Source: Vicinamibacterales bacterium (GTDB taxonomy: Bacteria; Acidobacteriota; Vicinamibacteria; Vicinamibacterales; UBA8438). From it: DNA of 64,000 bases. The stretch is taken from assembly GCA_965247955.1 (NCBI GenBank), contig OZ252042.1, positions 2,266,559 to 2,330,558 of the forward strand, read 5' to 3'. Made by a program: the position numbers and the translations under genes. Shown here in pieces: positions 1 through 64,000 of the stretch (within the stretch, counting starts at the first letter, position 1; every line of letters starts with the position of its first letter). A model generated the notes under the pieces. The model had not been told where the DNA came from and searched no databases. It worked only from the letters and a program-made list of their open reading frames with translations.

Positions 1-145
1 GCAGAACTGTCGTGAATGCATTGAGTGTGTTCTCAGTCTCCGAAATCCGTTCGAGATAGGTCTCACATACGTCGACTGCCGATCGTGTGCCTCCAGCTAC
101 AGCCGCTCGCAGGTCCGTCAGTGTAGGTTCGGTCGGCGCTGGCAT
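1..145 (-). CDS. gatA: Glu-tRNA(Gln)/Asp-tRNA(Asn) amidotransferase subunit A, N-terminal fragment (continues beyond window start)
   Basis: Minus-strand ATG at 145..143. My translation MPAPTEPTLTDLRAAVAGGTRSAVDVCETYLERISETENTLNAFTTVL matches the GatA N-terminus. It begins 2 nt after the gatC stop. Confidence 0.8.
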   Translation of the reverse strand, partial: MPAPTEPTLTDLRAAVAGGTRSAVDVCETYLERISETENTLNAFTTVL

Positions 146-147
146 CG

Positions 148-444
148 TCAACCGATCACCTTGGGGACCTTGAAGAGTCCGTTAGGTCCTGAGTCAGGTG
201 CGTTGGCAAGTGCGTCCTCACGGGACAGGGAATCGCACACCTCGTCATCGCGCAATGGTGACGATAGAGACACCGGATGCCAGGTTACCGAGACGTCGGC
301 CGTGTTAACTTCGAGCAGACGCTCGGCGTAATCGAGAACGTCCGCTAGCTGTTTGGTGAAGAGCTCACGTTCTTCAGGAGTGAGGTCGAGGTGGGCCAAC
401 GCCGCAATGCGATCGACGTCGGCGCGTGTCAGACGCGACGGCAT
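148..444 (-). CDS. gatC: Glu-tRNA(Gln)/Asp-tRNA(Asn) amidotransferase subunit C
   Basis: ORF 148..522. The segment VDRIAALAHLDLTPEERELFTKQLADVLDYAERLLEVNT is typical GatC. The internal Met at 444 gives the usual length of about 98 aa, so the longer 5' extension is unlikely. Confidence 0.85.
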   Translation of the reverse strand: MPSRLTRADVDRIAALAHLDLTPEERELFTKQLADVLDYAERLLEVNTADVSVTWHPVSLSSPLRDDEVCDSLSREDALANAPDSGPNGLFKVPKVIG

Positions 445-523
445 GGATGATGCTAACACGACGTCCGGAGTTAAATCTGACTGGATCGAGTTCGTCCAAG
501 CCGTCATCATTAGAACTACCAAT

Positions 524-1417
524 ATGTCAGGCGAGACAAAAGCCAGCTCGCTCTTTGGGCGACCGCGTGCCGAGGTTGACGCGGCACTTCCTGATCGGGA
601 GTCGGTCGTTTGTCCGATCTGCCGGCATGCGCCTCGCCCGTTCGGTGTCGATTTTCAAGGATTGCACCTTGCACGATGTTCGACCTGCGGGTTGGAGGTT
701 CAGCATCCACGGCCGGTGTTCGCACAGCTAGCATCTGCGGTGTACGGCAATGCGTACCATCGGCCTGAGGAAGCGCTAGCGGTTTCTTTTCGCCGCCGGC
801 AGTTCCGTCGTCAGCTCGCACGGCTCGAGCAGTTGCTTCCGACCGGACGGCGTAGTGCGTTGGATGTCGGGTGTGGGGCTGGTGCATTTCTTCGCTTTGC
901 GCGTGACCGCGGGTGGAAGGTCGATGGCACCGATATCGTGGTCACGGAGTTGGCTCGTCGGGCCGGAGCCAGGCTTTGGGATGGACAGCTACCTAGTATC
1001 AACTTTGACGCAGAGCGGCAGTTCGATGTCGTCCGGTTTAACCACGTGCTTGAGCACACTCAGAACCCGCTAGACGAGCTGCAGTGCGCGCGGGACATCA
1101 TTGCCAGCGATGGCATTCTGCTGGTCGGTGTGCCGAATTTGTCTGGCGTCACGAATCAGCTGAAGCACTGGCAGAGTCGGTTACATCTAAAGCTGAAGAG
1201 GTGGAAGCACTACGGTGCTCTCCATCATCTGTGGTTCTTTAATCCGAGAACACTCGGGAAGCTCGTGAAGACAGCGGGTTTCGATGTGGTGTATTGGGAA
1301 ACACCTGTACTAGCGCGTCCTGGCCGGTGGGAAGATTTGGTGAGAACCCTGGTGCGGGCGCCTTTGGAGGCAATCAACGGTGGCGGCTTGCTCGATCTCT
1401 ATGCGCGAGCCCGATGA
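524..1417 (+). CDS. class I SAM-dependent methyltransferase with N-terminal Cys4 zinc ribbon
   Basis: ORF 353..1417. CPICRH...CSTCG is followed by SAM motif I LDVGCGAGAFL. The ATG at 524 avoids overlap with gatC on the opposite strand. Confidence 0.75.
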   Translation: MSGETKASSLFGRPRAEVDAALPDRESVVCPICRHAPRPFGVDFQGLHLARCSTCGLEVQHPRPVFAQLASAVYGNAYHRPEEALAVSFRRRQFRRQLARLEQLLPTGRRSALDVGCGAGAFLRFARDRGWKVDGTDIVVTELARRAGARLWDGQLPSINFDAERQFDVVRFNHVLEHTQNPLDELQCARDIIASDGILLVGVPNLSGVTNQLKHWQSRLHLKLKRWKHYGALHHLWFFNPRTLGKLVKTAGFDVVYWETPVLARPGRWEDLVRTLVRAPLEAINGGGLLDLYARAR

Positions 1418-1539
1418 GCTTTTGGTTTCACTCGTTATTGGTGTGAAGGTCAGACGGCGCTAACCGTCGAGCACTCATGCCAACCGCGCTCTCAGGCTTC
1501 GAGTGGAACCAAACGTGCGGACGGTTTAGTGACTAGGTG

Positions 1540-2418
1540 TCAGTTGGTCGTGTGATAGTTCATTTCGCCAGCCTCAATTCGCACGCGGAGCCGGTTTTCT
1601 AGCGGCGGAAGTGGGCACGTTGTGTAAGGGTTAAACGCGCACGGCGGATTGTACGCTTGGTTGAAGTCGAGCGTGGTCCAGCCGTCTTCTGGGGCGTTTG
1701 CATAGAGGAAACGCGCGGCCGGGTAAGTTTCAAAACCGCTCGTCAAATCCCGAAAGATAAACCACAAGCGATTGCCTCTGTCTACGGGTCGCATCGTGAT
1801 TTCCTTTCCGCTCAGGGTAAGGGTGATGGTCCCCGAGCTTACGAAGGGTTCGAGGTCTCCAAGGATGTTCGGAAACTGGAATGTGACTGGTTCATGCGGC
1901 ACGAAACGGGCGCGGACACGATAAGCGTCATCCACCGGGAACCACCGGCGCCGTGTGAAGTTTCGACGAATGGGGCTATTCTTGTCGCTCACCCGTATCG
2001 CCAGTCGCTCGCCGCTGTAGTGCACCCACATCGATAAGTCACCAATCGTAATGGTGGCTCGCCGCTCACGCGGATAGAGTGACGCCTGCTTCATCGTCTC
2101 ACCGTTGATAGTCAGGGTTTGACCGGATACTGCGTGAACGCTTACCTTCCGGTTTCGTAGCTCGAACACTCCTGCTTCATCAGGCCCCCTGGGTAAGACC
2201 AGGTCGTTGACGGGAGAGGCACCAAAGGTATTTGTTCCCTCGGTCAGGAAGTAGAGTGCTGCCATCGTCAACCAGCCGGTGTCGGCTTTGAGGAGTTCCT
2301 CGCGTTCGGCACGCCAAGCACTAATCTCGGTCTTGTAGTCAGTCTGGATGACACCGGTGATGACCGTTGCACCAAGTATCAGGACGACGAATAACACCAC
2401 GGCGATGAGACGTTTCAC
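1540..2418 (-). CDS. DUF1684 domain-containing protein (N-terminal membrane anchor)
   Basis: 292-aa ORF with a hydrophobic N-terminus. The C-terminal part (...FETYPAARFLYA...FNQAYNPPCAFNPYTTCPLPPLENRL...) resembles the DUF1684 family. Confidence 0.65.
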   Translation of the reverse strand: MKRLIAVVLFVVLILGATVITGVIQTDYKTEISAWRAEREELLKADTGWLTMAALYFLTEGTNTFGASPVNDLVLPRGPDEAGVFELRNRKVSVHAVSGQTLTINGETMKQASLYPRERRATITIGDLSMWVHYSGERLAIRVSDKNSPIRRNFTRRRWFPVDDAYRVRARFVPHEPVTFQFPNILGDLEPFVSSGTITLTLSGKEITMRPVDRGNRLWFIFRDLTSGFETYPAARFLYANAPEDGWTTLDFNQAYNPPCAFNPYTTCPLPPLENRLRVRIEAGEMNYHTTN

Positions 2419-2512
2419 CTCACACCTCTTTTCGGGTTGGAGTAGCCTCAGAATAGTTAATCTTGGAACAGAACACTAGGGGTTTGGGGTGGTTTCGTAA
2501 CTCTTGGAGGTA

Positions 2513-3385
2513 TTAGCTTCCTTGCAATCCCTTCAGGATAGCCAGGTTCTTTAGATCCATGGGGTCCGCCGTAATGTCCGACGGACGAAAGCCACCGGCC
2601 TTTGGCGTTTCGAGTAGCATCGGCAGCGCCGCGAACCGCTCATCTTTCAGCAAGCGACGAAACGGCTCCGTGCCGATACAGCCTTGCCCGATGTGGTCGT
2701 GCCGATCTACTCGACTTCCAAGTGGTTTCTTCGAGTCGTTGAGGTGAAATACTTTGAGACGGTTCAAGCCGATCACATCCTCAAACTCCTCGAAGATCTT
2801 GGCATAGCCTTCGTTCGAGATGATGTCGTAGCCCGCTGCGACGAGGTGGCAAGTGTCGAGACAGATCCCAACAAGAGATGGGTTGTCAATTTGATCGATC
2901 AGCGTTCGAAGCTGTTCAAATCGGTGACCTAGCATTGTTCCCTGTCCAGCCGTGTGCTCCAACAGTAGGAGGGTCGAGCTGGATTCTTGAGCCTGTGCCT
3001 CCATTATTCCTTCGGAGATTCGCTTGAGCCCCTGCTCAGCGGTGCTTGTCGTATACGCACCTGGGTGCAAAACGACTCCCATTAGGCCGAGCAGATCACC
3101 TCGTTTCAACTCCTCAGCCAGAGCAGCGATGGACCGTCGACGCAAGATAGGGTCAGGCGTAGCGAGATTGATAAGGTAACTGGTGTGCGCAACAATCGGA
3201 TCGATTCCGCTCGCGGCGGCACGTGCACGGAACGCCTCTACTTCAGCATCGTCCAGTGGCCTGGCGCGCCACTGGTTAGAGTTTTTCGTAAAGATCTGAA
3301 GAGCTTCGCACCCGGTGTTTTCGGCGCGGTCGATGGCGCGGGATACACCACCAGCGATTGATGCGTGTACACCTAACCGTGGCAT
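2513..3385 (-). CDS. nfo: deoxyribonuclease IV (endonuclease IV)
   Basis: ORF 2513..3439. LGVHASIAGG...ALQIFTKNSNQW...HTSYLINL...HLNDSK are Nfo/AP endonuclease family 2 hallmarks. The likely start is MPRLGVH at 3385. Confidence 0.85.
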   Translation of the reverse strand: MPRLGVHASIAGGVSRAIDRAENTGCEALQIFTKNSNQWRARPLDDAEVEAFRARAAASGIDPIVAHTSYLINLATPDPILRRRSIAALAEELKRGDLLGLMGVVLHPGAYTTSTAEQGLKRISEGIMEAQAQESSSTLLLLEHTAGQGTMLGHRFEQLRTLIDQIDNPSLVGICLDTCHLVAAGYDIISNEGYAKIFEEFEDVIGLNRLKVFHLNDSKKPLGSRVDRHDHIGQGCIGTEPFRRLLKDERFAALPMLLETPKAGGFRPSDITADPMDLKNLAILKGLQGS

Positions 3386-3676
3386 GGGAGGATTATCAGG
3401 TCTTGGTAGAAGTCTTGCTTCATTTGGAGGGCGATGCACCCCGCTTAGGATTTCACTAAGCTTTGCATGAGTGGCCTTCAGTATTTCAGATATTTTCGGT
3501 CATCGCATCTTGCCCAGACCTGGCGCGGCTCTTGCCGAGCGGTGTCTCGGTGAAACACTAGATTCTTACTACGGGCTGCTAGGACTTGCTTCCGTGAACG
3601 CTGGTGGAGAATCATGTAGGGTTCAGTGTAGAGGTTTTCGCATTCTTAGTCGTCTGAAACTATCACTGAAGGGCAA

Positions 3677-6361
3677 GTGCAGTCTTTCATGAGCTCGAAT
3701 TCTTTCGGTGCTCGGCAGTCACTGCAGGTCGGTGACGAGCAGGTTCAGTTCTACAGCCTACGGGCTCTCGAGCTTTCTGGATATCCTAGGGTCGCGAGTC
3801 TGCCGTACTCGCTCAAGATCCTTCTCGAGAACATGTTGCGGCATGAGGATGGGCGATTCGTCACTTCCGAAGCCATCGAAATGTTGGCTTGTTGGACCCC
3901 TGGTGCGGCCAAGGAGATCGCGTTCATGCCGGCACGCGTCCTCCTTCAGGACTTTACTGGTGTTCCGGCGGTGGTCGATCTCGCGGCCATGCGTGATGGG
4001 ATCGTACGACTCGGCGGTGATCCGAACGTGATTAACCCAGTGCAGCCAGCCGAGCTGGTGATCGACCATTCGGTCCAGGTCGATCATTTCGGTGCGGCAA
4101 ACTCCTTTGAGCTGAATGCACAGCTAGAGTTCTCGCGCAATAAGGAGCGCTACGCGATCCTCAAGTGGGGGCAGGATACGTTCTCCAACTTCAAAGTAGT
4201 TCCGCCGGATACCGGGATCGTGCATCAGATTAATATCGAGTACCTCGCCCGGGTCGTTTGCCGTGACGAGACTGATAGCTTGCCTATTGTCTACCCGGAC
4301 ACACTAGTAGGGACAGATTCGCACACGACGATGGTTAATGGTCTGGGTGTCGTCGGCTGGGGGGTCGGAGGGATCGAGGCCGAGGCCGCCATGCTTGGGC
4401 AACCGATTTCCATGCTGGTACCAGAGGTCATCGGCTTTCAATTGAAGGGGCGGTTGCCTGACGGCACCACAGCCACTGATCTCGTACTGACGATTACTGA
4501 GCGTTTGCGACAGTACGGCGTCGTCGGCAGGTTCGTCGAGTTCTTCGGTCCCGGACTCGGGTCTCTGACGGTCGCCGACCGTGCCACGCTTGGCAACATG
4601 TCGCCGGAGTATGGCTCGACCGTGGCGGTCTGTCCGATCGACGAAATGACAGTCGATTACCTGAAGCTTACGGGTCGAAACTCCAGACAGATTGCGCTGG
4701 TCGATTCCTATGCGAAGGCGCAGGGGCTGTTTGCGAACGAACTGGACAAGCCGATCTACACGGATATCATCGAGTTTGATCTTGGTAGCGTTGAACCGAG
4801 TATCGCCGGTCCACAACGTCCACAGGACCGGGTCCCGCTCGCGCAAGCTAAACCAGCCTTTGTGGACGCCCTCGAGCTCATGCAGGCTGGCTCTCTCTCT
4901 GGGTCAGCCGCCGCGGCAAATGGCAACGGCCTCGATCATGGAGCGATTGTCATAGCTGCAATCACCAGTTGCACCAATACGTCGAATCCTAGCGTGATGC
5001 TGGCTGCCGGTCTGCTGGCAAAGAAGGCAGCCGAGCGTGGACTTACCCCTAAACCATGGGTCAAAACTAGTTTGGCTCCTGGTTCGATGGTGGTCACGGA
5101 GTATCTGAAGGCTGCAGGTCTCATGGAACCGTTGGAGCAGCTCGGTTTTAGCCTCGTCGGGTATGGCTGCACCACCTGTATCGGCAACAGTGGTCCCCTT
5201 CCGGAAGACGTGGCGAATGCGATCAGGGATCATGACCTCGTGGTCGCCTCGGTCTTGAGCGGCAATCGGAACTTCGAGGGTCGGGTACAGCCGCTCATTC
5301 GAGCCAACTATCTGGCGTCACCGCCGCTCGTCGTCGCGTACGCGTTGGCTGGACGTATGACGACCGACATTACGACGGAGCCACTCGCGCAAGACCGCAC
5401 GGGTCAAAACGTCTACCTGAAAGATCTGTGGCCGTCTGCAAGTGAAGTCCAGGCCGCGATGGTGTCGGCGGTCAAGACCGAGCAGTTTATCGAGAAGTAC
5501 GCCAGCGTGTTCGACGGCGACGACCGATGGCGCAGTCTCCTCGTGCCCAGTGGGCAGCAGTTTGCCTGGGACGATAGATCGACCTACATACAGTATCCGC
5601 CGTTTTTTGAGGATCTCTCACTCGAACCGGAGCCCATGAGTGACATTATCGGCGCGCGCGTACTGGCCTTGTTCGGCGATAGCGTCACTACTGACCACAT
5701 TTCGCCGGCCGGAGCCATTCCTCCCGATGGACCAGCCGGTAAGTACCTGATCGCCCACGGGGTCGAGCCGCGAGGCTTTAATTCGTTCGGGAGCCGCCGC
5801 GGTAACCACGAGGTAATGTTGCGTGGGACCTTCGCGAACATCCGGGTGCGCAATCAGCTGGCGCCTGGCACGGAAGGTGGGTGGACGCGGCATCTGCCTG
5901 ACGGCGAACAGATGAGCATCTACGCCGCCGGTATGCGGTACAAGAAGGAGGGGACACCGCTCCTCGTGTTGGCAGGCAAGGAGTATGGTACCGGCTCGTC
6001 ACGGGACTGGGCGGCTAAGGGGACGATGCTTCTTGGAGTGCGTGCCGTCCTAGCCGAGAGCTTCGAGCGTATTCATCGGAGTAACCTCGTTTTTATGGGA
6101 GTGTTGCCGTTGCAATTCAAAGCCGGCGAAACGGTGTCGAATCTCGGACTAACAGGGGAGGAGTCCTGGGAGGTTGTCGGGATTGCGGATTGCTTGAAGC
6201 CTAGGGGAGATGTCACGGTGAAGGTGACCGCATCGGATGGATCGACGAAGCGGTTTAAAGCTACGGTCAGGATTGACACGCTGGAAGAGCTCAGCTACTA
6301 CCAGGATGGTGGGATTCTGCCGTATGTTTTGCGTCAGCTGGTTCGTAACTCTGACAATTAG
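3677..6361 (+). CDS. acnA: aconitate hydratase AcnA
   Basis: 894-aa ORF with full-length aconitase A similarity ([22 protein letters not shown] and CTTCIGNSG cluster-ligand motifs). The start could be GTG 3677 or ATG 3689. Confidence 0.95.
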
Positions 6362-6456
6362 GGAACCCGCCATACGTCTACCGGTACTTCGCTTTTCGTC
6401 TGTGCCGTACTGGTTTTAGCCTCGGTGATTCGGTAACAAATTAGCGTGGAGGAATC

Positions 6457-7320
6457 ATGACCAAGATCTTCACACGGCTCGTCTTTATGGTGGTATTGGG
6501 GTTGCTCAGTGTAGCCGCCTTCGCGCAACAGGCGCCACAGCGGGATATCAGCAAGATTGCTGGAGACCTCTACCGGTTCAAGAACAACTTCCACTACTCG
6601 GTCTTTTTGGTGACGCCGGAAGGGGTAATCGCCACCGATCCTATCAATAGAGAGGCTGCTCAGTGGCTCCAAGACCAGATTGTTCAACGGTTTGGATTGT
6701 CAATTAGATACGTCGTCTACAGTCACGATCATGCCGATCATATTTCTGGTGGTGCAGTGTTCCAAGAAGCGGGGGCTCTTGTCATCGCGCATGAAGCTGC
6801 CAAGCGTGACATCATCGACGAAAACCACCCAACTGTGGTTCCAGATATCACGTTTGACCAGAAACTCACGATCGAGTTAGGTGGCAAGGTTGTAGAACTG
6901 AATTACGTTGGTCGTAACCATTCGGACAACTCGCTTGTCATGCACTTTCCTGAAGAACGCACGCTCTTTGCTGTTGACTTCATCCCCGTGCAATCAATGC
7001 CGTATCAAAACCTTGCAGATTGGTACATCCCAGACTGGGTCGATTCCCTCAGAGCCGTCGAACAGATGGATTTCGACATTTTGGCACCAGGCCATGGTCC
7101 TCTTGGCGACAAGTCTGACGTGACGGCTATCCGGCGGTACGCTGAGGAGTTGATCGGTGCGGTCTCAGAAGCGGTTCGAGCGGGCCAAACGCTCGAAGAA
7201 GCCCAAGCCTCGATCGTATTCCCGGAGTATCGTGACTGGAGTCAATACGAGCAATATTTGCCGCTCAATATCGAAGGTGTCTACAATCGGATTCAACTGC
7301 AAAGGGCTGGTGAGAATTAG
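6457..7320 (+). CDS. MBL-fold metallo-hydrolase, secreted
   Basis: GGAGG RBS, signal-like N-terminus and the HDHADH zinc-binding motif. Confidence 0.8.
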   Translation: MTKIFTRLVFMVVLGLLSVAAFAQQAPQRDISKIAGDLYRFKNNFHYSVFLVTPEGVIATDPINREAAQWLQDQIVQRFGLSIRYVVYSHDHADHISGGAVFQEAGALVIAHEAAKRDIIDENHPTVVPDITFDQKLTIELGGKVVELNYVGRNHSDNSLVMHFPEERTLFAVDFIPVQSMPYQNLADWYIPDWVDSLRAVEQMDFDILAPGHGPLGDKSDVTAIRRYAEELIGAVSEAVRAGQTLEEAQASIVFPEYRDWSQYEQYLPLNIEGVYNRIQLQRAGEN

Positions 7321-7339
7321 ATACTGTCGAAACGTGAAC

Positions 7340-7373
7340 GAAGTTGGCCGGGATTGGCCATGGGGCCAACTTC
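7340..7373. terminator. candidate bidirectional terminator hairpin between convergent genes
   Basis: GAAGTTGGCC (7340..7349) and GGCCAACTTC (7364..7373) form a perfect 10-bp stem with a 14-nt loop. There is no clear U-tract. Confidence 0.3.
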
Positions 7374-7485
7374 ATGGAAGCCTGAGCGGGGACGTAGAGC
7401 GGACGGCGTTAACCCGAGTTATGGGGTCTGGTGTTCATCTTGCGATCTAGTCACGAGTTAGCTCGTCGTCTGACGAAACACCAAG

Positions 7486-8478
7486 TTAACAGAGGCTTTC
7501 CTTGTGAGTTTTTGGGACATTACTGACGAGGTACTCAAAGATTTCACCCCGTGCACACGCGTTGGAGTTGATGGCCCGCCTTGCTCGCACCTTATACGTT
7601 TTTAGACCAACCGCAGCGGCTTCACGGTTTCCGTCGTACAGGTCAGCGATTTCCGGTGCGATTGAGTTACTCAGAACAACCCAACAGCCACGTCGAGCCA
7701 ACGCAATCACTACGGTCTGAAGGCGTCGCTGGTCAGCCATCGAGAAGCCAGCGGCTGTGTACGACGTGAACATGGCCGTACGGCTGATTGGTGCGTAAGG
7801 CGGATCGAAGTACAAGAAGTCTCCAGCTTGTGCTCGGTCGAGCACCGACTCGAACCCGGCCTGATAGACGTCAGCACGTGCAGCCGTCAGCGCCCGCGCC
7901 ACCAGCCTGAGATTGTTCCGGTTACAGATGAGAGGATTGGTATAGCGACCGATTGGCACGTTGAATAGTCCCTGGGAGTTGAGCCGGAACAAGCCGTTGA
8001 ATCCAGTCCGGTTTAGGTAGATCAGTTTTGCTGCCAGTGCGGGTGTGTACTGGATACTCTGAGATTCTATGCCGTTGGAGATGCGTTGGCGTTGAGGATT
8101 AAATTGTTCGTCTCTGACCCGGTAGTAGTGTTTCTTCGGATTGTGTCTTGATCCAGCGGCCAGTTGTGCCAGATGACGGATGACCGATTCGACTTTGTCA
8201 CGAACCATCAGGTAACAGCCAACTAAGTCAGCATTGTTATCGATCAACGCTGTTCTACAGTTAGCGATCAGTCTACGGTTGTGAAGATCGAAGAAAACTG
8301 CACCACTTCCTATAAACGGCTCATAGTACGTCCCGAAAGTCTTCGGATAGAACTCCCTGATCTGTGGAAGAAGTTGACGTTTACCTCCGGCCCATTTCAA
8401 GAAGGGGCGGACGGGTTTCTTTAGTGGAGGAGCCTCGGACGACTCAGGAAACTGAACCACTGTGTTCTGATGTTCCAT
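7486..8478 (-). CDS. Dam-family site-specific DNA adenine (N6) methyltransferase, solitary
   Basis: FLKWAGGKRQLLPQI (SAM-binding region), NRTGFNGLFRLN and the catalytic FDPPY motif. No nuclease ORF lies adjacent. Confidence 0.85.
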   Translation of the reverse strand: MEHQNTVVQFPESSEAPPLKKPVRPFLKWAGGKRQLLPQIREFYPKTFGTYYEPFIGSGAVFFDLHNRRLIANCRTALIDNNADLVGCYLMVRDKVESVIRHLAQLAAGSRHNPKKHYYRVRDEQFNPQRQRISNGIESQSIQYTPALAAKLIYLNRTGFNGLFRLNSQGLFNVPIGRYTNPLICNRNNLRLVARALTAARADVYQAGFESVLDRAQAGDFLYFDPPYAPISRTAMFTSYTAAGFSMADQRRLQTVVIALARRGCWVVLSNSIAPEIADLYDGNREAAAVGLKTYKVRARRAINSNACARGEIFEYLVSNVPKTHKESLC

Positions 8479-8627
8479 AGGGAAAGGGCTGGCGACTAAC
8501 GAGCCTCCGCATGATAGTACCGAAGGCCGTCCTTCCCGTGTGACATGTCGGTTGATCTGATAGCGTCAAGATATCAAGGGCCACGGCAACTAAACACAGA
8601 GAGTTGTACAGGCTGGTTAAACTCCTG

Positions 8628-8840
8628 CTACTTGACTTTGACTTTACGGCCAGTCTTAGTGCGTTTCGCCTTTGACGGTGCGGGAACCGTGCTGGACTTG
8701 AGTTCGACCATCATGGTGACGAACCGACGCACGCCATGCTCGTCGAAATCAATGACCGTGTGATGTTCATTGCTCTCGACCACGGTTCCTGGGCCGTACT
8801 GAGCCTGCGAAACGCGCTTACCGGGAGAGTATCTAGGCAT
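8628..8840 (-). CDS. small hypothetical protein with Lys-rich tail (DUF3553-like N-terminal fold suspected)
   Basis: 70-aa ORF with an AAAGGA upstream. The GKRVSQAQYGPGTVVE...VIDFDEHGVRRF pattern resembles small Tudor-like DUF3553 proteins. The C-terminus is KAKRTKTGRKVKVK. Confidence 0.4.
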   Translation of the reverse strand: MPRYSPGKRVSQAQYGPGTVVESNEHHTVIDFDEHGVRRFVTMMVELKSSTVPAPSKAKRTKTGRKVKVK

Positions 8841-9210
8841 TCGTGAGATGTCCTTTAGGTTAAAGTAAAGTGTTTAAGCGTCCACAAAGCTTAGTCTTGT
8901 TGGATGGCTCAACCCGCCAGCAAGACAGAGACTTTAGCCGGTGCTGGGCAGCAGCCTTAGTGGAAATACATCTGCCAGTGTAGCACCTCCTTTCATTTGC
9001 GCGGTGTTCTAACCTGCTACCGTATTGCAAGCAGTTAGTGCTGATAGCCGAGATACTAGAGGATTCACTGGAGAAACTCGATTTTGTCGAGAACTAGTTC
9101 CGTGACCTCACCGAGTCCGTCTAGACTTTGAAGGAGACCAAGGATGTATTCTTGGTGATGGCCATGAGTTCTTGGTAATCCTGGCACTCTGTGTACGTCT
9201 CTGGAGTGCC

Positions 9211-9219
9211 TGATATAAT
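9211..9219 (+). promoter_or_regulatory. candidate extended -10 promoter element for infA
   Basis: TGATATAAT (TGnTATAAT) lies 19 nt upstream of the infA TTG start, with an AGGAG RBS at 9228..9232. No good -35 element is present. Confidence 0.35.
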
Positions 9220-9237
9220 TTCTTAATAGGAGCATAT

Positions 9238-9456
9238 TTGGCAAAGGACGATCTTATTGATGTGCAGGGCACGGTAACAGCAGTGCATAGCGGAGGCCTG
9301 TATCGGGTGCAGTGTGATCCCGGCCACGAGGTGCTGGCGCAGCTGAGCGGAAGGATGCGACGGTTTCGAATCAAAGTCGTTCCTGGTGACCGCGTCAAGG
9401 TGGGCGTATCACCGTACGATCCGACCCGTGGGCTTATCACCTTCCGCGAGCGGTAG
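9238..9456 (+). CDS. infA: translation initiation factor IF-1
   Basis: 72-aa ORF with a TTG start. AKDDLIDVQGTV...YRVQ...ILAQLSGRMRRFRIKVVPGDRVKVGVSPYDPTRGLITFR is canonical IF-1. Confidence 0.95.
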   Translation: MAKDDLIDVQGTVTAVHSGGLYRVQCDPGHEVLAQLSGRMRRFRIKVVPGDRVKVGVSPYDPTRGLITFRER

Positions 9457-9580
9457 GAAGTCTCAGTAAAACCTAAGTCGAGCTAGGACTTCTGACCCGC
9501 CTAAGTAGTCGGGTGCGTATGCTAGGATTGAGCTTTGCGCGCCTTGCGGCTGCGCATTGTTGCAGATAGGCCGCCCGCCC

Positions 9581-9656
9581 GCCGGCGTAGCTCAGCTGGT
9601 AGAGCAGCTGATTCGTAATCAGCAGGTCAACGGTTCGAGTCCGTTCGCCGGCTCCA
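9581..9656 (+). tRNA. tRNA-Thr (anticodon CGT), CCA encoded
   Basis: I folded the cloverleaf by hand. Acceptor GCCGGCG/CGCCGGC, D arm GCTC-AGCTGGTA-GAGC, anticodon arm GCTGA-TTCGTAA-TCAGC, variable AGGTC, T arm AACGG-TTCGAGT-CCGTT, discriminator T, then CCA. Confidence 0.9.
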
Positions 9657-9670
9657 GTTTTTCCTAATAA
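9604..9670 (+). repeat. direct repeat copy 1 (tRNA-Thr 3' half plus 14 nt), att-like
   Basis: 67 bp, identical to 11194..11260 except for one mismatch (C at 9620 versus T at 11210). Confidence 0.9.
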
Positions 9671-9747
9671 TACCGACTGTTTTCGATCGGACGCCGTCAG
9701 GTCGTGCAGCTGTTGGATGTTCGCCAGGAGACGATGAATCTCCATGA

Positions 9748-9870
9748 TCATCCCGCACGGCGGCAGGTGGCCTTCCACGCGGTCTTAACCGACTTGATTG
9801 GCTCCACCACCTCATTGCCAAACACGTACGCCGAGGGGGAGGCCGGGGTTGCCCTTTCGGGTCCGTCTGA
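9748..9870 (-). pseudogene. possible tyrosine-integrase C-terminal relic
   Basis: My minus-strand translation ...SAYVFGNEVVEPIKSVKTAWKATCRRAG* resembles the segment just before the HDLRHT box of phage-type integrases. It is interrupted by TGA, and an LHDL fragment lies in another frame next to the tRNA. Confidence 0.3.
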
Positions 9871-9975
9871 CGCATTTTCAGGATGCTTCGCAGCCGCTAG
9901 CCAATTAGGAGAAGGCGCTGTTGATAGGTCTTGGTCCGCTCGACCGGCGGGCGGCTCAACGGGGACGGCTGTTAG

Positions 9976-10848
9976 TCACGCGGGTGCGCGCTTAGCGATC
10001 ACCACTGTGTGGTCATTGTCAAATGTTATACGCGCCATGTCAGAGAACGCCTGACGCACACGATATTGGAAAATGTCAATCGCCTCGCGGAGAAGGTCGT
10101 TCGAATACAGTCGGAAGGTCGAATAATGAAAGTGGACGACTTGATCGATGAGTCGAGACAACGACGTGGTGATCTTCCATGGGATCATCTGCACGCGAAC
10201 GGAGTCGAAGACCTCAGCGGACTGGAGTGCCAATTGTAGGTCCGAGCTACGATATAGCTTGGTTTCCCGTGTGGCGAACTCAGGAAAATAGCGGCCCCAG
10301 ATCGTGCACCTGTTCTGCTCTGGGGTTCGCGTGTAGAGCACGAGCTGGCCGGATGGGCTCAGTACCCGAGCCACCTCATCAATAAACCTGGCGAGTTCGA
10401 AGTGGTGCACCGCATTGAAGCAGGTGATCGCGTCACAGCTGGCTGTCAGAAACGGAAGCATCTCACTGGCACTGACGAGATACTGTGCACCCAGACCCAC
10501 GTGACGGTTCCGGACGCGAGCCTGTGTCAGCATGGCCGGCGCCAGATCCACACCAATGGGCAACACCCGGTTGGCGAGTGAAGCGGACAAGGACTCGCTT
10601 ACCGCGTCCAGGTACCGTCCCTCGCCCGTGCCGACATCCAAGAGCTGCACCACGCGGCGCCTCTGGTCGATGGCGAGCGCGAGCACTTCGCTTATGACAT
10701 GCACGGCACGGAGGTCCAGTTCACGAAATCTCTCGTAATGTGAGGATACCTCAGTGAAGTGGTCGCTCCATTGCATCGCACCAACACACTTCTCTTCCTT
10801 GCCCGCACCCGGGGAGATCTCAACATTCACCATGGGAGTTATTGACAT
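9976..10848 (-). CDS. class I SAM-dependent methyltransferase (cargo of the tRNA-Thr-associated remnant)
   Basis: 290-aa ORF with motif I LLDVGTGEGRYLD and post-I/II motifs ...AITCFNAVHHF..., LSPSGQLVLY. Confidence 0.7.
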   Translation of the reverse strand: MSITPMVNVEISPGAGKEEKCVGAMQWSDHFTEVSSHYERFRELDLRAVHVISEVLALAIDQRRRVVQLLDVGTGEGRYLDAVSESLSASLANRVLPIGVDLAPAMLTQARVRNRHVGLGAQYLVSASEMLPFLTASCDAITCFNAVHHFELARFIDEVARVLSPSGQLVLYTRTPEQNRCTIWGRYFPEFATRETKLYRSSDLQLALQSAEVFDSVRVQMIPWKITTSLSRLIDQVVHFHYSTFRLYSNDLLREAIDIFQYRVRQAFSDMARITFDNDHTVVIAKRAPA

Positions 10849-11193
10849 AGTTACGGGGTTTTCTCAATGCCGGACCCAACCGGGGGTCGGCTATGACCGC
10901 TCAAGCTACTCGAGGGGAAACCAGTTTGCTACTCTCGCAGCCAATTGTCAACGTGTCAGGTGTCCAACGCCGCTGCGGATGACGACGCGAGAAACGGGTG
11001 AGGTCAGCTAATCAACACTCGTGGTTCCAGGGCGCAGCGCGCAACGGTTATGGGGGTTAGGCTCATGAAGGTGAGCGGCTCAAGAATCTTGTGCTACTTT
11101 GTGTAACATTTTCCGTTTTAGGCGATCCTTGGTGATCCCTCCTGAACAAAAACGTTCCGTGTTACCGCTCTTGATCCGTTTTGATCTTTCGTT

Positions 11194-11260
11194 GCAGCTG
11201 ATTCGTAATTAGCAGGTCAACGGTTCGAGTCCGTTCGCCGGCTCCAGTTTTTCCTAATAA
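11194..11260 (+). repeat. direct repeat copy 2: truncated tRNA-Thr 3' half (anticodon arm to CCA) plus 14 nt
   Basis: Matches 9604..9670 at 66 of 67 positions. The acceptor 5' strand and D arm are absent upstream, so this is not a functional tRNA. Confidence 0.9.
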
Positions 11261-11313
11261 AACTATTTGTTTAAGATCTAGCCAGGAGCCCTTGTCGCTC
11301 ACTAGGTGGATCG

Positions 11314-12597
11314 TTAGTTTCGGATCGCGACCAACTCGTTCTCCGTTCTGACATACCAACCTCCATCGACCAGGGCAGGGGAGGCGAGCGTTCGAGCACC
11401 GATGTCGTTGATGTGGAGGAGCTCGAAATCTGGTCCGGCCTTTAAGACGAACGTCTGTCCCGCGTCGTTCGTGAAGAACACCTTTCCATCGACAGCAACC
11501 GGCGATGCCGAAAAGCTTTCTCGAGTGGGTCGTCCAAGTCGCTTCTGCCACATGACGGTGCCAGTCGACGCCTCAAAGCAGGTCACGATACTGGCCATGT
11601 CGTTAACAGTGTAGAGGTAGTTGCCGTAAACGAGTGGCGACGGAACGAATGGTGATCCACGCGACGTGCTCCACACGACGTGTGTGTCTGTTACATCACC
11701 ACTTCCACCTGGTCTGATGGCGAACGTAGGTCCGGCCCGTCCCGATGCACAGAACACGAGACCATGGCCGACGGCCGGTGTGGGGATGACTTCGAAGAGA
11801 TTTCCGTTGCAGTGCCACAGTTCGGAGCCATCAGAGGGGTCGTACGCTGTCACCGTCCGCTGGCTGCTTACGATGATCTCGTCGTGGTCACCCACCCGGA
11901 CGGCAACCGGTGAGCCCCATCCAACACTGCCATTCCGGTCATTTTGCCAAACGAGTTCTCCCGTACGCTTGTCGAATGCGGCAATGAAGGCTCCGCGGCG
12001 TTGGTCCTGATATGTGATGAGCAGATCTCCATGCAATAGGGGAGAGCCTGCAGTTCCGTGGTAGTTGTCAATCGGTCCAACGTTGGTATGCCAGACCATA
12101 CTACCGTTGAGATCGACCGCCATGAGCCCGCGACTCCCAAACGATATGTAGACGCGCTCCCCGTCGGTTGTCGGCGTTGCGGACGCCTGGGTGTTCTTCG
12201 GGTGGATGTGTTCGATCGGACCTTCCGGCGCGACGGTTTTCCACAAGAGCCGCCCGTCCGTGCGGTGGTAGCTCAGGATCGAAAGGCGTCGTCCGGCGTC
12301 TTGCGCCGTGGTCAGAAAGATCTGGTTGTCCCAGACAATCGGTGACGAGTTCCCGCGTCCAGGCACCGCAGTTCGCCACGCCACGGTGTCGGAGTTCGAC
12401 CAGGTGTCTGGGTATCCTCTGTCGTCGACCACACCCTGGCCCGACGGTCCGCGCCATCGTGGCCAGTAGCTGGCGCCTTCACCCTCGACTGGTACCATGA
12501 AAATGCTTGAGCTTTGACTTAGGTAGGGCCGTACGCCGACCACAGACAGCACCACGAGGGCGACTACAGTCGTCACGGTGAGTCGTTGTCTGGTCAT
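11314..12597 (-). CDS. PQQ-like beta-propeller repeat protein, secreted
   Basis: 427-aa ORF with a signal-anchor N-terminus and repeated ...G.l.A.D..tG...W blades typical of BamB/PQQ-like propellers. Confidence 0.7.
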   Translation of the reverse strand: MTRQRLTVTTVVALVVLSVVGVRPYLSQSSSIFMVPVEGEGASYWPRWRGPSGQGVVDDRGYPDTWSNSDTVAWRTAVPGRGNSSPIVWDNQIFLTTAQDAGRRLSILSYHRTDGRLLWKTVAPEGPIEHIHPKNTQASATPTTDGERVYISFGSRGLMAVDLNGSMVWHTNVGPIDNYHGTAGSPLLHGDLLITYQDQRRGAFIAAFDKRTGELVWQNDRNGSVGWGSPVAVRVGDHDEIIVSSQRTVTAYDPSDGSELWHCNGNLFEVIPTPAVGHGLVFCASGRAGPTFAIRPGGSGDVTDTHVVWSTSRGSPFVPSPLVYGNYLYTVNDMASIVTCFEASTGTVMWQKRLGRPTRESFSASPVAVDGKVFFTNDAGQTFVLKAGPDFELLHINDIGARTLASPALVDGGWYVRTENELVAIRN

Positions 12598-12794
12598 GAA
12601 AACCCTGCTGGCAGGCAGGCTGTATCAATAATTGACGACACCCTGCGATTATAGAGTTTCTGCAACTGAGTTGAAACGCCCGACGCCCCACGCTACGCTG
12701 GGCGCATTATCGTTTGTTCTCGACCATGACAACCGCGAGCCAAATCAGACTTCCGGTCTCTTTCATCAGGATACGATGATAAATAACAAGACGA

Positions 12795-15176
12795 ATGAAC
12801 GGACCTCATCGTATGCATGAGCGACGAGACATGTGGTTGGGGAGTCATCTTGGAGCATTGGTGGCCCTGGCCTTATTTGCGTTGTTTTATCTGTCGTTCT
12901 TTGCAAAGAGTTTACTGAACGGGGATTACATCGCCCCTAGCGATTCGCTCGATTTTTGGCTGGCGGCATTCCTTTCGGAACAGAGTGTATGGACAGACTA
13001 CATGTACTCTGGATATCCCATTGCTGCTGATCCTCAATCACTGACATGGTACCCAGTGTTTCAGTTCTTTGCTGTCTTCGGACAAGGTTGGAATCTATTT
13101 CTTATTCTGCCTTACGTAATTGCGAGTTGGACCTGTTTTCTCTTCGTACGTAGATTGTCCGGCTCGTTCGTTGCGGGCCTATTTGCGGGAATCGTGTACG
13201 GATTCAGTGGCACCTTGCTCGCACACGTGAGTCACGTTAATCAGATCCATGTTGCTGCTTGGTTGCCATTGCTACCGTACAGCGTGTTGTTGGTTCGATC
13301 GGGTGAAGACTTAAAGGGCATTCTCATAGGCTCACTAGCGCTGTTCATGATGGTTGTCGCTGGACACCCTCAGATAATGGTTTACGCTGTGTACCTGACG
13401 GGAGCGTACGTACTGTACGCAGCAACTCTGGCCCCAGCATCAAACCGGAAGCCCCTGCATATTGTACTGGTAGCCGGCGCGAGCATCGCACTTGGTTTTG
13501 GACTTTCCGCGATTCAGCTCTTGCCAGCTCAGGAGCTGGCTTCTTTGGGGAAGCGAGCGGAAGCATTGTGGGTGCTTTTCATAGACAAAGCCCTGCCACC
13601 CTCGCAGCTTCTCACGTTGGTGTTTCCTCTGAGTTTTGGTGGATTCAGGACACACACGAATGCCGTGCCGTACTTCGGCGAGAGTAGCCCAGGCGAGATG
13701 ACGGGTTACGTTGGCTTACTGCCTTTCATTCTGGCATTTCTCGGAATTTGGTATGTTCGGCGTCATCGACAAGAGGCCCTATTTTGGGGAGGGGCAAGTG
13801 TTGTCGGGATCCTACTCGCGTTAGGCGATGCGACACCTCTTGCTCAAGTGTCCTATCACTTGCCGCTCTATAGTGCGTTTCGTGTTCCTGCCCGCCATTT
13901 ATTTTTAGTCGCGTTTTGTGTTGCCGTAACTGCCGGACTTGTGCTGTCAGCTGTAATGACGGAATGGCCAGGTCGATTTATTCCGCGTCGATTAGCTGCT
14001 TATGCGGTGGCCGTGGCGGTTGGGGTTCTTGCTTGGTACTTTTACGACACTCCACACGCACTCGGGCTACTGGAAGCGAACGGATTTTACTTAAGGTGGG
14101 CTTACCTGCTACCGGTTGTGATTACCGTTGCCATTGCAACAGCCGTGACATGTTTCGGTGGACGAGCGAAAGCAACCCGGCTTCTCGTCACGGTACTGTT
14201 CCTCATCCATATCGTTGACATGCTTACGTTCCATTACGTGTTGCCAGGATATCGATTCGAGTACGCGGAGACTTCAGAAGAGCGAGTGAGCCCTCCGCCA
14301 GATACGGTGGCACTGCGTGAAATGCTTCGCTTGGAGAACGGTGCAAGAATCATTGGAGCGGATGGCAACAAGAATCCATTCTTACCGCTGAATCTATCTC
14401 GGGCCTGGCGAATGCCTTCTGCTGGTGGGAGCGGTCCCATGGGTGTTGCGCGCTATGTTGACATGCTGGGGATGGGCGGTCCTGGTGATCTCAATCGCGA
14501 TGTGTTCTCGAGACAACATCATGGTCTTGATTTAGTGAGCGTGCGCTTTGTGCTCATCCCAAGGCAATCGCCGATCGCAAGTGCAGACCAACTTGATCCT
14601 GGTCGTTGGACGTTAGTGGACACGCTTGCGATAGATCCAGAATCCTCGGACAACCGTAGGCACTACTGGCTTGTTCGTAATGAACGTGCCCTTCCTCGGG
14701 CGTGGCTTGTGCCGAACGTAACTGTCGTGGGAAAAGATGACATGCTGGAGACGATTTGGACTGGGAAACTTCCGAATGGTGGTTCGTTTGAACCACGACA
14801 CGTAGCTCTTATAGAAGAGAACCTGACAGGTTTTGCCGAGGGCGAACGACCTGCACTCGGAAGCGAGTGCGGTAGCGTTTCCATAGCACGAATCTCGTCC
14901 TCCGTCCGCGAATACTTAATCGACACCGAAGTTCCATGCTTTCTCGTAATGAGCGAGGTGTTTTATCCGTGGTGGCGTGCATCGATTAATGGACACGATG
15001 CCGATCTACTGCAAACGAATTATGCCTTAATGGGGTTGTTCGCACCTTCGGGAAAGAGCAATGTGCGAATTGCACTTGCGCCAAATTCTTTGTATCTAGG
15101 AATCCTACTAACTGTGCTCTCCGTGCTTATGTGGTTGGCACTATTCAAGCGTGCCATGCGCTCAACAGCAGGCTAG
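12795..15176 (+). CDS. large polytopic membrane protein, YfhO/ArnT-like (putative glycosyltransferase fold)
   Basis: 793-aa ORF. The first ~480 aa hold many hydrophobic helices, followed by a soluble domain and a final TM helix. The family assignment is tentative. Confidence 0.5.
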   Translation: MNGPHRMHERRDMWLGSHLGALVALALFALFYLSFFAKSLLNGDYIAPSDSLDFWLAAFLSEQSVWTDYMYSGYPIAADPQSLTWYPVFQFFAVFGQGWNLFLILPYVIASWTCFLFVRRLSGSFVAGLFAGIVYGFSGTLLAHVSHVNQIHVAAWLPLLPYSVLLVRSGEDLKGILIGSLALFMMVVAGHPQIMVYAVYLTGAYVLYAATLAPASNRKPLHIVLVAGASIALGFGLSAIQLLPAQELASLGKRAEALWVLFIDKALPPSQLLTLVFPLSFGGFRTHTNAVPYFGESSPGEMTGYVGLLPFILAFLGIWYVRRHRQEALFWGGASVVGILLALGDATPLAQVSYHLPLYSAFRVPARHLFLVAFCVAVTAGLVLSAVMTEWPGRFIPRRLAAYAVAVAVGVLAWYFYDTPHALGLLEANGFYLRWAYLLPVVITVAIATAVTCFGGRAKATRLLVTVLFLIHIVDMLTFHYVLPGYRFEYAETSEERVSPPPDTVALREMLRLENGARIIGADGNKNPFLPLNLSRAWRMPSAGGSGPMGVARYVDMLGMGGPGDLNRDVFSRQHHGLDLVSVRFVLIPRQSPIASADQLDPGRWTLVDTLAIDPESSDNRRHYWLVRNERALPRAWLVPNVTVVGKDDMLETIWTGKLPNGGSFEPRHVALIEENLTGFAEGERPALGSECGSVSIARISSSVREYLIDTEVPCFLVMSEVFYPWWRASINGHDADLLQTNYALMGLFAPSGKSNVRIALAPNSLYLGILLTVLSVLMWLALFKRAMRSTAG

Positions 15177-15347
15177 TGTTGGTTCGTTAAACGTTATTTG
15201 ATCAATGGTCCACCGAGACACTTTACATGTCTAGTAGACTAACTACGACTGTGAGATCGGGCGCCAGAAGTATTTTGAAGAATCCCAGGATCGAAACATG
15301 CTGGTGTCAGATCTTTGTTGGCCATAGAGGAACGGGAGCGGAGAACA

Positions 15348-16109
15348 ATGCAAGATGCCAACAGTGAAACTAATGCAGCGCAGCAGGATTGGCGATCGTT
15401 CAACGACCGGTTGGTGGCTATACTAAAACCATACGGACCGCCAATTGCGATCTCCTTTCTGGCGGAGAAGCAGACCGCCCCCGTTTCCAGGCTTGATAAC
15501 GAGCACCCCGAGCAGAACGAACGCGGGCGAACTGGACAGGTTGCGGCGGGGTGCGTGTTCTGGATTCTCGGGGCGGAGGCGTCGTTTGCCACGACTGCTT
15601 CTGACCATGCCAATTGTTCGGTTGGGAGTTTGACCCATGGGTTTCTTACCCTCGAGGAGGTAGCCACCAAAGACGACGTTGGTGCGGTCCTCGAGTCCGG
15701 ATGGGTAGACGAAGCTACGATCGGACAGCTGCCAGTCGTGATGACTAAGCCTGGGACCGTCGTATATGGCCCCCTGGCCGACAGCCAGACTAAACCTGAT
15801 GTGGTCTTGTTGCGAATCAATGCCCTCGCGCTGATGACCTTAAAGGATGCGTTTCCTGACCTTCAGATCAAAGGGAAGCCTCAGTGCCAGATTATTGCCA
15901 TTGCTAAAGAGCACGGGGCTGTTGCCGCCAGCGTTGGATGCGCTCTCAGCCGTTCTAGAACCGGCATGAAGGTGGAAGAGATGACTTGCGCCATTCCCGT
16001 CAAGCGTCTGGGTGAACTATTAGACACTCTTGAGTCGACGGTGACGCTCAACCGCGAGATGGCCAGCTATACTTCAGCCGAGGCCAAGCGGTTTCGGTGC
16101 CTCCCATAG
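15348..16109 (+). CDS. DUF169 domain-containing protein
   Basis: ORF 15315..16109. ATG at 15348 has a GGAG RBS 5 nt upstream. Length and motifs (AGCVFW..., HANCSVG) resemble DUF169/COG2043. Confidence 0.5.
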   Translation: MQDANSETNAAQQDWRSFNDRLVAILKPYGPPIAISFLAEKQTAPVSRLDNEHPEQNERGRTGQVAAGCVFWILGAEASFATTASDHANCSVGSLTHGFLTLEEVATKDDVGAVLESGWVDEATIGQLPVVMTKPGTVVYGPLADSQTKPDVVLLRINALALMTLKDAFPDLQIKGKPQCQIIAIAKEHGAVAASVGCALSRSRTGMKVEEMTCAIPVKRLGELLDTLESTVTLNREMASYTSAEAKRFRCLP

Positions 16110-16423
16110 TTCAGCCCTGCGGCTAGTCGATAACCGTAGAGCTATCTCAGGATCATCATGGAACAAAGCCTGGAGTTCTGCATGTTGACATTGCAGTCAC
16201 AAGGCTGATCCGCTACAAACGATGAGGCGTCTAGCGTAGAACGTAGCGGCTGACGGTTCAACAGAAACTGGGTTAACGACCTTGTTCGGTATTCCAGTGC
16301 ACAAGGTTGAGTCGCATCACTTCTGATCTGATGCCTCACTTTTTTTGACATGTTGCGAATCATGAGACAGGACGCTAATATTGCGAGTTGCCTTCTTCGC
16401 GGAATTCCCGGTCTAGGCACACG

Positions 16424-19405
16424 ATGCCGGAGTCCACTGCAAGCCCAAACAATCAGATCGTTATTCGTGGTGCCCGCACCCATAATCTGAAGAACATAGA
16501 CCTGACGTTGCCGCTGGAGCAGCTCATCGTTGTCACCGGTGTTAGTGGCTCAGGCAAATCGTCGCTTGCGTTCGACACGGTCTACGCGGAAGGCCAGCGT
16601 CGTTACGTGGAGTCGCTGTCCGCGTACGCCAGACAGTTTCTCGAGCGGATGGAGAAGCCAGACGTAGACCAGATCGACGGAATCTGTCCGGCCATAGCTA
16701 TTCGTCAGAAGAATAGTCTGCGCAACCCGCGTTCGACTGTTGGCACGACGACGGAAATTCACGATTATTTGCGGCTACTTTACGCACGAGTCGGTCGGAC
16801 TGTTTGCCGGAAGTGCGGCGAAGAAGTGATTCGTGAGACTGCTGAGGTGGCGGCGTGTGAGTTGGCGGCGCTCCCGGAAGGAACCCGCCTCCTCCTAGGG
16901 TTCGAGATGCCTGTGATTGATGTACCAGGATCGACGAGTGGCAGCGTGGCGGTCATCGATGAAATTGCGGAGCAGAAGGGGAGCAGATCGAACGGCGACA
17001 ACGCTAGACAAACCAAACGTTCAGCTGAGCGAACAGCTGCTCTTTTGCTTGATCGTACATCGCCAGTCAATGCAGCAATAGAGACGCTGCGGCGCAAGGG
17101 GTTTAGGCGAGTGATTGTAGACGGAGAGGTAGTGTCCTTCGACGACCTAGAAGCGGATACTCTGGTCAACTCGACCACGCTACAAGTGGTGGTCGATCGC
17201 GTTAAAGTCAGGCCGGACAGTCTCGGCCGGCTTACCGACTCGATAGAGACTGGATATCTCGAAGCGGGCGGGACGGCATTCGCGATCGAAGTTGATTCCG
17301 GCTCACCACTCCCAGCTCCGGGCTCGCCAAATGTTCATCTTTTCAGCGAGCGATTCGAATGCCGCACTTGTAGTATCGAGTACGAAGTGCCACAGCCTCG
17401 ACTGTTTTCTTTTAATAATCCGTTCGGTGCCTGCCCAAGGTGCCATGGTTTTGGGAACATCATCGAGCTTGATATGAACCTCGTCGTGCCTGACCCGTCG
17501 AAGTCGGTTCAGCAGAATGCCATCGAGCCGTGGAGTAAACCACACTATCGTTCACATTTGGCCGGCCTCAAGAAAGCTGCTCGTTCACACGGGGTACGGA
17601 TGAACGCACCATGGTCGGAGCTGAGCAATAAGGAACAACGATTCATCGTGGAGGGAGACGGCAATAGCTATGAGGGCATCCAGGGCTTTTTCCGGTGGTT
17701 GGAACGGAAGAAGTACAAAGTACACGTACGTGTGTTTCTTAGTCGTTACCGGGGTTACCTGGTTTGCCCGGATTGCCAAGGCACTCGTCTACGGCGTGAT
17801 GCGCGAGACGTTCGAGTTGGCGGGCATACCATCGACGAGGTGTGTGGCTTCACCGTTGGGCGCGCGCTGCAGTTCTTCGAAGGGCTCGAGTTAACGGAGA
17901 AGGAAGCAACGATCGCGAAGCGGATCATTCTTGAGATTCGGAAGCGTTTATCGTTCTTGAGTAACGTCGGACTCGAGTACCTTACCCTCGATCGATTGTC
18001 GTCAACCCTGTCTGGAGGAGAAGCACAGCGGATCAATTTGGCAACATCGCTCGGCTCAGCGCTCGTCGGCACGCTCTATGTCCTTGACGAGCCGTCGGTC
18101 GGACTACACCCGCGAGACAACGAGCGACTGATCCGGATCCTGAAACAGCTCCGCGATCAAGGGAACACGGTGTTGGTGGTCGAGCATGATGCCGACATGA
18201 TCAGGACGGGTGACTACGTCGTCGACCTCGGGTTGGGCGCTGGGACGTTAGGGGGGAAGGTCGTCTATGCGGGGCCGCCAAACGGGCTCGAGACCGAACA
18301 GACTTCACTCACTGCCAAGTATCTTCGTGGCGAGCTGGCCATTCCGATCCCGACCGCACACCGTAGGCGCATGCCGCAGACACAAGTGGTGCGGGTCCGT
18401 GGGGCGGCTGAGCACAACCTCCAGCACATCGACGTTGAGATTCCGATCAACCTGTTGACCTGCGTAACGGGGGTAAGTGGCTCCGGTAAGTCGACTCTCG
18501 TGCACGACGTGCTCTACGCGGCGATCAAACGCGCGAAAGGGAGCTGGAACAAGAAGGTTGGTGCTCATGAAGGTCTCGACGGACTAGAGTTTCTCAACGA
18601 CGTCGTCCTTGTGGACCAGGCGCCCATCGGCCGGACTCCGCGCTCGAATCCGGTTACCTATCTCAAGGCGTTTGATCCAATTCGTGCGTTATTCGCGTCT
18701 ACGAAGGACGGTCAGGCGCGTGGTCTGACGGCGAGTCATTTCTCGTTTAACGTCAAGGGTGGCCGTTGTGACGCCTGCGAAGGGGAGGGCGAGGTCAGGG
18801 TCGAGATGCAATTTCTGGCGGACGTCTTCGTGCCGTGCGAGCACTGCGACGGAAAACGATTCAAACCTCAGGTTTTGGAGGTGCTGTATAGGGGGCGGAG
18901 CATCGATCAAGTGCTCGCTATGACCGTACGGGAGGCGCTTCACTTCTTCAGCACGTCTGCGAAGGTCGTCAGAAGATTACAAGTGCTGGATGAGATCGGC
19001 CTTGGATATCTTCGATTAGGGCAACCGGCCACGACGCTTTCTGGTGGTGAAGCACAGCGCATCAAGATCGCAGCCCACCTTGCGTCCCGTAACAGCGAGC
19101 GCACGCTCTATATCCTCGACGAGCCGACGACCGGACTCCACTTCGACGACATCGCCAAGCTTCTGACTGCGTTTCGCAAGTTACTGCTAGCCGGTCATAC
19201 ACTGCTCGTCATTGAACACAACCTTGATGTGATTAAGACTGCTGACTGGATTATTGACCTCGGGCCAGAAGGGGGCGATGATGGCGGGCGGATCGTCGCG
19301 GTCGGCTCACCAGAGATGGTTGCCCGGCAGCCTGGCTCGCATACCGGGCGCTATCTTGAACGCGTACTGGCAACTGGGCGCTCGCACGCGTACGCGGGGT
19401 TCTAG
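16424..19405 (+). CDS. uvrA: excinuclease ABC subunit A
   Basis: [16 protein letters not shown], two ABC ATPase modules (GVSGSGKSS and GVSGSGKST), and zinc modules CxxC. ATG at 16424 fits the conserved N-terminus. Confidence 0.95.
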
Positions 19406-19412
19406 GGTACCC

Positions 19413-20057
19413 GTGGGCACGCTCCTGCCGCCAGCCTTCTATGCCCGTCCCACGCTCGATGTCGCACGAGACCTGATCGGAAAGGTGCTCGTGCACGTAA
19501 CGTCAGCAGGAACTACGGCCGGCGCGATCGTCGAGGTCGAGGCGTACATCGGTGAGAGTGACCCCGCGTGTCACGCTGCGTCAGGGCTGACCGAGCGCAA
19601 CTCAGTGCTCTACGGACCACCAGGTCGTGCGTACGTCTATCTGAACTACGGCATCCACTGCCTAGTAAACGCAGTTACGGAACCGGAGGGCGCTCCGGCG
19701 GCGGTGTTGATTCGTGCACTCGAGCCGCGCGACGGTCTCTCGCTAATGCGCCAGCGTCGCGTGCGCTCGAGGAGAGGACGAGTTCGTCCCGTGATCCGAG
19801 AGAATGATCTGTGCCGTGGCCCGGGCAATCTCGCGCGTGCGCTTGGGATCACACTGAAACACAATCATTTGGACTTAAGTGGCAACCAGCTTTTTGTCGA
19901 GGATTGCAGCGAGTTGGTGCGGGCGATCAACTGGAGCCGACGCATCGGTGTTCGGGTGGGCACTGACCGTCGCTGGCGGTGTTACGCAACCGCTAATTCC
20001 TGTGTATCTGGACGGGCTATTGTTGGTGGGCTTGGGAAACCTCGATCTCGAATTTAA
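19413..20057 (+). CDS. mpg: DNA-3-methyladenine glycosylase (Mpg/AAG family)
   Basis: FYARPTLDVARDLIGKVLV...IVEVEAYIGESDPACHA...GRAYVYLNYGIHCLVN. The in-frame GTG at 19413 lies just after the uvrA stop. Confidence 0.85.
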   Translation: MGTLLPPAFYARPTLDVARDLIGKVLVHVTSAGTTAGAIVEVEAYIGESDPACHAASGLTERNSVLYGPPGRAYVYLNYGIHCLVNAVTEPEGAPAAVLIRALEPRDGLSLMRQRRVRSRRGRVRPVIRENDLCRGPGNLARALGITLKHNHLDLSGNQLFVEDCSELVRAINWSRRIGVRVGTDRRWRCYATANSCVSGRAIVGGLGKPRSRI

Positions 20058-21225
20058 AGCGCTGGCCGGCGCGGATGATGCTTAGAGTGGCGGTGCTTCC
20101 TATGGGAGCATCCGAAAGCAAGCGGGCGTAGTCGGACGCATCTTCAACCGGTTCGTTGTTAAACATCACAATGATGTCTCCGGGCTCGATGCCAGCACGC
20201 GCCGCCGCTGACCGCTGGTCAATTTGCCACACGACGACCCCTTGAGTATCCAACGCGCCAAGTTCATGGGCTAGTTGTGGTCTCAACGGCCGTACGACCA
20301 TATAGCCGAAGGAGCCTCGTCGTACCTTGCCGTACTTGACTAAATCCTGCATGACGCGTCTGGCCAGATTGCTTGGTACGGCGAACCCCACACCCTGATA
20401 GCCACCGCTTTCGCTATAGATCGCGGTATTGATGCCGATCAGTTCACCGCGAGTGTTGATTAACGCACCACCGGAATTACCAGGGTTGATAGCGGCATCC
20501 GTTTGGATGAAGTCTTCGTACTGAGCGACTCCTAGATTGTCACGTCCGATGGCGCTGACGATGCCCAGAGTGACGGTTTGATTCAGTTGGAACGGATTGC
20601 CCACGGCAAGGACCCACTCCGCAATTCGGAGACGGGCTGAGTCTCCCCAGGGCACCGTCGGCAGGTCGTCGTTGGGGATTCGTAGTAAGGCGATGTCGGT
20701 CGATTCGTCACGGCCGACAATTTCAGCCTCGAATTCCCGCTCGTCTGCAAGCGTCACCGTCACACCACTGGACTGCCGGCCTACTACGTGCGCATTCGTT
20801 AGGACATAGCCCTCCTTACTGATGACAACACCAGACCCGAGGCTCTCACGTTCTCTGTAACCAAACAGGTCACCCGAGTTGCCGAAGAAATAACGGAAGA
20901 AGGGGTCATCGTCGAAGAGGGACCGCTGACGCACAACCTGGCGTGAGGAGATATTAGTCACCGCGGAGATCGTCTGTTCGGCCACGTTGCTGAAGCTTGG
21001 CAGGGCTGACGCCTCGCTCTGGGGTAGTGGGGGTACAAGTGTTTGGTCGCTAAAGACAGAGGGCGCGGTCAGTTCCGGAAAAACCATTACTGGTTTTGGC
21101 ACGACCTCGGCCGCCGGTGCGGCTTCGCTTTCACTCCGGGAGCGGAGCTGGCCGGTGAGCACGATTCCGGCGACCATGCCGCCGAGAAACACAGTCGAGC
21201 TAAGCAAGATGACGCTTGTACGCAT
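20017..21225 (-). CDS. htrA: HtrA/DegP-family serine protease with PDZ domain
   Basis: Trypsin-like catalytic motifs (TNAHVV, DIALL, GNSGGALIN) plus a C-terminal PDZ domain. The Met at 21225 has GGAG 8 nt upstream and starts a membrane anchor. An alternative start lies at 21282. Confidence 0.85.
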   Translation of the reverse strand: MRTSVILLSSTVFLGGMVAGIVLTGQLRSRSESEAAPAAEVVPKPVMVFPELTAPSVFSDQTLVPPLPQSEASALPSFSNVAEQTISAVTNISSRQVVRQRSLFDDDPFFRYFFGNSGDLFGYRERESLGSGVVISKEGYVLTNAHVVGRQSSGVTVTLADEREFEAEIVGRDESTDIALLRIPNDDLPTVPWGDSARLRIAEWVLAVGNPFQLNQTVTLGIVSAIGRDNLGVAQYEDFIQTDAAINPGNSGGALINTRGELIGINTAIYSESGGYQGVGFAVPSNLARRVMQDLVKYGKVRRGSFGYMVVRPLRPQLAHELGALDTQGVVVWQIDQRSAAARAGIEPGDIIVMFNNEPVEDASDYARLLSDAPIGSTATLSIIRAGQRFKFEIEVSQAHQQ

Positions 21226-21362
21226 CAGAAGATCTCCATGGATCGGGACCTCTGTGTCCACTGGACGGTTCCAGAAGTCCATTCCATATGGTACGATAAA
21301 AAATTGTTTATGTACTTGTAAAAGACTGTTTCAGGTCAAAAGTTAGAATTAAAAATCCCATT

Positions 21363-21926
21363 ATGTCCTCTGTCCAGGCTACTCGTCTCCGCAAAGGCAT
21401 GCTGATTAAAATGAACCGTGACCTGTTCCGCATCCTCGACCTCACGCATCAAACTCCTGGGAACAAGCGTGGATTTGTTCAGAGCAAGCTTCGCAACATC
21501 CGGAGTTTAACCCTGAGTGACCACAAGTTCAGTTCCACGGATGACGTGGAGCGCGCCGTGCTTGACACGCGGAAGATGCAGTTTCTCTATGCTGACGGTG
21601 ATACGTATCACTTCATGGACACCGAGAGCTATGAGCAGACGTACTTGACCGCCGAGACGCTGGGCGATTCACTTAACTATCTTCTGCCAGAGGCGGTTAT
21701 CAAGGTCGAGCGGTTCGAGGGGGAGGCGGTTGGCATCGAGCTGCCGCTAACAGTTGACTTGACGGTAGAGGACACGACGCCGTCAATCAAGGGTGCAACA
21801 GCGAGCGCCCAACTCAAGCCGGCCCGGTTGGAAACTGGTTTGGTCGTTCAGGTGCCGCCGTTCATTGCCAACGGCGACAAGGTTCGCATCAAAACCGAGA
21901 CCGGCGAGTATCAGGGCCGTGCCTGA
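21363..21926 (+). CDS. efp: elongation factor P
   Basis: 187-aa ORF with full-length EF-P similarity (...PGNKRGFVQSKLRNIRSL...), including the conserved loop Lys/Arg. Confidence 0.95.
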   Translation: MSSVQATRLRKGMLIKMNRDLFRILDLTHQTPGNKRGFVQSKLRNIRSLTLSDHKFSSTDDVERAVLDTRKMQFLYADGDTYHFMDTESYEQTYLTAETLGDSLNYLLPEAVIKVERFEGEAVGIELPLTVDLTVEDTTPSIKGATASAQLKPARLETGLVVQVPPFIANGDKVRIKTETGEYQGRA

Positions 21927-21935
21927 GCACTCGAG

Positions 21936-22535
21936 GTGGTCAGTTCCCGTGCTACGAAAGCACCAGTGACCAATATTGAGGTTTCCACGGCCCTGAGTGC
22001 TGCGCTTCTCGCACTGGGTGCCGGGTTTCTGGTCGCCAATCTTCGGCTGTTCATTCAATTCCTTCGTTACTGGCGCCTGCGCTCGTCGGTTCTCGTCACT
22101 TGGCCCGGTCGCAAGCCGTCGTACTACGGTTTCCTGCTCGTCTTGGGTGTGGTTCTTGGCACGCTCGTGTTCGTCAAACTGGTCCTCCAGCAACGGCCAC
22201 CGATGTCCGCGTTCGGCGAAGGGATGATGTGTTTCTACTATGCCTACGCCTTTCCAATGAGCTTTCGCATCGAACGCGGATTGTACAAGGATGGCATCTG
22301 GGCCGAATCTGGCTTCGTTCCCTACTCAGAGATTGGTGGGCTGAGCTGGCGCGAGGATCGCGAGATCACACTCGTCATTATCTACCGGACGCGAAGCCTA
22401 GCGCGGTCCCTCAGTGTGCCACGAATGCACTACGGGGAAGTCCGCCGGCTCTTACGTGACAAAATTGCCACGCATGACATCCACTTCACGCTGAAGTCAT
22501 TTGCTCTCGGGACGGATGAACGAGATGTTGTCTAA
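21936..22535 (+). CDS. hypothetical membrane protein
   Basis: 199-aa ORF with three hydrophobic helices followed by a soluble tail. It lies directly downstream of efp. Confidence 0.45.
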   Translation: MVSSRATKAPVTNIEVSTALSAALLALGAGFLVANLRLFIQFLRYWRLRSSVLVTWPGRKPSYYGFLLVLGVVLGTLVFVKLVLQQRPPMSAFGEGMMCFYYAYAFPMSFRIERGLYKDGIWAESGFVPYSEIGGLSWREDREITLVIIYRTRSLARSLSVPRMHYGEVRRLLRDKIATHDIHFTLKSFALGTDERDVV

Positions 22536-22550
22536 ACCCGTGGGTTAGTA

Positions 22551-22754
22551 CTATCGAAGCAATCCGAGTATCCAGCCTATAAGCCCTGGCCCTTGAGCCA
22601 TCGGGTCACCGAGCCACTCCGGTGGCGAGCACCAGACGAACGCCAGGATCGCGATCACCATTAGGTCGTATTGCCAGGTTGCGCGCTCAAACGTCCAGAA
22701 GAGAGCGTGCCAGACTGCTTTAGTTGGTAGGGTTAGAAATCGCTGGAGTGTCAT
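22551..22754 (-). CDS. small hypothetical membrane protein
   Basis: 67 aa (MTLQRFLTLPTKAVWHALFW...) with two hydrophobic helices. Its ATG overlaps the stop of the upstream phosphatidyltransferase gene (ATGA at 22751..22754). Confidence 0.4.
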   Translation of the reverse strand: MTLQRFLTLPTKAVWHALFWTFERATWQYDLMVIAILAFVWCSPPEWLGDPMAQGPGLIGWILGLLR

Positions 22755-23350
22755 GCCAGTGCCTTCCCGTTGGTCCGTAACTCTCCCCACGTGTAATAGA
22801 TCCGATCGAGCACGGTTACCACTGATAGGACTAGAATTACCCACAGGACCGCGGCCATCCGATTCGTGAAGGCGCCGATCATGAAGAGCACGATCCGCTC
22901 CGGACGCTCCATGAATCCAACCTTGCATTTGTCGATGAGCGACTCGGCTCGCGCCCGCGTGTAGCTCGTCATCATTGAAAACATCAATGTCAGCGATGCG
23001 ATCAAGGCGTAGTCGGTCCGCCCGAGACTTGAGTACAAGTAGATCAGACCGATAAGCAGGAACATGTCCGAAAACCGATCCATGACTGAGTCCCAGAACC
23101 CTCCGAATCGTGATGCAAGGGCGGTGCGCTCAGCAACCTTTCCATCGATAAAATCAAAGATGTTAGCAACGATCATTACGACACCGGCTGTCCGGAAGTG
23201 GCCGACTCCCAGCTGCCACGCGGCAACGGCATTGATGATGACCCCAGTCAACGTCAACACGTTGGGGTGGATCCCAAGCCAGACACAAGCGTTGATGATG
23301 GCGCGCAGCGGGTATAGGCAGGTCGAGCCGATGGTTCCTGTGAAGGTCAT
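22751..23350 (-). CDS. CDP-alcohol phosphatidyltransferase family protein
   Basis: Signature DGKVAERTALASRFGGFWDSVMDRFSD, which is D-G-x2-A-R-x8-G-x3-D-x3-D. Confidence 0.8.
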   Translation of the reverse strand: MTFTGTIGSTCLYPLRAIINACVWLGIHPNVLTLTGVIINAVAAWQLGVGHFRTAGVVMIVANIFDFIDGKVAERTALASRFGGFWDSVMDRFSDMFLLIGLIYLYSSLGRTDYALIASLTLMFSMMTSYTRARAESLIDKCKVGFMERPERIVLFMIGAFTNRMAAVLWVILVLSVVTVLDRIYYTWGELRTNGKALA

Positions 23351-23386
23351 CGTAGGTCGGACAACCGGGGATTATACTTTGATTCC

Positions 23387-25231
23387 ATGTCGATCCAGGA
23401 TCTAAAGGCCCAGATCCGCCGTCTACCCCAACAGCCCGGTGTCTATCTGTACTTCAACCGTCGCGGAGAAACGATCTATATCGGTCGGGCGCGCGCGCTC
23501 AGAGACCGCGTGCGCAGTTATCTGGCCGCTTACGGAAACAGTCCGAAGACCGATGCATTGCTTAATGATGTGACCCGGTTCGAAGTAATTGTTACTGATT
23601 CAGTTGTCGAGGCACTGGCACTCGAGAACAATCTCATCAAACAACGTTCCCCACGTTACAATATTCTGCTACGGGACGATAAAAACTACCCTTACCTGCA
23701 GCTTACGACGTCGGAGGCCTTTCCGCGGGTGCTTGTGGCCCGCGGTGTGGCGAGCGACGGTAATTACTACGCCGGACCATTCTTGCCAGCAAGCTTTGCG
23801 CGCAAGACGATGGCCCTGACCCACCGTTTGTTCGGAATCCGGTCATGTAACGAGGTGATTACCGGCAAGCGTGGCCGCCCTTGTCTTGAATACGACATTA
23901 AACGATGTATCGGACCGTGTGTCGAGGAAATTTGCGATTGGGAACAGTACAACCAGGCCGTCGAGCATACTCGGATGTTCCTCGAAGGACGCAACGACGA
24001 GTTGATTGCCGACTTGAAGATCCAAATGCAGGCCGCGTCGGACGACCAGCGGTATGAGGAGGCAGCTCAGATTCGCGATGCGGTTCGCACGATCGAGACG
24101 TTGCAGAACCGACAGCAGAAGATGGCGACAGCGCGTCTCGGGGATCGTGACGCTTTCGGAGTGAAGATCGGCCCGGATGGTGTCGTCATCCAGGTTTTTC
24201 AGGTCAGAGGAGGACGGGTCGTAGAACGAGTCGAGTTGGTCACAGATCAGATCGAGGGGTCAAGCGACCGGGAAGTCGAGGTAGTGCGTACAGCGGTGCA
24301 GCAATTCTACGATGTACACGTGGTGCCGCCTGAGGTGCATGTGCCGGTCGACATCGGTCCCGACGAGCGCGAATCAGTGGAGTATTGGCTCTCGGAGCGA
24401 GCCGGACGCCGCGTCCGTCTGTTGGTCCCGAAGCGTGGTGATAAACGCGGGCTCCTTGATCTGGCGATGCGTAACGCGTCACTGGCCTACTCATCACGGT
24501 ATAGCGAGGAGACTCGTGCGCAGGCGGCAGCGGTCGACGAGCTGCGGTCGGTGCTAGCGCTGCCGGTAATGCCGCGACGTATCGAGTGTTTCGATGTCTC
24601 CACCATTCAAGGTAGTGACACCGTGGGAGCGATGGTTGTCTGCGAAGACGGTCGGATGCAGCGTAGTGGATACCGGAAGTACAAACTCAAGAGTCTTTGC
24701 GACTCGACCAGTCCAAAGCCTGATGATTTTGCCGCCATGGAGGAGGTGGTATTGCGACGTTACCGGCGACTACTCGAACAGGGCGGGCCATTTCCAGACC
24801 TAGTTGTCGTCGACGGGGGAAAGGGCCAGTTGTCAGCTGCCTATAAGGCCTTCGAGCAGCTGGGTCTGGCGAACCTAATGGCGGTCGGGATTGCAAAGAA
24901 GGAGGAGCTCATCTTCACACGAGACCGTAGAGAGCCGATTACGTTGGCGCATCAGAATCCGGCACTTCTGCTGGTTCAGCGGGTTCGAGACGAAGCCCAC
25001 CGCTTCGCGGTAACGTTTCACCGAAGTATCCGTGCTAAACGTGACCTGCGCTCTGAGCTCGACACTGTTCCTGGCATCGGGCCACAACGAAGGCGGGCGC
25101 TCCTTCGTAGGTTTGGGAGTGTGACCAATGTCCGACGCGCCACGCTCGAGGAATTGAAACCGGTCGTGGGAATGAAACTGGCGGCCACGCTGGTTGCCCA
25201 TTTCACGAAGCTGGCCGTCAGAAGTCTCTAG
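23387..25231 (+). CDS. uvrC: excinuclease ABC subunit C
   Basis: GIY-YIG N-terminus (GVYLYFNRRGETIYIGRA), a UVR domain, an endonuclease V-like domain and a C-terminal (HhH)2. Confidence 0.95.
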   Translation: MSIQDLKAQIRRLPQQPGVYLYFNRRGETIYIGRARALRDRVRSYLAAYGNSPKTDALLNDVTRFEVIVTDSVVEALALENNLIKQRSPRYNILLRDDKNYPYLQLTTSEAFPRVLVARGVASDGNYYAGPFLPASFARKTMALTHRLFGIRSCNEVITGKRGRPCLEYDIKRCIGPCVEEICDWEQYNQAVEHTRMFLEGRNDELIADLKIQMQAASDDQRYEEAAQIRDAVRTIETLQNRQQKMATARLGDRDAFGVKIGPDGVVIQVFQVRGGRVVERVELVTDQIEGSSDREVEVVRTAVQQFYDVHVVPPEVHVPVDIGPDERESVEYWLSERAGRRVRLLVPKRGDKRGLLDLAMRNASLAYSSRYSEETRAQAAAVDELRSVLALPVMPRRIECFDVSTIQGSDTVGAMVVCEDGRMQRSGYRKYKLKSLCDSTSPKPDDFAAMEEVVLRRYRRLLEQGGPFPDLVVVDGGKGQLSAAYKAFEQLGLANLMAVGIAKKEELIFTRDRREPITLAHQNPALLLVQRVRDEAHRFAVTFHRSIRAKRDLRSELDTVPGIGPQRRRALLRRFGSVTNVRRATLEELKPVVGMKLAATLVAHFTKLAVRSL

Positions 25232-25238
25232 ACCAAGA

Positions 25239-25257
25239 AAAGGGGCCTAACCCCTTT
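25239..25257 (+). terminator. candidate terminator hairpin after uvrC
   Basis: AAAGGGG-CCTAA-CCCCTTT lies 8 nt after the uvrC stop. The U-tract is weak. Confidence 0.3.
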
Positions 25258-25302
25258 CCCCTTGCTTGCCGAATCGTGCGCCTACGCTTATTCTTTTAAT
25301 CG

Positions 25303-25944
25303 TTGACTGGCTTAGACATCGGCGAACTGGCTATCGTTTTTGGCGTTCTTCTGTTCTCCCTGACAGTCCACGAATCGGCCCATGCTTGGTCGGCCGCGCG
25401 GCTGGGTGACCACACGGCCAGGCGGCTGGGGCGGATTTCGCTCAACCCGATTCGGCACGTCGACCCAATTGGCACGGTGCTACTGCCGCTGGTGGCTTTT
25501 ACAACCGGTGCACCGATCATCGGGTGGGCCAAGCCGGTGCCTATCAACTCGGCTAATCTGCAGCGGCCGCGCCAGGATTTTCTCTATATCGCGGCGGCTG
25601 GTCCTAGCAGTAACATCATCCTAGCCGTATTCGCTTCTTTGGTCATGAGCTCCGTGCCTGTCAGTCCAATCGACATCGGTGGTGTTGCGTTCCCGGTGTG
25701 GTCGATTGCTGCCGTGATGTTTAAGCTCAATTTGTTGCTGGCCGTGTTCAACATGGTGCCGATTCCGCCGCTTGACGGCGGCAATGTTCTGGCGGGCTTG
25801 CTGCCAGAGGCTTTAGCGGGCAGTTTCGACAAGCTCATTCGTCCGTGGGGGTTCATAATTCTATACGCACTACTCCTCACTGGAACCCTGAGCGCTATGA
25901 TCGTGCCGCCCTACCTCTTTTTGTCGGAGCTGTTGACCTGGTGA
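25303..25944 (+). CDS. site-2 protease (M50) family membrane metalloprotease
   Basis: HESAHAW (HExxH) within a TM helix, and a later NMVPIPPLDGG motif. TTG start. Confidence 0.8.
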   Translation: MTGLDIGELAIVFGVLLFSLTVHESAHAWSAARLGDHTARRLGRISLNPIRHVDPIGTVLLPLVAFTTGAPIIGWAKPVPINSANLQRPRQDFLYIAAAGPSSNIILAVFASLVMSSVPVSPIDIGGVAFPVWSIAAVMFKLNLLLAVFNMVPIPPLDGGNVLAGLLPEALAGSFDKLIRPWGFIILYALLLTGTLSAMIVPPYLFLSELLTW

Positions 25945-26933
25945 AGAAGCGGGTTGTCTCCGGCATGCGTCCGACCGGGAAGCTGCATTTCGGTCATCTA
26001 GTGGGAGCGCTTTCAAAATGGGTTGATCTACAAGCGGACTACGACTGCATGTATTTCGTTGCTGACTGGCACGCACTCACTAGCGAATATGGTGACACGT
26101 CTGAACTAACGAACGACGTCTACGACAACGTTGCCGACTGGATTGCCGCTGGGATCGATCCAGACCAGAGCACTCTCTTTATTCAGTCGCTGGTGCCGGA
26201 ACACGCAGAGCTTTTCCTGTTGTTGTCAATGGTGGTACCGATTCCGTGGCTGGAGCGGGTTCCGACCTACAAGGAGCAGATTGATCAGCTGAGCCACCGC
26301 GATCTGTCAACGCTCGGGTTTTTGGGGTATCCGCTGTTGCAGGGGGCTGACGTTATTATCTACGGTGCCAACTTCGTGCCGGTCGGCGAGGACCAGGTAC
26401 CGCACCTCGAGCTGACACGCGAAGTGATCCGACGGTTCCACGGCTTCTTCGGAGAGCTGTTTCCCGAGCCGCAGCCGTTGTTGACCAAGTTTTCGCGGTT
26501 GCCTGGCCTCGACAACCGTAAAATGAGTAAGAGCTACGGGAACACGATCGCTCTGTCGGATGATGCCGAGACTGTTCGCAAGAAGGTTATGCGGATGTAC
26601 ACCGATCCAAAACGGATCCGTGCAGATATTCCTGGAACCGTCGAAGGTAACCCGGTGTTTATCTATCACGATGCTTTCAACCCGGACATTGATGAAGTTG
26701 AGGACCTGAAGGCCCGTTATCGGACCGGGAAGGTGGGTGATGTCGAAGTCAAGCAGCAGCTGGCGCACGCACTTAACGTGTTGTTAGAACCAATGCGGGA
26801 ACGTCGTGCGGCAGTGCGGTCTCACCCAGGACGGATCCGTGAGATTTTATTCGATGGGTCGAGTCGCGCTCGCACAATTGCCAAGGAGAATATGAAACGC
26901 GTGCGAGAGGCAGTGCGTCTAAACTATGAGTAA
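25941..26933 (+). CDS. trpS: tryptophan--tRNA ligase
   Basis: SGMRPTGKLHFGHLVG (HIGH-type) and KMSKS motifs. The GTG at 25941 overlaps the preceding stop (GTGA). Confidence 0.95.
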   Translation: MKKRVVSGMRPTGKLHFGHLVGALSKWVDLQADYDCMYFVADWHALTSEYGDTSELTNDVYDNVADWIAAGIDPDQSTLFIQSLVPEHAELFLLLSMVVPIPWLERVPTYKEQIDQLSHRDLSTLGFLGYPLLQGADVIIYGANFVPVGEDQVPHLELTREVIRRFHGFFGELFPEPQPLLTKFSRLPGLDNRKMSKSYGNTIALSDDAETVRKKVMRMYTDPKRIRADIPGTVEGNPVFIYHDAFNPDIDEVEDLKARYRTGKVGDVEVKQQLAHALNVLLEPMRERRAAVRSHPGRIREILFDGSSRARTIAKENMKRVREAVRLNYE

Positions 26934-26960
26934 ACGGCAGGAATCTAACAGTTACAGTCT

Positions 26961-27764
26961 TTGATCATGGAGATTTCCTCAGGTTTCGAGTCGATCCTCC
27001 CAGAGTATCCCGTTAAGTTAGCTAACTTCGAGGGGCCACTCGATCTGTTGCTACACCTGGTTAAGCAACACGAGGTCGATATCTACGATATCCCGATCGT
27101 TCTCATCACGAAGCAGTATCTTGAGTATCTCGATGTAATGCAGGAGCTTAATCTCGACGTTGCGGGTGAGTTCCTTGTGATGGCGGCAACTCTGATCCAC
27201 ATCAAGTCGCGCACGCTTGTCCCGCGCCTCGAGAGTGAATCTGAAGAGGAGGCGAAGGAGGATCCGCGTGACGCGTTAGTTCGACACCTGCTCGAACACC
27301 AAAAGTTCAAGGCGGCTGCCGAGTTGCTGAAAGAGTGCGAGACAGCCCGCAGCACCCAGTGGCCACGCGCCGATGAACGGCTCACCGAGATGGCCGGCGA
27401 GCCGTTCGAACGTGAACTCGAAGTTGATCTCTTCAGCTTATTACAGGCCTTCCAGGCGGTTCTGGTCCGGTCGCGCGAACGTCCGCCGATGCTGCTACCG
27501 GAGGCAGTTGTTTCTATTGAAACGAGGATCACCCAATTGCTTGATCGGTTATCGGAAACCGAAGCCTGTGGCTTTGAGGACTTATTTACCGACGCGGCGG
27601 CGAGGCGAGATGTCATTACGACGTTCCTAGCGCTTCTTGAGATGATCCGACTGAATTTGATCCGCGTATTTCAAAGTAGTTCTATTGGGCCCATCCGAGT
27701 GTACAAACGAACGCGTCCGGCCGACACCCAGGGTCAGATGAGCAACAAACGAACTGGCAGCTAG
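26961..27764 (+). CDS. scpA: segregation and condensation protein A
   Basis: FEGPLDLLLHLVKQHEVDIYDIPI is the ScpA signature. The start is TTG 26961 or ATG 26967. Confidence 0.9.
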   Translation: MIMEISSGFESILPEYPVKLANFEGPLDLLLHLVKQHEVDIYDIPIVLITKQYLEYLDVMQELNLDVAGEFLVMAATLIHIKSRTLVPRLESESEEEAKEDPRDALVRHLLEHQKFKAAAELLKECETARSTQWPRADERLTEMAGEPFERELEVDLFSLLQAFQAVLVRSRERPPMLLPEAVVSIETRITQLLDRLSETEACGFEDLFTDAAARRDVITTFLALLEMIRLNLIRVFQSSSIGPIRVYKRTRPADTQGQMSNKRTGS

Positions 27765-27773
27765 GAGCGAGTC

Positions 27774-28409
27774 GTGTCAGACGATCTAAACGATCTGAAA
27801 GCGATCATCGAGGCAGTCATTTTCGCGTCGCCAGAGCCACTGACATTCAAGGCTTTGGTCAAGATTTTAGATGGTGAGCCACAAGCACATATTGAGGAGG
27901 CTCTGGCGGCGTTGAAAGGGAACTGGGACGAGGACAGCGGTCTTCAGCTGGTGGAGGTTGCAGGTGGATATCAGATCGTCACGCGTCCAGAGCTCCATGA
28001 ATGGGTGCGGCGTCTGTTTCACGAGCATTCAAAACAACGATTGTCGGCGCAGGCGCTCGAGACGCTGGCGGTCATTGCCTACCGGCAGCCCGTCACGGGA
28101 CCGGAGATCGCCGAGATTAGAGGTGTCAACACGAGCGGCGTGCTCGGGACGTTGGTTGAGCGCCGTCTCATCAAAGTGGTAGGGCGGAAACCGGTGATCG
28201 GTCGCCCATTTCTGTATGCCACGACCCGTGAGTTCCTGGATCGGTTCGGGCTTAAGGACCTGTCCGATCTGCCCAAGGTTGAGGACATGGCTGAAGCACT
28301 GGGAATGGACGTACCGGCAGGGCTCTCCGAGGCCTATCCGATGGACGAGGCATTACCTTTTGAGTCGGAGCCAGCGGCATCCGGCACACCGGAGGAGCAG
28401 ATTCACTGA
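27774..28409 (+). CDS. scpB: segregation and condensation protein B
   Basis: AIIEAVIFASPEPLT...AYRQPVTGPEIAEIRGV...GRPFLYATT. A GGAG RBS precedes the GTG start. Confidence 0.9.
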   Translation: MSDDLNDLKAIIEAVIFASPEPLTFKALVKILDGEPQAHIEEALAALKGNWDEDSGLQLVEVAGGYQIVTRPELHEWVRRLFHEHSKQRLSAQALETLAVIAYRQPVTGPEIAEIRGVNTSGVLGTLVERRLIKVVGRKPVIGRPFLYATTREFLDRFGLKDLSDLPKVEDMAEALGMDVPAGLSEAYPMDEALPFESEPAASGTPEEQIH

Positions 28410-28423
28410 GTAGACGCATTATC

Positions 28424-29209
28424 ATGAAAATTCGAGGAATCCGCCTACAGAAGATTCTTTCGTCGGCGGGGATTGCTTCACGGCGCGCGGCTGAGCAGCT
28501 GATTATCAATGGCCGTGTGACGCTTAACGGCACGATTGTCTCCAAACTAGGAGTGCGTGCCGATCCAGAGGCAGACGACATCAGAGTGGATACCCGCCGC
28601 GTAGGAAGAGCTCAGCGGCATCGCTACCTGTTGGTCAATAAGCCACGTGGCTACGTCACCACGAGGTCTGACCCACAGCGTCGGAAGACCGTAATGGACT
28701 TGGTATCTGGCGTTCGAGAGTACGTCTACCCGGTTGGTCGTCTCGACTATGATTCAGAGGGGTTGCTGCTGCTCACCAATGACGGAGCGCTTGCCCAACA
28801 GTTAACCCACCCCCGTGGCGGACTCATCCGGGTGTACGAAGCGGTTGTTCGAGGCGTCCCCACAGCTCGCGAGCTCAGCCGGTTCGCAGCGGGGATTTGG
28901 TTGGAGAAACGTCGAACAGCACCCACCGAGATTCGGCTGATGGGAAGCCACCGCACGCGTCAGCAGGATCAGGCACGTGTTCGGGTCACACTACGGGAGG
29001 GGCGCAATCGCCAAGTGCGCCGCATGTTTGATGCGATTGGTCACCCGGTGCTGCGTCTCCGACGGATCCAGCTTGGTCCGCTACGTGATCGTGGGTTGCC
29101 GCCAGGCCAGGTTCGTGAATTGACACTCCGAGACCTGGACCGGCTACGGCAGAGTCTTTCGGCTGGACCAGCGCCGGGTGGGTCGGGTTCAGCCGGGCAT
29201 ACGAAATGA
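28424..29209 (+). CDS. rluB: rRNA pseudouridine synthase (RluB/RsuA family) with S4 domain
   Basis: S4 domain RLQKILSSAGIASRRAAEQLI and catalytic PVGRLDYDSEGLLLLTNDG. Confidence 0.85.
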   Translation: MKIRGIRLQKILSSAGIASRRAAEQLIINGRVTLNGTIVSKLGVRADPEADDIRVDTRRVGRAQRHRYLLVNKPRGYVTTRSDPQRRKTVMDLVSGVREYVYPVGRLDYDSEGLLLLTNDGALAQQLTHPRGGLIRVYEAVVRGVPTARELSRFAAGIWLEKRRTAPTEIRLMGSHRTRQQDQARVRVTLREGRNRQVRRMFDAIGHPVLRLRRIQLGPLRDRGLPPGQVRELTLRDLDRLRQSLSAGPAPGGSGSAGHTK

Positions 29210-29883
29210 GTCCCGTGATTGCTATCGATGGACCATCTGGTGCCGGCAAGGGTACGGTCGCCCGAGCGGTGGCTCAAACACTAGAGTGTGTGTACGTAGA
29301 CACCGGGGCCATGTATCGAGCGGTCGCTTGGAAAAGCAAGCACCAAGGGTTTGATCTTGATGACGAAAACGCGATAACCGAGGTTGCAACCCGAGCGGTG
29401 TTTGACTTGAGTACCGCCCGGGTGGTCATCGACGGGCACGACGTTACACAAGCTATCCGAACACCGGAGATGGACGCGGCAGCCGCGACTGTGGCACGGA
29501 TGCCGAAGGTCCGGCAAGCATTGGTCTGGCACCAGCGGGAATACGCTAACAATTTGACCGTCGTTATGGAAGGACGAGACATCGGGACTGTTGTCTTTCC
29601 GAAAGCCGAGGTCAAGATCTACCTTGACGCATTAGCCGAGGAACGCGCTGCCCGGCGTTCGAAAGACCCTGTTCATAGGTGGTCAAAGGGTGCTGACCTC
29701 GCCGAGGTCGCGAGTGCCCTTGAGGCCCGAGACCGGTCTGACCGGACACGTCAAATCTCACCGTTGATGCGCGCGCCTGACGCAGTGTCGATTGATACGA
29801 CTGGGGTGCCAATTGCGGAAGTGGTACGAAGAGTGCTAGAAATTGTCAAAGAAAAACTGAGCAAATCAGAGACTAGTCTTTAA
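29206..29883 (+). CDS. cmk: (d)CMP kinase
   Basis: IAIDGPSGAGKGTVA P-loop and full-length Cmk similarity. It overlaps rluB by 4 nt. Confidence 0.95.
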   Translation: MSPVIAIDGPSGAGKGTVARAVAQTLECVYVDTGAMYRAVAWKSKHQGFDLDDENAITEVATRAVFDLSTARVVIDGHDVTQAIRTPEMDAAAATVARMPKVRQALVWHQREYANNLTVVMEGRDIGTVVFPKAEVKIYLDALAEERAARRSKDPVHRWSKGADLAEVASALEARDRSDRTRQISPLMRAPDAVSIDTTGVPIAEVVRRVLEIVKEKLSKSETSL

Positions 29884-29915
29884 GAGGTTTACAGTTTAGG
29901 CCTTACAGAGTTTGA

Positions 29916-29923
29916 AAAAATTA
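29916..29923. repeat. target-site duplication, left copy (AAAAATTA)
   Basis: An identical 8-mer abuts the other element end at 32449..32456. Confidence 0.85.
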
Positions 29924-29947
29924 GGGACCTACCTACTTGACGATCCT
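29924..29947. repeat. terminal inverted repeat (distal to transposase)
   Basis: GGGACCTACCTACTTGACGATCCT is the exact reverse complement of 32425..32448. Confidence 0.9.
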
Positions 29948-30137
29948 AGTAGCAGTAATTCTTTCGCCATCTGTCGGCAATCTCAGTTCTGACTTCCGTA
30001 TAGAGAGTTGGCTCGCGCGTGATATCGGCAATGATCCATCGACCATCGACCATTCTATACAGGCGTTCTGTTAATTCGGGATCTGTCGGCACAAACACCT
30101 TAGATACCGATGAAGGATCGAACGGTGCGTTGCTCAC
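29946..30137 (-). CDS. hypothetical 63-aa protein (passenger ORF; uncertain)
   Basis: GTG start 4 nt after the nuclease stop. The stop codon lies inside the terminal inverted repeat. I recognise no RBS and no family. Confidence 0.3.
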   Translation of the reverse strand: MSNAPFDPSSVSKVFVPTDPELTERLYRMVDGRWIIADITREPTLYTEVRTEIADRWRKNYCY

Positions 30138-30140
30138 TGT

Positions 30141-30593
30141 TTACAACCGACCGTGACTTACAAACCGAGCGAACTCCCCTTGCGTGAACACGTGGAGTAG
30201 TCGGTTCTTTCCGGCCTGGTTGGTCAGCCACTGCTTTGCGCCAGCGGAGTAGCCGTCCCCGTCAAGAATGATGATGGTGTCAAACTGATTCTGTGAGATC
30301 GACAGAACCTCGAACGGGTACTTCTCTTCAACGCTCCCACCTGATGCCTGCCACTTACACTGAATCACCAAACACTCAGGGTAGAGGCGTGGGTGGTAGA
30401 GAATGGCATCCACGCGCCGTTTCTTGCCGTAGATGTCTTTTCCGATCTCGCACTGGCGCGTGTAGATGGGCTGTTCCAGCTCCCGAGCTGGAAAGAACCG
30501 AACGGGCGGCACCAACAGGTACTCACGTTCGTTCAGCACGTCCGCCACGAAGTCTTCCAGCCGGCGACCAGATCGGTTTGCGCCAGTGGCCAT
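30141..30593 (-). CDS. putative small PD-(D/E)xK-type restriction endonuclease
   Basis: 150-aa ORF. Its ATG overlaps the MTase stop by 1 nt (TAATG). The core RRVDAILYHP-x9-LVIQCKWQ...GSVEEK looks like a D-x(n)-(E/Q)xK nuclease. The position immediately downstream of an MTase fits a Type II R-M pair. Confidence 0.55.
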   Translation of the reverse strand: MATGANRSGRRLEDFVADVLNEREYLLVPPVRFFPARELEQPIYTRQCEIGKDIYGKKRRVDAILYHPRLYPECLVIQCKWQASGGSVEEKYPFEVLSISQNQFDTIIILDGDGYSAGAKQWLTNQAGKNRLLHVFTQGEFARFVSHGRL

Positions 30594-31462
30594 TACCCGA
30601 CAATCAACAGTTGGGGTCCCTTGCCGCGCCCATTCCCATCGCTATTGATGCTACGCGGAGCAGAGACCGTGTGACGGGTGAAGTCTCGATACAGACGCTT
30701 GATGCTCTCCGTATCGCTATTAGACACGATGACGTGTGCTCCAGCCTTGCGCCACTGTCGACAGGAATCACGAAGGGCCTTTTGATCGTCGGCGTCAAAG
30801 CCTTCCCCAGTGTAGCCGGTGAATGTCCCAGCATAGGGTGGGTCACAGTACACGAGGTCGCCGGCCTTTGGTTCGATGCGGTCAAATGACTTGGCCGTGA
30901 ACGTGGCCTTGGCCAGCACGTCTGACACCGCCCGTAGGTTCTCAATATCACAAATCGTCGGGTTTGTATGTCGCCCAATCGGAACGTTGAACCGTCCGTG
31001 CTTGTTGACTCGATAGAGCCCGTTGAAGCACGTCTTGTTGAGATAGATGAACCGCGCGGCGAGCAGAACTGGGTCTTGTTCATCGTGCATCTTGTTGCGG
31101 ACATATAGGTAATGGCGACGGTTGTGCTTCCGTTTGTGCGCCTGCAACGCCTCAATAACTGCATCTGTCCGTGCGTGAATCATCCGATAGGCGATGATTA
31201 GCTCAAGGTTCACGTCTGACAGATGCGCTTTGCGAATGCGGCTGTCGAGCGCAAAGAACACCGCCCCGCCCCCAAGGAACGGCTCCCAATAATCTCCGAA
31301 CTTCTCTGGCAGAACCTTGATGATCTCAGGGATGAGGGACCGCTTTCCTCCCGCCCACTTCACGAACGGGTACGCCCTGGGCCGGTCAAGATACTCAACA
31401 GTCGTGTGTTTAAGAACCTTATTGAAGGCAGAAAGCGGGTCAGTCTTGGGTGCTGCCTTCAT
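30593..31462 (-). CDS. Dam-family site-specific DNA adenine (N6) methyltransferase (IS-borne)
   Basis: FVKWAGGKRSLIPEI, NKTCFNGLYRVN and the catalytic CDPPYAGTF motif. Its ATG overlaps the transposase stop (ATGA). Confidence 0.9.
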   Translation of the reverse strand: MKAAPKTDPLSAFNKVLKHTTVEYLDRPRAYPFVKWAGGKRSLIPEIIKVLPEKFGDYWEPFLGGGAVFFALDSRIRKAHLSDVNLELIIAYRMIHARTDAVIEALQAHKRKHNRRHYLYVRNKMHDEQDPVLLAARFIYLNKTCFNGLYRVNKHGRFNVPIGRHTNPTICDIENLRAVSDVLAKATFTAKSFDRIEPKAGDLVYCDPPYAGTFTGYTGEGFDADDQKALRDSCRQWRKAGAHVIVSNSDTESIKRLYRDFTRHTVSAPRSINSDGNGRGKGPQLLIVG

Positions 31463-32401
31463 GCGATGAGGTCCTTATAGCTCAGCCGTGCATCGTTTGT
31501 CAGGCCACGACCGAGCGCATCGTTAACGGTTTCTTTCTTACCGTTCAGCCGTCTGTTTTGCCGGTAGCACACGGCATTGAGGTAGAGCTGGGTGTGCTTC
31601 CGACTCCACCAGTGGTGCGTCCCAACGTAGACCCGTTTAGTCATGGCCCACACGCTCTCGATACTGTTAGTATGCGTATTCCCTCTCACATATTCACCAG
31701 CCGAGTGATTCACGCGGTCTACCGCATAGAACCCGTCTAGTGCCCCGTACGCCCTGTTGTCATCGGCGTGCACCTGGCGACCCCAGCGCCACGTACTGAA
31801 TCATCAGGGGGGTGATGTCTTTCCCCTTGGTGGACCGGACCTGAAACGCGCGGGTATCACCGCCCCGCTCCCGTATGCCGAAGGCAACCGTCTTGGTCTT
31901 TGTGCTCCGTCCTTGCGTTCCAGTCGTTCGCTTCCAGGCGTGCTTGTTTCGTTCCTTTCCACCGATGTAGGTCTCATCAACCTCGACCTGCCCGCCGAGC
32001 ATCCCGTTCGTGCCGCCTTTCGCCACGGCGTTGCGAATGCGCTGGAGCATGAACCAGGCAGTCTGTTGTGTCACGCCTAGATGCTTGGCTAACTGAGTTG
32101 AAGCGATGCCCTTGGAGTGTGTAGTTTCCAGGTAGATGGCTAGGAACCACTTAGGAAGTAGCTTGATTGGGCTGTCCCCAAAGATGGTGCCAGTAATGAG
32201 ACGAAACACGCGCTTGCAGTCGGAGCACCGGTGGCGCTGCCCATCGGCGTAATGGTAGATCTTCCCCAGGCTCCCGCAGCGTGAGCAATACGGGCCATCC
32301 TTCCACCGGATAGTCTCAAGGTGGGACAGACACGCTCGAACGGTTCCGAAGGTTCGTGTAAACTCAGGTAGAGTTATGGCTGTTTCTCTCAATCTCAACA
32401 A
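31459..32401 (-). pseudogene. IS1595-family (ISXO2-like) DDE transposase, interrupted by a 1-nt frameshift near 31760..31775
   Basis: Two ORFs, 31760..32401 and 31459..31773. The N-terminal part carries the zinc ribbon (RWKDGPYCSRCGS...HRCSDCKRVF) and VEVDETYIGG. The C-terminal part carries HADDNRAY and NSIESVWAMTKR. Removing one C in TCGCCAGGTG restores ...ALGSQVHADDNRAY. Confidence 0.85.
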
Positions 32402-32406
32402 CAGCC

Positions 32407-32435
32407 ATTATACAGAACTGATCGAGGATCGTCAA
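32407..32435 (-). promoter_or_regulatory. candidate sigma70-type promoter partly inside the IR, reading into the transposase
   Basis: On the minus strand, TTGACG (32435..32430) is followed by a 17-nt spacer and TATAAT (32412..32407). Confidence 0.45.
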
Positions 32436-32448
32436 GTAGGTAGGTCCC
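32425..32448. repeat. terminal inverted repeat (transposase-proximal)
   Basis: AGGATCGTCAAGTAGGTAGGTCCC is the exact reverse complement of 29924..29947. Confidence 0.9.
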
Positions 32449-32456
32449 AAAAATTA
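32449..32456. repeat. target-site duplication, right copy (AAAAATTA)
   Basis: Identical to 29916..29923. An 8-bp duplication is the size reported for the IS1595 family. Confidence 0.85.
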
Positions 32457-32479
32457 AGACTGTTCGAACGTTTGGCTAA

Positions 32480-33034
32480 TTAGCGTTCTTCGTTTTCCTT
32501 GTCGTTCTCGAAACTAACCCGCTCAATTAAATCATCCAGTCGATTCTCGAGCTTAACGGTCCGCCCGCTGTCCACATCGCTAGCGATAACTGGCTCGCCT
32601 TGGTTGGGGGTGACCGTCGTTGACGGGATTGCTACCGTAACCACCACTGGCTGGGTCGTTGCTTCGGGTAGGATACGTCGCGGTCGCTCCAGACTGGCTG
32701 GTTTCGGACGACTCCTACGCGTGGTGCTTGCAGGCCGGCGCCGCTTGGCTGTTGATTTTTGCTTCGACGTCGTCTTGCGAGCGGTCTTTTTCTTCGCTGA
32801 CTTAGCCGTTCTCTTGGCGGTTTTCTTCAAACCGCCATTTTTCTTAGCCCGTGGTTTGGCCATGAGCCGCGCCGAGCGGGCTCGCGCCGTCTTTCGGCGA
32901 TGTTTGATCTTACGCGGGGTTTTGGAGGCCCGTTTCTTAGCTGCGATGGGACGAGCCGAGCGCGTACGAGTCGTGTTCTTAGTCTTAATCTTTCTTGAGG
33001 ATTTGGCTCTGGATTTCCGCTTGGACTTCGCCAT
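32480..33034 (-). CDS. highly basic Lys/Arg/Ala/Thr-rich protein (histone H1-like low-complexity N-terminal region, acidic C-terminus)
   Basis: 184-aa ORF. About 110 aa consist of KKxAK/RxxAR-type repeats, followed by a Pro/Thr linker and a C-terminal ...RLDDLIERVSFENDKENEER. It is divergent from rpsA. Confidence 0.55.
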   Translation of the reverse strand: MAKSKRKSRAKSSRKIKTKNTTRTRSARPIAAKKRASKTPRKIKHRRKTARARSARLMAKPRAKKNGGLKKTAKRTAKSAKKKTARKTTSKQKSTAKRRRPASTTRRSRPKPASLERPRRILPEATTQPVVVTVAIPSTTVTPNQGEPVIASDVDSGRTVKLENRLDDLIERVSFENDKENEER

Positions 33035-33158
33035 CCAGCGTTCCTTTCGTATTTGACTGACCGTCGATAAGTATCGTACAGTCTGGTGCTTAGCGCAAAT
33101 GGATGAGCGTCTACTTGTTAACTGTGACCAGGTGAGGTCTTAGAAGGATCCGCAGAAC

Positions 33159-34952
33159 ATGACGAATACGGACGACGTAGCCAAGGTTGATTCTCCGGAG
33201 AATCGAGACAGCGGCACAGCTGTGGTGCCGGAGCTCGCGGCCGGGCAGCGAGACCCGCTGGATGTGGACCTGGCAGAAGTAGAGATTGACCCGGCCGAAT
33301 ACGCTCGTCTTCTCGACCTGTACGGGCGCAGCTTCCGAAACATTGCCGAAGGCGAGGTCGTCAAGGGAACCGTCCTTGCAGTAAGTGCTTCTGAAGTCAT
33401 CGTCGACGTTGGCTATAAGTCCGAAGGCATCATTTCCATTACAGAGTTCGTCGATGAGACCGGTGAGGTGGCGGTCCAGCCTGGCGATTCAGTTGAGGTG
33501 TTGTTGGAACGCACTGAGGATCGTGAGGGTCACATCGTTCTCTCCCGTGAAAAGGCTGAGAAGATGAAGATCTGGGACGATGTCGAACAGGCTTATGCCA
33601 GCCGTAAGGTGGTTATCGGCCGCGTCATCGAGCGGATCAAGGGTGGCCTTGCGGTCGATATCGGCGTCCGTGCATTCCTCCCAGGCTCGCAAATCGACAT
33701 CCGTCCCGTTCGTAATCTCGACTCGCTGAGGGGACGGGAGCTCCGGATGCGGGTCATCAAGGTCAATAAGAAGCGCGGCAACATCGTGCTCTCACGAAAA
33801 GTGGTTCTCGAAGAAGAGAACGTCGAGAAGAAGAAGGAAACGCTCGCGAACCTCAACGAGGGTCAGGTGATAAAGGGCGTCGTTAAGAACATCACTGACT
33901 ATGGGGCGTTTATCGATCTCGGTGGCATCGACGGCCTATTGCACGTGACCGATATGTCGTGGGGTCGTGCCCAACATCCTTCCGAGTTCTTCAAAGTTAA
34001 TGACGAGGTCGAGGTGACGGTTCTTAAGTACGATCCGGAGACCGAGCGGGTCTCGTTGGGCTATAAACAACTCCACGCCGATCCGTGGGCCGCGGCGGCT
34101 GACAAGTATCCAATTGGAGAACGGATATCGGGCAAGGTCGTGAGTCTCACAGATTTCGGTGCGTTTGTGGAGCTTGAGCCTGGGGTCGAAGGGTTAATCC
34201 ATGTTTCAGAGATGTCGTGGAGTAAGCGTGTCAAGCACCCCTCGAAGGTCCTCAACGTCGGCGACACGGTCGAGTCGTTGGTCCTCGGGGTCGATTCACA
34301 AGCACGCCGCATCTCTCTCGGCCTAAAGCAGATTGAGAGCAACCCCTGGCACCAAGTAGCGGAGAAATACCCAATAGGCTCACGCATCACCGGCCAAGTA
34401 CGCAATCTGACCGAATTTGGTGCATTTGTCGAGGTCAAAGAGGGGGTTGACGGCTTGATCCATATTTCTGACATGTCGTGGAGTAAGCGGCTTAAGCATC
34501 CGTCAGAAATCCTAAAGAAAGCGGATGAGGTCGAAGCGATGGTGCTTAATATCGACGCCGATAACCAGCGCTTATCTCTTGGGTTGAAGCAGCTAGCCAC
34601 CGGTATTTGGGACGCATTCTTTGCCGATAATAAGGTTGGGGATATTCTTGAGGGTAAGATCGTTCGCGTTACGAACTTTGGCGCATTCGTAGAGCTGGCT
34701 GAGGGGATCGAGGGATTAATCCACGTTTCGGAATTCGACGAACAGCAGGGCGGGCAGAAAGAGGAATTGAAGGTTGACGAGGTCATCAAGATGCGGATCA
34801 TCAAGTTGAGCCCGACCGAACGCAAGATTGGACTCAGCATCCGCGCGTTGAAATCAGATGACCACGCGACCGATTGGCAAGACTACGCGACGGAAGATTC
34901 GTCAGAAGTGACGCTCGGCGATCACTTTAAGCAACAGACGTCGTCCGATTGA
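33159..34952 (+). CDS. rpsA: 30S ribosomal protein S1
   Basis: 597-aa ORF with six S1 (OB-fold) repeats, each containing G.V..ItdFGAFV.l..gveGLiHiSe-type motifs. Confidence 0.95.
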   Translation: MTNTDDVAKVDSPENRDSGTAVVPELAAGQRDPLDVDLAEVEIDPAEYARLLDLYGRSFRNIAEGEVVKGTVLAVSASEVIVDVGYKSEGIISITEFVDETGEVAVQPGDSVEVLLERTEDREGHIVLSREKAEKMKIWDDVEQAYASRKVVIGRVIERIKGGLAVDIGVRAFLPGSQIDIRPVRNLDSLRGRELRMRVIKVNKKRGNIVLSRKVVLEEENVEKKKETLANLNEGQVIKGVVKNITDYGAFIDLGGIDGLLHVTDMSWGRAQHPSEFFKVNDEVEVTVLKYDPETERVSLGYKQLHADPWAAAADKYPIGERISGKVVSLTDFGAFVELEPGVEGLIHVSEMSWSKRVKHPSKVLNVGDTVESLVLGVDSQARRISLGLKQIESNPWHQVAEKYPIGSRITGQVRNLTEFGAFVEVKEGVDGLIHISDMSWSKRLKHPSEILKKADEVEAMVLNIDADNQRLSLGLKQLATGIWDAFFADNKVGDILEGKIVRVTNFGAFVELAEGIEGLIHVSEFDEQQGGQKEELKVDEVIKMRIIKLSPTERKIGLSIRALKSDDHATDWQDYATEDSSEVTLGDHFKQQTSSD

Positions 34953-34981
34953 GGAGGGGAGGTCCCGTGGCTGGAGGCAGT

Positions 34982-35323
34982 ATGACCAAGGCGGCACTTG
35001 TCGAAGAAGTTGCTCGCGTTGCCGACCTCACGAAGAAGCACTCCGAGGTCATCGTCGACACCGTCTTTCGCAGCATCATTAAGGCGCTCCACCGCGGGGA
35101 GAAGATCGAGCTTAGAGGTTTTGGCAGCTTTCGGCTACGCCGCCGGGAGCCTCGGAAGGGTCGGAACCCCAAGACAGGCGACAGAGTGGACGTGCCATCC
35201 AAGAAGGTGCCTTACTTCAAACCCGGCAAGGAGCTGAAGGAGCTCATAAACCGGGAGCCTGGACTTGAGCCAGAGGTGTCCGCTCCGGCACCAGTTTCAG
35301 ATACTGGGATTCTGCAATACTGA
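34982..35323 (+). CDS. ihfB: integration host factor beta-like protein (HU/IHF family)
   Basis: IELRGFGSFRLRRREPRKGRNPKTGDRVDVPSKKVPYFKPGKELKE. ATG at 34982 has a GGAGG RBS. cmk-rpsA-ihfB neighbourhood. Confidence 0.8.
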   Translation: MTKAALVEEVARVADLTKKHSEVIVDTVFRSIIKALHRGEKIELRGFGSFRLRRREPRKGRNPKTGDRVDVPSKKVPYFKPGKELKELINREPGLEPEVSAPAPVSDTGILQY

Positions 35324-35341
35324 TTTCTACCCTCTGTTACA

Positions 35342-35875
35342 GTGAAACGCCTTTGGGCTCCGTGGAGATTGACGTACGTGATGAGCTCGGCTGGGGGTAA
35401 AGACGAGGGCTGTATCTTTTGTCAGGCACTTTCCTCGGCCACGGCGTCCCCGCTGGTACTGTTTCACGGTAAGACGGCGTTTGTAATCCTCAATAAGTTT
35501 CCGTACAACAACGGTCACCTGATGGTGGCTCCGAAGCAGCACGTAGGCACGCTGGCTGATGCTACACCGGAGGAGCTCACAGAACTCATCAGTCTCACCC
35601 GAACGGCCGAGATGGTCCTGACCGAGGCCTACTCGCCGCACGGCATGAACATCGGGATGAACCTAGGCCGGACTGCCGGTGCGGGAGTCCTCGGCCACCT
35701 CCACATGCATCTGGTGCCACGTTGGGAAGGCGACACTAACTTCATGGGGGTGGTTGGGGAAACTCGTGTCGTGCCGGAGATGCCAGATCAGACGGTCCAG
35801 CGCCTCGCGCCTATCTTCGAGAAACTTGTGACCGCCGACGCGAAGGTGATGGTCAGTGCCCCTGTATCCTCGTAG
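35342..35875 (+). CDS. HIT-family protein (histidine triad nucleotide hydrolase/transferase)
   Basis: HLHMHLVPRWEGDTNFM histidine-triad motif. GTG start. Confidence 0.8.
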   Translation: MKRLWAPWRLTYVMSSAGGKDEGCIFCQALSSATASPLVLFHGKTAFVILNKFPYNNGHLMVAPKQHVGTLADATPEELTELISLTRTAEMVLTEAYSPHGMNIGMNLGRTAGAGVLGHLHMHLVPRWEGDTNFMGVVGETRVVPEMPDQTVQRLAPIFEKLVTADAKVMVSAPVSS

Positions 35876-35879
35876 AGTA

Positions 35880-36169
35880 GGTCATTACCCTGCAGAATCT
35901 GCTTTGCGATCGTCTGAAGTTGCATGTTAGACGTGCCCTCGTATAGAAGTGTGCGCCAGCGCCACCGTAGTTTTCCGGAGTATCGATACCCATAATTCCC
36001 AGCGCGAATAGTTGATCAATGAGCGGGCGCGGGATTTCACCCTATGCGTCCATTTCCTTAACGCGTGGTATCAGTTCGGCCTCGGTGAAGGCCAGAACAT
36101 TGGCGCGAAAAGTTACTCGTCTTCGGTCAGACGCGTGAGAGGGGTTGGCAGGGCGGAAACATCAGACAT
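35880..36169 (-). pseudogene. acyl-CoA dehydrogenase relic (N-terminal ~70 codons fused to the C-terminal tail)
   Basis: Minus-strand translation: MSDVSALPTPLTRLTEDE-TAA(36115..36113)-frameshift-TFRANVLAFTEAELIPRVKEMDA-TAG(36044..36042)-GEIPRPLIDQLFALGIMGIDTPENYGGAGAHF. It then jumps frame to LYEGTSNMQLQTIAKQILQGN, the ACAD C-terminal motif. The ~300-codon catalytic core is missing. Confidence 0.7.
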
Positions 36170-36234
36170 CGTCGATTCTTCTGATTGGTGCGATGATATC
36201 ATTGAGAAAGTCGCCTTCAGACAGCGAGACATGT

Positions 36235-38361
36235 ATGTTGAGTGCCGTTAGACTTCACGGGGTCATTCCCATTCTGTTGCTGGCGCTTCTGATCGCAATT
36301 GGCCGAGCTGAGTCTCAGCAACCGCTACCGCCACAAGGTCAGGCACCAGACGCGGGAAACATCGTTGCGGAGCAGCAATCGGTCGAGCAGGAACCACTGG
36401 TCCCTATCTTCCGTACCGGGATCAACTTCATCCGAGTTGATGCCATCGTCACCGACGATGACGATAACCCCGTCACCGATCTTACAGTCGATGACTTTGA
36501 GATCATTGAAGATGGGGTTCCACAGACCGTTGAGTCATTCCAGTTTATCGAGATCAGCGACGTGTCCGCGCCGAATGCCGGACCAGTCAAGCGGATCTTT
36601 AACAAGTACGACGAAGAACGCGAGGCGTCACGGCCTGACATCCGGCTGTTCGTGATCTTCTTTGACGACTATCACGTACGGGAAGGTAATGGAGCTCGCG
36701 CTGGAATGCGCTTGGCCGAGTTCCTCAAGAACAACTTATTACCAACTGACCTGGTGGGTATCATGTACCCCCTCACGCCGCTGTTCGACGTTCGACTAAC
36801 GCGTAATCACACAGGCATTATCAACGCAGTCCAAAATCTATCGGGTGTCAAGTACAAGTACGAGGTCAGGAACGAGTTTGAGGCGCGTTACAACCACTAT
36901 CCACCAACTATCGTGGAACGCATCCGTAACGACGTGTCGCTCTCGGCTCTCAAGGGGCTCATGATTCACATGGGTGGCCTCCGTGAGGGCCGTAAGCACG
37001 TGCTGCTTGTGAGCGAGGGTTATACGAATTACGTTCCGCCTCAGTTACGCGCCCGTAGTGCCATCATCGGGTCGAGCATCATCGACAATCCAGCGAGGGG
37101 AAATTCCTTTGCCGGGGACAGTCACATCGAACAGACATATGAGTACTTCCAAAACAGCTCTCTTATGCTTGATCTCAGGGAAGTGTTTTCGACGGCGAAC
37201 CGCTTCAACACCGCGATCTACTCGCTCGACCCCCGTGGTCTCGCAATGGGAGAGTTCGACATCAGCCAGCCAAACATCAGCAACATGACCGACTCGCGAG
37301 CCCTTCAGTCGACGCAGGAAACGCTTTACGTGCTCGCCGAGGAAACAGATGGCCGCGCGATCATTAATCAAAATGATTTTTCTTCAGGGCTGCAGCAGAT
37401 GCTTCGGGACGGGAGCTCCTATTACTTACTCGGGTACAATTCCACCCAAACAGCAAACGATGGAAAGTTTCACGAAATTACGGTTCGGGTAAAGCGAAAT
37501 GACGTGAAGGTTCGGAGCCGCAAGGGCTACTGGGCCATTACTGAACGTGATGCAGAACGCGCGTTGGCCACCACGGCCAATGAACCGCCGAAGGCGGTTG
37601 ACACGGCTCTTGCCGCATTGGTGGAGCCGACCAGGCGTGGGCGTCTCGTTCGGACTTGGGTGGGTGCCTCAAAGGGAGAGAACGGCAAGACGCGCGTAAC
37701 TTTCGTCTGGGAGCCTACATCCGAGGAACGGCGCGGCGATGAACCATCGCGTGTACTCCTGACCGCCGTGGGAATTAAGGGTGGCGCTTACTATCGCGGC
37801 CGTGTCCCTGAACAGGACCAGAGTTTGGGTCGTGGCACGGTCCGTTCACGTCATGCCTCTAGTACGCCGGCGATGATGAAGGTCGAGTTCGAAGCTGATC
37901 CCGGGATGATGCAAATGAGTCTGGCGGTCGAGGGCGAAGGTGGAGAAGTATTGGACAGGGATCTTGACGAAATCGAGATTCAGGATTTCACTGGCACGGA
38001 CGTCATGATCAGCACTCCATCATTCGTCAGGGCGCGTAACAGCCTGGAGTGGAAGAAGCTCGTCGAGGACTGGGACGCGGTACCTAGTACCGGACGGGAA
38101 TTTCGACGGACGGACCGCCTGCTGATTCGTTTCGAGGCGTACGCGCCGGGGACCTCCGTGCCGGACACCAAGGCGCGGCTGCTCAATCGTGGTGGCGATC
38201 CGATGTATCCACTCGACATCCAACCGGCGGCAGACGGCTATTCCTATCAGGTGGACCTGATACCGGCAAATCTACCACCCGGTGAATATGTCATTGAGCT
38301 CAAGGCGTCGGCTCCGGAAAGTGAAACGACGGAGCTCGTAGCCTTCAGACTTTCGTCGTAG
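36235..38361 (+). CDS. VWA domain-containing protein (acidobacterial VWFA-related type), secreted
   Basis: ORF 36145..38361. The Met at 36235 starts a signal peptide. The N-terminal FRTGINFIRVDAIVTDDDDNPVTDLTVDDFEIIEDGVPQTV block is typical of the VWFA-related family common in Acidobacteria. Confidence 0.7.
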   Translation: MLSAVRLHGVIPILLLALLIAIGRAESQQPLPPQGQAPDAGNIVAEQQSVEQEPLVPIFRTGINFIRVDAIVTDDDDNPVTDLTVDDFEIIEDGVPQTVESFQFIEISDVSAPNAGPVKRIFNKYDEEREASRPDIRLFVIFFDDYHVREGNGARAGMRLAEFLKNNLLPTDLVGIMYPLTPLFDVRLTRNHTGIINAVQNLSGVKYKYEVRNEFEARYNHYPPTIVERIRNDVSLSALKGLMIHMGGLREGRKHVLLVSEGYTNYVPPQLRARSAIIGSSIIDNPARGNSFAGDSHIEQTYEYFQNSSLMLDLREVFSTANRFNTAIYSLDPRGLAMGEFDISQPNISNMTDSRALQSTQETLYVLAEETDGRAIINQNDFSSGLQQMLRDGSSYYLLGYNSTQTANDGKFHEITVRVKRNDVKVRSRKGYWAITERDAERALATTANEPPKAVDTALAALVEPTRRGRLVRTWVGASKGENGKTRVTFVWEPTSEERRGDEPSRVLLTAVGIKGGAYYRGRVPEQDQSLGRGTVRSRHASSTPAMMKVEFEADPGMMQMSLAVEGEGGEVLDRDLDEIEIQDFTGTDVMISTPSFVRARNSLEWKKLVEDWDAVPSTGREFRRTDRLLIRFEAYAPGTSVPDTKARLLNRGGDPMYPLDIQPAADGYSYQVDLIPANLPPGEYVIELKASAPESETTELVAFRLSS

Positions 38362-38475
38362 GTCGACCGCAAAGGTGCCACCGTTTACCCACGACCGTAG
38401 CTTTACCATTGGTTCTGGTCGTTCTGTCAATCCTTAGTAGCTTGGTTGTTCCGGCTCTTGATACGATCAGCTGAC

Positions 38476-41142
38476 ATGTCCGAGCTGAAGAAAGTATTCG
38501 AACACGCGAAGGTCGATCCAAAGTGGTACGCCCACTGGGAGCGGATAGGTGCTTTCCGTGCCGATCCGTCGTCGGACCGCATGCCCTTCAGCATGGTAAT
38601 TCCCCCACCCAACGTTACCGGGTGGTTGCACATCGGCCACGCGCTAAACCAGACCCTTCCGGACATCGTGGCTCGCTGGAAGCGGATGCAAGGATTTGAC
38701 GTGTTGTGGTTGCCAGGCACCGATCACGCGGGCATCGCGACACAGAACGTCGTGGAGAAGCAGCTGGCCGCCGAGGGGAAGACACGCCACGACCTTGGGC
38801 GTGAAGCCTTTGAGGAACGAGTCTGGGAGTGGGTCAAGCAGAGCCACAGTACCATCACCAACCAGATGCGTAAGCTCGGCTCCTCGGTCGACTGGACGCG
38901 CGAGCGATTCACTCTTGACGCGAGTTTGTCTCGAGCGGTCCGGCGTGTATTTGTCGCTTTGTATCGTGAAGACCTCATCTACCGTGGTAATTATCTAGTG
39001 AGCTGGTGTCCCAGGTGTGGAACGGCGCTCTCGGATCTTGAAGTCGTCCACAAGGAGAGTAAAGGCAAGCTCTTCCACATCCGGTACCCCTACCTCGAGG
39101 GGGACGGTGCGGTCACCGTTGCAACGACGCGGCCAGAGACGATGCTGGGGGACACTGCGGTGGCGGTGCATCCTGACGACGAGCGTTACCGCGACATCAT
39201 GACCCGAAAGGTCAGGTTGCCGGTTATTGGCCGCGAGCTTCCCTTTGTGGCTGATTCCGTAGTCGACCCTAAATTCGGTACCGGCGCGGTCAAGGTGACA
39301 CCCGCCCACGACCCTACAGACTTTGCGATTGGTGAGCGGCACGATTTACCGCACGTGTCGGTGATCGATGAGAACGGACGAATGACAAACGAGGCGGGAC
39401 CATACGCGGGGCAGGATCGCTTTGCCGCTCGGAAGGCATTGATACGCCAACTCGAGGAAGAGGGACTCCTTGCTGGTGTCGAGGCACACGTGCACGCGAT
39501 CGGGCACTGTCAGCGCTGTGGCACCGTTATCGAACCGCTTGTTTCGACGCAGTGGTTTGTAAAGATTAGGCCGCTGGCTGAGCAGGCGATCGAGGTAGTC
39601 AGACAAGGGCGGACTCAAATCGTTCCTGATAATTGGACTAAAACGTATTTCGACTGGATGACGAACATTCACGATTGGTGTGTCTCGCGTCAGTTGTGGT
39701 GGGGACATCGGATCCCAGCCTGGTATTGCGACATTTGTGGGAAGACTCTAGTCGTCGAGGAAACGCCATCCGTCTGCCCATGTGGCGGCGCCCTGAGGCA
39801 GGACACCGATGTGCTCGACACCTGGTTCAGCTCTGGTTTGTGGCCTTTCAGCACAATGGGTTGGCCTGACAAGACCAAATATCTTGAGCGCTACTATCCA
39901 ACCACTCTGCTGATTACCGCCCATGACATCATCTTTTTTTGGGTAGCCCGCATGATGATGTTAGGCGTGAAGTTCGCGGGCGATGTGCCTTTCAAGCAGG
40001 TTTACATTACATCACTGGTTCGGGACGAGCATGGCCAGAAGATGAGCAAGTCGAAGGGGAACGTGGTCGATCCTCTTGAGTTGATTGGAGAGATCGGTGC
40101 CGATGCGTTCCGCTTCACTCTAGCTTCACTTGCCTCGCCGGGCATGGACATTTCATTGTCAGAAGGGCGGCTCCGTGGATATCGTCAGTTCATCAACAAG
40201 GTCTGGAACGCCTCGCGGTTCGTGTTAATGAACGTACCATCGACGTTAAACGAGCGTCCAGCTGTTCCGCCGGCCCCTAGTCTCAACCTGATCCACCGGT
40301 GGATGTTGCACCGGACGAGCGCCCTAGCAGACGAGTTACACACTGCACTGACTAAATTCCGTTTTGACGTGGCCTCTGATCGTCTCCATCACTTTTTTTG
40401 GCACGAATACGCAGATTGGTACATCGAACTAGTCAAACCTGAGCTCCAGTCCAGAGGAGAAGCACGTGATACTGCTATAGCTGTGTTATTAGAGGTTCAC
40501 GATCGGATTCTTCGCATGCTGCATCCGTTCATCCCGTTCGTGACCGAGGAGATCTGGCAGGCGCTACCGAAACGATCGGGCGATGGCGTAGCTCCCAACG
40601 GACAGGGCCACACGATCGCACTTACCGCGTTTCCCAGAAAGGAACCGAAATGGGTGGATGATGAAGCCGTTGCCGCTATGAGTTTGCTCCAGGAGCTCAC
40701 GACGACCATCCGGACCGTGCGGTCTGAGTGGGGAGTTCCGCCGGCACGGCGCATCTCAGTTATCGTGCAAGGCGCTAGTCCAGAGATCCGTCAGATTATC
40801 GAAACACAACGGAGCCACGTTAACGGTCTGGCTGGGCTAGGGACACTTGACTGTGCTACCAAGGTTGAACGCAACCGAGATACGGTTCGGCGCGTCGTCA
40901 GAGATTTTCAGATTCACATTCCACTTGCCGGTATCGTTGACCGGAATAAGGAGACCGAGCGGATTAAACGCGAGCTCGTAAAGCTGAGAAAGCAACGGGG
41001 GGTACTCCAGGCACGGCTTTCCACCCGGGCGTTCATCGAACGGGCCGCGCCGGAGGTTGTGCTGGAGGCGACGACACAGGAGAGCAAGATTGGTATCAAG
41101 CAGGAGAAACTCGAGCAGATCCTCGAAGAGTTGGTCGGATGA
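38476..41142 (+). CDS. valS: valine--tRNA ligase
   Basis: [15 protein letters not shown] (HIGH), KMSKSKGN, and a C-terminal coiled coil. The Met at 38476 fits the conserved N-terminus. Confidence 0.95.
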
Positions 41143-42023
41143 AGACTGAACCGTTCGGTCCGCTGGATCCGTCACTGTATCGCGAGATCGTGCGTCAAGC
41201 ACTCGCGGAGGACATGCGTTGTGGCGATTTAACAACGGACTCAATGGTATCAAGCGAGGAGCGCGCCACGGGCGAGATCCTAATGAAGTCACCGTGCATT
41301 CTAGCGGGGCTTGAGGTGGCCATCGAGGCTTTCCTGCAACTAGATCAACACGCCGAGGTTTCCAGATTCCGAACAGATAGCGAGCCCTGTCAGGCTGGTG
41401 ATATTGTTGCGCGGATTACCGGGCTTGCGGCTGCCTTGTTGACGGCCGAACGGACCGCGCTTAATTTCTTGCAGCGGATGTCCGGAATCGCGACTTTAAC
41501 GCGACGCTTTGTCGACGAGGCTGCCGGTCGGATTACTATCCTGGACACTCGGAAGACGACCCCGACACTTCGAGTGCTCGAGAAGTACGCGGTGCGTGCT
41601 GGCGGAGGTGTCAACCATCGGTTTGGTTTAAACGATGGACTTCTGATCAAGGAGAATCACACTCGTGTCGCTGGTTCGGTGCTCGATGCCGTGCACCGAG
41701 TTCGTGAAGCCAAACACGACATGCCGATTGAGATCGAAGCCCACAGTCTAGCAGACGTAACTGCCGGGCTCGCGGCGGGTGCCGACGAAATTCTGGTAGA
41801 CAATTTCGCGATTGAAGATGTGAGTGAAGCTGTGCGGCTTGTCCATGGGCGTGCGAAGGTTGAGGTTTCTGGCGGTATTACCCTTGAACGACTCGATGCG
41901 GTTGCCTCAACCGGTGCCGATTACGTGTCAGTCGGCGTGCTGACCCATTCGGCACCAGCGGCGGACATCAGCTTCGAACTCCAGCGGCTGGCCATTGCGT
42001 CCGGCGGCGATTCTTGTAAATGA
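41139..42023 (+). CDS. nadC: nicotinate-nucleotide diphosphorylase (carboxylating)
   Basis: [22 protein letters not shown]...[30 protein letters not shown]. It overlaps valS by 4 nt. Confidence 0.9.
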
Positions 42024-42029
42024 TCTGGT

Positions 42030-42854
42030 ATGACTGATTACGTGCCGTCAGATGTTGCCGGGGCTGTTCGCCAGGCGGCCGCTCGGCTGGGGTCCTTTGC
42101 TGGGCGCTTGTTCTACTTCTCCGTGGTGTCGTCGACCAATGACGTTGCCACGCATTTGGCGGCAGACGGTGCGGCCGATGGCACGACAGTTCTGGCGGCG
42201 GCGCAGACCTCCGGTCGTGGGCGGAGGGGACACGCGTGGTTTTCACCACCCGACGACGGTTTGTACTTTTCCATTGTACTGCGGCACCTTGGGAGAGCTC
42301 CCCAGGTTGTGACTCTGATGGCTGGAGTTGCAGTGGCCGAGGCGCTCCGTGATTCCACAGGGCTAGCGGCTGAACTCAAGTGGCCCAATGATGTCGTGGT
42401 CACGACTGAAGTTGAAACTGAGCGCGGTGTGGCCACGCAGCGCAAGGTTGCTGGAATCCTTGCCGAGGCTCCTGGTTCTACCGATGCGGCAGATACCATC
42501 ATCCTTGGGATTGGTATCAACGTTCGTCGGACCGAATACCCGGTCGAACTTGCGGCGTGCGCAAGCTCGATCGAAGCTGAAGTCGCTGGGCCCGTCGATC
42601 GGGCGGCCGTATTTGTTACCGTACTTGAAGCGCTGGAGCGCTGGCGTAAGCGCTTTCTGGCTGGTGACCGAAAAATTCTACTGACACGGTGGCAGGAGCT
42701 AGCGCCTACCAGTGTAGGCACTCGCGTGGCGTGGCGCAGCGACAAAGCCCGCCGGCACGGGGTGACAGCCGGCCTGGCATCTGACGGGGCGTTGCTCGTT
42801 AAGTGCGGGTGTGAGACGGAGCGGATTGTTGGGGGTGAGTTGACCTGGTTGTAG
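42030..42854 (+). CDS. birA: biotin--[acetyl-CoA-carboxylase] ligase (no N-terminal HTH)
   Basis: VVSSTNDVA...AAAQTSGRGRRGHAWFSP...LKWPNDV motifs. Confidence 0.85.
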   Translation: MTDYVPSDVAGAVRQAAARLGSFAGRLFYFSVVSSTNDVATHLAADGAADGTTVLAAAQTSGRGRRGHAWFSPPDDGLYFSIVLRHLGRAPQVVTLMAGVAVAEALRDSTGLAAELKWPNDVVVTTEVETERGVATQRKVAGILAEAPGSTDAADTIILGIGINVRRTEYPVELAACASSIEAEVAGPVDRAAVFVTVLEALERWRKRFLAGDRKILLTRWQELAPTSVGTRVAWRSDKARRHGVTAGLASDGALLVKCGCETERIVGGELTWL

Positions 42855-42860
42855 AAGTCT

Positions 42861-43649
42861 ATGCTGCTGGCGATTGATATAGGTAATACGAACATCGTGC
42901 TCGGTATCTTCGAGGGTGCGACGCTGAAGGTCAGCTGGCGCCTCGCTACGGTGCGAAACCGCACAGTGGACGAGTTTTGGGTGCTGGTTAGCCGTTTCTT
43001 CGCGGAACGCAAGGTCAACTTGGAGAAGATCGATGGGGTCGTGCTTTCGTCTGTAGTGCCAGCGCTTACAGGCACGGTGACCAAGATGTTGTCCCGTGGG
43101 TTGAAGCAAGTGCCGCTCAGTGTTGACGCGACCAACGCAGGGTTATCGATTCGATACGAGAACTCCGCCGAGGTTGGTGCCGACCGGCTGGTCAACGCCG
43201 TTGCGGCCTTAGCAGTGTACGGTAAGCCTAACACTCCTGAAATCGTCGTAGATTTCGGTACCGCCACCACTTTTGACGCGTTATCAGCTACCGGCGAGTA
43301 TTTGGGCGGGGTGATCTGCCCGGGAGTTGAGATCTCGGCCGATGCACTATTTCAGCGAGCTGCACAGTTGCCGCGGGTCGATGTGTGTCGTCCGGATGAG
43401 TTGATCGGTCGCACGACGGTCGCCTCTATGCAGTCGGGTTTATTCTTTGGGTACGTGGCTATGGTCGAGGGGGTAGTCGAGCGGCTCGTGCGCGAGCTGA
43501 CGGGTAATGGCGATGTCGTGACGGTGGCGACGGGTGGGTTGGCACACGAAGTAGCTACCGAGACCGACGTTATCGATCACGTAGATGTGAACCTCACGCT
43601 CACGGGACTGAGGCTGGTCTGGGAACGGAACCAAGGAGTCAGGAGGTAA
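42861..43649 (+). CDS. coaX: type III pantothenate kinase
   Basis: MLLAIDIGNTNIVLGIF...ADRLVNAVAA...DFGTATTFD motifs. Confidence 0.9.
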   Translation: MLLAIDIGNTNIVLGIFEGATLKVSWRLATVRNRTVDEFWVLVSRFFAERKVNLEKIDGVVLSSVVPALTGTVTKMLSRGLKQVPLSVDATNAGLSIRYENSAEVGADRLVNAVAALAVYGKPNTPEIVVDFGTATTFDALSATGEYLGGVICPGVEISADALFQRAAQLPRVDVCRPDELIGRTTVASMQSGLFFGYVAMVEGVVERLVRELTGNGDVVTVATGGLAHEVATETDVIDHVDVNLTLTGLRLVWERNQGVRR

Positions 43650-43658
43650 GTTTCGAGA

Positions 43659-44345
43659 ATGGATCCAGGCTCCTATTGTCGTGAGGTTGAGGTGTATCTT
43701 GGTCGTAAGAACGACGGACACCTTATTCGCATTGTGGGCCCAGCTTTCGAACTCGTCAGTGACTGGGCCAACCAGGATATCCCGCTTCGTATCGTCTGCC
43801 GAGCAATCGATCGAACCTTCGATCGGTACTACGCGGTAGGACGGAAACGTCGACCGGTTCGGATCGAATACTGTGAGGCCAACGTCCTCGATCTCTACGA
43901 CGACTGGCGCCGCGCGGTAGGAGTAGCATCTTCGGTCTCGTCTGGTAGCTCAGGACGTGGACCGTCGCTTGCGAAACACCTCGAACAGGTGATTACTCGT
44001 TTAAAGGCCTGGCGTGACAGCAGCGATCGGCCGTCAGGCGTTGAATCGCTCATAGATGGCCTCGTGCGGGAATTGGATGCCGCCAGGGATTCGGCTAAAA
44101 CGGCGCGGGGCTCGACCCGTCAACGGTTGTTGACCCTACTGGCGGATGTCGATGGCCAACTCGTGGCGACTTTGCGACAAACGGCGGAGATGTCGCTTCG
44201 TGTACGCCTTCGGGAGGAAACGGAGCGAGATCTTGAGCCGTTTCGTGAACGGATGCCGAGCGTCGCGTTTAAACAGGCGGTCGAGGCTGGCGCCGATAGG
44301 CTACTACGCGACTATTTCAAGCTGCCACGCGTTTCTTTTGACTAG
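43659..44345 (+). CDS. hypothetical protein
   Basis: 228-aa ORF 10 nt after coaX. It has a Cys-containing N-terminal domain and a helical Arg/Glu-rich C-terminal half. I recognise no family. Confidence 0.5.
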   Translation: MDPGSYCREVEVYLGRKNDGHLIRIVGPAFELVSDWANQDIPLRIVCRAIDRTFDRYYAVGRKRRPVRIEYCEANVLDLYDDWRRAVGVASSVSSGSSGRGPSLAKHLEQVITRLKAWRDSSDRPSGVESLIDGLVRELDAARDSAKTARGSTRQRLLTLLADVDGQLVATLRQTAEMSLRVRLREETERDLEPFRERMPSVAFKQAVEAGADRLLRDYFKLPRVSFD

Positions 44346-44570
44346 GGTGCTCACGAGCAAGACGATACTCGTTTTGCGTAGGGAGAGATAGTCGCCGATG
44401 GGTTGTGGCGTTTTGCTAGAGAGGCGCTATCAAATGCGAACATATTTTTACGTGCGAAACAGCCATGTTGGCTTTCTGCACGGTGGTACTCATGTGGTAC
44501 ACAGTATCTCGAGGCGTTTGACTTTTTCCCAGACACAGTACACGTCGAGTTTGGCCGGCGCTGGATCGGT

Positions 44571-46577
44571 CTACATCAGCGGCGGGACCTCGCACCCCAT
44601 CAGGTTCAGCGCACGCGTCAACTGCTGACGAGAGTAGCTGACGGCGGCTGCACGCCAGAGCCTGACGTCCTGACGGTTCTCGTTTATGACTTGGTAGCGG
44701 TGGTAAAAGGTATTAAAGGCTTGCGCTAGGCTAAAGGCGTACTTGGCGAGTAAAGAGAGCTCTAGGGTGCGCACGGCTTGGCCAGCGACTTCATCGAGAC
44801 GTGCAGCCTCGAGCACTAACGCCCAGAGGTCAGTAGCACCAGCATCGCCATCATCGATCAACGCCGTCGGAGCAAGGGTGTCCAGCAGCGCTGCTAGTTG
44901 TGTCTCATCGTGACCATCGCGGGCCTGAAACTTTCGCAGTATGTTGGTTGCTCGAACAGTGGCGTACTGAAGATAGGGCCCGCTTTCACCTTCGAAGCTC
45001 AATGCCTCCTCGATGTCAAAAGCAATCACCTTCCCGCGCGAGTATTTGATCATGGAATACCGAATGGCCGCGACTGCAATTATTCCCGCGATACGGTCGG
45101 CCTCGGCATCTGATAGTTCCTTGTTACGCGCCACGACCTCCTGCCGTGCTGCGTCGGTGACGCGATCGAGCAGGTCGTCGGCCTTGACCCCTAACCCTTT
45201 ACGGCCAGAGACCTCGATAAACGGTTGTCCAGCCTCCGTGTCGACGTCGTAGCCAAACGCACTTGCGGTCGCTGGAGACAACGCGACCATTTCGTAAGAG
45301 AAATGCATCGAATGTTCAGCCTCGTTGGCGTGCTTGATGGCGAAGAGCGCCTGCTTTAAGAGATTCTGCAAGTAGCTTTGTCGCGTGTCGATGACGTTAT
45401 AGACGGCACTTGCACGGCCAAAGGGTGGCGGGGCGGATCCGCTTGTGGCCGTTGCCTCGGTTGCCCAGATCGGTCGGTCCGATCGCTGATGGGCGTATAG
45501 GCGGTAGTGGAAATCCTTGTCCAGCAGTCCGAACTTCCAGAACTGGTAGGCGATGTCCTTGCCGACGTAGGTAACAGTTCCGTCAGATCGGACTATGACT
45601 TTTGCCGGTGCGGCTTCCCTGGTTGCATCGTCTGGAGTCTCGGTTGACCCCGGCCTGTCGTCCAGAAGCATGACCCAGCAGCCGGCTTGTGCACCTTTTG
45701 TTTGATGGAAGACCGCGCCCGACTTCTTCAGCACGTCGAAAGCTCGAGTCCAAAATTCCAGCCTGAGAATATCGCCTTCCCAGGCGAGGAGATCGTAATC
45801 GACGTTGAGCCGTTCCATCGTGGCAAGGTGACATCGCACAATTCGGTCGGCGATGAATGCGGCGATTTTCGAGGTTTCGTTGTCCCCGTTCTCCAGGTCT
45901 TGCAACGCGCGCGTCCTGAACTTAAGACGAGCAGTATCCGCCTTGTACCATTCGGTAACCTGTGCGTAGAGGTCCCAGCAGTGGTAGTCGAAGCGACTGT
46001 TGTTAGCCAGGTGTGTAATCTCGTTAAGTCCCTTCTGCTGGAGTTCGCGAAAGCCGACGACGACATCAGCCACCTGCACGCCAGTATCGTCGATGTAGTT
46101 CTGCACCTCGACAAGGCGATGCTGGAAACGAAGCAGTCGCACTAGGGTATCGCCGAGTGCGGCGTTACGCATGTGGCCAATGTGCGCTGCTTTATTCGGG
46201 TTGATCGAGGTGTGCTCGACGATCGTCTTTCCTTCGGCTGCAGTGGGGCTAGGTTTTCCGACAGCCGGGGCGATGACAGTCTTGAGAAATGCCGGACGAT
46301 TGAGATACAGGTTGACGTATCCGCTGGGAGTCGCCTCGGCCTTGGTGACACCGTCGATCTGGCCGAGCGCCGCGACAATTTCTTTCCCGATCAACTTGGG
46401 GGCTTTCCGAAGTGTACGCGAGAGCTCGAAGGCCACCGTGATCGAGAGATCGCCCAAACTTCGATTTGGTGGGTATTTGATGACGATCTCTGGCAACGAT
46501 GACTCGTCGAGTCCGTAGTGTTTGGTTAAGACCGTCCGGAACTTCGCCCTTACGGCGTTGTGAAGAGGCAGAATCAT
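44571..46577 (-). CDS. argS: arginine--tRNA ligase (long form)
   Basis: NPNKAAHIGHMRNAALGD (HIGH), a DALR-type anticodon-binding C-terminus ending ...LNLMGCEVPPLM. The ATG at 46577 overlaps the mobA stop (ATGA). An alternative GTG lies at 46595. Confidence 0.9.
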   Translation of the reverse strand: MILPLHNAVRAKFRTVLTKHYGLDESSLPEIVIKYPPNRSLGDLSITVAFELSRTLRKAPKLIGKEIVAALGQIDGVTKAEATPSGYVNLYLNRPAFLKTVIAPAVGKPSPTAAEGKTIVEHTSINPNKAAHIGHMRNAALGDTLVRLLRFQHRLVEVQNYIDDTGVQVADVVVGFRELQQKGLNEITHLANNSRFDYHCWDLYAQVTEWYKADTARLKFRTRALQDLENGDNETSKIAAFIADRIVRCHLATMERLNVDYDLLAWEGDILRLEFWTRAFDVLKKSGAVFHQTKGAQAGCWVMLLDDRPGSTETPDDATREAAPAKVIVRSDGTVTYVGKDIAYQFWKFGLLDKDFHYRLYAHQRSDRPIWATEATATSGSAPPPFGRASAVYNVIDTRQSYLQNLLKQALFAIKHANEAEHSMHFSYEMVALSPATASAFGYDVDTEAGQPFIEVSGRKGLGVKADDLLDRVTDAARQEVVARNKELSDAEADRIAGIIAVAAIRYSMIKYSRGKVIAFDIEEALSFEGESGPYLQYATVRATNILRKFQARDGHDETQLAALLDTLAPTALIDDGDAGATDLWALVLEAARLDEVAGQAVRTLELSLLAKYAFSLAQAFNTFYHRYQVINENRQDVRLWRAAAVSYSRQQLTRALNLMGCEVPPLM

Positions 46578-47158
46578 CTTGCTAATTCGAGACACCGAGA
46601 GTAGTCGTCTGGTGTATTGATGTTGAAGAAGAGGGTACCATTGGTGTCGAAGCGGGAGATTTCGTCTGGCCAGACCTCGCGCACGGTGAACTCAGACAAC
46701 ATATCTGTTACCTTCAGAGCGCCGGTTTCGATCTGGTGTCTGATCACCGGAATGCATATATCATTGTACGAAGTACAAAGAGGGTGTAAGCGATCTGCTG
46801 TTCTTGGGATCGTCACGTCGACGTCTCGCCTGACACGGGCGAGGTACTGTAGGAACGCTTCCGTCAAGACCGGCATGTCACAAGCTATGACTAGCGTGGA
46901 TGATGTGGTCCCGTTGACAAGCGCGGTCAAGATGGCACCCAATGGTCCGGTACCAGACACGAGGTCTTGCCAGATTGGAACGCCTATTCCACCGTAGAGG
47001 TCGCAATCATTGGCAATGATCACCATTTGTCTCGCAACCGAATACAAGACGTCGATCTGGCGATCGATAAGGCGTTGGTCACCGATGGGGAGAAACGCTT
47101 TGGGCCGGCCGCCAAAGCGACGCGCATGTCCGCCGGCAAGAATCGCCGCCGTTCACAT
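46574..47158 (-). CDS. mobA: molybdenum cofactor guanylyltransferase MobA, with in-frame TGA as codon 2 (possible pseudogene)
   Basis: Reads ATG(47158..47156) TGA(47155..47153), then TAAILAGGHARRFGGRPKAFLPIGDQRLIDRQIDVL... (the LAGG..R.GG nucleotide-binding motif). This continues into ORF 46574..47047 (...LVIACDMP...). The first conventional start after the TGA is TTG 47047, which would delete the motif. Confidence 0.7.
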
Positions 47159-47183
47159 TTGTCAGGGCAACCTTATCAGATAA

Positions 47184-47789
47184 GTGAGCAACGGAAAAAT
47201 TGGGCGGTTGGTCGTTGCTAGTCTTCATCAGGCGATTGGGGAGTGTCTGCCCACAAGACTTGAGTTCTACGAGTACTGGCTCGACACCCGTAAGTTAGGT
47301 AACGAGGCGATCGGCCGCACCCAACTTGCTACGACCTTAAGCTTCTTGCGGTACGAGAATGGCCAGTATGCTAAGGTCATCGCGCTCGCCGGGCGATACA
47401 CGGCGGACTGGACGGTCGAGTCCTGGTCTGGTCTTCGGCAAGCAAGCCTTCGGGGCCTTCCTTCCTTTGTGCGCCGCTGGATCGTGTTGAGAATGGCGGC
47501 TCGCGCTCTACGGCGTCTTGGTACTTCGCGCAAAGTGAGGTTGATCGGTCAGAATAACCTGGTGATGGCGGCGTTGTACGATTCGATCTTCTGCGATCCA
47601 CGTGTGTCGGTGTCGATGCCGCTCTGCGGGTTCTTCGAGTCAGCGTTCACGCGGTTCCTAGAGCATTTCGACCTCTTTGTCGACACTGAGATGACCCAAT
47701 GTCGTTCCGTCTACGGCGAACGATGTATCGTAATGATTCGGACACGGCAGAAGTCGGCATCGACCACATCAGAAATCGAGAGGACATGA
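47184..47789 (+). CDS. hypothetical protein, possible V4R-like domain
   Basis: 201-aa ORF with a GTG start. The C-terminal PLCGFFESAF...EMTQCRSVYGERCIVMI resembles the Cys pattern of V4R (4-vinyl reductase-like) domains. This assignment is tentative. Confidence 0.4.
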   Translation: MSNGKIGRLVVASLHQAIGECLPTRLEFYEYWLDTRKLGNEAIGRTQLATTLSFLRYENGQYAKVIALAGRYTADWTVESWSGLRQASLRGLPSFVRRWIVLRMAARALRRLGTSRKVRLIGQNNLVMAALYDSIFCDPRVSVSMPLCGFFESAFTRFLEHFDLFVDTEMTQCRSVYGERCIVMIRTRQKSASTTSEIERT

Positions 47790-49223
47790 TTGCATCGCGT
47801 TGACAGAGGTATGCCGCTTCGCTACGGTATGCGCAGGGTAAAGAGATTGAAGCGATTGCAAGTTAGTAGCCTGGGAATCACGTTGGTGCTGAGTCTGGTA
47901 GGTGCCTCCTTTCTCTGCACATTCGTGGCGATAGCACAGGACGACCCAAAGCGATCGGGACGAGTGATAGTTTACGTTGCCGACGTAGAGGCACTTATCC
48001 ATCCGATCTCCGCTGAGTTCATCAGCCAAACGATCGAACGAGCCGATGCTGGTGGCGCGGAGCTGGTCGTCTTCAACCTGCGCACCCCCGGGGGGCTAGT
48101 TGACTCCACCCGAACCATCAACAGCAGTATCATCGAGGCCGACACGCCGGTCGCCATCTTCGTTAGCCCGAGCGGTACCCGGGCTGCTTCAGCTGGCTTC
48201 CTTATCACAATCGCCGCCGACATTGCTGCAATGGCTCCTGGAACCCACATCGGTGCGGCGCACCCGGTATCTGGCACCGGCTCTCCTATGGACGAGACTA
48301 TGGCCGAAAAGGCTGCATCCGACGTGGCGGCCTACGCCCGGTCTCTCGCCAACCGTCGAGGGCGAAACGTTGATCTTGCGGAGAGCGCGGTGACTGAGAG
48401 CCAGTCGTTTACCGAGGAGGAAGCGCTCGAGGCTGAGCCGCCGCTCATCGATCTCATTGCCGATGATTTGAACGATCTTCTCGAACAACTCGACGGGCGC
48501 GAAATCACACGGTGGAATAGTGAGACCGTTGTACTGAATACGGCGAACGCCAAGATCGAAACTATCGCGATGACTTGGCGGCAGCAGCTGCTCAGTGCGA
48601 TCGCCCACCCGCAAGTGGCCGTTCTGCTGTTCAGCCTTGGGACGTTGGGTCTGACGATCGAATTGTGGAACCCAGGTGGCATTGTTCCAGGTGTAGTCGG
48701 CAGTGTATGTTTGCTACTAGCTTTCTTCGCCTTTCAGATTCTCCCGATCAACTACGTCGGGTTGCTTTTGATCTCGTTCGGCCTAGTGTTGTTGGTGCTC
48801 GAGACATTGACTCCCACATATGGCGTCTTGGCTGCTGGTGGGTTAACCAGTATGGTGCTGGGAGGGCTGATGCTCATGGACTCAGCGGCGCCGGAGCTTC
48901 AACTCGGCCTGCCGTTTATCCTGTCGACGATGTTGGCGCTCGGCGCGATCGTCGCATTTCTCGTCAGGCTGGTCGTACACGCCCAGCGATCACGCCCAAA
49001 GACGGGTCGTGCCGGGATGCTGGACGAGGTTGGGAAGGCGCTTGGCGCAATCGTCCCCGGCAGCTTCGGTCGGGTCTTGACACACGGTGAAATCTGGTCT
49101 GCCACGTCAGAGGAAGCGATTCACGCGGGCGAGCAGGTTCGGGTTGTCGACGTCGACGGCATGAAGCTGACGGTACGGCGAGACACCTCGACCCCGCCCG
49201 GAGGAACGTCGACATGGAACTAA
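47790..49223 (+). CDS. NfeD-family membrane-bound serine protease (ClpP-class)
   Basis: ClpP-like N-terminal domain (...[10 protein letters not shown]...SAGFLI...), central TM helices and a C-terminal NfeD OB domain. The start is uncertain (47790, 47811 or 47829). Confidence 0.8.
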
Positions 49224-49969
49224 GCACACTGTTTATTTTTCTTATGATTCTCGCCCTGTATCTGGCTAGCTCGGTCAAGATTTTAAATGAGTACGAGCGA
49301 GCGGTTATCTTTCGGCTCGGTAAACTGTATCCTCGGCCCAAGGGGCCAGGCGTGATTCTCGTGTTTGCTCCGATTGATCGCATGGTGCGGGTTGGCTTGC
49401 GCACCATCGTGATGGACGTGCCTCCCCAGGACGTCATCACGAAAGACAATGTATCAGTCAAGGTCAATGCCGTTGTCTATTTTCGAGTCATGGAGCCGAA
49501 TCGGGCGATTGTCGAGGTCGAGAACTTTCACTATGCGACCTCGCAGCTTACCCAGACAACTCTTCGCAGCGTGCTGGGGCAGGTGGAGTTGGACGGGTTG
49601 CTCTCCGAGCGTGAGTCGCTGAATCAGAAACTCCAAGAGATTCTGGACACCCAAACCGATCCCTGGGGTGTTAAGGTGTCCGCGGTCGAGGTTAAGCATG
49701 TCGATCTTCCGGTAGACATGCAGCGAGCGATGGCTCGCCAGGCCGAGGCGGAACGCGAGAAGCGTGCTAAAATCATTCACGCAGATGGAGAGTTCATCGC
49801 GTCGCAGAAATTATCCGAGGCGGCTCACGTGCTCGGAACTCACCCACTCGGGGTGACCTTGCGTTACTTACAGACAGCGACGGAGATCGCCGGTGAAAAG
49901 AACTCAACGCTGGTGTTTCCGCTGCCGATCGATCTGATGGGCGCCTTTCTCGGCAAGAAAGAGACGTAG
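49214..49969 (+). CDS. SPFH/band 7 (stomatin-like, slipin) family protein
   Basis: [17 protein letters not shown]...[16 protein letters not shown]... It overlaps nfeD by 10 nt, the classic nfeD-stomatin operon. Confidence 0.9.
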
Positions 49970-49995
49970 AAGGCAGGTCGCCCAGGTTTTCCCGC

Positions 49996-50787
49996 ATGGT
50001 TCCTGCAACCTCGAGCGACGTCACCCCGAGCGCAAAACAGCTCGTTTTTCTCTTCATGGCGGCGACTGTTGTTGCGGTTGTTGTGTTCTTGTGCGGTGTA
50101 TTAGTCGGGCGTAGGGTTCCGTTGCGACTACTAGGGGATCCGATCACCGTCGGTTTAGACGGCGCCTCCATGCTGGAGGATCGGTCGGCAGTTATCTGGT
50201 CGTCCGCTGGCGGTCTCTCTGTGGCGGCTGAGTCCGGCGAAGACCTGACCTACTACAACCGGCTGGAGAGTGACGAACACGTTGTCGAGTCGCTCCGCGG
50301 CCTGCCAGACTCCGTTCCTACCGTTTCCGCTGAGACATCAGATCCGGTCGACGAGCCGCTTGCCCAGCCCTTCTCACTTGCGGAGTCCATGATACGGGTA
50401 GAAGGGTCTGATATAGCTGCTGAGTCTTCCCCGCCCACCGAACCTAATCACACGAAGCCAACATCGGTCCGGGAGTTGGCCTCTGAGGAGGCGGTGTCAC
50501 TGGCTACGACGCGTCAATCAGATGTGTCAAGCTCGACCACCACGAATCGCTCAGAGCAAGGCTTTGCGGTGCAGGTGGCGGCCTATCGCGAACGCGCGAT
50601 CGCCCGGCGAATAGCCAACAATCTGGCGGACAAGGGTTTCCCGACGTTTGTCGTCTATCCTACTCCGGACGCGCCGGTAGCCGTCTACCGCGTGCGCGTA
50701 GGTCCGTACGGTGACCGGCAAGAAGCCGAACGAATCCGCCAGCGCCTTGAACGCGAAGAACAACTCAAACCCTGGGTCACACGGTAA
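49996..50787 (+). CDS. SPOR domain-containing membrane protein
   Basis: N-terminal TM helix, a low-complexity linker, and a C-terminal FAVQVAAYRERAIARRIANNLADKGF...YRVRVGPYGDRQEAERIRQRL SPOR domain. Confidence 0.8.
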   Translation: MVPATSSDVTPSAKQLVFLFMAATVVAVVVFLCGVLVGRRVPLRLLGDPITVGLDGASMLEDRSAVIWSSAGGLSVAAESGEDLTYYNRLESDEHVVESLRGLPDSVPTVSAETSDPVDEPLAQPFSLAESMIRVEGSDIAAESSPPTEPNHTKPTSVRELASEEAVSLATTRQSDVSSSTTTNRSEQGFAVQVAAYRERAIARRIANNLADKGFPTFVVYPTPDAPVAVYRVRVGPYGDRQEAERIRQRLEREEQLKPWVTR

Positions 50788-52311
50788 GTGGTAGGGATTC
50801 TCCTTTCCGTGCTCTCCGGCACGCTGCTCGCGCTCAGCTTTCCGAATAGCGGTCATCCTGTCTTTGCTTGGCTCGCGCTCGTGCCGTTGCTCGTTGCCGT
50901 TGGCCGAACCGCGTCGTCGCTTAGGGCATTTTATTTCGGTTTAATTACCGGCGTCGTGCACTTTGCAGGCACGTTGTATTGGATCGGCGAGGTAATGGTC
51001 GAATACGGTGGCGTATCACGACCGGTCGCCTTGTTTGTCCACTTACTACTGATTGCCTATCTCGCGATCTTTCCAGCGCTCTTTGCTCTGGCGATTAGTG
51101 TCCTCTGCCGGCGACTGGGTCCGGGAGGTCTTCTGTACGCACCGGCCGTCTGGGTAACGACCGAGCTTGGCCGTCTATATCTCTTCACTGGGTTTCCGTG
51201 GGAATTGCTGGGATACAGCCAGACACCAGTGTTGCCGATCGCACAGGTGGCTAGTTTAGTGGGTGTACTTGGTGTCTCGGCACTCGTGGTGTTGGTCAAC
51301 GGCGCGTTGGCGTATGCGGTAATGGCTGAGGGCGCTCGGCGCTGGCGCCCGATGATCGCGGTGACCATTTTGATGATTGCGAGTAGTACGTACGGCGCCT
51401 GGCGCATCTTCGATGGCGCACTGGGGTCGGCCGGCACGCCGTTACGTGTGGCGGCCATACAGGGAAATATCCCGCAGTCCGACAAATGGAATCCCTTGCT
51501 CAAGGACACAATCTTGAGCAACTACCTTACGCTGACACGTCAGGCTGCTGAGCAGGGGGTTGATCTAATTGTTTGGCCGGAGGCAGCGACGCCATTCATT
51601 TTTGAAAGTGATGTTGCTCGGAGTGATGAGATTCGGGCCGTGGCCAGAGAAACGGGCGTGCACCTGTTGATCGGAAGCACGGCGATCACCAGGGAACCGG
51701 AGATTCGATATTACAATTCGGCTGTTATGGTGGATAGCCATGGCACGACGGCCGGCGTTTATTTCAAGCAGCACCTGGTGCCGTTCGGCGAGTACGTGCC
51801 ACTGCGGCGTGCTGCGTTCTTCGTGTCACCGTTTGTCGAGGCGATCGGCGACTTTTCGGCCGGTACTAGATCTCAGACCTTGTCTCTAGCTGGACAGCCG
51901 ATCAGCACGGCAATCTGTTACGAGATCATCTATCCTGAACTGGTGCGTGGGTTTGTCAGAAACGGCAGCCGGTTGCTCACGACAGTCACGAACGACGCTT
52001 GGTACGGTCGGACAGCGGCTCCGCATCAGCATTTCCAACAGGCAACGATGCGCGCCATCGAACACGGGCGATTCCTGGTTCGTGCCGCGAACACTGGGAT
52101 CAGCGGCATCATTGATCCGTACGGTCGCGTGCTGACCCGAACACCCCTGTTCAAAACCGAGGTTGTGACGGCAGATGTTAGATTACTAGACGGGCTTACA
52201 CTTTACGCGCGGATCGGCGATGTGTTGGCGTACGCTTGTGGGCTTCTGACCGTTGTGATGATGTGGTTGACTAGAGGAGTCGTAACAACCACAGACGGAG
52301 GAGACTCGTGA
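50788..52311 (+). CDS. lnt: apolipoprotein N-acyltransferase
   Basis: Multi-TM N-terminal half plus a CN-hydrolase domain (...WPEAA..., ...ICYE..., ...NDAWYG). GTG start directly after the SPOR gene stop. Confidence 0.9.
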   Translation: MVGILLSVLSGTLLALSFPNSGHPVFAWLALVPLLVAVGRTASSLRAFYFGLITGVVHFAGTLYWIGEVMVEYGGVSRPVALFVHLLLIAYLAIFPALFALAISVLCRRLGPGGLLYAPAVWVTTELGRLYLFTGFPWELLGYSQTPVLPIAQVASLVGVLGVSALVVLVNGALAYAVMAEGARRWRPMIAVTILMIASSTYGAWRIFDGALGSAGTPLRVAAIQGNIPQSDKWNPLLKDTILSNYLTLTRQAAEQGVDLIVWPEAATPFIFESDVARSDEIRAVARETGVHLLIGSTAITREPEIRYYNSAVMVDSHGTTAGVYFKQHLVPFGEYVPLRRAAFFVSPFVEAIGDFSAGTRSQTLSLAGQPISTAICYEIIYPELVRGFVRNGSRLLTTVTNDAWYGRTAAPHQHFQQATMRAIEHGRFLVRAANTGISGIIDPYGRVLTRTPLFKTEVVTADVRLLDGLTLYARIGDVLAYACGLLTVVMMWLTRGVVTTTDGGDS

Positions 52312-53451
52312 CAGTAGCACTAGACGAACAGATTCGACGCTATCAAGACCTTGTGAAACGCGCCGGCGCCTTGCGGAGCTATCTTTGACGCAGCCAGTCC
52401 AGCCGATGAGCTCGCGGAGCTCGAGCAACGAGCGGCCGCACCTGATTTGTGGAGCGATCCAGCCGAGGCTCAGCGCGTCCTCAAACGGCGGCGCCGACTT
52501 CAGGAAGATCATGACTTCGTTGTCTTCCTGAAACAACGCCATGACGACCTGGCGGTCTTGGTCGACTGGGCCAATCATGGAGAGAACGTTGGTGATGATC
52601 TCGCGAAGGCCCTCGACGATCTCTCAGCTGCAGTCGAGACTGCTGAGATCAAAAAAATGCTCGGTGGGGAGCACGACCAGCGAAATGCGATCGTCTCGGT
52701 CCATCCAGGCGCTGGCGGTACTGAGTCTCAAGATTGGGCCGAGATGCTGCTACGGATGTACGTCCGGTGGATCGAGCGGAAGGGCTTCAAGGGTGATGTG
52801 ATCGATCTGCAACCGGGCGATGAGGCTGGGATCAAGAACGCCACGCTGACTGTCACGGGAGAGTATGCGTACGGCCTGCTGTTGGCTGAAGCTGGTGTTC
52901 ATCGGTTGGTTCGCATTTCGCCGTTCGACCAGGCTGCACGTCGCCATACCTCTTTTGCGTCAGTTTTCGTCTGGCCGGAACTGCCGGACGATGTAGAGGT
53001 CGAACTTGAGGACAAGGATCTGCGAATTGATACCTACCGTTCGAGTGGGGCCGGTGGTCAACACGTCAACGTGACCGATTCAGCAGTTCGCATTACGCAT
53101 TTACTAACCGGGATCGTCGTCTCCTGTCAGAATGAGCGTTCCCAGCATCGCAACCGAGACGCGGCCATGCGCGTATTACGAGCGCGTCTCTATGACTTGA
53201 GGCTCAAGGAACAACGGGAGCAACTTGAACAAATCGGTGGCGAGAAGAAAGACATTGCCTTCGGCAGCCAGATTCGCAGCTATGTGGTGCACCCGTATCA
53301 GATGGTCAAGGATCACCGGACTAAGGTGGAGATAGGTAATGTTGACCGAGTTCTAGATGGCGATCTGGATGGATTTATCAAGACCTATTTGATGCAGAAA
53401 GCGTCAGGGACGCTTGGGGTAAGGGAGGAGGAGGAAAAAACTAATAAATAG
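52308..53451 (+). CDS. prfB: peptide chain release factor 2, requiring a programmed +1 frameshift at 52383..52389
   Basis: Frame 0 starts at GTG 52308 (overlapping the lnt stop as GTGA) and reads 26 codons ending CTT, then TGA at 52386..52388. Shifting +1 at CTT-T-GAC continues DAASPADELAELEQRAAAPDLWSDPAEAQ... into ORF 52447..53451, which contains the SPF and GGQ motifs. Confidence 0.9.
52375..52389 (+). promoter_or_regulatory. prfB autoregulatory +1 frameshift signal
   Basis: GGAGC TAT CTT TGA C: an internal SD-like GGAG, then the slippery CTT followed by a TGA-C stop context, as in other bacterial prfB genes. Confidence 0.85.
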
Positions 53452-53472
53452 CGGGTGACAGGAATACTAAGG

Positions 53473-53489
53473 TTTGCACGACGTGCAAA
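53473..53489. terminator. palindromic hairpin between convergent prfB and PBP1A genes
   Basis: TTTGCACG-A-CGTGCAAA is a perfect palindrome flanked by A/T runs. The geometry is not that of a canonical terminator. Confidence 0.25.
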
Positions 53490-53521
53490 AATCGAAAAAT
53501 CTACCGGTTTGCTCCTACGTT

Positions 53522-55861
53522 CTATCTACTGAACGCGGTTCCTGGTTCAGTTCCTGCGATAAACGCTTCCTGGATTGCCCCACCGGCCCAAGGTTCGGTC
53601 ACCGCACCGGTCAACGGATCGACCGAAGTGAAGATGATATTTGCCGGTGGAACGAAGCCCTCAGGTGCCGGGCGGTCGTCTATGTAGTCCTGGATGAATT
53701 CCATCCAGATCGGTAAAGCGACTCGAGATCCCTCTTCCCCTTCGCCCAGCGTGCGCTTTGTATCGTAGCCAACCCAGACGCCGACTGTGATCTCTGGGTC
53801 AAAACCGACAAACCACGCGTCGGTGTATTCGTCCATTGTTCCTGTCTTTCCACCGAGAGGCCATGGGATCCAGGCGGCTCTGATCCCGGTACCACGTTCA
53901 ATCACTCCGTGAAGCAGGTTGACCATGATGTAGGCGGTGTCGGCGTGTAAAGCGTCCTGAGGCACCGGGTGTGTTTCTTCGAGTGTGTTCCCTTGCCGGT
54001 CGAGAATGCGTTCGATCCGGTAAGGGTTCATCCGAATGCCACCGTTTGGGAAAACTGAGTAGGCGTTGGTAACCTCAAGCAGGGTCGCCTCTGCTGATCC
54101 GAGCGCCACCGACAGGAACGGTGGAATCGCCGAAGTGAAGCCGAGGCGTCTCGCGAAGGCGATAACCGTTTCAGGTCCGATTTCGTTCATAAGCCAGACC
54201 GCTGGTACATTTCGAGACTTTTCGAGTGCCCGCCGTAGAGGAATTGGACCTTCGTAGATGTTCCCATGGTTTACCGGTTCGTAGTAATCCTGATCGGGGC
54301 CGACATCGTAGCTGACCGGTTCGTCAAGAACAATTGAAGTCGTCGTGTAGCCCTGATCGATCGCGGCAGCGTAGAGCACTCCTTTAAACAGCGATCCGAG
54401 TTGTCGATGCGCCTGGGTGGCGCGATTAAATTTACTTCGCTCGAAATCGAACCCGCCGACCATGGCAAGAACGCGGCCTGTTCGATTCTCGAGTGCGAGC
54501 AGTGCAACTTCAACCTCTGGTTCTTGATCTAATTCGACTGTGGCCAATTCTTGAGCAACATCGTCTGGTAGTGTGGTGACAGACACTTCGATGAGGTCGC
54601 CTGGCTTTACCAGTTCAGTTGCGGTTGGAATGGGCGCACCCGGATACGGTCGTGTCCAGGCAAAGCCGTCTTTAGTAATTCGATCTTTTGGGCTGATGTT
54701 GGCGGTGTGGCTCGCGAACCGAACGTTGATCGTGTCGTCATCAATGCCGATCACGACGGCTGGCACAATATCGCCTGGATTGATGGTGTAACTCCAGCGG
54801 TCGTGCCGGAAGTCTTCAAGGCTTTTGCCTTCAGTCAAGACGTTTCGCGTGGGTGTTCTAAAGCCGCGCCGTTTGTCAAAAGCGCGAAGCCCATCTGAGA
54901 CCGCTCGGCTTGCGATCCGCTGAAGATTGACATCGAGTGTTGAACGGACAACAAGGCCATCTTCGTACAGACGCTGTGCACCGTACTCTCGTTCGAGATG
55001 CTGGCGGACCTCTTCCACGAAATAGGGGGCGATCGAATCAGTGCGTCGAGTGCGACGGGCAAGCTGAATCGGCTTACGCATCGATTTGGTTGCCTGTTCC
55101 TTCGTGATATAGCCTTCATCAGCCATGCGTTGGAGCACGTAATTCCTGCGAGACGTTGCCCGTTGCATGTTGACGAGCGGGCTCTGCCGACTGGGCGTCT
55201 GAATGATGCCTGCAAGCACCGCAGCTTCTTCGAGTTCCAAGTCCTTCGCAGACTTACCAAAGTAAGTACGCGCTGCCGCCTCTACACCGTAGGCGCCACT
55301 GCCCCAGTAGATCTGGTTGCAGTAGAGGGTAAGGATCTCGCGTTTCGTATAACGCTTCTCAATGTGGAACGTGTGGTAGGCCTCTTTAATCTTACGCTGT
55401 ACCGTTTTGAGTCCCCCAAGCGTTTGTCCTCCGATGGATATCCGCCTTGCTAGCTGCTGAGTTAGCGTGCTGGCACCGCGGAGTTCTTGCCGTAGCACGT
55501 CGCGAATGATAGTGACTACGATACGCGGGATACTGACGCCGACGTGTTTAAAGAACGTAGAGTCCTCTGCCGAGATGATGGCGTTGCGTAGGACCTCTGG
55601 AATGTCGTCATAGCTGATGATTACGCGCCGCTCGGTAGCAAACTCGCCAATAACCTCGCCGCCGCGCGCGTAGACTCTTGTGATGGTGTTCGGTGCGTAG
55701 TCATCGAGATCTGAGATCTCCGGAAGGTCAGGCGAATAAGCGAATAGCACTCCGCTGACGACTCCCAGTACGGCGGCTGCGGCGAAAAGACCGATGGTCG
55801 TAGCCTGACGAGCGAGCAGGTTCGAGGTTCTGTTCTTCCGTCCGGGTTTAGGTAACGCCAC
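53522..55861 (-). CDS. mrcA: penicillin-binding protein 1A (bifunctional transglycosylase/transpeptidase)
   Basis: GT51 motifs (EDSTFFKHVG, RKIKE), transpeptidase motifs SLFK and KTGT, and an N-terminal membrane anchor. Confidence 0.9.
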   Translation of the reverse strand: MALPKPGRKNRTSNLLARQATTIGLFAAAAVLGVVSGVLFAYSPDLPEISDLDDYAPNTITRVYARGGEVIGEFATERRVIISYDDIPEVLRNAIISAEDSTFFKHVGVSIPRIVVTIIRDVLRQELRGASTLTQQLARRISIGGQTLGGLKTVQRKIKEAYHTFHIEKRYTKREILTLYCNQIYWGSGAYGVEAAARTYFGKSAKDLELEEAAVLAGIIQTPSRQSPLVNMQRATSRRNYVLQRMADEGYITKEQATKSMRKPIQLARRTRRTDSIAPYFVEEVRQHLEREYGAQRLYEDGLVVRSTLDVNLQRIASRAVSDGLRAFDKRRGFRTPTRNVLTEGKSLEDFRHDRWSYTINPGDIVPAVVIGIDDDTINVRFASHTANISPKDRITKDGFAWTRPYPGAPIPTATELVKPGDLIEVSVTTLPDDVAQELATVELDQEPEVEVALLALENRTGRVLAMVGGFDFERSKFNRATQAHRQLGSLFKGVLYAAAIDQGYTTTSIVLDEPVSYDVGPDQDYYEPVNHGNIYEGPIPLRRALEKSRNVPAVWLMNEIGPETVIAFARRLGFTSAIPPFLSVALGSAEATLLEVTNAYSVFPNGGIRMNPYRIERILDRQGNTLEETHPVPQDALHADTAYIMVNLLHGVIERGTGIRAAWIPWPLGGKTGTMDEYTDAWFVGFDPEITVGVWVGYDTKRTLGEGEEGSRVALPIWMEFIQDYIDDRPAPEGFVPPANIIFTSVDPLTGAVTEPWAGGAIQEAFIAGTEPGTAFSR

Positions 55862-56177
55862 GCTATATCCTCTAATCCATTAATTCTATACAGACTTCTT
55901 ATGGATATTTTCACGCTTTGTGCTCAGCTGAGAGATGACAAGTGGAGGACTTAAATCATATAACTATTTATTTTACATAATGTTGGAAGGATAGACTAGC
56001 GCGACAAGTATGGTATGGGGTCATGCTGTTGTGGTATCAGCAGCACCATATCGATAATGCAAACGTGACGCTTAGCGACTCATATTTTATACTTTAGTAT
56101 GTCGTAGGGCGGTCACAGGAGACCGGCCGATTTAGGCTGTTCAACCGCCGGGCTGAGCGGGCCAGGGATGAGGTGAA

Positions 56178-58115
56178 ATGAGCAAGATTATCGGTATCGA
56201 CTTAGGAACTACTAATTCCGTCGTGGCGGTCATGGAAGGCGGTGAACCGACTGTAATCACGAATCCCGAAGGGCACCGTCTGACGGCGTCGGTTGTGGCA
56301 TTTGCCAAAGGTAATGAACGGCTTGTCGGCCAGGTGGCCAAACGTCAAGCGGTGACCAACCCGGAGAACACGGTGTTTTCCATTAAACGGTTCATGGGGC
56401 GCCGCTACGACGAGGTTAACGAGGAAATGAAGATGGTTCCCTATCCGGTGATCGAAGCGTCAAACGGCGACGCTAGGATCAAGGCCGGGGGAAAGGAATA
56501 TCCGCCACCTGAAATCTCAGCGATGATTCTGCAGAAGCTGAAGCAGGCAGCGGAGGAGTACCTGGGTCAGGAGATCAAGGAAGCGGTCATTACCACGCCG
56601 GCGTATTTTAACGACGCCCAGCGGCAGGCGACGAAGGACGCGGGCCAGGTCGCCGGTCTCGAGGTGAAGAGGATCGTGAACGAACCGACCGCAGCGGCGT
56701 TAGCTTACGGGCTCGATAAGAAGAAGGACGAGACGATTGCCGTTTATGATTTCGGCGGTGGCACGTTCGATATCTCGATCTTGGAAGTGGGTGAGGGTGT
56801 GGTCGAGGTGAAAGCAACCAACGGCGACACGCATCTCGGGGGCGACAATCTAGACCATCGAATTATCGACTGGATCGTCGAGGAGTTCAAGAACGACGAA
56901 GGGATCGATCTTAGCAATGACCGGATGGCGTTCCAACGCCTTAAGGAAGGGGCGGAGAAGGCGAAAATGGAGTTGTCGAGTGTTATGGAGTCTGAGATTA
57001 ACCTACCCTTTATTACCGCTGATTCAGCTGGTCCGAAGCACCTGCAGAAGAAGCTAACGCGGGCAAAGTTTGAAGCGCTGGTCGATGATTTACTTCAGAA
57101 GACGGTCGAACCGGTCAAGCGAGCGCTGGCCGACGCCGGTCTCGAGCCCTCGAAGATCGACGAAGTCGTGCTCGTAGGTGGGTCTACTCGGATACCAAAG
57201 GTGCAGGAGATCGTTAAGGGATTATTCGGAAAGGACCCGCACAAAGGGGTCAACCCGGACGAGGTCGTGGCGATCGGCGCGGCAGTTCAGGCCGGTGTGC
57301 TGGCCGGCGAAGTCAAGGATCTGCTCCTGCTTGACGTCACCCCGCTCTCGCTGGGCATAGAGACGCTAGGTGCTGTGCACACGACGTTGATCTCACGGAA
57401 TACCACCATTCCCACGCACAAGAGCGAGATCTTTTCGACGGCCGCCGACAGCCAAACGAGTGTCGAGGTGCACGTCCTACAAGGCGAGCGCCCGATGGCT
57501 AAGGACAACCGGACACTTGGCAAGTTCCATCTGGTTGGGATCCCTTCAGCGCCGCGCGGAATGCCCCAAATCGAAGTTGCGTTCGACATCGATGCTAATG
57601 GAATTGTTAATGTGTCGGCTAAGGACCTGGGAACCGGGAAGGAGCAGAAGATCACCATTACTGCGTCCAGTGGCCTCAGCAAGGATGAGGTCGAGCAAAT
57701 GATGAAGGAAGCCGACTCACACGCTGAAGAGGATAAGCATCGCAAGGAAGAAGTTGAGACGTACAACAAAGCCGACCAGGCGGTGTACGCCGCCGAGCGG
57801 ATGATTCAGGATGCCGGAGATAAACTCTCTGCGGCCGACAAGGAGCCGATCGAAAACGCAATTGCCGTCCTGAAGAAGGCGATCGAGGATACTGATCTAC
57901 AAGCGGTCACTACGGCCATGGAGCAGCTGAATACGACGCAGCACAAGGCAGCTGAAGAGCTCTATAAACAAACTGAGGCGGAGACTGAGTCCCAGACGCC
58001 GCCGTCTGGAGACAGCAGCGAAAGTAAAACAGAAGCTGGTTCCACGGGCGGTGGCGACGGCGAGGTAATCGACGCGGAGGTTGTCGAAGACGACAAAAAG
58101 CCAGAACGGAAGTAA
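56178..58115 (+). CDS. dnaK: molecular chaperone DnaK
   Basis: [18 protein letters not shown] and full-length Hsp70 similarity. GAGGTG RBS. Confidence 0.97.
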
Positions 58116-58164
58116 TAATCGCGTAGTAATTAAGGATGACCCCGGCGATAGCGGAGGTGAGTAA

Positions 58165-59265
58165 ATGGATTGCTACGTAATCCTCGGTGTTGAGCGGAAC
58201 GCGACGTTGCCAGACGTCAAGCGCGCCTATAAACGGTTGGCCCGCCGATATCATCCGGATATCAACCCTGGCGATCGCGAGTCCTCAGCGTTTTTCAGCC
58301 GTGCGACTGAGGCTTACGAAATACTGAGCGATCCTGATCGACGTCAGGAGTACGACATGCACGGCCTGCGAGCCAGGGCTGTCGAAAATGCGGCGGTTGA
58401 ATTCCAGGGGTTTGACTTTTCTGCCACGGTCTCGGGTGCATCGGCAAGCTTTAGCGAGCTGTTCTCCGACGTGCTCCAGTCAGCGGTTACCCCTGAGGCG
58501 GCGGCTGATGGGGATCACGGGAGTGACCTGTACGGCCAAGTCTCGCTTGGGTTTGAGGAGGCTCTTGAAGGAGCTGAACAGCAGCTCACGGTCACCCGCC
58601 TTGACACCTGTGTGGCGTGCAACGGCACAGGTATCCGTCGGGCACCTGAGAGTCAGTGTGTCCATTGTCGAGGGGTGGGGACGACCCAGTGGCGGCGTGG
58701 CCACATGGTCTTCTCGAAGGCATGCGTGTACTGCGACGGGTCAGGGCGGCAGCGGAACCGGCCGTGTGCAAAATGCCGGGCCGACGGAGTAGTTGCGTGT
58801 AACGAGGAGATCACGATCCAAATACCGGCTGGAATAAACGATGGTGCCAGGCTCCGCGTTCCAGGCAAGGGCAATGCGGGTCGGCGCGGCAGCTCACCTG
58901 GGAACTTCTATTTAACGGTCACGGTTGAGGACCATCCGTTATATCGTCGCGATGGTGATAACCTCCATCTCCGGGTACCGGTGGCTGTGCACGAGGCCGC
59001 ACTCGGGGCGAAGATCGAAGTTCCGGCGATCGATGGCCAGGCTCGGCTGCGGATTCCTCCGGGGACTCAAACGGGGCAGCGGTTTCGGCTGCGTGCGCGG
59101 GGCGCGAGGTCACCCCGTACCGGCGAGCGTGGAGACCTGATTGTCGAGGTGCACTTGGTCTTACCAAAGCTGGAAGACGAACGATCTAAGGAATTGTTCC
59201 GTGAGCTCGGGCGGATAAATGGGGAGGACGTTCGCCGGACCCTGTTCCAGGAGAACGTTGAATAG
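58165..59265 (+). CDS. dnaJ: molecular chaperone DnaJ
   Basis: J domain with HPD (YHPDINPGD), four CxxCxG zinc-finger repeats and C-terminal substrate-binding domains. Confidence 0.9.
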   Translation: MDCYVILGVERNATLPDVKRAYKRLARRYHPDINPGDRESSAFFSRATEAYEILSDPDRRQEYDMHGLRARAVENAAVEFQGFDFSATVSGASASFSELFSDVLQSAVTPEAAADGDHGSDLYGQVSLGFEEALEGAEQQLTVTRLDTCVACNGTGIRRAPESQCVHCRGVGTTQWRRGHMVFSKACVYCDGSGRQRNRPCAKCRADGVVACNEEITIQIPAGINDGARLRVPGKGNAGRRGSSPGNFYLTVTVEDHPLYRRDGDNLHLRVPVAVHEAALGAKIEVPAIDGQARLRIPPGTQTGQRFRLRARGARSPRTGERGDLIVEVHLVLPKLEDERSKELFRELGRINGEDVRRTLFQENVE

Positions 59266-59271
59266 GGCGAC

Positions 59272-59736
59272 ATGCCTGCGAAACAATCCGGTAAGGCGTA
59301 TTACATGATCAGCGCCGTGGCCCAACGGCACAATATTCACCCCCAGACACTCCGGCTGTACGAGCGCGAGGGGCTATTGAAGCCTTCTCGCACGGAAGGA
59401 AACACGAGGCTCTATTCGGAGGAAGACCTCGAACAGCTCGAAACGATCCTCGCGCTCACCAGAGACCTCGGGGTCAACCTGGCAGGTGTAGAAATCATCC
59501 TCAATATGCGTCGCAAGATGGACCAGATGCAACGCGAAGTCAACGAGTTCATAAATTATGTTAAGAGGGAGATGGCGCGCGGCCTAGAAGATTGGGAGGA
59601 GCGTCTCGGTACGGCGTTGGTGAAAACGACACCGAGTAATCTGGTCCGTGTGATGCCACCGGCCAAAGCGAAATCATCTTCGGCACCCCGTAAGGCCAGC
59701 GCCAGTCGACGGCATTCCTCCTCGGACACGAAATAG
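59272..59736 (+). CDS. hspR: MerR-family heat-shock transcriptional regulator HspR-like
   Basis: YMISAVAQRHNIHPQTLRLYEREGLLKPSRTEGNTRLYSEEDL is a MerR HTH. Its position directly after dnaK-dnaJ is typical of HspR. Confidence 0.8.
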   Translation: MPAKQSGKAYYMISAVAQRHNIHPQTLRLYEREGLLKPSRTEGNTRLYSEEDLEQLETILALTRDLGVNLAGVEIILNMRRKMDQMQREVNEFINYVKREMARGLEDWEERLGTALVKTTPSNLVRVMPPAKAKSSSAPRKASASRRHSSSDTK

Positions 59737-59804
59737 ATCGCACAGATCTGGTACTGAGAGTATGCTGTGGACGGGTGGACGTTCCCTGCCCACCACGACG
59801 GTTG

Positions 59805-60668
59805 ATGAGTTGTCCCCACTGTAACGGCACCGGTTGGCGAAGCCAGGAGGTCGATGGCGTTCGGCGTGTAGAGCGATGCGACTGCTGGCGACAGCAGGTC
59901 ACAACCACTCTCGTGTCGAAGGCGAAGATTCCCTCGCGGTATAGAAAGTGTGACTTTACTGCGTTCGTCACCTACCCTAACGAGCAGCTGCTGCGGGCTG
60001 TAAAGAAGGCGCACGAGTTTACTGAGGCGTTTCCGATCGTCGAGAAGGGCATGTTGTTCATTGGACCGCCTGGGGTCGGTAAGACGCACCTGGCGGTGGC
60101 GGTGCTTCGTGAGGTCATTTTGAAAAAGGCTGTGCGCGGTCTGTATTACGACACCCGCACGCTTCTGAGCACGATTCGCAGCACTTACAACCCGGTCACA
60201 CGCACCTCGGAGGCGGACATTCTTGGCCGCGTCATGCGGGCGGAGCTGCTCGTGCTCGATGATCTTGGTGCCGAACGGTTGACCGATTGGGTTGAGGAGA
60301 TGATGCATCTGATTGTCAACACTCGGTACAACGATCGACGCCCGACCATCTTCACCTCTAACTATCAGAGCGTGCCGGACATGGATGGTGCCACGGAGTC
60401 CGTTGCCGCGCAGGTTTTACTGAGTGAGCGGGTTGGCGTTCGTATGCACTCGCGCTTGCGCGAGATGTGCGAATTTCTTGAATACGACGGGCCCGACTAC
60501 CGTGATTTCGAATATCCTCCAACGTCGGAGAACCTTCTCCAGCGCTGGAAGCAGTCGAAGGGACGGGCCCGACAGCGAATGCCCAGGCGCACGTCGGTTC
60601 GGGCACGTGCCCAGCTTAAGGAGGGCCAGCTCGATCTCGGTTGGTCGGGTGGGAAAGCGAGTAGTTGA
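59805..60668 (+). CDS. DnaC/IstB-like AAA+ ATPase with N-terminal zinc ribbon
   Basis: CPHCNGTGW...CDCW, Walker A GPPGVGKTHLAVA, Walker B LLVLDDLG, then TIFTSN (sensor I). There is no adjacent IstA-like transposase. Confidence 0.75.
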   Translation: MSCPHCNGTGWRSQEVDGVRRVERCDCWRQQVTTTLVSKAKIPSRYRKCDFTAFVTYPNEQLLRAVKKAHEFTEAFPIVEKGMLFIGPPGVGKTHLAVAVLREVILKKAVRGLYYDTRTLLSTIRSTYNPVTRTSEADILGRVMRAELLVLDDLGAERLTDWVEEMMHLIVNTRYNDRRPTIFTSNYQSVPDMDGATESVAAQVLLSERVGVRMHSRLREMCEFLEYDGPDYRDFEYPPTSENLLQRWKQSKGRARQRMPRRTSVRARAQLKEGQLDLGWSGGKASS

Positions 60669-60758
60669 TGCTAGGCCCCCAGGGTTCAGGGGTGGTGCGT
60701 GACTGTGTCACGGACGTTCCATTCAGCTAGCTAGTGCCATTTGGGCTATCTTATCCGA

Positions 60759-61892
60759 ATGACAATGTCAGCTGCGGCGCCGCTTGGACTCTACCTTCAC
60801 ATTCCATTCTGCCAATCGATTTGCAGCTACTGCAATTTTAATCGTGGACTGCTCGATGAAAATCTGAAAAGTCGGTATCTCGAGGCGCTTGCGGCTGAAG
60901 TCCGACGCGCCGGCGACGGGTCGCGAGTCGACACAATCTATTTTGGAGGTGGGACGCCGTCGTTACTCGAACCGGATGAAGTCCAGTGCCTGCTTGAGGC
61001 TTGTTACGCTGGATTCGAGCTGGATGATACTGTGGAGGTCAGCTTTGAAGTTAACCCAGAGACCGCGACGCCGGCGCGGCTTCGAGGGTGGCTCGACGCC
61101 GGGGTGAACCGACTCAGTTTTGGGGTGCAGTCGTTCCATAACGCCGAGCTTAAGCGGCTTGGCCGCCGGCACAGTGCTGAACGGGCACGGGACGCCTTCG
61201 TAGCAGCCCGCGCGGCTGGATGTAGTAATGTCAGTCTTGATCTGATGCTCTGGCTGCCGGCGCAAACGCGCGCCGACTGCCGTGCCTCCGTCGAGACGCT
61301 CGTTGGGCTTGATCCCGATCATGCTTCGCTCTACATACTCGAGCTGTATCCGAACTCACCTCTCCGGGAAGAGATGGAGCGTGGCAGTTGGTCTCTGGCG
61401 CCAGACGAGGACGCGGCTGCTATGTATCTCGATGCGTTAAGGATCACCGACGCAGCTGGCTATGAGCAATACGAGATTTCCAACGTGGCGAAGATTGGAC
61501 ACCGATGTCGGCATAATCTCAAGTATTGGCAAGATGGTGAATGGCTTGGGTTTGGCTGCGGCGCTCACTCGACTCGGGCCGGCTGCCGGTGGAAAAACCT
61601 CGCCGAAACGGACCGGTACATCGATGCGGTTTGGAAGGAGGCCTCGGTAGATCGCCGCTCGCTCAGCGTCGAGGAACGCCTGGGTGACGCCTTGATCACG
61701 GGTCTTCGTCTTACCGATGGTGTGGACCTCGACTGGGTCAAACGCCGCTACGGCGTGGACGTCATAAACCGTTATCGACCGGCACTGCAGGGGTTTGAGG
61801 AAACCGGTCTAGTGGTGCACAATGCTGGCCGGCTTCGGCTGACACGGTCGGGGATGCTGCTTGCCAACGAAGTAATGAGCACTTTTGTCTGA
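60759..61892 (+). CDS. hemW: radical SAM family heme chaperone HemW (coproporphyrinogen III oxidase-like)
   Basis: LYLHIPFCQSICSYCNF (CxxxCxxC) and a HemN C-terminal-like domain. The start is ATG 60759 or TTG 60741. Confidence 0.85.
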   Translation: MTMSAAAPLGLYLHIPFCQSICSYCNFNRGLLDENLKSRYLEALAAEVRRAGDGSRVDTIYFGGGTPSLLEPDEVQCLLEACYAGFELDDTVEVSFEVNPETATPARLRGWLDAGVNRLSFGVQSFHNAELKRLGRRHSAERARDAFVAARAAGCSNVSLDLMLWLPAQTRADCRASVETLVGLDPDHASLYILELYPNSPLREEMERGSWSLAPDEDAAAMYLDALRITDAAGYEQYEISNVAKIGHRCRHNLKYWQDGEWLGFGCGAHSTRAGCRWKNLAETDRYIDAVWKEASVDRRSLSVEERLGDALITGLRLTDGVDLDWVKRRYGVDVINRYRPALQGFEETGLVVHNAGRLRLTRSGMLLANEVMSTFV

Positions 61893-61954
61893 CTGGACCT
61901 GTACGGTAAAGTATTTCACTCGTGGGGAGGCTGTAAGCTAAGGAGGACAGGGAC

Positions 61955-62437
61955 ATGCGTTTGTTTTCAAATCTGCGGTCGGCTCGCTGGAATGCGTGGG
62001 TAAGTTGCGCACTCGTCGTGGCGTTGGTTACCGGTGTGGGTATCGGGATCGCGTTAACCACAGCCAAGGTCGAGGCCCAAGCTGCTCGGACGTTCAGCGG
62101 TGGACAGGGTATGATGCTCAACTACGTGAAGAATGGGAGTAGGGCTGACTTTGAGCTAGTCATGAACAGACTGGGCGAGGCACTTCAGGCTGGAAACTCT
62201 GAGCGTCAGCAGCAAGCGTCTGGTTGGAAGGTCTATCGTGCTCAGGAGGCTGGTCAGAATAACAGCACCTTGTACGTCTGGTTTATCGATCCGGTTGTGC
62301 CTGGTGCCGATTACACTGTGTCGCAGATTCTGAACGATGCGTTCCCTAGCGAGGTTCAGGATCTCTACACGAGGTTCAGTAATTCCTTTGCCGGCGGCCA
62401 GTCGATGGTTAATCTCGATCTCATTGGCGACTTCTAA
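61955..62437 (+). CDS. hypothetical secreted protein
   Basis: 160-aa ORF with a signal/anchor (WVSCALVVALVTGVGIGIALTTAKVEAQA). I recognise no family. Confidence 0.5.
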   Translation: MRLFSNLRSARWNAWVSCALVVALVTGVGIGIALTTAKVEAQAARTFSGGQGMMLNYVKNGSRADFELVMNRLGEALQAGNSERQQQASGWKVYRAQEAGQNNSTLYVWFIDPVVPGADYTVSQILNDAFPSEVQDLYTRFSNSFAGGQSMVNLDLIGDF

Positions 62438-62541
62438 TCGTTTCTCGGATCCCGTCCAGTGGCGCGTCCCTCGCTAGTGAGGGGCACGCGGCTGCTTCTT
62501 TTTGGCTCGCCAGAGGCTGAGTAGGCTGACTGATTCCTGCT

Positions 62542-63030
62542 TCAGAACGCCAGATTCAATCCGACGTAGACACGTTGTGATTTGTCGTGGAGCGGTTTGC
62601 CTCGAAGGGTGAAGACTCGATAGTCGAAACGTAATCGGATGGGCCCGGCAACCGACATTTTGACACCACCGCCCATGTTGGTTCCGAAGCTAGTTTCTTG
62701 ATGAGCCTCGAGGCGTTCGCGGTACGCTCCTCCGCCGATTGTTCCGTAAAACTGAAGCCCTGAGACATCGAATGGTGTTTGGACGTGCATGTTGAACATG
62801 CCCGACTGCAGTGAGGGCCTGCCGATAGTTTGATTCTGAGACGTTTCAGAGTATTCGAATTCGAAGCCGAGAATGATTAGCGAGAGACCTAGCGCCACAC
62901 CGCGCACGGGGTGATTGACAGGCGTTTGATTGGCACCAATAAACGCCGTGAGGTCAGCCGACGCGGGATTGGCAATACCCAGCAGGAATACGACCGAGAG
63001 CACTAAGGTCGCGAAGACGAGTCGTCGCAT
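62542..63030 (-). CDS. outer-membrane beta-barrel protein (small OmpA-like/porin family)
   Basis: The internal Met at 63030 starts signal peptide MRRLVFATLVLSVVFLLGIANPASA. It shows an alternating amphipathic strand pattern and a C-terminal ...VGLNLAF with terminal Phe. Confidence 0.7.
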   Translation of the reverse strand: MRRLVFATLVLSVVFLLGIANPASADLTAFIGANQTPVNHPVRGVALGLSLIILGFEFEYSETSQNQTIGRPSLQSGMFNMHVQTPFDVSGLQFYGTIGGGAYRERLEAHQETSFGTNMGGGVKMSVAGPIRLRFDYRVFTLRGKPLHDKSQRVYVGLNLAF

Positions 63031-63233
63031 GGACGTCGCCTGGATAGTGGGGCTTCGATACAGTGTTGTCAAGAAGATAGAGTGCTCAAACCGGTGTGAT
63101 AGAGTCTGGCTCGACGGAGACCAAAGGTAGAAGGTAGGAGAAAACTGGCTGGTTTGTTTCATTTTTAGAAGAGATAAAGCTTGCCTGTTTTGATTGTTTT
63201 CCTCTGATCTTCGGGTTTCCACACCCTATCTTC

Positions 63234-63660
63234 TTGGAGATGAAAGTCGTCCTTGATCATATCGGTATTGTGGTTAGCAATCTTGGCGAGGCGCTTGCCT
63301 TCTATCGCGACGCGCTCGGTTTTGAGATCAGCGTGAGTGAAGAGGTCGAGACGCAAGGAGTCCGCGCGCATTTTTTAGCTACGGCTGGGACATCGCTCGA
63401 ACTCCTCGAGGTGACGACGGACTCATCACCGGTGCTCAGTTCATCGGACACCGCGGGCCAGGCTTGCATCATATTACTCTGCGTGTCGACGACATAAACC
63501 AAGCGATCACCCATCTCGAGACCCGTGGCGTTCAGTTGATCGATAAAGTTCCTCGGCTGGGTGCACGGGGCGCATTGATCGCGTTTGTTCATCCGTCGAG
63601 TACGCATGGTGTATTGGTGGAGTTGAAAGAAGAAAAAGGGGAATCAATAATCGCGTATGA
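63234..63660 (+). pseudogene. mce: methylmalonyl-CoA epimerase (VOC family), frameshifted
   Basis: ORF 63234..63497 gives LDHIGIVVSNLGEALAFYRDALGF...LELLEVTTDSSPV. The conserved continuation AQFIGHRGPGLHHITLRVDDI...GVLVELKE lies in another frame (ORF 63464..63769). A 1-nt loss sits near 63432..63436. A second indel in GAAGAAAAAGGGG would end the protein at TGA 63658..63660. Confidence 0.75.
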
Positions 63661-64000
63661 CCATGAAGAGAGAGCCGATTCGGATTGGCATCATTGGCGG
63701 CAGCGGCTTGTACGACATGGAGGAACTGTTAGACCGAGAGGAAGTCAAAATCTCAACACCGTTTGGTGAGCCATCAGCACCGTATGTGGTCGGAACACTG
63801 TCTGGGCAGCGCGTGGCGTTCCTGGCACGTCATGGTGTTGGACATAGGCTCATGCCCTCTGAGCTCAACTTCCGCGCGAACATTTTTGGCCTCAAGAAGC
63901 TCGGTGTTGAGTGGATTCTATCGGCGAGCGCAGTTGGCAGCCTGCAGGAGCGTTATCATCCACTCGACATCGTTGTTCCAAACCAGTTCCTCGATCGCAC
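63657..64000 (+). CDS. mtnP: S-methyl-5'-thioadenosine phosphorylase, N-terminal part (continues beyond window end)
   Basis: My translation from ATG 63657 is [81 protein letters not shown], which is canonical MTAP. Confidence 0.85.

Follow-up and report, generated by a model that had tools for sequence, protein, structure and literature searches.

The unit spanning positions 29924-32448 of the window, by which we mean the whole 64,000-nucleotide stretch of DNA that was analysed, is very probably a transporter insertion sequence (tIS) of the IS1595 family whose mobility has since been lost: between its 24-bp inverted repeats lie one DDE transposase gene and, downstream of it as cargo, the genes of a DpnM/Dam-like methylase and a 150-aa nuclease, a putative restriction-modification (R-M) pair. 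The sequences of its copies show that all 2.5 kb move together, with AT-rich stretches of 8 bp as targets. At the present site the element entered a 78-bp spacer, and its transposase was later lost through an ATG>ATA change and a 1-base frameshift while the methylase and nuclease genes were kept. The cargo, a putative Type II R-M system that is probably GATC-specific, may help the element to persist after the decay of its mobility, either by defence or by post-segregational killing.

Two terminal inverted repeats set the limits of the element: IRR at 29924-29947, on the far side from the transposase, reads GGGACCTACCTACTTGACGATCCT, and IRL at 32425-32448, beside the transposase, is its perfect reverse complement. 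They pair at 24/24 positions and enclose 2,525 bp inclusive of both repeats. Both arms are assigned to the minus strand, which also holds all genes of the element, and IRR contains a GATC at 29942-29945. A search of the window for the repeat with up to three mismatches returned just these two arms, and none was found in 100 dinucleotide-preserving shuffles. Directly outside the arms stand two exact copies of the 8-bp sequence AAAAATTA (29916-29923 and 32449-32456, unstranded), which we read as a target-site duplication, the related empty site in L086 having one 8-bp stretch, AACACTTA, in place of the two copies of AAAAATTA. The insertion site is a spacer of 78 bp with cmk on one side and a gene for a basic protein on the other. 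The original prediction of this location, and of perfect 24-bp inverted repeats and 8-bp direct repeats bounding a 2,525-bp unit, was reproduced by the sequence check. The element ends, GGnAATTATATAC, look like those of the ISNwi1 subgroup of IS1595 in ISfinder. The unit has one transposase gene and repeats at both of its ends, as a tIS does, and the window holds no second copy; a composite transposon is ruled out on the same grounds.

Assignment to the IS1595 family, also foreseen in the original prediction, is supported by protein profiles as well as by the 24-bp repeats and 8-bp duplications: the transposase carries Zn_ribbon_IS1595 and DDE_Tnp_IS1595 domains of the IS1595/ISXO2 type (PF12760 and PF12762) and scores 95 bits against NCBIfam NF033547 (cut-off 75). 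D134, D205 and N237 are invariant in the transposase, and E240 and K247 nearly so. The predicted ISXO2-like DDE transposase thus stood as to family type but not as an intact gene. One additional base at 31777 on the coding (minus) strand, seen as GG on the plus strand against G in the intact copies when aligned with L001 and L002, breaks it into ORFs of 213 and 104 aa, and the original start codon at 32377-32375 has changed from ATG to ATA. The N-terminal fragment (31760-32377, minus strand), delimited by Pfam/NCBIfam and by alignment, retains the Zn ribbon and the first half of the DDE domain, and the C-terminal fragment (31459-31773, minus strand) retains the second half, corresponding to PF12762 profile positions 81-153. 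The units of L001 and L002 are 2,524 bp long and each has an intact 305-aa transposase ORF, which is also intact in L005. Substitutions in the transposase number 7 synonymous and 5 non-synonymous. With these two lesions the window transposase is dead and the window copy is a non-autonomous derivative, now fixed in place and able to move solely with transposase supplied in trans. A comparable decay of mobility with the cargo retained is seen in L091-L093. The PLSDB plasmids yielded no close relative, identity of the transposase to the IS1595 transposases borne on them reaching 44% at most, nor any named ISfinder element by which the subgroup could be fixed. Faulty assembly could account for the frameshift at 31777, but the start-codon change (ATG>ATA) is an independent second lesion.

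Downstream of the transposase lies the expected Dam-family enzyme, a 289-aa Dam/DpnM-family N6-adenine DNA methyltransferase (30593-31462, minus strand) on which PF02086 (E 2e-60) and TIGR00571 (272 bits, cut-off 115) agree, and in which both the SAM-binding motif EPFLGGGAVFF and the catalytic DPPY motif, as CDPPY, are present. Its closest relatives of solved structure are DpnM, which ranks first (E 9e-56), E. coli Dam and T4 Dam, all of them GATC enzymes; it is not a Dam orthologue, for it reaches 156 on the E. coli Dam equivalog model, where the cut-off is 441. K9, N120, L122, R124 and P134, the GATC contacts of E. coli Dam, are kept, and the methylase, which is DpnM/Dam-like, is probably GATC-specific. 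GATC avoidance, examined as a proxy for specificity, gave no signal in the host window (observed/expected 0.94). The window holds another DpnM-like methylase at 7486-8478, solitary as it seems, which could blunt any addiction that the R-M pair of the element might cause.

The following gene encodes a 150-aa PD-(D/E)xK nuclease and putative restriction endonuclease (30141-30593, minus strand), for which the match to PF20472 (PDDEXK_11; E 2.7e-27) and the AlphaFold fold (pLDDT 89.9) agree with the class originally proposed. Foldseek matches to the model are weak (BstEII, NucS and MspJI, with TM 0.41 or less), and neither a PDB sequence search nor the PADLOC restriction-enzyme models returned a match. 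The DpnII family profile (PF04556) scores 16 bits on the nuclease, below its gathering threshold of 23, and is weakly matched by 25 of the 42 members of the nuclease family (best E 2e-6), among which the Mrr catalytic core is likewise weakly matched. The closeness of the methylase to GATC enzymes, the PD-(D/E)xK nuclease model and the weak DpnII matches together argue for an R-M system. The methylase differs from that of L001 by 8 synonymous and 0 non-synonymous changes, and the nuclease shows 4 synonymous and 1 non-synonymous; by these counts both genes, which are intact, are under purifying selection.

Selection on the nuclease also bears on whether the module restricts at all. A decayed or non-restricting module would leave the methylase effectively solitary, serving epigenetic or anti-restriction purposes, and the nuclease would be catalytically inactive or do something unrelated. 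This reading is compatible with the uncharacterised status of the nuclease family and with the solitary methylases reported as IS passengers in the introduction of PMC2853133, which cites the IS1595 paper for them. The methylase ORF is ~30 aa short in five related elements, and in some relatives a shortened methylase accompanies an intact nuclease, a combination that an active cognate nuclease would make lethal. However, we consider a non-restricting module unlikely, given that selection, the invariance of the putative catalytic residues (E12, D61, Q77-x-K79 and E94) across the 42 family members at 58-87% identity, and the retention of the nuclease in 20 of 20 methylase-carrying loci.

Very unlikely, in our assessment, is a role for the nuclease as a transposition accessory resembling TnsA of Tn7, cutting the second strand for excision while the methylase is regulatory only. 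Such a role could account for a small PD-(D/E)xK protein that sits beside a DDE transposase, co-diverges with it and goes unmatched by curated restriction-enzyme models, but it leaves unexplained why a Dam-family methylase always accompanies the nuclease, in methylase-then-nuclease order and with overlapping codons, and why members of the nuclease family show weak matches to the catalytic cores of DpnII and Mrr. Moreover, cargo-less relatives of 1.24-1.28 kb, which have no such nuclease, have multiplied within a single genome to 13 copies or more, and in three genomes (L091-L093) the methylase and nuclease genes are still intact although the transposase is split and the right end deleted, an outcome that would be senseless for a transposition factor.

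That the R-M pair is instead cargo integral to the element follows from its constant position and shared history. The two genes lie directly downstream of the transposase in 20 fetched loci (Acidobacteriota, Pseudomonadota and Chloroflexota MAGs), and transposase, methylase and nuclease co-diverge (Mantel r 0.74-0.89; 0 of 2,000 permutations reached the observed value). More distant transposase relatives carry other restriction-type cargo, and examples of the modules found among the fetched relatives are Type IIG-like enzymes, an EcoRI-type methylase paired with a GmrSD/HNH protein, a methylase-HNH fusion, a C5 methylase, and RhuM and P63C proteins.

Near-identical copies (96-99.6%) occupy four other sites in other genomes, keeping the inverted repeats and each flanked by its own perfect 8-bp duplication, TTACTAGA in L001, CTCCGTAA in L002, TTAAATTG in L005 and TTTGTTTT in L006. 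The 24-bp repeats with exact 8-bp duplications recur in ~40 relatives besides the window and these four copies, and in a Nitrosomonadaceae genome two copies that differ at 4 of 2,327 columns have different duplications. The cmk/basic-protein spacer is empty in three related genomes (L085, L086 and L089), where it runs uninterrupted, without methylase, nuclease or transposase; these sites were located via cmk homologues, exact-sequence look-ups of the window cmk, rpsA and second methylase having returned no match. Copies with different 8-bp flanks and empty sites in relatives had both been named as checks in the original prediction, and of the refuting observations listed there, neither a gene set bare of the repeats in every other occurrence nor methylase and nuclease at this locus without the IS turned up. 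Together the copies and empty sites sustain the claim that transposase and R-M module were inserted as one unit that moves as the payload of a simple IS. The presence of the same element in independent assemblies argues against misassembly. An accidental origin, in which an IS1595 element lies beside a resident R-M pair with a fortuitous far-end repeat or the window is an assembly chimera, has prior plausibility alone in its favour, R-M genes being often found near unrelated transposases, and is extremely improbable when independent assemblies place the 2,524-bp unit at five unrelated loci, each time complete with its two repeats and a new 8-bp duplication, and relatives' empty sites lack all three genes, observations that refute a chance repeat and misassembly alike.

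Between the nuclease and IRR the element ends in a tail of ~190 bp (29948-30140, minus strand) that is probably non-coding, as its substitution counts and lineage-limited occurrence suggest. The 63-aa ORF within it (30137-29946), listed in the original prediction, is probably not a gene: its substitutions (3 synonymous, 6 non-synonymous) indicate neutral evolution, its relatives among 1.84 billion representatives are confined to its own lineage apart from repeat-like matches in giant proteins, and searches of Pfam, NCBIfam and PADLOC gave no match. Most related elements lack the ORF, the nuclease stop codon there lying ~22 bp from the repeat. A conserved gene at this place was rejected on the neutral substitutions and the lack of family matches.

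The three element genes would form one operon. The sole promoter-like site in the region is a sigma-70-like TTGACG-17-TATAAT (32407-32435, minus strand; 11 of 12 consensus positions), the -35 of which lies inside the left inverted repeat, and from which transposase, methylase and nuclease may all be read; its spacing is repeated in related elements with differing spacer sequence. The stop codon of the transposase overlaps the start of the methylase (ATGA) and that of the methylase overlaps the start of the nuclease (TAATG), which suggests translational coupling. GATC occurs at 32430-32427 and 32423-32420. Within the methylase-carrying clade a GATC stands at repeat positions 19-22, abutting the -35 (TTGAC/GATC), in 37 of 38 arms, whereas ~30 fetched relatives with resolved ends and other or no cargo have no GATC there and mostly TTGACA or TTTACAC. 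It is conceivable, if doubtful, that the cargo methylase methylates the ends of its own element as a form of self-control. In such a case transposase expression, R-M establishment and replication-coupled transposition would all be tied to the element's own cargo, and the R-M pair would be part of the control circuit of the transposon, beyond a passenger. IS10 and IS50 are Dam-regulated insertion sequences that depend on host Dam. The arrangement here would parallel theirs in placing GATC in the terminal repeat and transposase promoter, with the difference that they need host Dam and this element brings its own methylase; were that enzyme GATC-specific, an IS10-like methylation switch would be brought into hosts without Dam.

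Published precedents exist both for IS1595 elements with passengers and for transposon-like R-M units that have 8-bp duplications, and the earlier estimate of novelty was too high. Apart from Furuta, Abe and Kobayashi 2010 and the reports of tIS with lnu genes, the literature searched on tIS, ISNwi1 and IS1595 elements with cargo, defence, methyltransferase or endonuclease genes contained no account of an R-M pair borne by an IS1595 element. MTnSag1 and tISCpe8 are examples of IS1595-family tIS, with passenger genes for lincosamide resistance and mobilisation (PMC5704250, which cites Siguier, Gagnevin and Chandler 2009). They share with the present element a single IS1595-type DDE transposase, terminal repeats of ~25 bp, an 8-bp target duplication and passengers placed downstream inside the repeats, and differ in that a methylase-nuclease pair here takes the place of lincosamide-resistance and mobilisation genes. 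The cargo itself recalls the GATC R-M systems of the DpnII/MboI type, its methylase being most similar to DpnM and its nuclease family weakly matching the DpnII catalytic core, but the nuclease is about half the size (150 aa against 278 DpnII profile positions) and below the family threshold, and a single methylase is present where DpnII has two; PF20472, an uncharacterised 150-aa family, is marked as a candidate minimal restriction enzyme. The transposon-like R-M units of Furuta et al. 2010 (PMC2853133) include a Type IIP system of X. oryzae with 65-bp repeats and a unit of N. gonorrhoeae NCCP11945 with 26-bp repeats and a degenerate transposase-like gene (COG3677); their transposase is absent or inactive, and the authors did not name the mover. 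These units resemble ours in having R-M genes within inverted repeats, an 8-bp duplication and empty sites in relatives; ours differs in its intact autonomous copies (L001, L002 and L005), its multiple sites and its three-phylum lineage. The element offers a clean, multiply replicated case of a complete methylase-nuclease pair inside the simplest kind of transposon, with intact and decaying copies and empty sites, and it closes a gap in the work of Furuta et al. 2010, where the mover of the transposon-like R-M units went unnamed. The fetched relatives show that small restriction or defence modules are carried widely by this IS1595 branch, which is one route of their spread between phyla.

The inverted repeat GGGACCTACCTACTTGACGATCCT occupies 29924-29947 and recurs as an exact reverse complement at 32425-32448, with the 8-bp direct repeat AAAAATTA immediately flanking both arms at 29916-29923 and 32449-32456, so that the original prediction of a 2,525-bp unit bounded by 24-bp repeats and an 8-bp duplication holds in full. 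When the window was searched for the repeat with up to three mismatches, the two arms were the only matches, and 100 shuffles gave none; no difference in G+C content between element and flanks was visible. On the minus strand, an IS1595/ISXO2-type transposase with zinc ribbon and DDE domain (Pfam, NCBIfam) is followed by a 289-aa methyltransferase of the D12/Dam family (TIGR00571, 272 bits) and, last in order, a 150-aa PDDEXK_11 nuclease (Pfam, NCBIfam). Because the methylase start overlaps the transposase stop (ATGA), the nuclease start overlaps the methylase stop (TAATG), and the region holds a sole sigma-70-like promoter (TTGACG-17-TATAAT, minus strand, 32435 to 32407), whose -35 is located within the inverted repeat, we infer that the three genes form a single operon.

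Insertion at this site is documented by the unoccupied spacer of related genomes. The closest cmk homologues (95%, 90% and 85% identical) lie on contigs L086, L085 and L089, where a pseudouridine synthase gene comes first, then cmk, the oppositely oriented basic-protein gene and rpsA, and the spacer between cmk and the basic-protein gene is an uninterrupted 78 bp in L085 and L086 and about 20 bp in L089. The L086 spacer reads GTTTGAAACACTTAAGACT, against GTTTG-AAAAATTA-element-AAAAATTA-AGACT in the window. At 29869-29883, the cmk stop TAA of the relatives is TCA in the window, and the protein is 5 aa longer (225 versus 220 aa). The Lys/Arg/Ala-rich basic protein (32480-33034, minus strand, 184 aa) gave no Pfam or NCBIfam match, and its gene is kept between cmk and rpsA at 194-216 aa in all three relatives.

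The exact methylase protein is also encoded on other contigs, and further copies of the element with different 8-bp flanks, which the original prediction proposed to look for, were found at four other sites. Two of these copies, L001 and L002, are 2,524 bp long, match the window copy at 98.4% and 99.6% identity, and lie in unrelated gene neighborhoods with both repeats kept and exact 8-bp duplications of their own (TTACTAGA and CTCCGTAA); the remaining two sites, flanked by TTAAATTG and TTTGTTTT, are on the Vicinamibacterales MAG chromosomes OZ244656.1 and OZ252241.1. Together with the window, these sites show that one element has inserted five times independently.

The predicted transposase, methylase and nuclease are all present, but in this copy the transposase is dead and the 63-aa ORF is doubtful. 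Alignment with other copies places a single extra base at 31777 that disrupts the DDE domain and breaks the transposase into 213-aa and 104-aa ORFs, and its start codon at 32375 has changed from ATG to ATA; L001, L002 and a third near-identical copy, L005, encode an intact 305-aa protein. Synonymous and non-synonymous codon changes between the window and L001 number 8:0 in the methylase and 4:1 in the nuclease, which places the cargo under purifying selection, versus 7:5 in the transposase, which is less constrained, and 3:6 in the 63-aa ORF, which looks neutral. The ~190-bp tail that holds this ORF is absent from most related elements, and a search of 1.84 billion representatives returned no relatives of the ORF outside its own lineage. 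A comparable decay is seen at a locus common to three genomes (L091-L093), where the transposase is split (227 + 61 aa), the left repeat has degenerated, and a deletion directly past the nuclease stop has removed the right repeat and tail, with full-length methylase and nuclease retained. Both cases fit the idea that the cargo outlives its vehicle, a pattern that does not tell a defense benefit from post-segregational killing. Directly upstream of the decayed element, at about 2050-3405 in L091-L093, lie one or two further 223-225-aa ORFs with a DDE_Tnp_IS1595 domain and an IS110-family transposase, a mobile-element pile-up common to the three genomes.

Among solved structures, the methylase is closest to three GATC enzymes, DpnM (E 9e-56), E. 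coli Dam and T4 Dam, and the alignment conserves the residues at E. coli Dam positions K9, N120, L122, R124, P134 and R137, which we take from published Dam structures to have GATC contact roles. Orthology to E. coli Dam itself was ruled out (equivalog model 156 versus a cut-off of 441). The nuclease had no sequence match in the PDB; its AlphaFold model is confident (pLDDT 89.9) and its Foldseek matches, although weak, all fall on PD-(D/E)xK nucleases, BstEII, NucS and MspJI among them. The family recovered for it numbers 233 members, all of those listed being ~150 aa long, with invariant E12, D61, Q77-x-K79 and E94, and weak profile matches to DpnII (25 of 42 members) and the Mrr catalytic domain (28 of 42). 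PADLOC called the methylase a Type II methylase and had no model matching the nuclease. The cargo is best read as a Type II R-M pair, with predicted activity and a specificity that is probably GATC. A second DpnM/Dam-like methyltransferase (7486-8478, minus strand, 330 aa; best solved relative DpnM, E 4e-58) is 39% identical to the IS-borne enzyme and appears solitary, as no nuclease-like gene adjoins it; were its specificity the same, the host would be pre-protected and any addiction exerted by the IS-borne pair weakened.

Within the methylase-carrying clade, 37 of 38 arms have GATC at repeat positions 19-22, and in the left arm this site adjoins the -35 sequence TTGACG; no GATC stands at these positions in relatives whose cargo differs or is missing, most of which read TTGACA or TTTACAC. 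IS10 and IS50 are under Dam control, and by analogy the element might be regulated by its own methylase, a possibility we regard as rather unlikely. Shared ancestry and transposase binding could account for the conserved GATC equally well.

A transposase-profile scan of one genome per species returned 80 loci, and at most of these an automated search for repeats and duplications identified ends of type GGGAATTATATACTTGACGATCC and an exact AT-rich 8-bp duplication. At 20 loci, homologues of both methylase (51-98% identity) and nuclease (56-99%) lie directly downstream of a transposase mostly 59-98% identical to the query, in hosts from Acidobacteriota (Vicinamibacterales, Marinacidobacterales), Pseudomonadota (Alpha- and Gammaproteobacteria, Paracoccaceae, Nitrosomonadaceae, Poriferihabitaceae) and Chloroflexota (Dehalococcoidia, Phototrophicaceae, Caldilineaceae). 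The three proteins correlate in their pairwise identities (Mantel r 0.74-0.89; 0 of 2,000 permutations reached the observed value), showing that the trio evolved as a unit. In one Nitrosomonadaceae chromosome, two copies differ in 4 of 2,327 columns and are flanked by different duplications, which indicates recent movement within that genome. Among the fetched loci, L012:4911-5000 has the promoter -10 region GCCTATATAAT in three tandem copies upstream of the transposase. Five others (L011, L014, L017, L020, L022) have a methylase ORF ~30 aa short (261-269 aa), which may or may not be functional, then a 30-75 bp gap and an intact nuclease gene; one genome carries both L014 and L022, which are nearly identical.

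Transposases at 37-45% identity have different cargo within their repeats: an 838-aa HSDR_N + N6_Mtase protein, a 777-aa N6_Mtase + Methylase_S protein, an EcoRI-type methylase and, downstream, a GmrSD_N/HNH protein (L061:6112-8221), an N6_N4 methylase-HNH fusion, a C5 cytosine methylase and, downstream, an unannotated 220-aa protein (L077:3115-5017), and RhuM and P63C proteins. The L077 and L061 pairs look like further candidate R-M pairs within IS1595-type repeats. This IS1595 branch frequently carries restriction-type genes. A cargo-less relative (1.24-1.28 kb) is present in at least 13 copies in one Latescibacteria genome (OY282377.1; L024-L030). These measure 1258, 1264/1265, 1271 and 1278 bp, in 7-bp steps because the stretch from the promoter -10 to the transposase start contains one to four copies of ACAAGTT. 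At L033:4914-7347, this Latescibacteria IS has two opposite-strand ORFs that by eye resemble an IS630-type transposase pair, and looks like one IS nested in another.

Among the papers searched, none was found to describe this element or any IS1595 element that is intact and carries an R-M pair. The original reading of an R-M-carrying IS is supported, but its novelty is more modest than proposed, since both components are already published: MTnSag1 and tISCpe8 belong to the IS1595 family and combine passenger genes with ~25-bp repeats and 8-bp duplications (PMC5704250), and Furuta, Abe and Kobayashi described inverted-repeat-bounded R-M units with 8-bp duplications, among which the N. gonorrhoeae unit has a degenerate transposase-like gene, and cited the IS1595 paper for IS-associated R-M and solitary methylase genes (PMC2853133).
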